Positions 1 to 63,877 are shown, counted from the whole stretch's first letter. The stretch: DNA of 63,877 bases, filler included, from Octopus bimaculoides (GCF_001194135.2; 4 parts of 4 records of this genome joined end to end with filler, not necessarily neighbours in it); one strand, 5' to 3'. Made by a program: numbers and translations. Notes: generated by a model from the sequence alone, not told the origin.

Positions 1-345
1 CTATTTATTCCCTTCGTTAAATTGTTTAGGTATCTGAGGTGATTATTTCTTAATGGTGATTTATGAAACTTCACGTTTTTCACTATTGACCACAGTTCTT
101 CTTCAAATTGTTTTAGTTTTGGGTTAGTTGGTGGGTAGTTCTTGGATTTGAATAGTTTTTTAAAATCTGAGTATGGATCCTTGTTTTTTTGTAGGTCCTT
201 CTTGTTGTCGAAGAAGTAGGTTATCCATCTCACTCGGTTTATAAAAGAGTTAGTCTTACTGATAAGCTGTTTAAGGAATGTATTCTTTGGTGGAATGGGT
301 ATGTCCTTAAGTGATGCGTTGATGTTGAATAACTCCATTTGTGGT
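1..345 (-). mobile_element. Penelope-like element, N-terminal ORF fragment
   Basis: Manual minus-strand translation is open to the window edge: SLKDIPIPPKNTFLKQLISKTNSFINRVRWITYFF...FEEELWSIVKNVKF. Same motif as the 52640-53010 fragment. Confidence 0.6.
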
Positions 346-952
346 AACTATTATAATAGCAGGTTTTATTATGGACCTGTTTAAATTATATTTAATTATA
401 TGAAACGCAGTATTAACCCAATTTATAATGCCTTTTTATTACATAACAATCCTCTCCAAAAATTTTTTTTTTTTTTTTTTNNNNNNNNNNNNNNNNNNNN
501 NNNNNNNNNNNNNNNNNNNNNNNNNNNNNNNNNNNNNNNNNNNNNNNNNNNNNNNNNNNNNNNNNNNNNNNNNNNNNNNNNNNNNNNNNNNNNNNNNNNN
601 NNNNNNNNNNNNNNNNNNNNNNNNNNNNNNNNNNNNNNNNNNNNNNNNNNNNNNNNNNNNNNNNNNNNNNNNNNNNNNNNNNNNNNNNNNNNNNNNNNNN
701 NNNNNNNNNNNNNNNNNNNNNNNNNNNNNNNNNNNNNNNNNNNNNNNNNNNNNNNNNNNNNNNNNNNNNNNNNNNNNNNNNNNNNNNNNNNNNNNNNNNN
801 NNNNNNNNNNNNNNNNNNNNNNNNNNNNNNNNNNNNNNNNNNNNNNNNNNNNNNNNNNNNNNNNNNNNNNNNNNNNNNNNNNNNNNNNNNNNNNNNNNNN
901 NNNNNNNNNNNNNNNNNNNNNNNNNNNNNNNNNNNNNNNNNNNNNNNNNNNN

Positions 953-997
<45 letters not shown>

Positions 998-998
<1 letters not shown>

Positions 999-2180
999 TT
1001 TTAAGGAAAAGAACCAAGGTTCATGAACTCATCGATGAGTTTTTACACTCAGACGCAGCTCCTCACACATCTGCAGCAGAAGCATGCCATTACTATGACA
1101 CTTTCCCACCCAAGCTTTCCAATTACAGTCCATGTGTTAAAATCCCTACCCCCTCTAGCATTAAAGTCACCCAGCACGATGACTTTGTCTGTCCTAGGGA
1201 TGTTTCTTATAATGCCCTTCAAAGCATGGTAGAAAGAAACTTTTTCGTCATTAGTAGAGCACATAGTTGGAGCATACACACTCACCAAGGTCACCAAGGT
1301 CCTTTAACCAAAGCAATTCTCATGGACATAGACGCTCATTAATCCCGACTGCGAATTCTTCCAACTTGTCCACAAGAGTAGTCTTAACAGCAAATGCCAC
1401 TCCAGCCTCTCCTCTAAACTCTTCATTCCTTCCTTTCCAATAGAATGTATATTTTCCACAAGATTCTGTATGATGACCATCTCCAGCTAATCTCGTCTCA
1501 GATAAAGCAACGATGTCAAGATCATAGCATCGAAGCTCCTTTACAACAAGCGCAATCCTTCGTTCAGGACGTTCATAGCACTCGCGGTCAAGCAGCGTCC
1601 GTACATTCCAACAGCCAATATTCAATATTTTATTTGGTTCTATCACAGTAGCATGATGACGGCTGGGTTCAGACTGTGATGCTCTGGAGCCCCTGCCGGG
1701 CCAGACTCTTTCCTCTGATGTGGTTCCAGAGTCCTTACTGCCATTTATTTTTATACTGTTTTGGTACATCATTGATTATTTGCTTTTTAAGGCTCCAGCC
1801 AGCCATTCAGTTGAGACTCACAGCACTATCAACATTCATGAATTAGTTAATCAGTTTAATAAATCAATCATTGTTGTTATCGTGCAATGCCTGTGCAAGA
1901 AGATTGTCTTTTTTAAGTGAGGAAAGGCTGTGCACTGAGTCAATCTCACTCACTAAGCAACAGCAGCCATAATCCGAAAAGAGGAACAAGTCAACATCAT
2001 CGGTAACCACTGAGCCGCAGGTTTTATGTCGGAGTTATCCCAGTTGCCTGAGTCGCCTTCTCCTAGAAGGCTGCCCTAACAAAGGCTAGGGGTCCATCAC
2101 TCCCAATGGTTTAACCGCGCGATCAGGTATTCAGTCTGATTATTTCTATGTCCCTGCGCAAGATACAGCCGTATGCTGGG
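998..2180 (-). mobile_element. RTE-clade LINE, 5' UTR plus N-terminal AP endonuclease (inverted half)
   Basis: ORFs 1320-1772 and 1049-1297 contain LNIGCWNVRTL, DIVALSETRL, VSVYAPT and VIVLGDFNAR; frameshifted. The 5' boundary is approximate. Confidence 0.9.
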
Positions 2181-2670
2181 TAAAATAGTTATAAGGAAAA
2201 AAAAAAACATACGATATATAAAAATATTGATATACAAAATATACACAAAATATATGATATGAAGTATATAAAAATATACAATATATAAAATTACAGAGAA
2301 AAATGGGGATTTACAGCAAATATATATAATTACACATATATTGGATGGCCGGTGACTCTCAACAGTTCATCCGCCCCAAAGGGCGGACATACATACATAC
2401 ATACATACATACATACATTCCCTCATCAGTTATTGATTGAGATTCTATCTTTTCGCCATATTAATACAGAAACAAATGCATACAACATATGTATACACAT
2501 GTGTGTATAGCTATATATATATATGTATGTATATGCACACACACACACACACACATACACACACATGTAATTATAAAGATTTGCTTGAGTGTTTCTTTGT
2601 ATGTTTTTGTACGTGCATTTACATACATATGTGTCTGACGTCTTTATATATATATATAATAATATTAGGG

Positions 2671-5270
2671 ACAAAATCCAAAATTACAGGTAAAAACTCA
2701 TCTAAAGACTGGCATATTCTGGATTACATCCTTGTTAGGGTGCGTGACAGACGAGATGTACAGTGTGTTCGTGTTCTTCGTGGGGCTGAGTGTTGGACTG
2801 ACCACCGTCTAGTAGTGCCAAAGTGAAATTAGTCACAAAACGTAAAATCCGGGCTGTAGGGATCACCCTGCCTAAAGGACTGAATGTTGATCGTCTTAGG
2901 TGTAATAGTGTGAAGAGAACTTTACGAGAGAAAATGAATGTTGCAGATATTGGGGAGGATTGGCCGACCCTTAAAAAGTCAGTTTATGATATAGGCAGGA
3001 AAGTTCTGGGATTGATACAAAGAAAGCATCAAGATTGGTTTAAAGAAAATGATGAATATATAGATGATTTATTGACTGGTAAAAGACGTACTTTCTCACG
3101 CTATTTGCCAGCAAAGCTACAGGAGAGAGAAGTGTTGCATAGGGAACTCAATGATGAAAAATCACGTCTGAGGCGGAGGCTCTCTCAGATGAGGGATACG
3201 TGGTGGAGTAAGAAGGCTGATGAGATACAGGCGGCGTCGGATTCCAATAACACAAAGTTATTGTATGGTCTCTTGCGAGAAGTTTATGGATCGATTTCTC
3301 TGATGACACCACTTCGAAGCAGGGATGGTAAAGAACTTCGTGATTTACAAGGAATTCTGCGAAGGTGGTGAGAACACTTTGATGAACTTTTGAATCAGCA
3401 TTCTGTAGTTAGTGAGGATGTTCTCAATCTCATCCCTGGATTATTTGTGAAGGCGGCTCTCGCAGAACCACCAAAGTTGGAGGAAGTTGCAGTGGCTGTC
3501 TCAAGGATGAATTATGGGAGGTCTCCGAATATGGATGGCATACAGACGGAGTTGTTACAGCATGGTGGTGAGAAACTTCTGCAGCAACTTCACTCTTTGT
3601 TTGGTGGGATATGGGCTTCTGAATCTGTACCTGAGAACTGGAGAGATACAATAATGGTGGTCTTATATAATGGAAAGGAAAACAGGAATGATTGTGGTAA
3701 CTATTGGGGAATATCATTGCTTTCTGTCGTAGGAAAGTTTTATGCAGGGTACTTCTGGATCGTCTGCTGAAACACGTTGCAGATTGAGTTCTTCCAGAAA
3801 GTCAATCTGGTTTTCGTGTGGGACGCGGCACTGCTGATGTGATCTTCTCAGCTAGACAGTTTCAGGAAAAGTGTGTGGAACAGGGTCTCGATTTCTATCA
3901 GGTTTTTGTCGATCTGACAAAAGCTTTTGATACCGTTAATAGAAATACACCGTGGAAAGTCCTCCAGAAACTTGGGTGTCCTGAAAAGTTCCTTTCTTTG
4001 GTTAGGACTTTTCTTGATGATATGAAGGGTAGGGTTAATGTTAGAGGTAAAATGTCGGGGCCTGTCTCAATACAAATGGAGTGAAACAGGGGGATATTCT
4101 GCCATATATTTTGCGATGGTTTTCTGTATTGCATTCAGAAACTGCAGATATGGTGTTTACATCCATTATCGAACCTCTGGCAGCATATATAATATCAGGC
4201 GCTTTGCTGCAAAAACAATGGTATTTACCTCTATCATAAGAGACCTTCTGTGTGCAGATGATTGTGATCTAGTAGCGCACACAGAGATTGATATGCAACA
4301 CATTTTGAATGCATTCTCTGATGCTTGCACTGCCTTAGGATTGACAGTCAGTCTCAAGAAAACTGTTGTCATGTACCGACCTGACCCTGGTAAGCAGTAT
4401 AGTGAACCAAATATCTATGTATATGGTAAACGACTTGATGTGGTTGATCAGTTTGTCTACCTGGGAAGCACTGTTAATAGATATAGCAATTTGGATAATG
4501 AAATTCCATGCAGAATTAGGAAAGCAAGTGATGCTTTCGGAAGGCTAGAAAGGCGTCTCTGGAGTCGGCGAGACATATGCAGGAAGAGAGAGATAATGGT
4601 GTACAAGGCATGTGTGCTCTCTTATTTTCTTTATGCCTGCGAGACGTGGGTCACATATCGATACCACCTTAAACAACTGGAACGTTTCCATCAGATGTGT
4701 CTCAGACAGATCTATGACATTAAGTGGGAAGACCATATCAGTGATCTTGAAATATTGGAAAGCTCTCAGTGTGAAAGTATAGAAGCTGTTGTGTTAAAGC
4801 AAAGGCTCAGATGGAGGGGTCATCTGGTCAGGATGAAGGATTCAAAGATGCCAAAACAACTCTTTTATGGAGAGTTAGCTAAAGGAGAACGACCTCTATA
4901 TAAACCAAAAAAAGAGGTATAAGGACTTGCTGAAGGCTTCCTTAAGAAATGCTTGCACCTCTCCTGGCACATGGGAGGGCATAGCTATTGACCGTTGCAG
5001 GTGGAGAAGGATTGTGAACGAGGGGACACTTACTTTTGAGAAATCTCGAGTTGCGCATGAGAAAGTTAGGAGGGATGTCAGGAAGGGCATCGCTGTTGCA
5101 CTTCCAGATGGTAAGGGTCTTCCTATGATGCTGATATGCAGTGTATGTGCAAGCCCCTGCTTCAGTAAAGCTGGACTCAAGAGTCATCTTCGTAGTCATA
5201 AAGTGAGACAGATGATTTACAACCAGGCCGCTGGTTGTTACGGGGATGTAAACGAACCAAAACACACACA
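2671..5270 (+). mobile_element. RTE-clade LINE, end of endonuclease plus reverse transcriptase and 3' end (degenerate)
   Basis: SKDWHILDYILVR and CWTDHRLV (EN); GISLLS, FVDLTKAFDTVNR, LLCADDCDL and FVYLGS (RT); C-terminal CSVC..HLRSH; short (AC)n tail. Multiple stops and frameshifts. Confidence 0.92.
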
Positions 5271-6320
5271 CACACGATGGTCTGCAGCACAGTTTCCGTT
5301 TTGCCAAATTCATTCACAAGACATTGGTTGAGCCGGGGCCATAAGCATGGCACTTGTACAGGTGGCATGCAGTGAGACTGAACTTGAAACCACGTGCACC
5401 TGCTTGCAAAGCGGGCTTCTTAACCTCACAGCCATATGTATGCATTAAATATCTATACATTTATGCTCATGTCCCTGTTTTGTCTTGCCCATGCCCTAAT
5501 CTTCTCTTTTATCACGTACTTTTTCCATTGTATCGTTAGGTAGATTTTTCATTAACATTGTTTTTCCTTTTCGTTTGTTAACCGCCATTTTCCTCATCTT
5601 CATCCACTCTTTTCTTTCTCCACTTTCTCTCCCTTTCTTTCTCACGCTCTCTCTATTCCCTCCTCTCACTCTCCACTTTTCTCTTCCCTTTCTCTACCTG
5701 ACATTTCTTGTCTCCCCTGATGCCTTGCTCTTTACTCTGTAATCCCTCTTCCCCTTGTGCTCTGTCTCCTCACAATTCCATCCGCGCTTGTAATGTTATA
5801 TTGCAGTTTTATAAATTAGTATATCTTTAAATAAATCGGCTTAATATTTATCTAACAAGACGGTTGTATTATATTACATTCCGGTTACTTGTAACTTTAG
5901 AGTAGAAATTTGTTTCAGTAGGTGATTTTTGAAATCAGGTGATTTTTTTTCGTAATACTTGGATGATAATGCTGTTGTACAACATCAATAAAAGATGACT
6001 TCGTGAGATGATGAACGGCGATATACTTGCTTGGCAGTGTTAAAAGATTGAAATGGATTACCTTAAGATATCTACTCACTTATATACATGCATTGACATA
6101 CACACATAATATACACAGATACACACAGACTATACATATAAATCCACATGCACGCACACGCACACGCACACGTGCATACATGTACGTTTGTGTGTATATA
6201 TGTATATATGTATGTATGCATGTATGTATATATACCTACATTTGTATACCAAAATATATAAATACATATATAAATATATATATAAAAATACATACAAATA
6301 TATATATGCGTGTGTGTGTA

Positions 6321-6351
<31 letters not shown>

Positions 6352-6377
6352 TTCCATCCATCCATCCATACACCACA

Positions 6378-6430
<53 letters not shown>

Positions 6431-7084
6431 GCACGTTCGATTACACTCAGACTTGGGAAGACCTTTTGCTGCGAAAGTTGTCTCAGACGAAACATTCTCC
6501 TCCTAGACGACATGATGCAGTTAAATACATTAGGTAGCGCATGACATTATTGAATCGTAGGACGCACGTGTTTCTGCGTTGCTACGCGTCATTAGCTACG
6601 GATACCAAATCCGCCTTTCACAACTCGCGGCTTTATGCGACTTCATTTCATTGGTTTTAGCCTGACCAAGCTTTACGCACATCAGTAAATGTAAAGCCTG
6701 CTGTATAAATATAAGAATCTATTTTTTTGTTTGCCTTTTTTGCTAGGGAATGAGGTGAAATGCAGATTCAGCACTCATGTCTGATGATACACGACAACAC
6801 GGAAATATACGCGTCATACAATCCGGTGACGTCATTCTCATCCATATATGTTATCACACACGTCATCTAGGAAGTGAATTTTCTCTTGAGACTATTTCCG
6901 CAGCGATAGGTCCGAGTATATTCGAACGTGTTAAATCGTGATTAATATAACATGACGATCCTGTGGCAAAGAATTCTATATATGAAATCACAGTAGTGGA
7001 GAACTAAACAATTTACCATTTCTAGGGTATGATAGAGAGTAAGGAGACTGAGTAGGTTCGTCATCAAAACGTATGTATGAAATT

Positions 7085-7262
7085 TGTGGGGAGGGGTTAA
7101 GTGGATTACATCGGCCCCAGTGCTGAAGTGGATCTTATTTTCTCGACCCTGAACGGATGAAAGGCAAAGTCGATCTCGACGGAATTTGAACTCAGAACGA
7201 AAAGATAGAGGGAATGCCACTAAACATTTTGCCCGGTGTCCTAACGATTGTACCACCACCTC
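7085..7262 (-). mobile_element. SINE (abundant family in this window)
   Basis: Contains GAAAGGCAAAGTCGA..CGGAATTTGAACTCAGAACG, shared with copies at 23268, ~33960-34130, 50445-50945 and 61285-61470. Confidence 0.7.
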
Positions 7263-7323
7263 GCCGTCTTAATGTCTGTGTATGTGTGTGCGTGTATTTA
7301 TATATATTCAAAAATATGCATAT

Positions 7324-7364
<41 letters not shown>

Positions 7365-8776
7365 NNNNNNNNNNNNNNNNNNNNNNNNNNNNNNNNNNNN
7401 NNNNNNNNNNNNNNNNNNNNNNNNNNNNNNNNNNNNNNNNNNNNNNNNNNNNNNNNNNNNNNNNNNNNNNNNNNNNNNNNNNNNNNNNNNNNNNNNNNNN
7501 NNNNNNNNNNNNNNNNNNNNNNNNNNNNNNNNNNNNNNNNNNNNNNNNNNNNNNNNNNNNNNNNNNNNNNNNNNNNNNNNNNNNNNNNNNNNNNNNNNNN
7601 NNNNNNNNNNNNNNNNNNNNNNNNNNNNNNNNNNNNNNNNNNNNNNNNNNNNNNNNNNNNNNNNNNNNNNNNNNNNNNNNNNNNNNNNNNNNNNNNNNNN
7701 NNNNNNNNNNNNNNNNNNNNNNNNNNNNNNNNNNNNNNNNNNNNNNNNNNNNNNNNNNNNNNNNNNNNNNNNNNNNNNNNNNNNNNNNNNNNNNNNNNNN
7801 NNNNNNNNNNNNNNNNNNNNNNNNNNNNNNNNNNNNNNNNNNNNNNNNNNNNNNNNNNNNNNNNNNNNNNNNNNNNNNNNNNNNNNNNNNNNNNNNNNNN
7901 NNNNNNNNNNNNNNNNNNNNNNNNNNNNNNNNNNNNNNNNNNNNNNNNNNNNNNNNNNNNNNNNNNNNNNNNNNNNNNNNNNNNNNNNNNNNNNNNNNNN
8001 NNNNNNNNNNNNNNNNNNNNNNNNNNNNNNNNNNNNNNNNNNNNNNNNNNNNNNNNNNNNNNNNNNNNNNNNNNNNNNNNNNNNNNNNNNNNNNNNNNNN
8101 NNNNNNNNNNNNNNNNNNNNNNNNNNNNNNNNNNNNNNNNNNNNNNNNNNNNNNNNNNNNNNNNNNNNNNNNNNNNNNNNNNNNNNNNNNNNNNNNNNNN
8201 NNNNNNNNNNNNNNNNNNNNNNNNNNNNNNNNNNNNNNNNNNNNNNNNNNNNNNNNNNNNNNNNNNNNNNNNNNNNNNNNNNNNNNNNNNNNNNNNNNNN
8301 NNNNNNNNNNNNNNNNNNNNNNNNNNNNNNNNNNNNNNNNNNNATATATATATATTTGTAGCATACACCTACATATGCTCAAAAGCACGCACACACTTAC
8401 ACGCACAACTAGTACACACACACATACACGTACGTATGTATGTATGTATATATGTTTGTATGTATGTACGTATGTATGTACGCATGTATGTATGTATGTA
8501 TACATCTATGTATGTATGTAAACGTACGTACACACATATCTGCAGAGATACACTTAGCTAACGTTTATATTATTTTTATTCTTCTATTGAAAGTTAGTTG
8601 GAATAGTTGCAGATGTTTTTAAAATATTGTATAATCACACTCGATGTGTTTTTGTTGTCGTTTCTCATGCCATGAAAAGGTGAGGTGTCATAAGAAAACT
8701 TCAACTTTGCTGTTACGTTTTGACATTTTTATTTTTGAGACATAAAATCCATAGACGAACATAACAACACAACAAC

Positions 8777-8790
8777 AACACAACATCACA

Positions 8791-8828
<38 letters not shown>

Positions 8829-8884
8829 TAATAATAATAATAATAATAGTAATAATAGTAATAATAATAATAATAATAATAGTA

Positions 8885-8925
<41 letters not shown>
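8777..8925. repeat. Long (AAT)n microsatellite
   Basis: Direct reading; occasional AGT/GAT variants. Confidence 0.95.
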
Positions 8926-8926
<1 letters not shown>

Positions 8927-9049
8927 TCAGTTAAAAAGTGATAAAATACAATAAAACAACAATAATAATAGAAATGGAGTCTTTGTCTATATACATATAT
9001 ATACGTATGTTTAGATGTATATACTGAAATATAAATATATATGCATGTA

Positions 9050-9088
<39 letters not shown>

Positions 9089-9179
9089 TTATCTATCTAT
9101 CTGTCTATTTATCTATCTATCTGTCTGTCTGTCTGTCTGTCTGCCTGTTTATCTATCTATCTATCTCTCTCTCTTTCTC

Positions 9180-9243
<64 letters not shown>

Positions 9244-9556
9244 CACACATACACATACACACATTTACACAAACACACTCACACAAACATATACACATAT
9301 GTAGCCCCAGACTCACGCAAAGGAAGCATACACACATTTGCGCACACGCATAATTTAATACATGCTAATGTATGTGTAATTTTATGTCTGGGTATGCTGG
9401 TCATTGAGTTTTTTGTTTTGTTTTTGTTGTCCATTATGTTGATTTGCTCAATTGTTCCTGCAAATACTTAGTCTTTAATATTTCAACTGAATTATTATAT
9501 TGGCATGTGAAACGAGGATGCATTGTCGTTAAGTAACTTAACATAATTGAATGCAG

Positions 9557-9601
<45 letters not shown>

Positions 9602-9701
9602 NNNNNNNNNNNNNNNNNNNNNNNNNNNNNNNNNNNNNNNNNNNNTTAATTAATTAANNNNNNNNNNNNNNNNNNNNNNNNNNNNNNNNNNNNNNNNNNN
9701 N

Positions 9702-9872
9702 GTGAAGTGAAAGCACGTTATAAAAATAAAACTACTGAATAATAATAATAATAATAATGAAAAGAAGAAGAAGAAGAAGAAGAAGAAGAAGAAGAAGAAG
9801 AAGAAGAAGAAGAAGAAGAAGAAGAAGAAGAAGATGAAGAAGAAGAAGAAGAAGAAGAAGAAGAAGAAGAAG
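9702..9872 (+). repeat. R4/Dong-like 3' terminus with (AAT)n tail, followed by a (GAA)n tract
   Basis: GTGAAGTGAAAGCACGTTATAAAAATAAAACTACTGAATAATAAT matches the 3' end at ~11720-11760. Confidence 0.75.
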
Positions 9873-10860
9873 AATGGGATTTCCCAATCCAAACAGATCA
9901 GGTGTTAGAGCATAACAGACCGGATGTAGTGGTGGTGGACAAGGCGCACCACATATGCTATATAGTTGATGCTGCATGCTCCTCTGACCCACGAATAGTC
10001 AGGAAGGAAAGCAAAAAGATAGATAAATACAGCATGGAAGGAGAAAAATGTCCGGTCAATTTTCAAGAGATGTGAACGCCAAGACAGATACAGAGGACCG
10101 GTGGCTATGAATGAGGAGTAGTGACTTATGCGCAGCTCAAGAACACGCGTTAAGTGCAGAATAGACAACACTACCGACAGCGACTAATGCAGAATGTATG
10201 CAAGAGGGGTGACACTGTATGGTACATCGTTAGCGAATGCCCGAAAGTGGCACAACGTGAATACAAAAGACACTATGGCAATGTGAGAAGAATGATCCAT
10301 TGGGAGCTCTGTGGAAAATCACGGATTACAAAGAGCAAAAACGTGGTATGAGAAAATCCCAGAAGGAATAATCGAAAATGAGAATTGCAAATACTGTGGG
10401 ATGCAATGATTCAGTGCCATCACATGACCAGATATAGGAGACCGGACATTGTTCTGGTGAATAAAAAAGAAAGAACATGCATGATAATCGACATAGCATG
10501 CCCCAATGACAACAGGATTAATGAAAAAGAAGAAAAAATAAGCAACTACGACAGTTTGAAGTGGGAAGGTTGTGGTCAATGAGGAGAGTAGACGTGATAC
10601 CAATAGTAATTGGCACACTTGGAAGTATCAGCACTCGACTACCAACATGGTTGGAAAAGATTGGTGCAAGTATGAAGGTAGAACACCTACAGAAACCAGC
10701 ATTGCTTGGAACTGCAAGAATTCTTCGCAGGATTATTGAAGTATGACCAGTAAACAAGTGTCACCTTAGTCTGCAGGCTGTGGACAGTTGACACTTGCCA
10801 CAATAGCCAGCTAAATAAGCTGTGAGTTTTCATCAAATAATGATGATGATGATGATGATA
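9873..10860 (+). mobile_element. R4/Dong-like non-LTR element, C-terminal CCHC and REL endonuclease fragments
   Basis: HNRPDVVVVD; CRM...IVSECPKVAQREYKRH; RRPDIVLVNKKERTCMIIDIACP; PIVIGTLG...ALLGTARILRR. Confidence 0.85.
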
Positions 10861-10869
10861 ATTCTAGAC

Positions 10870-11753
10870 GAACAGAAATAATGCAGGAAACAAAGTAGGG
10901 CAACAGAAGATCACTTATTAGTTGATAATTAAAAATTGTAGACGCAGATTGATGGGACTGAATGTAGCATGGCTAGATTACAAAAAAAAAACAAAAAAAA
11001 AAACATGACCACGCAGTTGGATACGTAATTGGTATAACAAAAACATAGAGAAAATGTTCAATGAAAGTAAGAAACATTGGAATACTGAAATGATCGGAGG
11101 AAAACAAAAACTCGAAAAAGTGAACATCAGACATGGAATATTCCAAGGTGATAGCTTATCTCCATTACTATTCGTATTGGCCATGACACCGTTCACTATG
11201 ATACTACGAAAAGTTTAAATTGCTTACAATTTGGAAAAAGGAAATGGTCAGAGAAATCATCTCCTTTTCATGGATGATATAAAGGTTTACGCGAAAAATG
11301 AGAAACAGCTTGAAAGTCTTGTACATACTATCTGCATTTTCACAGAAAACGAGAAAGCAACCATACTCTGGGATATGCCAATACACAGAGATAGAGAAAT
11401 TAAGTCCAATAGGCCAGATATAGTTGTCAAAGATCATGAAGGAAAAAAATGCTTTCTAATTGCTGTATCAATNNNNNNNNNNNNNNNNNNNNNNNNNNNN
11501 NNNNNNNNNNNATCATAGTAGGTGCCTTAGGTATAATAAAGAAATATTCAGACAAATACATAACAAAAACACCAGAACTTACAAATAAATATAACATACA
11601 GAAAATTGCACTACTGGGCACTGCACACATCCTACGCAAAACACTTTCAATACAGTAACCATAAGAGCATCACAGCAAACCACAGCACATACCCAAGGCA
11701 CACAGAGCTGCGCTCTGTAGTGAAGTAAAAGCACGTTATAAAAATAAAACTAT

Positions 11754-11818
<65 letters not shown>

Positions 11819-11835
11819 CATAATAATAATAATAA
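10870..11835 (+). mobile_element. R4/Dong-like element, internally deleted (RT joined to REL domain), with (AAT)n tail
   Basis: GIFQGDSLSPLLF, NHLLFMDDIKVYA, SNRPDIVVKD, IALLGTAHILRK; 3' UTR then (AAT)n. Confidence 0.85.
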
Positions 11836-13575
11836 GCACCAGGTATGGGTACAAAGTTTATAATACTATAATGAACCATCTATTTTACATGGACGATCTG
11901 AAGCTGTTCGCTAGAAATGACCAAGAGCTGGCAGGGCTGCTAACAACTGTTAAAGAGTTTAGGAATAACATCAGGATGGATTTGGCTTCGATAAGTGTGC
12001 TAAAGCAACTTTTGTAAGAGGCAAGCTCAGACAAACAGTTTCCATTGAATAAGATACCGACGCTACCATCAAGGAACTTGACTCACAAGAAAGTTACAAA
12101 TACCTGGGGATAAACGAAGATGGTATACAACGTGCTACTATGAAGGAAAAAATAAGAAAGGGGTACTACAGGAGAATAAGAACCATACTGAAAGCTGGAC
12201 TCAACTCGAAAAATCGCATCGAAGTAATTCACACTCTGGCACTTCCAGTAGTCCAATACAGTTTTAACATCATTAATTGGAATCCTACGGAGCTCCAACG
12301 CCTGTACAGGAAGACAAATAAACTACTAACATCTAACAACATGCACCACCCAAAAGTAGTCGTTGATCGTCTGTGTCTACCTAGAAGTAATGGGAGAAGA
12401 GGAATGATGCAGGTAGAACCGTGCTTTAAGACCTCCACAAGAGCAATGAACAGGTACTTATCTAGTACAGTCGACTGGATGCTGCGGCTTGTGTGCAAAT
12501 GCGAAAGCAGCATAAAGTCACATTCTATTGTCAACGAAGCTTGCAAATTCGCAAGGGAACTTGACATTAACCCTTAATTAGATGAAGAACCTGAAACTAC
12601 TGCCACCAATCAAGCAAAACGGATCAAGTAGACTGCAAAAAAAGAACGGCAGAAACAAATTGAGGAGTGGTGGAGTCAGAAGCCTCTTCATGGGCAGTAT
12701 ATACTTTGAAGCCGAAATGCTGATGTAGACTAAGCAACAACCCATCAGTGGCTGAGAAGCCCAGAACTGAAAGCAGATACTGGAGGCTTCATATTGGCGG
12801 CACAAGATCAAAGCTTGCTTACCAGAAACTATCGGGCTAACGTTCTTTAAAACGGTTCTGACTATAGACCGTCTAGTTTCGGGATGTCCTGTGCCGACAC
12901 CAAACGAATACAAAAATCGCCTCGATAGGGTAGGACAGCATTTACATTGGAAAATATATAAGCACTACAAAATCGGTACTTCTGCTTACTGGTATGAACA
13001 TCATCCTGAGCCAGTTGTTGAAGGTAAAAATCTTCTGGGATTTTCCAGTCAACACGGACAGAACGATCCAGGCGAATCGACCAGACATAGTTATTAAAGA
13101 CAGGGAAGAAAATACTAGTAGACTAATAGGTGTAAGTGTTCCCACTGATAAAAATATATCTGTAAAGGAATTTGACAAATTAAGTAAATATAAGGACCTG
13201 GGAATTGAAATACAAAAGATGTGGCATCCCAAAACAAGAACTGTTCCTGTTATTGTAGGTGCTCTAAGTATAATATAAAAAGGAATGTCAGAAGCAGCTA
13301 GATAACATCCCAGGTGAACCAAGTCTCAGAGAAATCCAAAAGATTGTGCTGACAAGGACTGCCCACATCCTTAGAAAAACCATACCAATTTGAGTGTCTG
13401 CTTTGTATTACATGAAGATATTTCGCTACTGCCGCTGCCACTTCCCCTCCCTAAGCTTTCAGTCATCTGTAACATTTCTATCCTTCACTCACTCTAGGGC
13501 GCTGGTTGTGTCTCGCCAAGTGATTGTAATAAACATACAGATTAAAAGTAAATAACAATAATAATAATAATAATA
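11836..13575 (+). mobile_element. 5'-truncated R4/Dong-like element
   Basis: NHLFYMDDLKLFA, KYLGI, NSKNRIEVIHTLALPVVQYSF, ANRPDIVIKD, EFDKLSKYKDL, VPVIVGAL; ends in (AAT)n. Confidence 0.88.
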
Positions 13576-13599
13576 CAAAAGTATACAAAAGTGCTCTAG

Positions 13600-14560
13600 A
13601 CAGCTCGGTACCTCTGGAATTCTTCCTTTCAAGTTTCACTGTATGATTTCCTCGGGAACTAGACTTTCAAGTACCAAGAAATAATACTAAATAATATTTT
13701 TCCCGCAATATTGAGCTGCGAGATGATTTTGGAGAGACTGATGATCTTTGACACTGCCTTCTTTAGAAGCTAAACTTCAGCACACTTCCACATCCACTTC
13801 ATAATTCACCAGAGCCAGTAGAGTACCCTTAGGCAGTTCTTGTAAAACTTGTAAGGTATCCAACTTGGATCTTGGGCTGAACCTGCTTTTACTGTCTTGA
13901 ACACTCACTGTACCTCTTTCCATTTGAGCTCCTTTCCACCAAATTCTAAAGCTGGTGCAGGCAAATTGATCAAGACTTGCAGTAGCCCGGTTCTTGGTCC
14001 CTAAATTAATAACTGAAGATACCTACATTTATGTGACTGTCGATCTCACTTCTTCAGCAGATGAGTTGGCCGCTACATTCTTGCTCCTCTAGCTGTTTCG
14101 TAAATACCCATGGGTTTACTAGGAAAACACATTGCTTTCTGGCTCTTCCCTTTCATCGTTAGCTGTATTGCTCATCTCTCTTCAAAGTCATCGGCTTCTA
14201 GTTGAGGATACCTTACAGCTTCGTGAGAGGCTGTGTCTCCTTCTTCCTGCCTTGAACTGCCGTCTAAAGTCCCTCAGTTCCTGCCTTGCCTGGCAGATCT
14301 CACTTGTGGTTCTGGTTCTCATGGGGTAAAGAAGTTTCACTGCTTTATTCTCTTCCAGCTTGAAACTTTCAGGTGCTAAAGAAATAATGATGGTGACCAT
14401 TGTGTAGGTGCCGATCAGTATTAATATTGGCCGTTTCTTCCAAACTGGAATAAAATTAGAGCCACTGCTTCTTCGTGCGAGCTTGGGGGTATTTTTCCCG
14501 ACAATGCTCCATTACTTTGTGCAGGTCTGGGATTTGCGATTTCTGGAAGTACAAGAGCTT
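13600..14560 (-). mobile_element. Degenerate REL-type non-LTR element (HERO/NeSL-like) fragment
   Basis: Minus translation KAGSAQDPSWIPYKFYKNCLRVLYWLW resembles the SAPGPxGIPYKVYKxCP pre-RT motif; RQELRDFRRQFK. Clade assignment from memory. Confidence 0.5.
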
Positions 14561-14599
14561 TCATTCGGCACCGTGTCTGGCTTTGTCTGTCTCTCCTTC

Positions 14600-14637
<38 letters not shown>

Positions 14638-14842
14638 NNNNNNNNNNNNNNNNNNNNNNNNNNNNNNNNNNNNNNNNNNNNNNNNNNNNNNNNNNNNNNN
14701 NNNNNNNNNNNNNNNNNNNNNNNNNNNNNNNNNNNNNNNNNNNNNNNNNNNNNNNNNNNNNNNNNNNNNNNNNNNNNNNNNNNNNNNNNNNNNNNNNNNN
14801 NNNNNNNNNNNNNNNNNNNNNNNNNNNNNNNNNNNNNNNNNN

Positions 14843-15395
14843 GAAGTCTGGGGAGTTAGGTGGCCAGAGATTAGGGGTGTTGTGGTCGCAGAAATTGTCT
14901 GACAACCATGATTGGGTTCTCTTGTTTGTGTGTCATGGTGCAGAGTCCTGTTGCTAGACATAGGGTCTTCCAGAAGCCACCTCCTTGACCCAGAGCAGCA
15001 TCTCCTCCTCCAAGCACTCGATGTAGGCTTCCGTGTTGAGTCTGAGGTTGTGTGGGAAGATGAATGGAGATATAACGTCGCGATCACAAGTGATCACTCC
15101 AAACACCATGATGTTGAATAGATGTTTGATTTTTATCACTTTCGGTACATGTCCTCAGATTGACACCCAAACACTCTGAAATGTTCGTATTGGAGCTTCC
15201 GGCGCAAATACCAAGCAGTACAGAATGTAGTTTTCACATTTCTGACTAAGGGAATTACGTCATAGTTTCTGTTTTTCTCACAGACGATGTCCAACTGAAC
15301 CTACTGTACTGTGTAGTCGACAAAATCAAAACCAAACAATGCGCATGCACGAAATTAAAAATATAAAATGGCGAGAATTTATTCATCGCACCCTG
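14843..15395 (-). mobile_element. Tc1/mariner transposase fragment with one terminal repeat
   Basis: MVFGVITCD..SPFIF..LRLNTEAYIECLEE and LSDNFCDHNTPNLWPPNSPD; terminus TA-CAGGGTG on the minus strand near 15395. Confidence 0.75.
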
Positions 15396-15403
15396 TATAT
15401 ATA

Positions 15404-16323
15404 CAGAGCGTTTCAAAAAGAATGACCCAATTTAAACATATTTTTGAAACTACGGGCATCCAGCGATTGAAAGGTGTGTGGCTGAAATTGGCTTGGTCTA
15501 CAGTTTTAGTCGATCCGCGCCTTAATCTTCAATTAAAGCATTTTCCATTCTATAGTTAAGCAAGAGTCAATTAGTGATTTCAATTCCACGTGCGTTTCGT
15601 AACCGTTTTGGTGTTAATCCACCACTGGATGTTTGTGCAAGGGGAAAAATTCAGGTCGACCATGCTTTTCTGAGTAAAATGTGCGAAGAATTCAACAGGC
15701 GTTTGCGCGAAGCTCGAGTACGTCTACTTGCCATGCTAGCAGAGAACTTGCATTACCTCACACAACTGTGTGGTGTGTGTTAAGGCAACGTTTGACCATG
15801 AAGCCATATAAATTACAAATTGTACAAACTCTTCTTAGAGGACATAGAAGATGACAGTATTTTGCCGTGATTGATATTTAGTGATGAAGCTACTTTTCAT
15901 CTAAGCAGTAAAGTTAACTGCGCTAACGTGCGCATGTGGGGACTCCAGAATCCCCATGAAATCGTAGAGCATGAATGAAACCAAAAGTTAACATTTTTTG
16001 TGCGCCTTCACAAACCAAGATTTATGACCCGTACTTTTTTGAGGAGATACGTTAAGGAATATGTTTTTGTTCCTCCTTTAACTCGTGATCTTGATGAGCT
16101 TAAAAATAGAATAGCAGCAGCAACTGCTTCAATCGACGAAGACACTTTGCAAAGTGCTTCGTATGCATTTTGCTATCACCTTGATGTCATCCGTGTGTGG
16201 CTGGTGGAGGGCACATAGAAGTTTGTAATAATTTTGTATTTTGTACTCTGTTTCATTTGTGTAAAGCATTTTCTTCAATAAATATGGCAGTTTAAACTCG
16301 GTTATTATTTTTGAAACAGCCTG
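15404..16323 (+). mobile_element. Internally deleted Tc1/mariner element
   Basis: TA-flanked imperfect TIRs (CAGAGCGTTTCAAAAAGAATGACC / CAGGCTGTTTCAAAAATAATAACC); RAFRNRFGVNPP, FSDEATFHLS and YVKEYVFVPPLTRDLDELKNRI. Confidence 0.85.
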
Positions 16324-16509
16324 TATATACACATACACATATGCATATGTCCAAAAGGGTTTTCAACCCAATATTTACATGCTAATATTAATAGCTTTAT
16401 CTGTGTGCTTCGAGAATTACAAAAAGCATAAAAAAGAATTATTTCATGGTTTCTCGAATGTTTATACAAATTTTATGATGTCAGAAACACACACACACAC
16501 ACACACACG

Positions 16510-16570
<61 letters not shown>

Positions 16571-17536
16571 GCATGTGTGTGTGTGTACATACACACACAT
16601 ACACACACACGCACAGACACATCTACTATGATAAAAACGAAAATCTGTGTCNNNNNNNNNNNNNNNNNNNNNNNNNNNNNNNNNNNNNNNNNNNNNNNNN
16701 NNNNNNNNNNNNNNNNNNNNNNNNNNNNNNNNNNNNNNNNNNNNNNNNNNNNNNNNNNNNNNNNNNNNNNNNNNNNNNNNNNNNNNNNNNNNNNNNNNNN
16801 NNNNNNNNNNNNNNNNNNNNNNNNNNNNNNNNNNNNNNNNNNNNNNNNNNNNNNNNNNNNNNNNNNNNNNNNNNNNNNNNNNNNNNNNNNNNNNNNNNNN
16901 NNNNNNNNNNNNNNNNNNNNNNNNNNNNNNNNNNNNNNNNNNNNNNNNNNNNNNNNNNNNNNNNNNNNNNNNNNNNNNNNNNNNNNNNNNNNNNNNNNNN
17001 NNNNNNNNNNNNNNNNNNNNNNNNNNNNNNNNNNNNNNNNNNNNNNNNNNNNNNNNNNNNNNNNNNNNNNNNNNNNNNNNNNNNNNNNNNNNNNNNNNNN
17101 NNNNNNNNNNNNNNNNNNNNNNNNNNNNNNNNNNNNNNNNNNNNNNNNNNNNNNNNNNNNNNNNNNNNNNNNNNNNNNNNNNNNNNNNNNNNNNNNNNNN
17201 NNNNNNNNNNNNNNNNNNNNNNNNNNNNNNNNNNNNNNNNNNNNNNNNNNNNNNNNNNNNNNNNNNNNNNNNNNNNNNNNNNNNNNNNNNNNNNNNNNNN
17301 NNNNNNNNNNNNNNNNNNNNNNNNNNNNNNNNNNNNNNNNNNNNNNNNNNNNNNNNNNNNNNNNNNNNNNNNNNNNNNNNNNNNNNNNNNNNNNNNNNNN
17401 NNNNNNNNNNNNNNNNNNNNNNNNNNNNNNNNNNNNNNNNNNNNNNNNNNNNNNNNNNNNNNNNNNNNNNNNNNNNNNNNNNNNNNNNNNNNNNNNNNNN
17501 NNNNNNNNNNNNNNATACAGATATACATACATAATT

Positions 17537-17895
17537 GTTGTTGGCACTCCGTCGCCTACGACGTCGAGGGTTCCAGTTGATCCGATCAACGGAACAGCCT
17601 GCTCGTGAAATTAACGTGCAAGTGGCTGAGCACTCCACAGACACGTGTATCCTTAACGTAGTTCTCGGGGATATTCAGCGTGACACAGTGTGACAAGGCT
17701 GACCCTTTGAATTACAGGCACAACAATAAGAAAGAGTGAGAGAAAGTTGTGGTGAAAGAGTACAGTAGGGTTCGCCACCATCCCCTGCCAGAGCCTCGTG
17801 GAGCTTTAGGTGTTTTCGCTCAATAAACACTCACAACGTCCGGTCTGGGAATCGAAACCGCGATCTTATGACCGTGTGTCCGCTGCCCTAACCAC
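17537..17895. mobile_element. Interspersed SINE-like repeat (second copy ~57910-58220)
   Basis: Shared CGACG..GAGGGTTCCAGTTGATCCGATCAACGGAACAGCCTGCTCGTG...TATCCTTAACGTAGTTCTC between the two loci. Confidence 0.7.
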
Positions 17896-18673
17896 TGGGC
17901 TATTGCGCCTCCACATACATAATACATACATACGTACGTCCGTCCGTCTATCCATCCACCCATCCATCCATCCATTCACCTATACATACACACATACGTA
18001 CACATACATACATACATTCATATACACATATCATGCGTGTCGGCGACTTGGTATCACGTGTGATCACATTGTGTGCGATGCAGTGCTCCTCATCTAGCAT
18101 GGGCCCATGATAATGAACATATACACCCATAGGTATAGACTAAGACTGCTCCTCCTAGACATGGATGTTACACTAAAGAAGCATGGGATTATGCAAGGGA
18201 TCGACTCATCAAAACTACTTGTTGAAGACACCCAAAGACTGGGAAATCATGAAAGCGGTGATATATATATTAATGCCGCCGACACACATGATACCTCTAC
18301 TGGCTTCAAGGAAAGATTCACCTACTGAACATGGTAACAAGAATTTCGAGTTTTGCTTTCACTGGAAAAAAAAATCGAGCGCGGAAAAGTACGAAGATAT
18401 CAAATGTTTTAGTGACAAACGCTATTGCGACGCAAATGGCATTCTGTAAACATTTGAAGTCGTTTAACTGACAAAAGAAAAAAAATAAATAAATAAAATT
18501 AAAATGTTAAGCAAAGAGTCAAAGAACTACAAAACACAGTAGGTTTCTAATAAGAATGTGCATTTATGTGCATATGTAAATGCACACACACATCCACATG
18601 TACATATATACACATACACCTTAACTTATTCACATGCAAGCAGACACATTTATGCTTATATACTTAAGCAAAT

Positions 18674-18714
<41 letters not shown>

Positions 18715-19069
18715 CATACACACATCTATATATATGAGTAAAAAACAGAATCATATATGTATATGTATATATGTATGTGTATATGTACATAGAGAGAGAG
18801 AGAGAGAGAAGAGAGAGAGATAGAGAGAGAGGGAGAGAGATAGAGAGATAGAGAGAGAGAGAGAGACAGACAGACAGTCTGAAGAACTGTCCATTAGGTT
18901 TTGGCTTGTAACTCTGTATAAAATTTGGTAACTCTATATATATGTTTATATATAAGAGTGTATAAATCTTTATACACTCTTATTATATAAAAATATGTTG
19001 TCTTGACTTTTATTACGCATGCGAAGCACGAGTAATAAATTATTCTAATTTTTTACCCCCACAATTTAC

Positions 19070-19115
<46 letters not shown>

Positions 19116-19807
19116 NNNNNNNNNNNNNNNNNNNNNNNNNNNNNNNNNNNNNNNNNNNNNNNNNNNNNNNNNNNNNNNNNNNNNNNNNNNNNNNNNNNNN
19201 NNNNNNNNNNNNNNNNNNNNNNNNNNNNNNNNNNNNNNNNNNNNNNNNNNNNNNNNNNNNNNNNNNNNNNNNNNNNNNNNNNNNNNNNNNNNNNNNNNNN
19301 NNNNNNNNNNNNNNNNNNNNNNNNNNNNNNNNNNNNNNNNNNNNNNNNNNNNNNNNNNNNNNNNNNNNNNNNNNNNNNNNNNNNNNNNNNNNNNNNNNNN
19401 NNNNNNNNNNNNNNNNNNNNNNNNNNNNNNNNNNNNNNNNNNNNNNNNNNNNNNNNNNNNNNNNNNNNNNNNNNNNNNNNNNNNNNNNNNNNNNNNNNNN
19501 NNNNNNNNNNNNNNNNNNNNNNNNNNNNNNNNNNNNNNNNNNNNNNNNNNNNNNNNNNNNNNNNNNNNNNNNNNNNNNNNNNNNNNNNNNNNNNNNNNNN
19601 NNNNNNNNNNNNNNNNNNNNNNNNNNNNNNNNNNNNNNNNNNNNNNNNNNNNNNNNNNNNNNNNNNNNNNNNNNNNNNNNNNNNNNNNNNNNNNNNNNNN
19701 NNNNNNNNNNNNNNNNNNNNNNNNNNNNNNNNNNNNNNNNNNNNNNNNNNNNNNNNNNNNNNNNNNNNNNNNNNNNNNNNNNNNNNNNNNNNNNNNNNNN
19801 NNNNNNN

Positions 19808-19852
<45 letters not shown>

Positions 19853-20199
19853 TGCGTCAGTTGTTTGAGGTCAAATTGTATGAACTTAGAAGAAAAACGC
19901 ATAGCTCTACAAAGAAATAAGCTGTATTTGAAAACAAATTGGTACAAATTGGTACAAAAGCCTTTAACTGCACCTATTCGAAGAATACACCATTAGCATC
20001 AATAGCTGTTTCAATACGATACGGTGTTGGAAGCACAGACATTCCTCAACCAGATGAATCATATCAATTTTAGACTCAATGCTGGTTACGGCGGACTTGA
20101 GAGATTTTATGGTATTAGGGGGCATTATTACTAGTCTAATGGATTGAGGTCTGGTGAGCTAGGAGATCAGGTGTCTGGGAGAACATGGTCATGGATATT

Positions 20200-20230
20200 T
20201 AATGACGATGATGGTAATGATAATGTTGAC

Positions 20231-20285
<55 letters not shown>

Positions 20286-20352
20286 ATGGTGGTGGTAGTA
20301 ATGATGGTGATAATGATGATGATGGTGGTGGTGGGGGGCATGATGATGATGG
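20200..20352. repeat. (GAT)n/(GGT)n triplet tract
   Basis: Direct reading. Confidence 0.9.
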
Positions 20353-20545
20353 TGATACAAAACAAACTGGTAGGAGAAAGTTTAGCAAATTTTGTTTTAG
20401 TTATATATGTATTGCCCTTAGTAAGAAAGGAGGAAATACGATGATCAGATGAAAACCTGTAGTTTGAAACGCAACAGCGAGGAGTAAGTGGCCAGTAGCT
20501 AAAGCTACGGTCCACAGTTTTGACACCAAGTTCCATCGGCTACAT

Positions 20546-20793
20546 AAGTGTTTCTCAAACATGGTCTATATGACCCTTGGGGGCCCGTATGTTTTTTTGT
20601 TAAAATTTATCTGCAATAAATTGCTAATACTTCTACAATGCACAAAATATTTTAATTTTTTTACACAATTCCTAATATTTCATTATAAAAATACAGTAGG
20701 ATTTTTTAAACATCGAATGGCTATGGAAGTCCAGTAGAGCTAAATAGGAATCAAAAGGGGTCCATAGATTTAAAAAATGGTTGAGAACCACTG
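20546..20793. mobile_element. hAT (Charlie-like) MITE
   Basis: Ends AAGTGTTTCTCAAAC / GGTTGAGAACCACTG; 8-bp flanking duplication GGCTACAT / GACTACAT. Confidence 0.75.
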
Positions 20794-20810
20794 GACTACA
20801 TAAAGAAATT

Positions 20811-21123
20811 GGTACTACTAAAGCAGAGTGGTCCCGAACGCGCAGTCGCGCGTCCGCACTAGCTAGTCGTGAGTGGTCGATCCTAACCCTAACCCTATCC
20901 CTAACCATAACCCTAACCCTAACCATAACCCTAACCCTATCCCTAACTCTAACCCTATCCCTAACCCTAACCCTAACCCTATCCCTAACCCTAACCCTAA
21001 CCCTAAATACATGTATTCATTTGCACGCGCGCACTTTTTGTAAGATCGACCACTCACGACTAGCTAGCGCGGACGCGCGACTGCGCGGGTGCACGTTCGG
21101 GATCACTCTGCTTTGGTAGTACC
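20811..21123 (+). mobile_element. Telomeric-repeat-carrying MITE, copy A (Merlin-like)
   Basis: TIR GGTACTACTAAAGCAGAGTGGTCCCGAACG... (~20811-20885 and ~21041-21123); 21 CCCTAA-type hexamers at 20881-21006; 6-bp flanking duplication GAAATT. Confidence 0.88.
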
Positions 21124-21446
21124 GAAATTAACATGACATTGTGTGCAGTGCAGTGTGGTTCGACTGCACTCGCTGCAATGAATTCGGGTCAGGATTACAA
21201 ACGATTGACTGACCGATCGAGATTAACGAACACCATCATCCAGCAAATGTTCGGCTATGTTTATAAGATCTGATAATGAGTATGGGCAAATACTTGTTAA
21301 TGAGTCGCTAGCATCGAGGATATCCGTAATAAAAGGAAGATACGGCTATGACAGCATCACATAGTCTTATTTGGTCATAGCGTAAATGTTGCCAAAAGAA
21401 CAAGCTAATACTCAGATCGTTGGGTGTTACAAGTGGTTAGAAAAGC

Positions 21447-22122
21447 GGTTCTACTTGAAAACAAAGGTCCCACTTAAATACAGAGGTCCCGACGCATCTA
21501 CGTAACGATATAAAGGGGGGGTTGGGAAATCTAGTTTTACCAAAACTACTGTGACTTCACATAAGCCCTAGATATATTTCATGTTAGAACTATTGCAAAC
21601 AATCCGGAGAAGTTGGTAGATTTTTTTCAAAAGTCATGGTATGTTACGTACAAAGCATTTCAAATGTACGCTGTGGGGACGTGTCATGACACTTATTGCT
21701 GATACAAGAAATGATCACGATATCATACAATGGGTGAAGGGTGCACACCACCTAACCCTAAAACTAACACTAACCCTAAAAACTAACCTTAAAACTAACC
21801 CTAAAACTAACCCTAAAAACTAACCCTAAAACTAACCCTAACCTTAGCCCTAAAAACTAACCTTAAAACTAAACCTAAAAACTGGCACTAAAACTAACCC
21901 TAAAAATTAACCTAAAACTAACCCTAACCCTAACCCTAACGAGTGTGCACTGTAAAAACATCAGATTAAATACAGACAATATTGTAGGGAAAAAGATCGG
22001 AGTAAAAACAGACGATATTGTGGGGGCCCTAACATCAGTAAAAGTAGCTTTGATCAAACTAGATTACCTCCCCTTCATATCGTTACGTAGATGTATTGGG
22101 ACCTCTGTATTTAAGTAGTGTC
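21447..22122 (+). mobile_element. Older Merlin-like deletion derivative with transposase remnant and degenerate telomere-like array
   Basis: ~80-bp imperfect TIRs; termini similar to the MITE TIR; coding remnant from 21581 (MLELLQ..NNPEKLVDFF/KSHGMLRTKHFKCTLWGRVMTL..QW); CCCTAA(A)n array at ~21750-21938. Confidence 0.65.
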
Positions 22123-22934
22123 TATAAACCTTCTTCACCACGGCTAATGATTCCAAGTCTATACATCACATCCAGTGGTCTTACAGCGGGCTAATTCACA
22201 ATCTTGAGTTTTTCTGTTTCACAGCCACTATTTGCCAGACAGATATTAAACCGATGCTGATTTAATCTATACTTATGATGGATATTCCTTTTGTCTTGCT
22301 GGGTTCCTGGCAATCTTCCTCACAAGGCCTTTTATCATATGTATTTTCAATGTGACTTTTCATATAAACGGCTTCTCATACAATAAGTTTGTAAATATAT
22401 TTTATATAATGTTTTTTTTTATTTTCTCCCATCCTAACGCAACTAGCATCTCTCCCTTAATTAGTTATTTATTTAGAAAATTTATTCATATAAACACCGT
22501 TTAACCCTAACCCTCATATGTATATATGTTTGTATGTATGTCATTATTCAGTTTATTTCAAGATTTGTTGTTTATAGAGAAAGAACCGGTTTCTAACCTA
22601 GATCTAAGGTTCCTTCATTGCAATTTCAACATCAACAACAGGGTATGTATGTATGTATTTATGTATGTATGGTTTATGTATGTATTCTCATGCAGAGTTA
22701 CATATCTAGACATGCTCATATATATTTAAATGATAAACTTTTGGAAAGTTTTACAAATCCAGTGATGGATTGGATCTGTAGCCTTCGAATTAGTTTTCTC
22801 TTTTCTGGTTTTGAGAAGCTAATTTCCAAACTGTGCACAGTTTTTCTTCTCTATCCCAGATCATTATATCAGGTCTGTTGTGTTTACATTTTATTGAGGT
22901 TTTCACGGGTACATTCCACCAATATTCCTTTTCA

Positions 22935-23252
22935 GGTATTACTAAAGCAGAGTGGTCCCGAACGCGCACCCGCGCAGTCGCGCGTCCGCGATAGCTAGTC
23001 GTGAGGGTCGATCCTACAAAAAGTGCGCGCGCGCGTGAATGCGCGTGTGCAAATGAATACATGTGTTTAGGGTTAGGGTTAGGGTTAGGGATAGGGTTAG
23101 GGTTAGGGTTAGGGATAGGGTTAGGGATAGGGTTAGGGTTAGGGTTAGGGTTAGGGATAGGGTTAGGGTTAGGATCGACCACTCACGACTAGCTAGCGCG
23201 GACGCGCGACTGCGCGACTGCGCGTTCGGGACCACTCTGCTTTAGTAGTACC
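22935..23252 (-). mobile_element. Telomeric-repeat-carrying MITE, copy B (reverse orientation)
   Basis: Same TIRs; 18 TTAGGG/ATAGGG units at 23067-23173; exact 8-bp target duplication CCTTTTCA (22927-22934, 23253-23260). Confidence 0.92.
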
Positions 23253-23267
23253 CCTTTTCATTATGAG

Positions 23268-23418
23268 TTCTTTACGTTCTGAATTCAAATACCACCGAGG
23301 TCGACTTTGCCTTTCAACCATTCAGGGTCGATAAATTAAGTACCAGTACAGGGGTCGGTCTAATTGACTGGCCCCCTCCCCAAAAATTTCGGGCCTTGTG
23401 CCTAGAGTAGAAAAGACT
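23268..23418 (+). mobile_element. 5'-truncated SINE with a 15-bp target duplication
   Basis: CCTTTTCATTATGAG at 23253-23267 and 23419-23433. Confidence 0.8.
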
Positions 23419-25895
23419 CCTTTTCATTATGAGAGGCTATGGCTTCTACCATATTGTAGATTTTTATTTCTTTGTCCTGGGGATTATCCTTCCAACAGAT
23501 TTCGTTATAATGTCCTAGCTACAACGTCATGTCTCATCGGTAGATAATACCATGATGACGTTTTCGGACAACTGCTTATGATGTGGGTGATATCTTCAGT
23601 GCGAACTCCATCAGTTGTCACCTTTTACGGCTTTTCCTGCATCTCTATCCCTTTTGTGCATCAGGTACTTGGTTGATATTTCCTGTTCCTGGATTGCAAA
23701 TGCATACCATTCAAAGTGGGAGATAATAATCTGGCTATTCGTCCATGATAAACTGCTTTGATGATCGATGTTACTATCATTTTATGGAGCTTTCTACCAA
23801 CATATCCATGCATAATCTTCTGTTCATATAGGCTCATCCTTTCATCTGATGATATGTTGTGGTAGAGTCGTGCGACTTCTTTGGGCACGTATTCTTGTCA
23901 TCAGACAAGGAGCTGCCTTCCAAGTCTTATGATGTTATCAGCTTCATGTATGCAAACTTGATCAAGGGATGCACTTCGTCGCTTGATGGTTGAAAGATGT
24001 TGCTGAAGATCCCTTCAGCAACCTGCGATATTCAAAGGCATTTTGGATGGATGTTAAGCCTCTGCCGCTTTGTTACGTTTTAAGTAGAAGTGGTCTACAT
24101 CATTGTTTATGTGGAAATTAATATAGTGATGAATTGATCTAATAGGCGAGGGAACTCCTTTATTCCCTCCGAACGCGAGACAATATGAAAAAAAGAAAAT
24201 CATATTTGAACATATGAACAATTCCTTTTGAAGGTACTCGGATATTAACAGAAATCCAAATAACAAAGGAAATTATTTGAGTTAACATTTTATAATTACA
24301 CTTCATTCATATTTTCTGATTTTTCTGTTAATGAATTGATAATGGATTAAATGATAACAACAACAGGTATACTTAAAATTTATCTTCGATTTAATAAGAT
24401 GGATGTTTAGTTGAGTATGTACATATTTATAAATAACTTTTAAAGACTTTTGAAGAATTTTAAAGAGTTAATGATATTAGTTACAGTATATTCGGAAACA
24501 ATAAATCTAAATATCCACGAATAGAATTATGAATTATAATACGAGTTCAGTTAAGCATAGAATATTGAAAACCATACATTTTATAATTTGAATATAACAT
24601 TTAGACAATGTGGTTGATCAGTAAATAATGTAAACCTATTTAACATCAATACATAATATTTAGTGTCCGGAATTTTGTTATTCCAAAATTATCAATAGAT
24701 ATTTACTTACAAATTGTGGAGTTTGGTCTTACAGGTTTGCGGTAAAAGTCAACAAACATCTCTACTATAATGTCACTTCTTAGAAGAACAAAAAATGTAA
24801 AACAAATAATCTTTCTTCTTGGCTTTTTTGTTTTCTTCGTTTAGATTAGACACACCTCAGCATATCAATTAACAGTGTTTTTTTAAGGTTATTTTCTGAT
24901 TCAAGTGCCGTTTTTTTCTGGAGTTTTCGAAGAAACTTCGCCATATATGTTAACTTTCCATTTTTATTTTTTAAAAAGTATTACGTTTGTATATTCGATC
25001 AAACGCTTTGAACGCCTTAACGGTTCAACCACGTCAAACCAATGTTCAAAGTAAGACGCCATAATCACACTGGAATTGCAGTCAAAGAACAATCTATAAA
25101 CGACTGATTCTTCAGTTGCATCGCAACAGTTGTTTTATTAAGGGAGAATTTATTTAAGATTTAAGTACAAAACTATGAACGATTATACTTTTAGATTTAA
25201 ATTTGATTTGCTGCACAAAATTTATTTACTTTTATTGATATATTTATATGTGAAATAATGTTTATCTTTCGAATACTTAACTTTATTGTCAAAATATTCT
25301 AACTGGTGATAGCTCTAGTTATTATAAAGAACATAAGACGAATATAAAAGATGTATACATCATTTACGCTGTACAGAAAATGGAGGGAACGACTTGGCGA
25401 CTCATTCCAGGTGTTTTAAATATTCCGTTTCATTTAACATTGTTAATACTTTCATTTCTTTCTGTGTGAGCTGATAAGTCGAAACCCTATTAATAATACT
25501 TCGTAGATTAAGCAAGAAATAGAAACATTTGATATCACACACTAGATAACATAAACAAAAGTATATATAAAAAAACAGTCAACTAATATTTATGGTTTAA
25601 TATAATTTGTTTTAAGCAGTTTAATAATTTATTCAAATTTTGATTCAAGGCCAGCAATTATAGGGAAATGGGTTAAGGGCGATCTTTCGATGCCAGTCCG
25701 AAATATCGGCCTTAAGGCGATCTTTCGATACCAGTCCGAAATATTGCCGGGTTAAGTTGATTACATCAACCATGGCGCTTAGCAGATAGTAATTTTACCA
25801 ACCCCAAAAGGATGAAAGACAAAACTGCCCTCTACGGGATTTAAGCTCAAGGCATTTTTATAAGGAAAGAATAGCATAATGACAAAGTATACCTA

Positions 25896-26292
25896 GGTAC
25901 TACTAAAGCAGAGTGGTCCCGAACGCGCAGTCGCGCAGTTGCGCGTCCGCGCTAGCTAGTCGTGAGTGGTCGATCCTAACCCTAACCCTATCCCTAACCC
26001 TAACCCTAACCCTAACCGTATCCCTAACCCTATCCCTAACCCTAACCCTAACCCTATCCCTAACCCTAACCCTAACCCTAAACACATGTATTCATTTGCA
26101 CACGCGCACTCACACACGCGCGCACGCGCACTTTTTGTAGGATCGACCACTCACGACTAGCTAGCGCGGGTGCGCGACTGCGCGGGTGCGCGACTGCGCG
26201 GGTGCGCGACTGCGCGGGTGCGCGACTGCGCGACTGCGCGGGTGCGCGACTGCGCGGGTGCGCGTTCGGGACCACTCTGCTTTAGTAATACC
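25896..26292 (+). mobile_element. Telomeric-repeat-carrying MITE, copy C
   Basis: Same TIRs; 18 hexamers at ~25974-26081; expanded GCGCG(ACT/GGT) octamer array in the right arm; exact 9-bp target duplication GTATACCTA (25887-25895, 26293-26301). Confidence 0.92.
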
Positions 26293-26331
26293 GTATACCT
26301 ATATGTGAAACTATATAAACATAAGCTAGAC

Positions 26332-26366
<35 letters not shown>

Positions 26367-26479
26367 TGATAACTCAGAATTTTGTCTCAAATCCAAAATC
26401 TTCCGTAATATTCCAATAGCTCAATTAAATTTGAACACTAAATAGTTGTTATATACGGAGTATAATTCTCCCTATTCAT

Positions 26480-26529
<50 letters not shown>

Positions 26530-27259
26530 AGTATGTATGTGTATGTGTGTGATGTGTGATGAGTGCTACAAAGTTCCCGGTAAGCCGTTCTGTCCTGTTC
26601 TTTCGGTTGAAGTGTTTTAAATATGTTACGAATATTTTAACCGAAAAAAGTTGTGAGACTTTTATATATACATTTGTGTCAATCAGTGTGAAAGCGCACA
26701 AACGCTGCCTCAGTAAAATAATTGACATATTAGAATATACTTAGTAATACTGTTCTCATAAATTATCTTTAATTTATTGACCTTACGATAAAATATGACT
26801 GAGCAAAGAATTTCTGCTAACACATACATACATACAGACAGACAGACAGCCAAACAAATAACACACACACACACACACACTCATATACATAGGATGGGCT
26901 TCTTTCAGTTGCTGTCTACTAAATCCACTCAGTAGAAGACACTTGCTCAAGGTGCCTCACTGTGGGACTGAACCCGGAACCATGTGGTTGGAAAACAAGC
27001 TTCTTACTACACACCCACACCTGCACCTATACCCTTTTAGAGGTCGATAAAGTACAATACCAGTCAAATATTAGTGTCAATGCAATCGACTGACCACCCA
27101 TCGCCTTAAAATTGTTGGTCTTCTACTAAAATTTGTAACAGACACTATTTTTATTCGGCGGAAACACTTTACCGATTAAAAAAATAACGGGTATATACTC
27201 ATGCATTAAGTTCTGTTCACCCTGTCTGTTCTACGAAAAGGGTTAAAACCTACTTCAGT

Positions 27260-27548
27260 CATGAATGACCTGAGATTGCACCTTGATAGTTCCCCTCCCA
27301 GGCACAAGTCCGGGCAAGATTATTTATGGAAGACCAGCAGTCGCTCATGCATACCTCCCCCTTCTATGCCACCGATGTTATCCAAGGGGAAGGCAAAGAC
27401 CGATACAGCTTGGCACCAGTCAAGGTGCAACTCATTTCTACAGAGAAATGAACTGGAGCAACGTATCTTCTTCAAGAACACAACACACAGCCCAGTCCGG
27501 GAATCGAACTCAGTACCTTATGACTGTGAGCCCAACGCTCTGACCATC
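27260..27548 (-). mobile_element. tRNA-derived SINE-like repeat
   Basis: Minus-strand head GGTCAGAGCGTTGGGCTCACAGTCATAAGGTACTGAGTTCGATTCCCGG (A/B-box-like) followed by a non-tRNA body. Confidence 0.55.
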
Positions 27549-27549
27549 C

Positions 27550-28540
27550 GTCGTCGCTCTCCTCGAACAAGGTTGGTGGTGGTTCTTTTGGGGTGTCTCT
27601 TTTGAGGTCCTCCGCATCCCTCTGTGGTACCTTTGATGTGGGCTGCTTTATCGTGGTGTTGGTGGACTTCTTTTTTTCTTTCGGATTGTCAGTCTGTGGT
27701 GGGTTGATGGGTTGTTTCATCGCGGTGCTGGTTGGCTCCTCCTTGCTTTCTTTCGGGTCGTCAGACTGTGGTGGGTTGATAGGTGGAGGGGTGCTTGTGG
27801 TTGTAAGACCTGTGGGCATGTGGTTTTTAATTGGCCCTTATGCCCACATTTAAAGCACCTCGGACTTCTTCCCTCCACCATAACTCTCAGAGTTGTCTCG
27901 TTCGGCAGTATTATTTGCTCTGGTATCTCTTCCAAGTCCCTCTGGGTGACCTGGATTATTAGCTCCAGACCTTGGCCCCAGCAGTTCTGCTGGTGTAGCC
28001 TGGTGGCCCTCAGGTTCAGCAGTACAGCTGCCACCAGTCACACCGCATCGATCTCTGATGGGACCGCCCCTATCCTTATTTTCGATGTTCGCCTTTTGTG
28101 GTAAGTCGGTAGTAACACCAGATCTGCCGACTTTAAGAGAGACGTAGAGTGTTCCTTTGCCTCCTCTTCTCAAGCGAATCTCACCTCGACTGAGCCGAAA
28201 CGCCTTACTCTATGTATTTTATGTTGCGTCAAATTGGTAGTAGGCACTTTTCAATGGCATCTTTATCCTTTTTGTTGCCAGGGACAGCGTTCTGTAAACT
28301 ATTGTTTTGCGTTTTGTGTTGTACATCACTTCTTCTGAGGGAGTCAGCTTCATGTTCGCTCCTTCCCTCCGCGATAAATTTGCACTGTTTCGCTAGTGAT
28401 GCCGGCAATGGGCGCGTAGTTCATTTTCCCATTACCATTCTGTGTTTCTATTCGGAAGTCGGTTTTATCATTCTCTGGTGTTTTTCTCTTCCTTCGTTTG
28501 GCAAAATGGGAAGGAGAGAAACATTTGCTTGAACAATTCC
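27550..28540 (-). mobile_element. Tx1/L1-like LINE ORF1 fragment
   Basis: TLRVMVEGRSPRCFKCGHKGQLKTTCP (VEG plus CCHC knuckle), followed by a proline/lysine-rich tail; frameshifted. Confidence 0.75.
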
Positions 28541-29049
28541 TCTAATTAGTAGTCTAAAATTAGATATTGGGAGACGTCAATTTCCATGTACTGATTGCGT
28601 AAAAAAATTTCCTCAAAGGAAAACAATTCGCCCCTAAACAGGGGGAATTCTCACAAAATCGAACCTGCCAAAGCAGGCAATGTGTTCAAAAGACACAGAA
28701 AACAGACAAAATTGGATAACTGTTCAAAAAACAACGGCAATCCCAAGAGGGAAAACCACAATTAAACGAGAGCAGCAGAAAACAGGTCTGCTCAGTAAAA
28801 AGCATTAAAAGACAATGACACTCAACTACTCAGTGTAAGTTGGACCTTTTTATATGTATACATATTCATTTACTTGTTTCACTCATTTGACTGTGGCCAT
28901 GCTGGAGCACCGCCTTTTAGTCGAAGAAATCAAACCCAGAACTTATGTACATATTTTGTATTTGATGTATTTAATATGCTTTATATATTGATGTGTCTAA
29001 TTTGCTTATCCCCACAATTGCTTATATATATATATATATATATATATTC

Positions 29050-30682
29050 TAAACCAAAACTATCCGACGAACAGGAACGCGAAACTCTGAGTAACAGTTT
29101 TTGTGATGTCTTTGTACAGTTGCAAAATCAACAACAAAAGCAGCAACAGGAGTCGCAGAAGCAACTATTACAGCAACAACTACAACAACAACAATTATTG
29201 GACCTATATTCAAAGAAGTCCGAAAATGAGGTAAATTTGTTTTCGCCAGACGGCGTTTCGAACTCGATTAATGAATTCAGTTATAACCCAGAAGAGGATA
29301 TAACTTTTGCATTGCATTACAGAAGGTACGAGGAAATTTTTAAGCAAGATTGAAAATCATGGTCGGACGAACAAAAAGTGAAATTGTTATTGCGAAAATT
29401 AGCTCCGTTAGAACATGAACGTTACTGTAATTTCATATTGCCCAAAAAACCCAATTAAATTTATTTCAAAGACACAATAGAATTACTGTCTAACATATTC
29501 GGTGATAAAACTTCTCTATTTAATACTCGAATGGAGTGTTGGAATATAACGAAAAAAGAGGATGATGCAGGAACAGTTAACAGGATGTGTGAAAATTTTA
29601 AACTTACACCTGAGGTGTTCAAGTGTCTTATTTTTGTACAAGGCCTTACAGCAAGCGAAGATACAGAAATTCAGGCAAGAATTCTCTGTAAATTGGAACA
29701 AGTGAACCAAGATTTAACCTTATAGTCTATGGCAGAAGAATGCCAAAGGATGGTAAACCTGAAACATGATGTAGAAGAAATTCAAGGAAAGGGTTCCTCA
29801 AAAATACAAATATGCCGACCGGAAGAGTTCAACCAAAAAAGAGCGGCACATCCTAATCCATGTTATGGATGTGGGGGTATAAATTTCAGAAAAGACTGTC
29901 CATGTAAAAACCAAAATCGTTACAGTTGCAAAAGAATTGGTCACAAGAGTTCACATTGCAGAACAAAATTACAAAGGTCAAACGTTAAAAATCCTAGAGT
30001 GTTCTCAGCAGAAACAAAAATCGACTCCCAAATAAGAAAATTCGTACGCGTAAAAATAAATGGAATACATATTAAACTTCAGTTGGATACTGGAAGTGAT
30101 ATTTTAATAATAAATATGGACACACGGAAGAAAATAGGGAAACTTATGTTGAGAAAAATAGCGAAACCTGCTCGTAGCGTGACGGGGCGACAAATTACAT
30201 CTTATTGGCGAAATGTGGACTAATGTCACATTTCGAGGGAAAACATGCAAGGCGAAAGCCTTCGTCGTTAAAAATGCAACCGATCTGTTTGGTACCGATT
30301 GGTTAGAATTATTCGATTTATGGGAAGGTCCCATAAATCTCTATTGTATAAACGTAAATGGTTGTCTCTCTAAAAATAATTCGTCTGAAGAGTTAGAGAA
30401 ATTTTTTTTTAATGTTTCCGCAAGTACTCTTGGACAAACTAGGTCTATGCACAAAGAGTGAAGCATGTTTTGAATTAGATGATAACGTTACACCTGTGTC
30501 AAGCCTATAGGAAAGTGCCTTTTGCGGTAATAAAACAAGTAGACGAGGAATTGGACAGATTAGAAAAAAACGGAATCATTGAAAAAGTGCATTACGCGAA
30601 AAGAGAGAGAGGTGCAGGAAAGAAAAAAGAAAAGAAAAGAAATTCCACTTTCGCATAGTAGTCGAAATCTCAAAAGGGGAGA
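29050..30682 (+). mobile_element. Ty3/Gypsy LTR retrotransposon internal region (gag, protease, start of RT; RT-RH-IN deleted)
   Basis: FSYNPEEDITF..YRRYEEIF (gag); CYGCGG..HKSSHC knuckles; LQLDTGSD protease; VPFAVIKQVDEELDRLEKNGIIEKV (pre-RT); purine tract at 30672-30682. Confidence 0.85.
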
Positions 30683-30956
30683 TGTTGTGATGTCAGTTAC
30701 GATGCCCCCTTGCGAGAGATAGACTGCCGAGTAAAGTATAAATAGTAACGATCCGAGTGAGTTCAAAGTTCAGAGTTCAGAGTCGAGTGAAGTTCGTGTT
30801 AGTTCGCAGTAAAGTCGGAAGGTGCCGGTTGGTTAGTTCACAAAGAATATTGATTGTTGGTTCGTAAAATGATTTGTTAGTTCCTTACATTGTTGTTACA
30901 TTGTTGTTACTGTTGTCTGGTTATCTTATTTATTGTGCGTAACAAATTACGTTACA
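30683..30956 (+). mobile_element. Putative 3' LTR of the Gypsy element
   Basis: Starts TGTTG directly after the polypurine tract; TATAAATA at ~30737; ends ...GTTACA (end approximate). No partner 5' LTR seen. Confidence 0.6.
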
Positions 30957-32702
30957 GCACATGTGGAGGTTGTGTTGTGATATATCGTGCAACAAGATCC
31001 TCACCACTTCCATGTTCACCCTACTTTGCAAACAGTGGAAAAATTTCGGAGAACATGGACAGTAGAAATACAATAAAGGTTGTTTTCTCTCCTCTATTAC
31101 TCTACTTTTCATTAAAAGACTTTCTTTCCGTAATAAAGGGTTTGATAGGAATATGAAATAATTATATTATTTACATTAATATCGGAATATCTAAATAGTT
31201 CTGCTTCCGAGCAATGATATTTGTTGAATAAGATTCCTAACACTTGGAACACATAAGCATAGCAGATAAAGTTTAAGAGAAAAGAGAGTTTCGATAGGGT
31301 ATCGGTATGTGTGAAGCATACTTTGAATGGAAGTGGAAGTTTTTCGCACTATTTTACCAAACGGTATGCAGATAATTCGTGCCGGCTGAAAACTGAAGTT
31401 CATAGTAGCCTAAATCTGTTGAATAAAAATGAAAATAGTCATTTCATTCTTAGAATCTTTTATTTCATCGAAACAAGACTAAGTTTTATACTATAACCAT
31501 TGTGTTAAATCTAAGTCCTTGTATTGCATGGCATTTATTTGTAATTCTCAATTTAGCTTGGTTAAGTATATGATTCTAAAATTAGAATTATTTGTTCTTT
31601 TTCAAAATGCTCCACCTCATATTTAGTGAATCAGACAATAGCTGGTGTTTACAAATATATTAACCATATCAGCAGGCCTATATAAAGGCTACAAAGTAAA
31701 CTACTCCAAGGACATTTCTTGAAAACTTGATAACAGGCGCAAATAACGACAAAGCAACTTCCGCCATTTAAATAGAATGATCTTTTCACGAAGATTTTTA
31801 CGTAGATTTACGTTAAGCCAGTTTATTGAATGAATGATTTGCTGGACAATAGCAGTGGAATCTAAGCCGGTTTTCCGAGCGGTCTCTATTTTTTTGTTTC
31901 TTTTTGTAATCATACAGTCTAACAAAGAAACTGGCCTGCGAGAACGAGGAAAAGGTATGTAGTTAGAGTGTAAAGGTGAAACAGTGGAGGGATATGTTAT
32001 TAGATTTCTAATAGGTTGGGTGTTCCAATTCCTTGTCACTGATTCGTTTCTCTTTCTGAGAAGTCAGCCAAACTCTGAGTGTTTCAGTTCGCCTAGTCAC
32101 TGGCAATATATGCGAGGTTTTTTTTAATTGAAAGATTCATCTATTGTGAAATATCTCTAATTAAGAATAATATTAAAAAAATGAGTCTATCAGAAGAGTG
32201 TTTGAGGTAAATAATATCCTTCCCTGGTGAGTGATAAATAGTATTGGAGGACAAAATGAGCTTGGTTTTATACGTTTTCTCCTAATTACAATCGCTACTC
32301 TCATTTCTCTACTCCCCGAAGTCATTAATGAAAATCTCTAATCACGGGAATAAACATAACTGACTCAATTTTCTATCTAGTTAATGGGAAAGAAGTTATC
32401 TTGCACAGAGTTAACAGGTTCAATCTCATTTTCTTGTCGAATTCGCACATATAACAAAATGGATGTAGTTTACTTCTCCTCCGAAGAGTGGATAAACAGC
32501 GATGGAAATCTTATTTTTCTGTATGCAAAGAGAGGAACAAGAAGTTTACTTTCCACAGATGTTGACTTAAAAAATTGCAATCAAGCTACATCAAATTTAA
32601 CTCAAATTATCTACTACAGGCTGTTTTGTTAAATGTTTAACTATGCCACTGGCTAATGCTTACTATACAACTTATCCATTCATCCATCCGTCTCTCTCTC
32701 TC

Positions 32703-32773
<71 letters not shown>

Positions 32774-32922
32774 ATAAATAATACAGAATGGGACAAGAAC
32801 GCAAAACATCCAGACAGTTATANNNNNNNNNNNNNNNNNNNNNNNNNNNNNNNNNNNNNNNNNNNNTTAATTAATTAANNNNNNNNNNNNNNNNNNNNNN
32901 NNNNNNNNNNNNNNNNNNNNNN

Positions 32923-33232
32923 TTCAATTCTAGACCTTGCTTCCACACCTGAAACTTCTCCTCTAGTTCTGATAGTGACTCCGCAATTAGGGCAAGGTCA
33001 TCAGCATAGAGGAGCTCCCAGGGGCAACCTGTCTTGAACTCCTCTGTGATTGCCTGGAGGACTATGATAAATAAGAGGGGGCTGAGGACGGAACCTTGGT
33101 GGACCCCTACCTCTACCCGGAATTCATTGCTGTACTCATTTCCAACCCTCACCTTACTGGCAGCATCTCTGTACATGGCTCGCACAGCTCTCACTAACCA
33201 TTCTTCTATCCCAAGTTTCCTCATTGACCACC
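32923..33232 (-). mobile_element. RTE-clade reverse transcriptase fragment
   Basis: VGVHQGSVLSPLLF and LLYADDLALIA. Confidence 0.9.
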
Positions 33233-35007
33233 AGATAAATTATCAGTTATCTAAGGGCAGTGAGCTGATAGAATCATTACCCCATCAGGCAAAACATGTA
33301 GCAGCATTACTTCTAGCTCTTTCATTCTGAGTTCAAACTCTACAAAGGATGACTTTGCTGTTCCTCCTTCTGGGGATTGATAAAGTACCAGTCAAGTACT
33401 GGGGTTGATATGATTGACTTGCTGCCTCACTTCAAAACTGCTGGCCTTGTGCCAAGTTTTAAAGAAAATTTAAATGTTCCTCTAACTTAGCAGTTCAACA
33501 AAAGAAACCAAGAAAATAAGCACTAAGCTTAAAAAAAAAAAAAGTCCTGAGGTCGATTCCTTCGACTGCCCCAGCATGGCCACTGTAATGACTGGAACAA
33601 GTAAAAGGTAAAAGAATTATTATTAATTACCTAATTAACCAATTAACAAATCAATTGCTTGGCTAATCATTCGATCAGATGACCTGATCAAATAATTAGA
33701 GAAGCAACTGTTTAGTTTGTTATTCCAGATCTTGTCAGGTGTGATACACCTGGAGTGACAAGGGCAGGTCATTGATGAGGAATGACAACAAAAGGACTAT
33801 GATGAACAAACTGATTGATCGATTGAACAAATGATTAGTTTTGAATAATTAAATAGTTGATTAATAATTTGTTTTTGTTGACAGGATGAACAGTAAAGTC
33901 GACCTTGACTGCATTTGAAAATTAACAATACTAATAATAATAATCCCTTCTATTATATGCACAAGGCCTGAAATTTGGAGAGAGGGGACTAGTCAATTAC
34001 ATCGACCCCAGTGCATAATTGGTACTTAATTTATCGACCCTGAAAGGAATGAAAGGCAAAGTCAAACTGAGCGGAATTTGAACACAGAACATAGCAACGG
34101 GCGAAATACTGCTAAGCATTTCGCTCGCTGCCTTAATAATAATAATAATCTTTTCTACTCTAGGCACAAGGCCCCAATAATAATAATAATAATAATAATA
34201 ATAAAGTGATCTAGAACCAGTGATTTTATTAGCAAACTGATCCTCCCAAGATACAACAATCAAAGATAATCTTTGGTTTATAATCAAAACTTTAATCTTT
34301 TTACTGACAGCATTAAATGAGAGACAAATGTTATCCATCTGCAGAATCTTGGACCATCACAGACCAACTTCCGCAGAATCTTTGATCCTCCTTTCAGCAG
34401 TTTGGTGACTGGAAGTAAAAACTTGTTTAGGGTGTTGTACCTAGAGACACAATGAGGTGCCTGAACAAGATTTGAACTCCTGAATTGGTAGTGCAATATC
34501 TTAAAAGTGTATAAGATGGTCCAATGGGAAAGGTGTGTATATGAGCAGTGAGCCTGGAAGACATAGCAGCTAAATCTACTGTCACATTCTGCTGTTGATA
34601 ATAATAAAAGATATAATGGATACTGTAATCCTAAGTATTTTGGCAGGAATCTTTGATCATAGGGCTGGGATTAAGCACACACACACACCTTGCTTTGTCT
34701 TGGCCCCTCAACTCTTTGACAGTGATTTAGGACATCTCAAATCTGACCACTACAGTTGATTTCTTCCAGAAAGAGAGAAAGACAGGCAGGAAAAAAAAGT
34801 GAAGAATCAACCACAGGACAGTACAGGGCTGGTATCTTATTTATCAAGCCCAAAAGTTGACCTTAATGGGATTTGAACTCAGAGTGTTGACAAGCAGAAC
34901 AAAAACCCACAAAGTATTTTATTTGACATTCTAATCAATCTGTTACTTGGCCACCATATATATCTGTGTGTGTGTGTGTGTGTGTACATACATACAAGAC
35001 ACACATA

Positions 35008-35039
<32 letters not shown>

Positions 35040-35895
35040 NNNNNNNNNNNNNNNNNNNNNNNNNNNNNNNNNNNNNNNNNNNNNNNNNNNNNNNNNNNNN
35101 NNNNNNNNNNNNNNNNNNNNNNNNNNNNNNNNNNNNNNNNNNNNNNNNNNNNNNNNNNNNNNNNNNNNNNNNNNNNNNNNNNGAAATACTATTCCATTAC
35201 AAAATGCTTCAATGCCAGAATTTCTTTAAAATTTCCTCTCATTGATGTGAGATTTGAAGTCAATATAAAAATTATATTTTTATAAACATCAATATATGAA
35301 TAGGAAGACCTGAAGATAATAAATACATGATTGCTGTATATACCAAAAGAATGTTATATTCTAAGACAGTGAAAATATTTCTAAAAAAAAAAAAATAATA
35401 TATATTTATTTATATATATATATATATATAATGGTAATACTAAAAGAATACTTCAATGTATCACCTAAAAGAAAAGAGAATCCCAATAATGAATAAAATA
35501 AAAATGTTCCAATTCAGAACGATTTTAGAGAGAAATTCTTCAAACATTATTAGAAAATCAAAACCAAAAACTTTTTTTTAAAAGAAAAGACTTTCTAATT
35601 TTTTTGTATATTAAGAGGTATAAGTAAAACGTGCTTCATGGTAAGTTGGTTACCTTCTACTTTTGTTAGTACATAGTACTAATAATATATTGCAATCACT
35701 GTAGTTGATACAAACTGTTTTTGTAATAATTTAGGTAACAAATCTATTATAGCAATCTGAGGGAGGAGAAAATAGAAAATAGAAGAAAAAATTTGTTCAT
35801 GCGCAAAATAAAGAAAACCTGGAAAACATGCTTAGGACAGGGTTCGTTGTTACTGTACATAAATTAATAAACTATTTCAATTATATAAATACCGC

Positions 35896-35931
<36 letters not shown>

Positions 35932-35940
35932 NNNNNNNNN

Positions 35941-37272
35941 NACGATCGTCCATTTCGAAGGCTGTTCGCACTCTTCTCCTTCTTCTTCTTTACATAACCT
36001 ATTAAAAGTTGTAATTGTTTTAAAACCTAAAATTTCCCTTTCTTCTTGGATTCGAAATGAAAAGGTCGATAAATGGGTTCCAATAAAGTACCTGGCATGG
36101 GCACAGATCCACTGGTCGATAACAGCTACGCCGCCGTCCATGTATTTTGTTAAAATATCCTTCGACGGTATGAAGTTATAAACTTGGTATTTTTTGTTCA
36201 ACTTCTTTCTTAGTTTTTCCACATCATCTGGATCGTCAGAAGCAATAAACACTTTCTGTAATCCAAATTGTTTCAATAGCTTTCTTATTTGTTTAGCTGC
36301 AAACTTCAACGTAGGGACATGGTCCCTGTGAGCACGTAAATAATCTTTACGACGGAGGTGAACGCCCAGATACGGCCCACCAAATGCATTTCGCTCTTTG
36401 CGAATCATTTTCCGCCAGTCTGATTCCCAAATGGTTCTGTCAGTCTCGTCTGTAGAATTGAGGAATTCTGAACGGAATTTGTCACCTATAGAACGGAGGT
36501 CCTTGGAGAAAACCATGCTTCTTCGAGCACGCCAATATTCTTTGTCGCCGTAGAGGTCATGCAACAAATTTTCAGCACGATCCACCAAGACAGATGTAGA
36601 AGTAGTATTCTTCAACAAAATAGGCTTCATTATACCGGCATGGCCTTGAACAGACAGGCATTTAAAGTGCTTGGCGCGGATGTCGTCATAGTAACCAAAA
36701 AACCAGCCTCTCCAAAGATTATTTTCATCCAAATTGTACCGTTTTTTCTCCAGACATTCACGCTCATCGATTTTCTCAACAAAATTCCCATCCGTCCAAC
36801 CTTCTTTATAATGCTGTAAATAATAAACTTGGTCAATATGTCCCTTCGATCCAGTCACTTTCAAAAAGTCATCGAACTCCATCGTTGGTACATGATACGA
36901 GAGACTCGCGACATCAAAAAACAGCGACCATGGTATACGTATCTGTCTCCCTTCCAAATTCTCTGACTGCCAGTGATAAAGGTTACCCCAGGGAGGCAGT
37001 ACTAGTATCCACGGTTCGATCGCGTTGAGGCTTTTGGCTAAATTAGCCACTCGCATATAAACGTCTCGACGAAGGTTGAAGCCTTCGCCATGATTGACAT
37101 CGTACAATAAATACCTGTTACTTTTTGCTGTCCCAAACGCAACATTGTGTGTCCCAGGTACCTGGTAGGCCACGTCATCAAGGTTACCATGGCAGTAAGT
37201 GGGAAGTAAATAGAAAAATAAGAGAGAGACTAAGGCACCGCATGTTTTTAAATTTGCCACGTAGACGGCCAT
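35941..37272 (-). CDS. POFUT2: GDP-fucose protein O-fucosyltransferase 2, single coding exon; last codon(s) and stop fall in a 10-N gap
   Basis: N-terminal hydrophobic segment; YLLYDVNHGEGFNLRRDVY, LVLPPWGNLYHWQS, DRAENLLHD, GGPYLGVHLRRKD, DGGVAVIDQWICAHARYFIGT, STFSFRIQEEREILG and CEQPSKWTI all match POFUT2. About 444 uninterrupted codons. Confidence 0.96.
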
Positions 37273-37330
37273 TTTGATATCGAATAAATCAACATCCGGT
37301 TGTAAACAAGGGAGACAATTCTAATGAACA
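37273..37330 (-). promoter_or_regulatory. Candidate POFUT2 core promoter / 5' UTR
   Basis: ETS-like CCGGATGT (37292-37299, minus); YY1-like AAAATGGCC overlapping the ATG; no AG acceptor between the upstream pyrimidine run and the ATG. Confidence 0.35.
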
Positions 37331-37865
37331 TTTTTTTTTTTTGTGTGTTGTTTATGTTTCAACCCTGATCAGCTGATCGAAAAGACTTGCGATCGAATGG
37401 GGTGTTCCTGCTATAGTAGCGTAGCAAGAGTGTGAGCTGCTTGGGAAAACCTTTGAGCATGACGTCTCTACCCCGGGTCCCCAATCTTATACAAGTTTAT
37501 ACATCAGACCCCAAAATGCCGCCTGCATGAAAACGTTGCCAGAGGAAAACCGACCCCTCAGCTCCCTACAGACGTCAGTTCCCATTCTGAGTGCGATGGA
37601 GATACGGATTTCATCTAGATTGAGTAAACCTCCAATGATAGCCACAGGCAGGGCATCAATCTGGCCCCCTGAGAATTTTGCACTAGCTAAAAGTAGGCGA
37701 CACTTTAACAATCGATCAGATTGATCAAGGAGAAAGTTGAAAGTGACACTTGAACGCAGATTGTTCCATACTCTCTGTTTACGTCTACCCTCCACAGTAA
37801 CAGGAACAGACAAACCTAGCTCTCTTTCCATTGTAATAGAGCTTCATCCATCTCCCTGTTGTAAT
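37331..37865 (-). mobile_element. CRE-like non-LTR element 3' fragment ending in poly(A)
   Basis: RLLLASAKFSGGQIDALPVAIIGGLLNLDEIRISIALRMG resembles the CRE post-RT motif; A12 tail (T12 at 37331-37342). Confidence 0.6.
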
Positions 37866-38410
37866 CCCCTTCCACAAAAAGCGAAATGGGAACCCTTCCA
37901 ACTTGATCAGCCACAACTTGGGGCAAGGCATGACGGTTAGGCGGTAGGTTATCACAGATGTTAGAAAAACCTGTGCAACCTCCGCCCTCCCTAGCCAAGA
38001 TAACGTCTTGTGACCTTGCTCCAGTCTTTCTCCATCTGTAGATCTGGCCCAAACCAGACTCCGAACAGTTTAACCGGGCCCTCCATCCAACGTCCTACGA
38101 CGCTGTTGGGAGGCATCGACTTGCCTCTCCAGATGCCGAGTTGCAAACCGACTGATCTTTCCTGGTTAACTTTTGCCTGCCACCTCTTTTACTCGAGGTA
38201 ACTGCTCCTCATCAGACACGACGATGGTGACATCATCCTTATACCCGTCGCTCCTCTACCATAACATAGATCACACGGATCATCCCCCGCAGCAGCAGCT
38301 CAAGAGCCACTACATACAGAAGCGCGGATAGGAGGCAGTCCTGTCGGACCGAACGCTCGATCGGGAACGGTTTTGAGGCTCTTTCATTGGTTCGATTGCG
38401 TGAGGAGACT
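37866..38410 (-). mobile_element. Tx1/L1-like ORF2 RT fragment
   Basis: IERSVRQDCLLSALLYVVALE (GVRQGCPLSPLLY-like) ... LTVMPCPKLWLIKLEGFPFRFLWKG. Confidence 0.8.
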
Positions 38411-38704
38411 TTTTTTTTACACATATATGTATGTATATATATCATCGGCAGCAGTTAGTGAATAAGTCAAAAACTGAGAGTTTCGTGTATTTGCACTTAT
38501 CAAACACGAATTTGGCCATTGTCATTCTGTAACTTCTCCCTATTATTATTAATGTGTGTATATATATATATAGAGATAGATAGATAGATGCACACATTCT
38601 CATATATGTTGCTATCAAAAACAGCTCTGGTTATTAAAGAAAGGTTTTGTTAGGGGAGATTTTCAGTTTAAATTTTTCTGTTGTCGAAGATTCATCGTTT
38701 TGTC

Positions 38705-38775
38705 ACTGGACCCGGAAGTTGTTCGCTAACAGCAGCAGTAATTTTCTTCAGCTGAATGTACGTCATTGATTGGTT
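38705..38775. promoter_or_regulatory. Motif cluster between POFUT2 and MRPL13 (candidate promoter)
   Basis: CCGGAAGT (38712-38719), TACGTCA (38759-38765) and ATTGG (38769-38773). Motif match only. Confidence 0.4.
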
Positions 38776-39117
38776 AAAATTACCCAAATACGGCAATTTT
38801 AACACAAAATAACTTCTAAAATACAAAATTTTGTCAAAAACATTAAGAGTAACACATACTACATAACACATACTACCGGTCTCCGAAGTTTCAGAGTGTT
38901 TAGTTGAAAAAAAATAAATAAAAAATCTGTGCATAAGGGACAAGTATTGCGAAAGTTCGCATCTCAAATTTCAGTTTGTGACCATAGACTGAAAGAATGC
39001 TGATACTCCTACAAATCATTTCTACAACGTGATATAAGAGGAAGAGACTTTATAAAAGTTGGAGATAGAATTCCTGTTCAGATCAAAGGAAGTTCAGAGT
39101 TACCTGCCCCTGGCACC

Positions 39118-39147
39118 ATGTCTTCCTCAGCGATGAATCGAGTCTTG
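39118..39147 (+). CDS. MRPL13: Mitochondrial ribosomal protein L13, coding exon 1 (MSSSAMNRVL)
   Basis: CACCATG start; phase-0 donor TTG|GTAAGG joins exon 2 in frame to give ..RVLQWATF. Confidence 0.8.
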
Positions 39148-39360
39148 GTAAGGTTTCCTTCTTATTATTACTGTAATAATGGTTAAAGCTATAAAATTAG
39201 GAATATTTTGGGAAACTACACTTCTTTATGTGTGTACAATATTTGTACTTTGCAAAAACTTGACTAAAAATTATTATAAAACGTTAAAGTTGGGTGTTCA
39301 ATCTTGTGTTTACGACGAGAGATTTGAAAATGTTCACACAAAGATTATTTTAAAGATGTT

Positions 39361-39406
<46 letters not shown>

Positions 39407-41501
39407 TAGATAGATATAGATATACACATATATATATATATATATATTAGATGGTTGTGGAAGCTGAAATATGATAANNNNNNNNNNNNNNNNNNNNNNN
39501 NNNNNNNNNNNNNNNNNNNNNNNNNNNNNNNNNNNNNNNNNNNNNNNNNNNNNNNNNNNNNNNNNNNNNNNNNNNNNNNNNNNNNNNNNNNNNNNNNNNN
39601 NNNNNNTATATAAATCATTTCTTTGAAGTAATTAACTTATTATGAATAAATAATATATAAGTTATAACTGATTTTTCACGAGCCAACAACAGGGTCTACG
39701 TTGTTGATCTCCCTATTAAAAATATAAGAAAATCTCCCTGAAAATTACGTTCTACCGTAGAAAGAACACGTTTGATAATATACTTCTATCTGTGTTTGAA
39801 ATCTGACGGAATTTTTACTTTTGGTACACTTTATAATCGTTTTATTCTATCAAAATTGCTCTGAGTATAAATAACAACGAATATGATTTTCGTCTCGACT
39901 GTTTGGTTATATTGTACGCATTCTATTATTTTTGTTGAGCGTAGGTTTAGAATATAAGTTCCTTTTGGAGATTGTTCACCGACCTGGTTTCGATTCCCAA
40001 TCGATGCTAGTCCGTTAATATACCCTGGAAAGGCATAAGATCACTTTTCCCTCTTCTCTGAAGCCGATACAGTTCGTCTTGTTCGTAAGAATGATAGCAG
40101 GAGGCCAGTTACTTGAGTAATTGATACACGTCGTACCACATAGATGAGATATTGATTCAGTTTAAAATGAAAACATGGGGAGGCCTCTACACAGTCATTT
40201 TGTTTGCTAGAAATAGCAGTTCACTCCCCCTACTGTTTTAAGGCAGGGCAGAGAGAGAAAAAAAAAACAGGATTGTACAGTGATAGTCATGACCGGATTA
40301 CCATTGATCATAGATGTAACCATGGCTACATGCTTAAGAAATCTCTTTAATGCCATTGTGATGAAGGCATGATTGTGGTTAAGAAGCTTGCCTCCTGACC
40401 ATGTGGTCTTGGGTTCGGTCTCATGCTGCAGCATCTTGGACTCTTACCTTTTGCTATAGCCTCAGTCTGACCGGCTGACCAAAACCTGATGAGTGGATTT
40501 TATAGATGAAAACTGAAAGCAGCTCATCATATTCCTTTTGACATAATCTAAAGTCCCTTGGTTACTGGAGTTAATTTCAAGCAATTGTCATACCTATGAT
40601 GGCTATGGGGCTAGGGACATGTGTCCACAACTGTCCACGCATCTCCAGACAATAAGTAGCCTTCTCTTTACCCTTTTTTAATTCCAACCTGTGTGAAACT
40701 GTCCTTGGTTCAATGACACAAACTTCCTGTTTTAAAGTAATCTAAATTAAAACTTCCCATTAAAATCTTCTGTTAATTTATGTTTCAAACACCAGATTAT
40801 TAACAAGAAAGTTATTTTACTAAATTCTTCATTATTTTCAAAAGTAATTGAAACAGGCAGTTTTGTCTCCTGAAAAATAGAGCAAGAAAAGGGTTAATGG
40901 TTTGTCATTATTGGAGAGATCTTGTAGCTTGAGATTATCTCTCTTTCTCAAGTGGCAATGGACTTCGTTGTCATTTACTAATTATGATGCATTGTCTACT
41001 GCAGTCATGGGTAACCAGTGTCCTGTAGGACTTTTTGAATGGCAAGCCTGATGCAAAGCTACCTTGACTATTCAATTTTGTTACTCTAATTATTATATGT
41101 AGGCCATATTTCCTGATGGTGGCAAAAGTATACTTCCAAAGTTACCCCTGTTTTTTCAGGGCTAGAGTGATGGATAACACTTAAGTATGAACAATAAATT
41201 ACTTAGATTAATTGCACAGATTAGCAGAAATGAATTTTTTGTCATATAATCTATGTCACCATCATCATCATCATCATCATTTTAACATCCAGATTTCCAT
41301 GCTTGCTTGCATCTGACAGAATTAGCTGCCATATGATGGATAACACTCTTATAATCTTTTATCTTTGTCTTTTTTCAATCATTAGACTGTGGCCATGCTG
41401 GGGCACCACCTTGAAGAATTTTATTGAAAGAATTGACTCCCAGAACTTTTCTTTTCAAGCCTGGTACTCTCTTTTATGTTATTTTTTTGTTTTCTTTTCA
41501 G

Positions 41502-41625
41502 CAATGGGCAACGTTCCATCGAACCTGGTGGATATACGATGCTTCTCACCAATGTCCATTCAAGTCTGCACACATGCTGGCCTATGTTTTACAAGGTAGA
41601 CACAAACCGATATATCATCCCTTAA
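41502..41625 (+). CDS. MRPL13: MRPL13 coding exon 2
   Basis: Pyrimidine tract-CAG acceptor; QWATFHRTWWIYDASHQCPFKSAHMLAYVLQGRHKPIYHPL; A|GTAAGT donor; 124 nt. Confidence 0.93.
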
Positions 41626-42181
41626 GTAAGTACTTGAAATGTCATTTATATATGTAAAAACACACACATATGTGTATGTGTGTGTATATATGCCCAAATG
41701 AATTTTGGTTGTCGTAAATCAATAATAATTCATTCCAAATTATGGATTTCTTTAATCATACTTACTGTGATTGAGAAGACCTGGCAAGTAAAGTGGGATC
41801 ACAGCCGTAGCCTACACCAGTGTCGCATAACCAGCCCATTTAAAAAGTACGTTTGAATCATCGGGCGACATACCATTCTTGAAGGGACCTACTGAGTCAA
41901 GTACAATCAAAATTAAATCAAATGGAAATTGTAGTTGTGGCTGGTGCCAGTGCTGGTGGCACGCAATAACCACCATTTATGCATGGGTTGTTCCCAGTGC
42001 CACCTGACTATCTCCCCTGTGCTAGTGGCACATAAAAAGCACCATCGAAATGTGGTCGATGCCAGCACCCCCGCTCCGACTGGCCCCTGTGCCAGTAGCA
42101 CATAAAAAGTACCATCCGACTTCGTTGAAATAGTCCTTCCCGCAAAGAGAAGTTTATGTTTGTTTTCTGTCTGTTTTCCAG

Positions 42182-42275
42182 GTGACATTGGTGACCATGT
42201 TGTTGTGATTAATACAAAACATATAAGCATGAAAAACGAATTATGGAGAACTTGGAAATACCATCATCACACAAG
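42182..42275 (+). CDS. MRPL13: MRPL13 coding exon 3 (gene incomplete in window)
   Basis: TTTTCCAG acceptor; (S)DIGDHVVVINTKHISMKNELWRTWKYHHHT; AG|GTGAGT donor; 94 nt; phase matches exon 2. Confidence 0.93.
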
Positions 42276-42849
42276 GTGAGTGCTCCATTGAGTATCATTT
42301 TGCATGTTTTCCATGGATTTTGGGGTCTCCAGAATAAATAGCTGCGGATCTTTTTTCTGTTGCAACAATCAAATGGCGCAAAGGCATTTTTTTTGTTTTT
42401 TAGGATGCTTGGTCAGATTAGAACCGAGAATGATGGTTTTCGTAGGATTGTATGACTAAGAACGGAAATAAATGGAGGTGTTTACTGTGACACAGAGCCA
42501 CTGATGATCGTGGGGCTAAGAAGTTTGCTTTGCAACCATGTCATTTTGAGTTCACTTCCACTGCACAGCACCTTGTCTACTAAAGCCTCCAGGCTAACCA
42601 TAGTCTTGTGAGCGAATTTGAAAGATGGAAACTTGGTGGAAGCCCATTTGGCAGTAACATATGACAAATGAATGTCTTTATGGAAACCTGCTGAAAGTTA
42701 ATGAGAAGATCAGGCTGCGACTATCTGGTCACTGCGTGCCCCACCCCGTACGGGAAACATCCAAATTAATCTTGTGGAACCCAAGATTAGTTAAGATTTT
42801 GATTTTGTAAATTTTGAGAATAAATTTTCAACTCATTGATTTAAAAGAC

Positions 42850-43480
42850 TTGAACTACATCATCATCATTATCATCATCATCACCATTTTAACGTCTGTT
42901 GTCCATGCTGGCATGAGTTGGGACGGTTTGACCAGAGTTGGTCAGCTGGGTTACTGCATCAGACTCCAGTCTGATTTAGCACTCTACAGGCGGTTCTATG
43001 TAGCACTGCACAGGCCCTTTTATGTGGCATCACCACGAGTACTTTACACCATCAGAAGGACCAGTCTTAATACTTCTGCTGTGGGATACAGGGTCTTCTT
43101 CAATACAGCAAGGCACCAGGAATCTCAGTCTTTTGTTATCTCACCTGAAAGGTTCAGCATCCTGAGGTCTTTCTGCAGCACTTCACCCCATGCCTTCCTG
43201 GGTCTTCCACTTCCACATGTTCCATCTTCGAGAGATTGGCTCTTCTTTATGGTGCTGTCAGCATCCATCCGCATCACCTGTCCCGACCAGCGCAGTCTTC
43301 ACACAGCAACCAATTCCTTTTATGCCTAACTTCTCTCCCAATATGCTAACACTCTGTCGAACGTGTACACTTACACTTCACGTCCAGCAGACCATACTAG
43401 CCCCGTTCCTTTCTAACTATCACATGTCCCCTGCATTCAGGGATCATGTCTCATCACCTCGTGGAATTGCTCTCTTCCTC
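42850..43480 (-). mobile_element. RTE-type LINE 3' end with (ATG)n tail
   Basis: Degenerate C-terminal RT-like residues; 3' UTR ...CATGCCAGCATGGACAACAGACGTTAAAATGGTGATGATG. Confidence 0.6.
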
Positions 43481-44534
43481 CATAATTACTGGTAGAGGTA
43501 GACTGTGTTCTTGGAAGCGAAGTACAGGAACATGATGTACTGCTGGCTACTAATGATAAAGAAAAAAACGGAATTATTAGCTTTTGTCTTTATGCAGCAG
43601 TTTTCAAATTTTTTTGAGAGATTTTTCGGTTTGATAGCAACCGATCCGATTTTGTTTTTGAAAAATTGTTGTGGTTTGGCATAGTTTTAATTTTTGGTAA
43701 TTACGAAAACCGTAATAATTTTTTGAGAAATTAATAACAAAATGTTTACGTACTTTAAATATTGACTTAGTAACGCACAGTCAATCAAACAAAATGCTAC
43801 CGCTGTGGAAATTTAATATCAAATAAACTGTTTTAAAATTTCGAAGAGAAAATAAACTGTTGTGTATTTTGCTTTATTAAACGTAATTAGATAGAATAGC
43901 GTGATGAATAACATGTTATGTTTTTGAGAAACCTTGAATTATATTATTCAATTTGATGTTGATGAAATGTTTTCTTAAAAAAGACAAGATACTTAAAAGC
44001 TCTATAATTTCATTTGTTCATTTAGAACTCTTCTAATACGGAATTAAAGAGAAACAAACAGGCTCGAATTTAAAATTTTTCTTACATTTTTTTTAGATAG
44101 AATTTTAGAAGGGGATGATTGTCACAGAAAGTGAAAGATATTAAAAGTATGGTCCAAGGGAGATTATTCCACCATCCTCGCTCTGTAATTATCTCCCTTA
44201 TATCGTTGTTGAATATATTTCTACCTCGGTCTTACATTTCTATTCTCACAAAACGTGGAGACATATCTACAGAAGTCGTAATCTCTGTAACACTTGCATG
44301 TCAGTGTTTTCGTAACTTCCTTCTGAACTGTCCTCTTTGACCTTCCAAACATGGCCTTCCAAACCTCTTCTTCTCTCAGCAATGCCATTCATCAATCTAT
44401 GTTCTTCGTGCTTTGATGACAAATACCAGAAACTGAGATTTTTCTCAATTAGGCTTTCTTTCTGCATTAATTAACTGTTAGGCAAATTCAGTGATTTTGC
44501 TAATGGCTTTCATCATCGTACTTTATCAAATTAA

Positions 44535-44754
44535 CCCTTTAGCATTGAAACTGACCACATCCATCCCAAAATTTTCTACAAGTTTTATGTTCAAATTTGG
44601 TCAGATCTGACCTTTCACACTTACACTACAATATCATTCTAAAAATACACAATCATATCATCAAAATCTCAAAGCTATGAGATAAAATGATTAATTTGAA
44701 TCAATGTGAATGAATAAGAGTTACATTTAACAAACTAATCTGAATGCTGAAGGG
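44535..44754. mobile_element. piggyBac-like MITE
   Basis: TTAA-CCCTTTAGCATT ... AATGCTGAAGGG-TTAG. Confidence 0.55.
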
Positions 44755-45236
44755 TTAGAGTTACAATTAATCCAAAATTACAATTAAATTCATATCATCA
44801 TCATCATCATCATCATGTGGTTGAGCTTGCTTGGATATTTTTAATCCATGGATACCATCCATCTCNNNNNNNNNNNNNNNNNNNNNNNNNNNNNNNNNNN
44901 NNNNNNNNNNNNNNNNNNNNNNNNNNNNNNNNNNNNNNNNNNNNNNNNNNNNNNNNNNNNNNNNNNNNNNNNNNNNNNNNNNNNNNNNNNNNNNNNNNNN
45001 NNNNNNNNNNNNNNNNNNNNNNNNNNNNNNNNNNNNNNNNNNNNNNNNNNNNNNNNNNNNNNNNNNNNNNNNNNNNNNNNNNNNNNNNNNNNNNNNNNNN
45101 NNNNNNNNNNNNNNNNNNNNNNNNNNNNNNNNNNNNNNNNNNNNNNNNNNNNNNNNNNNNNNNNNNNNNNNNNNNNNNNNNNNNNNNNNNNNNNNNNNNN
45201 NNNNNNNNNNNNNNNNNNNNNNNNNNNNNNNNNNNN

Positions 45237-45600
45237 TCTGTCACAAAAATCAAATTCCACCCAATTACTTCAGAGTCTAGAATTAGCTGCAAATGGTTTT
45301 GGATTACTTGTTGATCCTAGTAAAACCAAATTCATTTCTCACAATCAAAAAGGATCAATCACCAACTTCAGCAGAGACCCCCATCAATGAAGTTGATGAT
45401 TTCATGTACCTCGGTTCTGAAATAGCCTCATCTGAAAAAGATTTTAAAACTCAGATAGCCCCAGCATGGTCGGCCCTAAACAAACTGGATGTTGTCTGGA
45501 AATCTGAAGAAGAATTCTTTCCATGCAGCAATAGAGTCAGTCCTTTTATATGGAGAAACAACCTGGATGCTTATCAAAAAATTGGAATCTAAGTAAGATG
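45237..45600 (+). mobile_element. RTE-like RT fragment
   Basis: LELAANGFGLLVDPSKTKFI..EVDDFMYLGSEI..AWSALNKLDVVWKS. Confidence 0.75.
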
Positions 45601-45864
45601 GAACTCACACCCAACCGTTCATATCTGTCTCTGCAAAGAAGAGAAAACGTATCTGACTAAAAACAGAAACATTGGTGGGTGGCTTAAAACTTCTTGTAAG
45701 TCACTGTACATGAGAACCCACACATTCACACGGACAGCAATGTTGATGTTTATTTATTGTTTGGTGACAGATACAATTAGACGGTTATTGCTTTATAACT
45801 GAAACTGTGTTTGTGTATTTTGTAAATTAATAGTTTAAAGCCGCAAGAGTTTTAAACCTGATAT

Positions 45865-46192
45865 CTGTCTGTCTGTCTGTCTCTGTCTGTATATCTGTCT
45901 GTCTGCCTGTCTGTCTGCCTGTCTGTCTGCCTGTCTATGTGTCTGTCTGTCTATGTGTCCGTCTGTCTATCTGTCTGCATGTCTATGTGTCTGTCTGTCT
46001 GTCTTTCTGTCTGTGTATCTATCTCTCTGTCTCTCTGTCTATCTATGTGTCTCTCTATCTCTCTGTCTATCTGTCTGTCTCTGTATCTATCTATCTGTCT
46101 ATCTGTCTATTCATCTGTCTATCTATACATCCATCTATCCATCTGTCTGTCTCTCTGTCCATCTGTATAGCTATCTATCTATCTATCCGTCT
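45865..46192. repeat. Degenerate (TCTG)n/(TCTA)n tract
   Basis: Direct reading. Confidence 0.9.
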
Positions 46193-47460
46193 ATTCCGAT
46201 GGTCAGGTGATCCGTTTGCTGCCAACTCCTGTTAAAAGGAGTGCTGGGCATGCTGTGGTTGATGATGCACAGACAGGCGCTGAGACTGTGATATCTCCGA
46301 CTCTATGTAGACGATGGTGAACAGGTCTGGTCGCCGTTTGTGAGGCGTGCTTTCCCGCAGCTTGTCTCCATGACTGAACTGCAGTCGTGGATCAAAAAGA
46401 GGCCGAGGAATGACGAATGGTACAGCGAGTGTGGCGTTGCTCTCGAGCAACTCTGCTGTCCTGGGTCGACCTTGAGCGACTGCAACACAACCAAAGCTTA
46501 CTATAGGGGATTAGTGGAAGGGAGGTACGACAATGATCTCGGGGTGAACCTGGGCGTTGACAAGGAATACCTGACCCGCCTGTTCAAGACGACTTTCAGG
46601 CCGGGACTTATGGACAACTTCCAGAGATCCCTGGTCTGGCAGTGCTATCGAGAAGTGCTACCTGTTTTGGATAAGCTCTACAGACATGGTTTGAGAAACA
46701 CGAGGGCCAACCTGCCCGAGATGCGGTCAGAGTGACGAAACCGTTCTGCACGCACTCATGCAGTGTCCAACCATTTCCGACCTGTGGGCTTATGTCGAAC
46801 GACTGCTGTCGCGTGTGGGACGAGTCGGTTTATCAGCCAAGTCTATCATCAATATCATCACGCCTCCTTCCTTCAAATGCAAAGGAAGAGCTGTTTTTAT
46901 TGTACTTTTGGCTATGGCGAAAGAATGTGTCTGGTGGACGCGTCTGAAAGGATTAGAGACAAACGCTTTCCTCTCTGGTCACTCTCTCATCAACTTCTTC
47001 AAGTATGACTTGAAAAGGAAGGTGAGAGTAGAGAGGGAAGTTTTGTCTAGTGAATGCTTCAAAAAATGATGGGTGAATGTAGCAAGGATGGCAGGTGTGA
47101 ATGACCGAGCCACCTTGAGCATAATCCTATGAACCAGAAAAAGAAAGGAAAAAAGAGAGTCGCTTACTGTAATGTGTTTTTTTTTTTGCATGACATTATT
47201 GCCCGAGGTTACCGTGGTCTTTTCCGTAGGCTTTTCTTTCCACGGATAAACCTAATCTGTTTTCCATTTTTACATTATGACATTTCTGTGATACACGATC
47301 CCTATTAATCGCCCTTTTTTTTTTCCACGATCCTTTTTGATCGAAATTCTACCCCCCTTTTTTCTTTTTTTCTTCTTCCCAAAAAGAAAAGAAGAAAAGC
47401 TCTACTTTTCTATTTTGTCCCCTCTGTGTTCAGCCCTGTGTGGCCAATAAAGAAACATAT
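46193..47460 (+). mobile_element. Tx1/L1-like LINE 3' portion (post-RT, zinc finger, 3' UTR)
   Basis: IPMVR*SVCCQ..KGVLGMLW; MDNFQRSLVWQCYR; DETVLHALMQCP; 3' UTR ending AATAAAGAAAC before (ATCT)n. Confidence 0.85.
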
Positions 47461-47542
47461 CTATCTATCTATCTGTCTGTCTGTGTTGACATATTTGTTT
47501 AGACAACTTTCTGTCTGTATATTTGTCTCTCTCCCTCTTTGT

Positions 47543-47573
<31 letters not shown>

Positions 47574-48431
47574 GCTGTGTGTGCTATAGACAGAAGAGTA
47601 TGTAAACAGAGAGGGGGAGAAACAGATAAATAAATGGGAGACGGGGACACACATACATGTAAATAGACAAATAGATAGGAAGATAAAGTAGATAGATATA
47701 TAGCTTCATAAATATTGTGTGTTACAAGAAATATGCTTATGTATCCATGACATCAAACTATAACAAAATGAATGTGCTTGAGTGAGAATATGTGTACATG
47801 TGTGTTCGTGTATAGAAGTGTGTGTGTGTGTGTGTGCATATATAAAACGATCTGTTTTTCCCTTTTATATCAATTTGTATTTTTCAATTAATTGGTTTTC
47901 CATACTATAACTGGTCCCTTATAAATATTTGGTGTCATAAACACCCTGTCTCATATGTCATAAACCAGTCATGTGATCACCACATAAAGTCAGTCGTAAT
48001 ACAGCTTAACCTCAGCAAATAATAAACTGAGAGGAAAAGCAAAAACAAGAAATAGGAGTATTACACAGTGTAGTTCTCCACACAGATTATGTGTTCGTTT
48101 GAATGTTGCCAAGATTTTCCTAAACCCTATAAGTACTTCCCCATCGGCCATAGGTATCATAATAGTTTCACTTAGCCCAAAACACTTTATTGTTTCTATA
48201 ACCAGTAGAAGCAGGGAACCGTTTTTCCTGTACAGATTTCTCTCCTCTCTGTAATTGCAACAACCCTAATAAATGTGCTTTTAGTGGTGGTACTTGTTTC
48301 TCAAAAGCATTAGTTTACTGAGTCCTGTCTTGCAAACAACTATATTTCCATCCCTGTTAAATGAAGCCATCTCTCAGATGTCACTGTGGAGGTCATTTGG
48401 AATGTCTGAACATGCAAACATGCATCTACAC

Positions 48432-48598
48432 CAGTGCTCTGCAACCGGTGTGCCATGAGACGATGCTAGGTGTGCCACAGTGTAACCTGAGTATAATTTT
48501 TCCCCCTATACTCTTAGTTATGTTTTTAGTTCAGGTGTGCAGCTGAATTTTGAAAATGTACCACAGGTGAAAACAAAAGAAAATGTTGTGGAACACTG
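48432..48598. mobile_element. hAT MITE
   Basis: CAGTGCTCTGCAAC ... GTTGTGGAACACTG; exact 8-bp duplication ATCTACAC (48424-48431, 48599-48606). Confidence 0.8.
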
Positions 48599-48879
48599 AT
48601 CTACACCCACGCCTTCCTGAAGTTCCTAAAACCAAAATTTTAGCAAAACTTTTCTAGAATCAAGACACAACAAAACAATAAAGATGGCAGTTGTTTGGAG
48701 TGGAAAATAATGAGTTGTTTAATAAAATGTAAAAATGTGTTGGTAATGGTTTTGCTAGTTTTTAGCAGGATTTACATTGCGTTAAACCATCTTTGCCTTG
48801 TTTGTTTGTAAAAGTAGAATGGAGAAAATTGAGACTTAGTGACAAGATTTAGTTGTTTTTATAAATGTGTGTACGCATG

Positions 48880-49546
48880 TGTGTGTGGGGGGGGAGGGGT
48901 AAAGAGGGGGGAGGGTCGTGGGTAGAGGCACCATTGTTTGGTGGAAGACCTTGAAGTAAGGTTGCTGAATCATCGACTCTGCGAGATGAAGGCAGATGTT
49001 TTGTTTTTTTCTTCTTTGTGGCTGAGTGGCATGAGGGATTATTGTAAAAGATGCCAAGATACATGTGTGCACGTACATGTGTAAATACATGTGTATGTAT
49101 GTGTGTGTATGTATGTATGTATATGTGTGTATGTATGTGTGTATGTATGTATGTGTGTGTATGTATGTGTATGTATGTATGTGTGTATGTATGTGTGTGT
49201 GTATATATATGTATGCATGTATGTATATATGTATGCATGTGTGTGTAGATATGTATGCATGTGTGTGTATGTGTATATGTATGTGTGTGTATGTATATAC
49301 ATGTGTGCATGTATATACGTATGTGTGTGTATGTATATATGTATGTGCATGTGTGTATGTATATGTGTGTATGTATATATATATTTGTGTGTGCATATGT
49401 ATATATGTATCTATGTATATGTGCGTATATGCGTGTGTATGTATATATGTATGTGTTTATATGTGTTTGTATATATATGTGTATGTGTTTATATATGTGT
49501 GTGTGTGTGCATATATATTTCTATATGTGTGTTTATGTATTTCATG

Positions 49547-49584
<38 letters not shown>

Positions 49585-49590
49585 CACATA
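48880..49590. repeat. Long degenerate TG/TA microsatellite region
   Basis: Direct reading; produces many spurious ORFs. Confidence 0.9.
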
Positions 49591-50444
49591 TTTATAATTA
49601 TAGCTACATGTCCTCTGATATTTCAGGTATTTTCTGTTTGGTCCCCCTCCATCCCTTGTCTATCCCCCCCCCCTTTTGTTTTTCATTTAAATTTCTTCCA
49701 AGAAATCTGCAGCTACACAAAAGAGAAAGAGAAAGAGAAAAAAAAAGACCCACTCAGTGAAAGAGTTATTATTTTAACATCATTAAAGTATCGTCAACAT
49801 CATATCATTTCAACTGTGGCAGCTGATTAGACAAAAATTTATCTCTGAATATCTTGTTGTTGTTATTGTTGTAACATTTATTTTTGTCAGCTTCTTACGA
49901 TTGCATTTGTAGCAGTTTTGAAAGGAAACACGCACATATGCAAGAGACTATGAAATTCTGGTTTTTATGGGATAAAATTCCAGTTTTAAAGTGATTTAGA
50001 TTAAAACTTTCCCCCAAAATTTCATGCTAATCCTTTCGGCCCGGCTGGTTCATATTTGTATCAGTTAAACATTTTATAACCCAAATCTTAAAAATTCCCA
50101 TTCTATGTGATTGCAGTATAGTACCACTCCGGTTTCCCTGGTATGTAGCACTAGATGTATGACCGGAAGGCTTGCATGCATACAAACCTTGCTGCCTTTA
50201 CTGACTTTTGAAAAAATTCCAGGTTGAAAGGGTTAATTCCAAGCACCAGCTTAATTATGACTAACTTATTTGATTAAATTCTTTATCATTTTCAAAATTT
50301 ATTGGAACATAATCAATGAATTTCAACAGAAATGTGGTGACAAAAAGGTCAGTGACCAAAACTAAAACCTTTTCATTAAAATTTCATGTTAATTTATGTT
50401 AATTTATGTTGCAGCATCAGTTTGGTATTTCTTTCTAATTTTGG

Positions 50445-50945
50445 ACCAAGGCCTGCAATTCAAAGGGGAGGAGGCCAGTTGATTAGATCGACACCACTAC
50501 TCAACTGGTCCTTATTTTATTGATCCTGAAAGGATGAAAGCCGAGGCTGACCTCAGCAGAATTTGAACTCAGAACATAGCGACATCCAGCATCCTAACGA
50601 TTCTTTTCTACTCTAGGCACAAGGCCTGAAATTTTNNNNNNNNNNNNNNNNNNNNNNNNNNNNNNNNNNNNNNNNNNNNNNNNNNNNNNNNNNNNNNNNN
50701 ATGTTAATTTATGTTGCAGCATCAGTTTGGTATTTCTTTCTAATTTTGGACCAAGGCCTGCAATTCAAAGGGGAGGAGGCCAGTTGATTAGATCGACACC
50801 ACTACTCAACTGGTCCTTATTTTATTGATCCTGAAAGGATGAAAGCCGAGGCTGACCTCAGCAGAATTTGAACTCGGAACGTAAAGATAGACGAAATACC
50901 GCAAAGCATTTCGCCCGGCGTGCTAACGGTTCTGCCAGCTCACTG
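50445..50945 (-). mobile_element. SINE copies flanking an assembly gap
   Basis: Same family as 7085-7262; 5' end GAGCTGGCAGAACCGTTAGCACGCCGGGCG on the minus strand near 50940. Confidence 0.75.
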
Positions 50946-52639
50946 CCTTAATTATTAGACTTTTCCGTGATTTTTGAAAAAGAATTGGAGCAAAAACTGT
51001 GTATTCCATTAGGGATGTAGAAAAAAAAAAAGAGAGCTTTGGCAATATGCTGTGCTTGAGAAGAAGACCCATCAAGCCAAGTGAAATCATAGTTGTGGCT
51101 GATGCTGGTGTCACGTAACTGGCACCTGTGTTGGTGGCACATGAAAAGCACCTATTGAGTCTCATGGAGTCAAAGTGGCCGATGCTGGTGTTGGGCCTCA
51201 CAGAGGCAATGACTGAGACCTTTGGTATTATGTTGTGGTTAAGAAGAAGACCCATCAAGTCAAGTAAAACCACAGTCGTGGCAGATATTGGTGTCACGCA
51301 AATGGCATCCGTGACGGAGACAAGTAAAAGCACCCATTACACTCTCAGAGTGGTTGGCATTAGGAAGGGCATCCAACTGTAGAAAACCATGTCAAATCAG
51401 ACTGGGGTCTGGTGCAGCCTTCCAGCATGCCAGCATGGACAATGGATGCTAAATGATGATGATGATGATGATGATGAAAAACCAGACAGACAAACAATAT
51501 TATTTTAATTGTTTCAAGCAAATGAGAAACAACTGTTTCAGTCTTATTGTAGCCTCATCAGGAAGCCATAAACTTCATCATACTTGCCATATTAGTGATG
51601 AGGGAATCGTGAAGTAAATAAATGTACAGAAATATACACTGACTGACATAGTAATCTAGAATTTTATTCATTATTGCTCAGCAGTTCTGCGACACGTGAG
51701 AAAGAATTGTAACAGAAAATGTCCATAAATCCCTTTTTTTAAAAAATGTTTATTAATACAATATTTCAGTCACTGCTCCTTTGTGACAAATGTTTTAATG
51801 TGAAAGAGCTGTTTATTATGTGTTTTTACCCACTTAAAAAGAAAATTAAGGAGTGACCCCCAGAAAGGGTCACTGATGAAGTCAGGGAAGAGAAGCAAAA
51901 AGAAAGGAGAAAAAAATCATGGTTGAACTCTGTGGAACANNNNNNNNNNNNNNNNNNNNNNNNNNNNNNNNNNNNNNNNNNNNTTAATTAATTAANNNNN
52001 NNNNNNNNNNNNNNNNNNNNNNNNNNNNNNNNNNNNNNNTATATATGTATGTATGTATGCATGTATGTATGTATATACAAATATAAAAATATTGTTATAT
52101 TTCGGGATTTCTTTTATTCTTTTTTCCTTTACTTGTTTCAGCCATTTGACTGCGGCCATGCTGGAGCACCGCCTTTGGTCGAACAAGTCAGCCTCAGAAC
52201 TTATTCTTTGTATGCCTAGTACTTATTCTATCAGTCACTTCTGCCGAACCGGTTGTCAGACGATGGTGGGGGTCAGTCATAGAAACACAAACATACACAC
52301 GCACACACACACACATATATACGACGGGCTTCTTTCAGTTCTTATGTACCAAATCCATATATATATATATATGTGTGTGTGTGTGCGTGTGTATGTGTGT
52401 GTGTGTTGTGTGTGTGTGTGTGTATGTGTGTGTGTGTATGCATGCATGCATGCATGTATGTATGTATGTATGTATGTATAAATATATATGTATATATATA
52501 TGTGTATATATATATTTGTCTAATGAGTCAGACGGAATATGGAAAATACAGAATCTTAGTTAATCACTACAACTGTTTTGCTTATGTAGAATCGATCCCA
52601 CCCGCTTGGGATTCTGAATGTAATGTAATTCTTTTCTAA

Positions 52640-53010
52640 TTACATTCTTATATAAATCAATGTTGACAATGTAAATGTTACTTGTCAGCTGCTGTAAGCA
52701 TCCCTGGAGTTTTCTCGTAGTCATCAAGTAATTTCGTAACTTTCTGTTGATGTTTGTTGTCTCTTCTAGGGTACTTCCTGCATCTGACATTCTTAACTAT
52801 ATTACAAAGTTCCTCTTCGAATCTGATTGTGTTGGTTGGTCGGTCGGTGGATTTTTTCCTTGATTTTACTGCTTTTCTGAGTAAGTTTGTATGTTCAGAG
52901 TTGTCACGTGACATATCTTTTCTATCAATAAAGAAAGCCTTCCACCGCATTCTTCGAATGAACTGGCTGGCTTTCTCCAAATGTGTTCCTATATAATGTT
53001 TCCTACTGGG
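52640..53010 (-). mobile_element. Penelope-like element, N-terminal ORF fragment
   Basis: KDIAIPSRKHYIGTHLEKASQFIRRMRWKAFF...FEEELCNIVKNV...AADK. Confidence 0.7.
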
Positions 53011-53382
53011 TATAGCTATGTCTTTTACCGAAACGTCGAGTTAGTTTCTTTCCATCTTCTTGACACACTATATTATAGTACCTTACTCCCGGGAATAGTT
53101 ATTAGTTAATAAATCATATAGTATACTCGGAGTAGTTTACCTGGAAAGCACGTAAACCCTTAGTGTTCGTTGGGTATTTGATTAATGAGAGAGTTGGAAT
53201 TTGGGAGATACGACAGTCTTTATTGATCGCTACAATTGTTTCGCTCCATCTAGAGTCGATCATTCATGGGTGTTCTGTTTCACAAGATCTCTTCGTGTTC
53301 GTATGGAGGCAAACTAAGTTTTACACCTTCATTCTTACAGAAGATCCATAACAAGTGTCAGATACCATACGATTTAATAACT

Positions 53383-53418
<36 letters not shown>

Positions 53419-53524
53419 NNNNNNNNNNNNNNNNNNNNNNNNNNNNNNNNNNNNNNNNNNNNNNNNNNNNNNNNNNNNNNNNNNNNNNNNNNNNNNNNNN
53501 NNNNTATACACGCACGCATACACG

Positions 53525-53561
<37 letters not shown>

Positions 53562-53749
53562 ACTAAGAATAAGAAAGGCGAGCAGACTGAGTCCTTGTAC
53601 GCCGGGCATCAATTCTGAGCGCTATTTTTGTCCGTTTTTACTTCCTGTGTTCAAATGCCATTCGTCGTTTCCTACCGTAACCTCCAAAATTTTACGCCTC
53701 CTCTCTATAGTAGAAAAAATTATTAATTATTATTATTAACATTATTATT

Positions 53750-54560
53750 TCTCATTCTAACAGGTTTTCTTGGTGCTCCTGCAGTCTTGCATGCGTAGCG
53801 GGCTTGTTGCCTGCAGCCTACGGTGCCACGCTATCCATTGTGTTCAGTTACCTAATAGTTTCCTGGTTATTCTGACTGCGCCAAGGAAGGCAAACCATTT
53901 GTAACAGTTCTAATGGGTACTCTATTCCAATTTCCTTGATATTACTCTTGATGTCTTCTGATACTATTCCCAAGGGCCAAAAAATAATTGGCACTCTCTT
54001 CACCTTTATTTTATTTTCCATAGCCAGGTTATTTCGGACTTAAGAGGATTGTATCTACCAATCTTTTCGCCTTCCTTCTTGACTATTTGTAGGTCAATGT
54101 GGCAAGCAATAGAATATCAGCTATATAGCATATGTGGTGCATCTTGCCCACCACAACTAGATCCGGTCTGTTATGTTCTAGCACCTGGTCTGTTTGGATT
54201 GGAAAATCCCAGACGATTTTGCTAGTTTCCGACTCCACCACCCTCTGTGGTTTGTGCTCATACCACGTCTTGCTTCTCTCTAGCCCCCACTTTTCACACA
54301 GTTTCCAATGATTCACTTTCTCTATTTGATCATGTCGGCACAACTTGCAGTGGTTTGCGGCAAGCCTAGGGCATTCGTTCGTGATTGGGACAATGGTTTC
54401 ATCCACACTATTACAGATGCGGAACAGCGGGGAGACTTGCTCACTCCTAAGGTTGGTTCTCCATTTTATGACCAAAACTTGGTGTTGCGCTGCCAGTATA
54501 GTTCTCTCGGTCTCATTTTTAGTATATATATCGTTAAACTAATATGATGCGAGAGCAAAT
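53750..54560 (-). mobile_element. R4/Dong-like 3' fragment
   Basis: RICNSVDETIVPITNECP..WYEHKP..IVWDFPIQTDQVLEHNRPDLVVV; same subfamily as 9873-10030. Confidence 0.85.
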
Positions 54561-55069
54561 TGATCATAAAGAGAAAATCAATCTAATACTTCTTCTTAGA
54601 TCAAACATATTAAATATTTATTTAATGTAATACTTTTATTCGATTAACTTATTTTAACGAGTATTAATTTGACGCCTGTTTACACTCAACATACACATAC
54701 ACTATATATTTGTGTTTGTGCGCGCGTGTGTGTCTGTGTGCGTGTGCTCACGCGCATTGTTAGACCTTCACTAGAAATAGTCCGTTCAACTACATTGTAG
54801 TAAAGTGTGGCTTTATTGCACTATGAACAAGCTTTTCTCTATTCATTACCGATGAGTGTAACATATTTGTTCAAATAAATCTAGGCGCTTCGATTTTTGA
54901 AGTCGAGATATTATTTTATGAGAAAGTATTTTGAAATTGAATTTTAAAATGTTGGTTAATGTTTTCCCATTTTCATAACGGTTAATGTGTTTTAAAGGAC
55001 AAAAAAATATGGCATTACGTCAATTTGAATAAAGAGAGCTATGTTACTGATAGCAACCGATTAGCAACG

Positions 55070-55380
55070 CTGGAGCGGCTGTGTCTTAAGCAGCATGCTT
55101 CCCAACCCCATGGTTCTGGGTTCAGTCCCACTGCATGGCACCTTGGGCAAGTGTCTTCTACTATAGCCTTCGGCTGACCAAAGCCTTGGGAGTGGATTTG
55201 GTAGAGGGAAACTAAAAGAAGCCCGTCTTATATATATGCATATATACATGTGCGTGTGTCTGTGTGTGTGTGTGTGAGTGTTTACGACCCCGTAAGTACT
55301 AAATTCGATTAATTTGAGTAAAAGTTCTTTGTGGCGGTGCCCCAGTATGGCCACAGTCTAATGATTGGGAATAGTAGAAG
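55070..55380 (+). mobile_element. tRNA-derived SINE (family also at ~5300-5420, 26890-27010, 40365-40520, 63125-63275)
   Basis: GGTTCAGTCCCACTGC..GGCACCTTGGGCAAGTGTCTTCTACTATAGCC shared among copies. Confidence 0.7.
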
Positions 55381-56159
55381 CGTATGATTCAGACATCCAC
55401 AAGAAGCAGCCATTACTTTCTGCCCTGTTTGAAATCGAAAGAGAATGGCACTTATACCCTGGTACACCCAAGTATTGAAACCAAATTATAACGATCACCA
55501 TCCTTTTAGTCGGTTGATGATTGCTAGAGCTGAAAGACCAGCGAAGCCTTTCGTTTTATTTCAGCTTAGATATTATCTAAAATATCCTATACTATCACTT
55601 TCAATAACAATAGATTAAAAATGTATGACGACGGCAAAACACAATTCGGAGACAGACATTCCGTTGCGTAATACATTGTATATTATATATTCACACACGC
55701 ACGCGCACACAGCTGCACACACGCACACACACTCAACCACACACACATACACGTACACATATTCACTCATGTATATGTGTTTGTGTGTATGTATGTGTGT
55801 CTGCGTGTGTCTGTGTGAGTGTGTGTGTACACATCGCGTGAACATAACGTACACATATACCATTAGGACATTCACGATATCCGTAATGTGTATACATATA
55901 GATAGATAGATATACAGACAGACATACAGACAGACAGACAAACAGAGAAACAGACAGATAGACAGACAGNNNNNNNNNNGATAGATAGATAGATAGATAG
56001 ATAGAAAGATAGATAGATAGATAGAATGAAATGTTGATATTTTGAATGTTTTTAAAACACGTTTCGAGTATTTATGCTAGAATTTTTTTTTACATAATGC
56101 CTTCCTCAGTCAAACCATTTCAAAATAAAGTGTATCGCATCGAAGCGTAACCCTCAATG

Positions 56160-56204
<45 letters not shown>

Positions 56205-56462
56205 GTGCGTGTGTGTGTGTGTGTGTGTTTGACAACTGTTGTTAGTTTATGACTTGGTAGCTTAGTGGTTTTGCAAAAGAAACTGATAAAATAAGTGCCA
56301 GACTTAAAATATATCATGGGATAGATCTATTTGATCAACCTGGTAAGGAGGTGCTCTAGACTGACCACAGTATAATCACTGAAACAAATAAAAGAGTAAA
56401 GAGTGAAAGAATACTCATTATTTATTACATATACATTTGTGTGAATGTGGATACACGAGTAA

Positions 56463-56511
<49 letters not shown>

Positions 56512-56630
56512 TGTGTGTGTGTGTGTGTGTTCAATATATGTGACAATAACGCCGTTGTTTCGCCGAAACAGTCCCAATTGTCAAAACGAATTTATAATTA
56601 TGGATTTTGGGATAATGCATNNNNNNNNNN

Positions 56631-56669
<39 letters not shown>

Positions 56670-56949
56670 AGTGTGGATGTAGGTAAGTAAGCAAACTTAT
56701 ATACATGTTTTCATTTATATATATATATATAATTTGTGTATGTGTATATGATATAGTGAGTGTCTATTTGTATCTGCGAGTGTACATATTTGTACATCCG
56801 TGCGTGTGCCTGCGTTTGCTGTGTGTGTGTGGGGGTGACATTAAGTAGGAGCAGCTATTTCAGAAAAATTAGCTCCAAGTCACAAATGTTCCACTGCAAT
56901 TAATCTGAATTATTGTAGAATACAATGGAGAGATCTTTTATCAACTTTT

Positions 56950-57204
56950 GTCTGCTGCTGATGCTGATACTGCTACCGTTACTGCTGCTGCTGCTGCTGC
57001 TGCTGCTTCTGGGAAGCGGGGGGTGGGGTTATGGAGGTATTCCGAGATAGGAGAATTCCACTTATGATGGCAATATGTAATGTAAAGACTACCATACAGA
57101 CATAACGCCAGTTCAACCATACCTTCCGCCCTTATCCGAATTCTACCAATGACCGGTAATGATGCCGTTTTAGTTGCTGCTGCTGCAGCTTCTGCTGCTG
57201 ATGT

Positions 57205-57242
<38 letters not shown>

Positions 57243-57654
57243 CTGGTGGTGTTGGTGGTGGTGTTGGNNNNNNNNNNNNNNNNNNNNNNNNNNNNNNNNN
57301 NNNNNNNNNNNNNNNNNNNNNNNNNNNNNNNNNNNNNNNNNNNNNNNNNNNNNNNNNNNNNNNNNNNNNNNNNNNNNNNNNNNNNNNNNNNNNNNNNNNN
57401 NNNNNNNNNNNNNNNNNNNNNNNNNNNNNNNNNNNNNNNNNNNNNNNNNNNNNNNNNNNNNNNNNNNNNNNNTGGTGGTGGTGGTGGTGGTGGTGGTGAT
57501 GGCGGCGGCGGCGGCGGTGAGGGAAATGGTGGTGGTGTTGTTGGCGACGTCGATGATAATGATTTTGAGGCTGATGAAAATGACAGATGACGACAGCAAC
57601 GCCGACGCCATTGATCACCTTCGTCATCGTCATGAAAATCAAATCATGATTGTG

Positions 57655-57722
<68 letters not shown>

Positions 57723-57725
57723 TAT
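56950..57725. repeat. Compound triplet-repeat region (GCT, GAT, GGT, CAT) with a gap
   Basis: Direct reading. Confidence 0.9.
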
Positions 57726-59349
57726 ATTTACTCATAATTGTTGTTAATTGTGTCCAATATAACTTTCACAATGAAAAATAATGGTTAATTAAACATCGGA
57801 AGGAAGATTACTAACGGAGGAGATGAAGTAAAGGCAAAGTAAAGCGGTGCTGTTTATCTAAGAATTGCAGATGAAGATAATTCCAATTTTGTATCTTTTA
57901 GAACCACCACCCAACAAGTACTGCGTCGGTTACGACGACGAAGGTCCCAGTTAATCGGATCGACGAAACAGCCTACTCGTGGGCTCAACGTGCAAGTGGT
58001 TGATCACTCCACAAACACTCGTATCCTTAACGTAGTTCTCAGGGAGATTCAATATAATAAAGAATATCACACGGCCCTTTTAAAATACAGGTACACCTTA
58101 TTTTTGCCAGCTGATTGAACTGGAGTAACTTGAGATAAAGTGTCTTGTCCAAGGACTCAACGCGCCACCGGTAACTGAACCCGAGACCTTATGATCACGA
58201 ACAGAATACTCTAACATCGATGCCTCTTGCCTTCAACAAACAGATGGAAAACTATCGATCGAGCCATCTACGAAAACGGTAACACCTGAGCAGCTCCCAC
58301 ATTCGGTTTGTATCATAACCCCAATAGAGCCATTGGCATGTATTAGCATATATTTGACAGATATGTAGAATTATAATCAAAGAGAGCATTAGGCAATAGT
58401 TTCTGTGATTGATCTGTCTGATCGATTCCAGCTGTGTTTTCAATAATCTTGCTTGTTTATGTGTGAACTGTAACCTGTGAACTGTAACCGAGAAGTTAAA
58501 TGTGAATACAACCGTAGTAAAATTTAAACATAAAATGCACTTCAAGTTGAGAAGCAGCGGCATGCATAAAGCTAACTGTTTGCTGACTAGTTCTCATTTG
58601 AATATAAACTATGGAGTTCAAACTGAGCAACAACAGTAGAGTTTATGTATTAATTGCAACGCTTGACGTAACTACAATGGTTATGAATTCGCTAACATTT
58701 TTATATCTAATAAATAATACAAAAATGCAACACGGCTAAGTTACATATTGTCAGTGGTAGTGGAACATTTGGCCGCATAGGAAAATTTGCCACAAGATAA
58801 ATTTGCTGTAAGGCCAATGATAAAGCGTATCATAGCATTATATTTTTAATAAAAGAAAATGATAAAAAGTTTTATAAAACAACTAAATTGGTACGTTTTA
58901 ATCAACATCAAACATTAGAAAATAGACCTGATGAGGTCACTTAAAACGTATGACAATTTCAAGCCTTGTTGTACAAATAATCTACATCTTGCTACGGATT
59001 GTATCGAAGCATTTGGAGTCTCTTAATGTTTGACATGAATAAAGACTTATCTCCTTAATCCTTTTATAAAACCTTTTATCATTCTTTTCTTTTTATATAT
59101 TATTTCTTAAAAATGCTGATAGTAAGTGATTACCCCAAAACTGTTACCGGTGCTGGTCTCTGTAAGGTGGTTTATAAATTAAAGAATTAAATGTAATTTT
59201 ATGCAACTTCGTATTAATACGTATTATTAATATTGTATATATGTATATAAAGGGAAAATCCATGCATCAAGGTGTACGAGGTGAGTAAGCTTCGAGCAGT
59301 TAGTGAGCTTCCGGGGTTCTGCTCGCTATGAAAGCTATGTAGCCTGTTT

Positions 59350-59960
59350 TATGTATGTCTTCTCGTGCATATATTTGCATGCTCATATATGCTTAAAAGA
59401 TAAACTTCAGGAAAGTTTTACAGATTTTTACAGTTCCGTGATGGCTTGAATCTGTAGTCTTCGAATCACCTTTCTCCTTTCTGGTTTTGGGAAGCCTAAT
59501 CTCTCAGGATTGATATTTAAGTAGTGTGTTACATATCCCAGTGCTCCAATAATTACAGGTATAAACCTAAACGTGTAATAAGAATAGAGTAGCTGTAGAA
59601 TCCTTAATAGTTCAGCGTAGGTATTTTGTTTTTCGCTGAACTTTAGCTTTATGTTAATATCCACTGTGCAGCTGATTTCCACAATTGTACACAGTTTCTC
59701 TTCTCAATCCCGAATTATAATATCAGAGTTTTATGTTTACATGTTATTGTGGTTTTCACTACAACATTCCACCTAGCTACAAACATCATGTGTTATCGGT
59801 AGATAATACATTTTAATAATAGAATTACAGATAATAATAGAATGACATTTTCGAACAACTGCTTATGATGTGCATGAAATTTAACTGCACAAATCCTGCA
59901 TCGGTTTTCATATTTTGTTGCGTTTCCTGCTTCCCTGTTCCTTTTGTGCATTGCGTGTAT
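59350..59960 (-). mobile_element. R4/Dong-like 3' fragment
   Basis: EKQNTYAELLR..FIPVIIGALG..IRRLQIQAI; matches 22670-22930. Confidence 0.75.
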
Positions 59961-61284
59961 GGTACGTATGTATGTATACATGTATTAAGAGCTATAGGTA
60001 TTTTCTAGAAAAATAAATGAGACGAAATCTCAGTAAATGAACTCTGAATGTCATGAGTGATGGGCCAATAGCATTATTTTCATGTTTGGGTCTATTAACC
60101 TAGGAATATGTTGGACAGAACCATGAAGTAATGAGAAATAAGATACCATAAATAAAAAAATAAAACTCGAAATGATTTGGGATCCTGAACAGAAAAATAA
60201 AATAGTAGCTTGAGGAAAAAGTCCGTGTGCCGTGTTAAAATAATGAACGGAATGAACACACGTACCACAAAAATATATTTCAAAAAAGCATTATTTTAAC
60301 ACAGTGCACGAACTTTTTCCTCAACGTAATATTACAGAGTCTGTTGATCGAACGGAATATGAGTAGGAAAAGCATGATAGGATCAATGCAAAAGCTAGGT
60401 AGATGGATAATATTCGGAATTGTATCGACATTATTCAAATCAACTGTATGAGTTCACATAAGAATGGCCGACAAGACGTCGTATGGTATTCAAACTGCTG
60501 ATATCAGACGACACTGGATGATGTTGGTGGTTACGACGTTGACGACGGCAACGTCGACGACGGCCGTGACCACCACGAGGAGGCAGACGACGATATTGGT
60601 GGTGATGAAGAGGAATAATGTGAACAAGAAAATAGATTTCATTTGTGTTTTTCTTTAAATCATGCAGTTTTTTTTAAGTCTCTTTAGTTTAAATAGGGAA
60701 CGCTGATGAAATTCACAGCGATATCGATAAAGTGAAGATTATATATATACAATGTTTAGCGTCTTCAATCAACCATTTATACCTCTGATATATTCTATTT
60801 GATGTATTCGAAATATGCTTTTCCATAGTATGAAGTGTTCGCGTTAATCGAAATGTTTTTATTGAAATATCCAATAATTATTAGAACTGGAACGCTTTAA
60901 CGAATAGTGAGATTTGGGATCCGCCTACGCAAGATTATTTATGCATACTTAATGCAATTTTTCTTGTAGATCTTCTTAAAGCATTTATTCAGTCTCAAAG
61001 GGTAGAGAACACGAGTTTTATTTTATGTCAATATATAAAGAAAATATGAGAGAATCCAACCGCCTCAGCTAATCTTGTTAATATAAACAATATGAAATAT
61101 AAGAATGTAGAAATATGCGTTAGTAACCTTTGTTAGAAATATGAATTTAAGGAAAGAGTTATTCGAAGGATGTTTTCTATTTTTTTTTTTTTTGATCTTG
61201 TTAAAATTGTCAAAAAAAAGTCTTAATCACGAATCAACAGAAATATGCCAGAGATGCATTTTGAATGCAACTAATGTATGACGT

Positions 61285-61470
61285 GAGGCGGTGAGCTGGC
61301 AGAATCCTTAGCACGTTGCTCAAAATATTTAGAAGCAATTTACCCGGTTCTTTATTTTCTGGGTTCAAATCTCTCCGTGGTTCATTTTTCTTTTATCTCT
61401 TCAGGGTCGATAAAATAAAGTAACAGCCTAGTAATGGGACTTGCACTGTCCACTCAAAATTGCTGGTATT
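61285..61470 (+). mobile_element. SINE
   Basis: GGCGGTGAGCTGGCAGAATCCTTAGCACG...GGGTCGATAAAATAAAGTA, same family as 50445-50945. Confidence 0.7.
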
Positions 61471-63835
61471 GAACACTACAACGGATCGACATCCTACTCA
61501 TACGTCGTGACGTAGAATACACCACAAATGCTTGGTATGGGAATATTCTAAAGAGGAATCATAACAATATGTGCGGCGTCTGTTTAAACTTCGTACTTTC
61601 TTTCACTACAAACATTCACCCAACTCTTTTAACACTTCGTACGTTGGTATGGAGCCTTTGTCATAAAAATCAAGAAGGACATGACTGCATGGTTCCGACT
61701 ACATTATTCCAGTTTCAGTCCGATTGCGTAGCACTTTGGGCAGGGGTCTTATTTTATAGCTCTGGGCCAACTAATGCTTTCTGAGTGGATTTGATAGAGG
61801 AAAACTAAAGAAACTCGCCGAATATATCATATAAATGAATGATTTTGTCACGCGCGTGTCTGTTTTTGTCACCCACCGCCGCATCACAACCGTACCTTAG
61901 CCGCTCGGCAGAATAGGCTGCTACCATAAGTACTAGGCTTAAAGTACGTCTTGTGGTCGATTCATTTGACTAAAATTCTTTAACAGTGTGCCCCAGCATG
62001 GCCGTAATTTAATGGTTGAAACAAAGAAAAGATACAAGGTAAAAAATTAAATTAGAACAAAACATTATAAACACAGTAAACCCACTCCGTAATATGAGCA
62101 GATATGTGTAGTGTTGTGAGGATATGAGTCGTAGTAGGAGATACGAGTTAGGAGGCGTGATCTAAAATTTCGAACAAGTGACAGGAACAAACGGAGGCAT
62201 CTTTATCATACAATGAGCGACCGCGGACGGAAGGAACTAAAAATTGTAATGAGAATACTATGGGTAATATTATGGGTAGGAAGTAATTATTCTGGTTTTC
62301 CATCATACATCCACCATATTATGTATATGTTCCTGGGAAGGAACTAATAGAGGCTATTATACGTAATATTATGGGTAGTAAAACTAAGTACCTTGTTGTT
62401 CTATCATGTATCCAACTCATTATGCCAAAGTTTCTTGGAACTAGAATATCCGTCATTCAAATCAATCGAATACATTTGATAGATTGGAATTTTTCCATTA
62501 CTGTTAAATTGTGGTTTTAGACGTTTGATTAGGATTGTATCTTTAATACGCATTTCCGATAAGACTACCGAATGCCTGAATAGAATATATTATCGCTGTA
62601 TTCTTGTTGAAGTCGATTTTACGTTCTTTATAGAAACATCTTTAACATTCGTATGTTCTTTAATACGAATCGGTCACGGTTGGATAACACTGCCAATTTT
62701 GCAGACACCAAATTGTATAAACGGCACAATCATGAAATAATGATTATGTGGTGTCGTCGTACACTCACTGTATGTCAAGTCCGAATAATTTTTGATATCC
62801 ATCCATCGACTTCTTGCTTTTCTCTCTCACTTTTTGCCTTTCTTTATGTTATAACATTTCAACGACACAAAAATGAAATAATAACTTAAGAGAAGGAAAA
62901 CGAAACGAAATGAGCATTTCTTTTTCAAATATTAATTTCACAATCATCATAAGATTTTTCCAGTCAGTAAAGACAGAGCAGAATGAAGGTGCAACTCCTT
63001 AGGTGCTTGGCTTCGAAACAAACGCTTGTTCAATTCTACTAAGATACTTCTATTCGATAGTCCATCCTAAGTTAATTAATATCTAAACATCTTCCAAATT
63101 ATTGTTTACCAAATCGGCACAGGAAAGGCTGAGTGGCAGGAAGCTTTCTTGACAATCACATGGTTCCTGGTTCAGTCCCACTGCGTAGGTAGCACCTTGG
63201 TGAAGTGTCTTATAGCTTCAGGCCGACGAGAGCCTTGTGAGTTGATTTGGCGGACGGAAACTGAAAGACTGTCGTGCATTTATACACACACATACACACA
63301 CACACACTCACACGCACACACAATATATATGTATATATATGTATTTATGTATGTATGTGTGTGTGTATGAGTTTGTCTTCACCACAGCTTGACCATCAGT
63401 GTTGGTGTATTACGTCCTCGTAACCTGTCGGTTCATCGATATTAAATGAACACAGGCAGCAATATTTGCGCCCAGACCCAGTCACTAATGTACACTTCAG
63501 TCTTTTGATACAAAGCCATAAACATGTAAAAGTTTATATATATTTCTAAATTCAGTTTCATGTGGGTGCTACAATACATCGTCGGAATGTTACATTAAGA
63601 AAGGGACTTAACCTAGACATTGGAAGGGATGCGAAATGTAATAATGATAAGAGGTCGAGACTATGACATATGTATATATGGAAATAATTAAAACAGGTGT
63701 GCATGGAATACGTTTAGAGATGTAGGAAGATACACGTACAGAAGGTAAATACATTGGGGTGAAACTATATTTTTAGGTGTCACTTGTAAATAAGAAAACC
63801 CAATTCTTACTTTACTAAATGTTGTGAAGTGTGCG

Positions 63836-63877
<42 letters not shown>

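What the first reader, a model, noticed from the sequence alone, without database searches (positions are those of the whole stretch)
20811..26292. A Merlin-like MITE family that carries telomeric (TTAGGG)n as its internal cargo
Seen: three copies (20811-21123, 22935-23252 reversed, 25896-26292) share 75-85 bp TIRs starting GGTA(C/T)TACTAAAGCAGAGTGGTCCCGAACG. Each has an internal block of 18-21 telomeric hexamers and a short unique spacer (ACATGTATTCATTTGCAC...CTTTTTGTA). Each is flanked by its own direct repeat (6, 8, 9 bp), so each is a separate insertion. Established: GGNRM termini with 8-9 bp target duplications are diagnostic of the Merlin (IS1016-related) superfamily, and TTAGGG is the ancestral metazoan telomere repeat. 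Inference: a cut-and-paste element is seeding interstitial telomeric sequence. The cargo could recruit TRF/shelterin-type proteins, fold into G-quadruplexes, or act as a telomere-healing or fragile site. I do not recognise this as a described family, but cannot exclude an existing repeat-library entry.
Basis: partly seen in the sequence, partly recalled or inferred. Interest (0 to 1): 0.88.

Follow-up and report, generated by a model that had tools for sequence, protein, structure and literature searches.

The report
Small transposons carrying telomere repeats
Three copies of a roughly 320-base non-coding jumping element each carry the same inherited block of 18-21 telomere-type (TTAGGG) repeats, so transposition has scattered telomere-like DNA through this stretch of an unidentified animal genome; which transposase moves them is not known.

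Summary
Three elements (20811-21123 +, 22935-23252 -, 25896-26292 +) share terminal inverted repeats (TIRs) of 75-83 bp that start GGTA(C/T)TAC. Each has its own flanking direct repeat (6, 8 and 9 bp), an internal (CCCTAA)n block of 21, 18 and 18 units, and a 34-56 bp spacer. The copies are 96-98% identical. The four variant CCTATC units occur in the same order in all three arrays, so the telomeric block was acquired once and has since moved with the element. These are young non-autonomous TIR transposons (MITEs) that carry a telomeric microsatellite as passenger.

Assignment to Merlin fits the 5'-GG termini, the TIR length and the 8/9-bp duplications. It is not proven: no transposase gene is in the piece, no further copies could be retrieved, and MuDR/Foldback-type elements fit the same features. 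All proposed functions of the cargo (shelterin binding, fragile or healing sites) are untested. Only the G-quadruplex sequence motif and a hairpin are shown.

A second TIR-bounded segment (about 21447-22123) lies between copies 1 and 2. It has similar termini and a degenerate telomere-like array, and may be an older relative. The host organism was not identified. MITEs carrying hitchhiking tandem repeats are known; I found none described with telomeric repeats.

The parts
20811..21123 (+). MITE copy 1 (313 bp), the most diverged copy. Left TIR 20811-20881, (CCCTAA)-type array of 21 units 20882-21006, spacer 21007-21040, right TIR 21041-21123. Flanking 6-bp repeat GAAATT at 20805-20810 and 21124-21129.
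22935..23252 (-). MITE copy 2 (318 bp), reversed. In window coordinates: right TIR 22935-23016, spacer 23017-23066, (TTAGGG)-type array of 18 units 23067-23173, left TIR 23174-23252. 8-bp target-site duplication CCTTTTCA at 22927-22934 and 23253-23260. Inserted next to a LINE C-terminal coding fragment (22835-22921, minus strand).
25896..26292 (+). MITE copy 3 (397 bp). Left TIR 25896-25974, array of 18 units 25975-26081, spacer 26082-26137, right TIR 26138-26292, lengthened by 72 nt relative to the other two copies (alignment). TRF marks the whole repetitive tract, native units included, at 26164-26264 (8/16/24-bp GCGCGACT/GCGCGGGT units). 9-bp target-site duplication GTATACCTA at 25887-25895 and 26293-26301.
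21447..22123 (.). Possible older relative (E2): a TIR-bounded segment of about 650-680 bp. Arms 21472-21522 / 22066-22116 are 90% complementary and extend with gaps to about 95-110 nt. A 19-bp tandem duplication sits at the left end. The internal telomere-like array at 21751-21939 has a 12/13-bp unit CTAAAACTAACC and ends in three perfect CCCTAA. The terminal ~30 nt resemble the MITE termini. No clear target-site duplication; ends are approximate.

Best explanation
These are three recent insertions of one family of non-autonomous cut-and-paste (class II, TIR) transposons, that is, MITEs.

Shown: each copy is a unit of about 320 bp with inverted ends of about 80 bp. Each is bracketed by its own short duplication of the target site. 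None has a reading frame that matched any protein in the one search run (a composite of TIR and spacer translations); all its reading frames are translations of low-complexity repeats.

Inferred: a transposase encoded elsewhere recognises the TIRs, which contain 2-3 tandem 8-bp GCGCAGTC-type subrepeats. It excises the unit and reinserts it with an 8- or 9-bp staggered cut.

The superfamily is most likely Merlin (about 0.45), because of the 5'-GG ends, the long TIRs and the mixture of 8- and 9-bp duplications. MuDR/Foldback-type is the main alternative (about 0.3).

The telomeric block is passenger DNA acquired once by the family's ancestor. The four variant CCTATC units occur in the same order in all copies, and the array always lies between the left TIR and the spacer in the same orientation.

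Inferred origin: a break inside an ancestral element was repaired with telomeric repeats. The G-strand array starts after ...CATGTGT and runs in register into TAGGATCGACC. This is the inner end of the TIR, and the opposite arm has it too, giving a 4-nt TAGG microhomology. Short interstitial telomeric sequences arise this way during double-strand-break repair in mammals.

Consequence (shown for three events): transposition, and not chromosome fusion or local repair, places ~110-bp telomeric tracts at new interstitial sites.

The confidence of 0.8 is for the MITE-with-inherited-telomeric-cargo reading; the Merlin label alone is about 0.45.
For: - TIR 23-mer occurs 6 times against 0 expected.
- Alignment of the three copies is collinear over TIR, array, spacer and TIR.
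- Pairwise identity is 96.3-98.4%. Array unit strings have CCTATC at units 3, 8, 10, 14 in copies 2 and 3, and at 3, 10, 13, 17 in copy 1 (same order, with +2 and +1 units of slippage). A left/right TIR difference (AGTC versus ACCC) is conserved in all copies.
- Exact abutting duplications of 8 and 9 bp.
- Flanks are unrelated.
- The single strand folds into an 83-bp-stem hairpin with the array in the loop: -105.9 kcal/mol, z = -18.8.
- Every run of two or more perfect telomeric hexamers in the 23-kb piece lies inside these elements or E2.
- Copies are GC- and CpG-rich islands (GC 53-60%, CpG o/e 1.2-1.4) in a background of 37% GC and CpG o/e 0.72, which fits young age.
- Merlin criteria (TIR 24-462 bp, terminal GG, 8- or 9-bp duplications) come from PMC8101967.
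- Origin of interstitial telomeric sequences at break repair, with in-register microhomology, comes from PMC7215372.
Against: - No autonomous partner or transposase fragment of any 8-9-bp-duplication superfamily was seen. Stop-free segments of 55 aa or more were read by eye, and ten of them were scanned against Pfam.
- No further copy could be retrieved from any collection. Family size, the fraction of copies with the array, and mobility beyond these three events are therefore unknown.
- Copy 1 has only a 6-bp flanking repeat.
- No empty site, orthologous or paralogous, could be shown.
- The host is unidentified, so calling the array 'telomeric' assumes a TTAGGG-type telomere.
- The piece comes from a gapped draft assembly, so array lengths may not be exact.
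Confidence: 0.8

Rival explanations
1. The same kind of element (a MITE with telomeric cargo), but mobilised by a MuDR/Foldback-type or other non-Merlin transposase.
For: - TIRs are long (about 80 bp) and built partly of tandem 8-bp subrepeats whose number varies: 1-2 units in left arms and a 72-nt expansion in copy 3. From my own knowledge, this is a Foldback/MULE-like trait.
- MuDR-type elements make 4-10 bp duplications (PMC10045372), which covers 6, 8 and 9 bp, including the 6-bp case that Merlin does not explain.
Against: - The 8/9-bp mixture and the GG terminus are exactly the published Merlin signature.
- From my own knowledge, MULE duplications are usually 9-11 bp.
- No MULE-type coding sequence is nearby either.
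Confidence: 0.3
2. The telomeric cargo is kept because it does something. It might tether the element or its transposition complex to telomere-repeat-binding proteins. Alternatively, the host might use the dispersed tracts as protein-binding, G-quadruplex or chromosome-healing sites.
For: - The arrays are still nearly perfect, with runs of up to 4 canonical units and an intact GGG every 6 nt, giving G4 motifs of 51-99 nt.
- A second, more decayed TIR segment with similar termini also holds a telomere-like array.
- Four such arrays lie within 5.5 kb and none in the other 17 kb of the piece. Targeting could produce this pattern.
Against: - The copies are only 2-4% diverged, so array integrity needs no selection.
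- Clustering is equally explained by local hopping of cut-and-paste elements, and by the fact that this window was picked because it was striking.
- There are no binding, expression or population data.
Confidence: 0.1
3. The arrays were added independently at each locus, for example by telomerase repair of breaks at the hairpin loop of a pre-existing array-less MITE.
For: Long-stem hairpins are break-prone, and short interstitial telomeric sequences do arise at break repair.
Against: - All three arrays have the same orientation, the same junctions on both sides and the same order of four variant CCTATC units. Copies 2 and 3 are identical in 17 of 18 units.
- Independent additions would not reproduce this.
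Confidence: 0.03
4. Not transposition: a local segmental or inverted duplication, or a mis-assembly of one repeat in a gapped short-read scaffold.
For: The piece has four N gaps and many microsatellites, and three copies lie close together.
Against: - Similarity stops exactly at the GG...CC termini, and the flanks are unrelated.
- Each copy has a different exact abutting duplication.
- The copies differ from one another by substitutions and indels.
- No gap touches a copy.
Confidence: 0.03

Closest known systems
Merlin superfamily DNA transposons and their MITEs (Feschotte 2004; survey in PMC8101967)
   Same: Terminal 5'-GG...CC-3', TIR length within the 24-462 bp range, and 8- and 9-bp target-site duplications within one family.
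   Different: No IS1595-type DDE transposase has been linked to these elements. One copy has a 6-bp repeat. An internal telomeric array is not a described Merlin feature in the papers I could read.
MITEs that carry hitchhiking micro- or minisatellites: lepidopteran (GTCY)n MITEs of Coates et al. 2011, Xenopus Xstir/MITE tandem repeats of Hikosaka and Kawahara 2004, and bivalve MITE-like elements with satellite cores (all listed in PMC6947457)
   Same: A short TIR element whose interior is a tandem repeat that is copied to new sites by transposition. The repeat number changes by slippage between copies.
   Different: Here the repeat is the canonical telomere hexamer with fixed variant units, not an arbitrary microsatellite or a 150-bp satellite monomer.
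Short interstitial telomeric sequences inserted at double-strand-break repair in mammals (Nergadze et al.; PMC7215372)
   Same: An exact (TTAGGG)n tract of comparable length (tens to about 100 bp) at a non-terminal site, with a junction that is in register with a few bases of microhomology. This is a plausible one-off origin of the cargo.
   Different: Those are single, locus-specific repair scars without TIRs. Here the tract is embedded in a mobile unit and is multiplied with 8/9-bp duplications.
Foldback / MULE-NOF type elements (from my own knowledge, not tested here)
   Same: Long inverted ends built partly of short tandem subrepeats of variable number, and duplications of about 9 bp.
   Different: Much shorter overall, different termini, and no evidence for the transposase.
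Telomere-repeat-bearing mobile elements of other classes: endonuclease-lacking Penelope-like elements that end in telomeric repeats (as summarised in PMC4522978), and ciliate telomere-bearing Tc1/mariner elements (own knowledge)
   Same: A mobile element physically joined to the host telomere repeat.
   Different: In those, the repeats sit at the element's ends and serve priming or end formation at telomeres. Here the repeats are internal, in the loop between the TIRs, and the insertions are interstitial with ordinary duplications.

Membership tests
MITE (non-autonomous TIR DNA transposon) | Terminal inverted repeats | tested here: met
   71/75 and 78/82 matching positions in copies 1 and 2. 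The TIR core is found 6 times against 0 expected.
MITE (non-autonomous TIR DNA transposon) | Target-site duplication, different for each copy | tested here: met
   Exact abutting repeats of 6, 8 and 9 bp, with unrelated flanks.
MITE (non-autonomous TIR DNA transposon) | Small size and no coding capacity | tested here: met
   313-397 bp. Only low-complexity reading frames. A composite of the TIR/spacer translations found no protein at E <= 1 among 5.8 billion.
MITE (non-autonomous TIR DNA transposon) | Many dispersed copies in the genome | not testable with these tools
   Three copies in 5.5 kb of the window. The source genome is not in any searchable collection.
Merlin superfamily | Autonomous partner encoding a DDE_Tnp_IS1595 transposase with the same termini | not testable with these tools
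   No DDE transposase of an 8-9-bp-duplication superfamily was seen in the piece (stop-free segments read by eye, ten scanned against Pfam). No access to the source genome.
Merlin superfamily | 8- or 9-bp target-site duplication | tested here: inconclusive
   8 bp (copy 2) and 9 bp (copy 3) meet the criterion. Copy 1 has 6 bp, which may be a partly deleted duplication. Criterion from PMC8101967.
Merlin superfamily | TIRs of 24-462 bp with conserved terminal 5'-GG-3' | tested here: met
   All six ends begin GGTA(C/T)TAC, and the TIRs are 75-83 bp.
MuDR / Foldback-type | Duplication length within the family range (4-10 bp per PMC10045372; usually 9-11 bp from my own knowledge) and long TIRs | tested here: inconclusive
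   6, 8 and 9 bp and 80-bp TIRs with 8-bp subrepeats are compatible but not specific.
hAT superfamily | 8-bp duplication and short TIRs beginning YARNG (own knowledge) | tested here: not met
   Copy 3 has an unambiguous 9-bp duplication. The termini are GGTAC, not YARNG.
Tandem-repeat-carrying (microsatellite-hitchhiking) MITEs | An internal tandem array inherited with the element and varying by slippage | tested here: met
   The same order of variant units in all copies, with unit numbers of 21, 18 and 18.

The most novel reading that the evidence does not exclude
A lineage of related TIR transposons keeps a telomere-repeat array as a working part and not as junk. The lineage would comprise the young 320-bp family and the older E2-like element with similar termini. 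The array would bind the host's telomere-repeat proteins. This would either steer or protect the transposon, or give the host a mobile supply of interstitial telomere seeds that influence fragility, healing of broken chromosomes or karyotype change.
Probability: 0.1. Interest if true: 0.8.

Novelty: new variant of a known kind. Interest (0 to 1): 0.5.

Why it matters
Interstitial telomeric sequences are usually explained as relics of chromosome fusions or as scars of break repair. Here the sequence shows a third route directly: a cut-and-paste element copying a ~110-bp telomeric tract to at least three new sites.

If the family is abundant in its genome, it would account for many interstitial telomere signals in that species. 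It would also confound telomere-motif scans of assemblies. Finally, it would offer natural, dispersed, near-identical telomeric tracts for testing protein binding, G-quadruplex formation and fragility.

None of this changes the basic picture of MITE biology. The element type is ordinary and only the cargo is unusual.

Tried and rejected
1. Retrieving more copies through reading frames. A composite of the six-frame TIR and spacer peptides, searched against 5.8 billion proteins, gave no hit. Exact-product look-ups of three window ORFs gave nothing.
2. Exact TIR 20- and 22-mers were absent from metagenome, prokaryote-genome and viral contig collections.
3. Sampling related genomes through neighbouring retroelement proteins. 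The LINE ORF hit 44 ENA proteins at 40-78% identity over the aligned part, and the gag-protease ORF hit two Logan and one ENA protein. The 16 loci fetched (124 kb) share only the retroelements at 64-80% nucleotide identity. They contain no TIR match (up to 5 errors allowed) and no telomeric array. The organism stayed unidentified. My impression that some short repeats look cephalopod-like is memory only and was not used.
4. Searching for a paralogous empty site. The flanks of all copies have no second copy in the piece. The LINE fragment next to copy 2 aligns to other LINE copies only over 26-28 residues, all on one side of the insertion.
5. Rfam and tRNA scans of the piece found nothing.
6. 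Ten literature searches found no paper describing a TIR/duplication-bounded element with an internal telomeric array. One search, for the Logan run accession prefix, was wasted on an unrelated match.
7. hAT was rejected because of the 9-bp duplication and the termini.
8. Independent telomerase addition, and duplication or mis-assembly, were rejected for the reasons given under the rival explanations.
Full report
OBSERVATION

The region was read directly and analysed with TRF, the repeat finder, a pattern search, MAFFT and my own scripts.

- Within each copy the two arms align over 75-83 nt, with 71/75 matches in copy 1 and 78/82 in copy 2. In copy 3 the right arm is 72 nt longer than in the other copies (alignment), through expansion of the GCGCGACT/GCGCGGGT units; TRF marks the whole repetitive tract at 26164-26264.
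- Each copy is immediately flanked by its own exact direct repeat: GAAATT, CCTTTTCA and GTATACCTA.
- The flanks beyond these repeats share no similarity.
- No assembly gap touches a copy.

ANATOMY

Oriented alike, every copy reads in this order:
- left TIR of 71-79 nt
- (CCCTAA)-type array
- spacer ACATGTATTCATTTGCAC...(CG/CA-rich, variable)...CTTTTTG
- right TIR of 82-83 nt, or 155 nt in copy 3

The arrays have 21, 18 and 18 units. They are not pure. Copies 2 and 3 both have the variant CCTATC at units 3, 8, 10 and 14, and they differ in one unit only. Copy 1 has the same four variants in the same order at units 3, 10, 13 and 17, plus three private variants, so it gained two units and then one unit by slippage.

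A difference between the left and right arms (GCGCAGTC versus GCGCACCC) is also conserved in all copies. Pairwise identity is 96.3-98.4%, with copy 1 the oldest.

The family therefore descends from one master that already had the array, a fixed polarity and this spacer. The telomeric block was not added at each locus.

The single strand folds into an 83-bp stem with the array in the loop (-105.9 kcal/mol, z = -18.8). The G-rich strand has G-quadruplex motifs of 51-99 nt.

The copies are GC- and CpG-rich (GC 53-60%, CpG o/e 1.2-1.4). The background is 37% GC with CpG o/e 0.72. This agrees with recent insertion.

WHAT IT IS

Four features together define a MITE, a non-autonomous class II transposon moved in trans by a transposase:
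- short length
- long TIRs
- copy-specific duplications of 8 and 9 bp
- no coding capacity: only low-complexity frames, and no protein match for the TIR/spacer translations

The TIRs contain two or three tandem 8-bp GCGCAGTC-type units, which may be binding sites. That is an inference.

Every run of two or more perfect telomeric hexamers in the 23-kb piece lies inside these three copies or inside the neighbouring element E2. In this stretch, then, interstitial telomeric DNA is entirely transposon-borne.

SUPERFAMILY

Published Merlin criteria are TIRs of 24-462 bp with terminal 5'-GG, 8- or 9-bp duplications, and a DDE_Tnp_IS1595 transposase (PMC8101967). Another source gives 8 bp (PMC10045372).

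The first criterion is met. The second is met by two of the three copies. The third could not be tested, because no transposase of a suitable kind was seen in the piece. What I did was read by eye the stop-free segments of 55 aa or more and scan ten of them against Pfam. Pfam matched only a reverse-transcriptase fragment and a retroelement aspartyl protease. By eye I also recognised LINE C-terminal fragments and a mariner-like remnant.

MuDR-type elements make 4-10 bp duplications. From my own knowledge, their Foldback relatives have long TIRs made of subrepeats, so they remain a real alternative. hAT is excluded by the unambiguous 9-bp duplication and the GGTAC termini. I put Merlin at about 0.45, MuDR/Foldback at about 0.3, and the remainder on other or unknown superfamilies.

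ORIGIN OF THE CARGO (inference)

On the G-rich strand the array begins right after ...CATGTGT. It ends ...TTAGG|ATCGACC, running in register into TAGGATCGACC. This is the inner end of the TIR, and the opposite arm has it as well (CTTTTTG-TAGGATCGACC).

A 4-nt in-register microhomology at one junction is what is seen at short interstitial telomeric sequences inserted during double-strand-break repair in mammals, where telomerase is implicated (PMC7215372).

The simplest history is a single repair event inside an ancestral element, perhaps at the break-prone hairpin loop. That variant was then amplified by transposition.

A POSSIBLE RELATIVE

Between copies 1 and 2 lies a segment of about 650-680 bp (about 21447-22123).

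- Its inverted arms are 51 nt at 90% complementarity and extend to about 95-110 nt with gaps.
- It has a 19-bp tandem duplication at its left end.
- It has an internal array of a 12/13-bp unit CTAAAACTAACC, a degenerate double telomere unit, ending in three perfect CCCTAA.
- Its terminal ~30 nt align with the MITE termini: GGTACTAC-TAAA-GCAGAGTGGTCCCGAACGC against GGTCCCACTTAAATACAGA--GGTCCCG-ACGC. For the four arm pairs, 1, 6, 19 and 43 of 2000 shuffles reach the observed score. This test was made post hoc.
- It has no clear duplication, is AT-rich and CpG-poor, and is single-copy in the piece.

It may be an older member of the same transposon lineage that also carried telomere-type cargo. 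This is suggestive and not established.

ATTEMPTS TO GO BEYOND THE WINDOW

All attempts failed. Details are in the Tried and rejected section. In summary:
- The source genome is not in the searchable collections.
- The nearest DNA I could fetch (124 kb from ENA and Logan assemblies, including Tara metagenome scaffolds) shares only retroelements at 64-80% identity. It has neither the TIR nor any telomeric array.
- The organism is unidentified.

Three things therefore remain open: the genome-wide copy number, the fraction of copies with the array, and whether a Repbase or Dfam entry exists.

COMPARISON WITH WHAT IS KNOWN

MITEs that carry hitchhiking tandem repeats are well documented. Examples are the lepidopteran (GTCY)n MITEs, the Xenopus MITE-borne repeats and the bivalve MITE-like elements, all listed in PMC6947457.

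Mobile elements joined to telomeric repeats are known in other classes, but there the repeats sit at the ends. One example is the Penelope-like elements that lack the endonuclease domain.

I found no paper describing a TIR- and duplication-bounded element with an internal canonical telomeric array. No paper in the library combines interstitial telomeres, target-site duplication, terminal inverted repeat and transposition. That library is incomplete, and repeat databases could not be queried.

VERDICT

This is a real and cleanly defined feature. It is an ordinary kind of element (a MITE with a hitchhiking tandem repeat) carrying an unusual cargo, so it counts as a new variant of a known kind.

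Three transposition events that seeded interstitial telomeric tracts are shown. The Merlin label is plausible but unproven. The functional ideas are untested.

Interest is moderate (0.5). It would rise if the family proves abundant, or if the cargo proves to be maintained across related families.

Noticed in passing
window 21447-22123 (array 21751-21939): A second TIR-bounded segment (E2) lies between MITE copies 1 and 2. It has a degenerate telomere-like 12/13-bp array ending in three perfect CCCTAA. Its termini resemble those of the MITE family. It has a 19-bp tandem duplication at the left end and no clear target-site duplication.
   Followed up: partly
window 23268-23418 (duplications 23253-23267 and 23419-23433): A 151-bp retroposon-like insert has an exact 15-bp target-site duplication CCTTTTCATTATGAG. 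This duplication begins exactly at the right-hand 8-bp duplication of MITE copy 2, so the two insertions share a target boundary. The order of the two events cannot be told. The insert is single-copy in the piece and absent from the fetched loci.
   Followed up: partly
window 26164-26264: The right TIR of copy 3 carries a minisatellite of 8/16/24-bp GCGCGACT/GCGCGGGT units (TRF span 101 nt). It makes that arm 72 nt longer than in the other copies. The same 8-bp unit varies by one copy in the left TIR of copy 1.
   Followed up: yes
window 22835-22921 (minus strand): MITE copy 2 lies 13 bp from a LINE C-terminal coding fragment (...WWNVPVKTSIKCKHNRPDIMIWDREE...). The fragment is related to the LINE copies at 10382-10579 and 12934-13275. 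The upstream LINE sequence beyond the insertion was not recognisable.
   Followed up: partly
window 10154-13368, 14957-16215, 27475-28037, 28799-30655: The rest of the piece is mostly decayed mobile elements. There are at least two LINE copies, with an RVT_1 fragment at 11009-11215. There are mariner-like remnants on both strands. There is a CCHC zinc-knuckle ORF1-like frame containing a 46-nt direct repeat (27667-27712 / 27739-27784). There is also an LTR-retroelement gag/aspartyl-protease frame.
   Followed up: partly
window 19061-19864: The repeat finder's 402-nt 'perfect palindrome' is an artefact. It consists of two (AT)n tracts on either side of a 692-base run of N (19116-19807).
   Followed up: yes
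window 25678-25706 and 25716-25744: A 29-nt direct repeat GGCGATCTTTCGAT(G/A)CCAGTCCGAAATAT (97% identical, 38 nt apart) lies about 150 bp upstream of MITE copy 3. It may be part of another short repeat family.
   Followed up: no
loci L001, L002, L006-L016: Relatives of the window's LINE occur in long host-like contigs of two ENA assemblies (ERZ25067561, ERZ25878469). They also occur in many Tara metagenome scaffolds (protein 47% identical to the query ORF). Nucleotide identity to the window LINE over all these loci is 64-75%. The LINE lineage is therefore widespread in marine samples. This did not identify the window's organism.
   Followed up: partly
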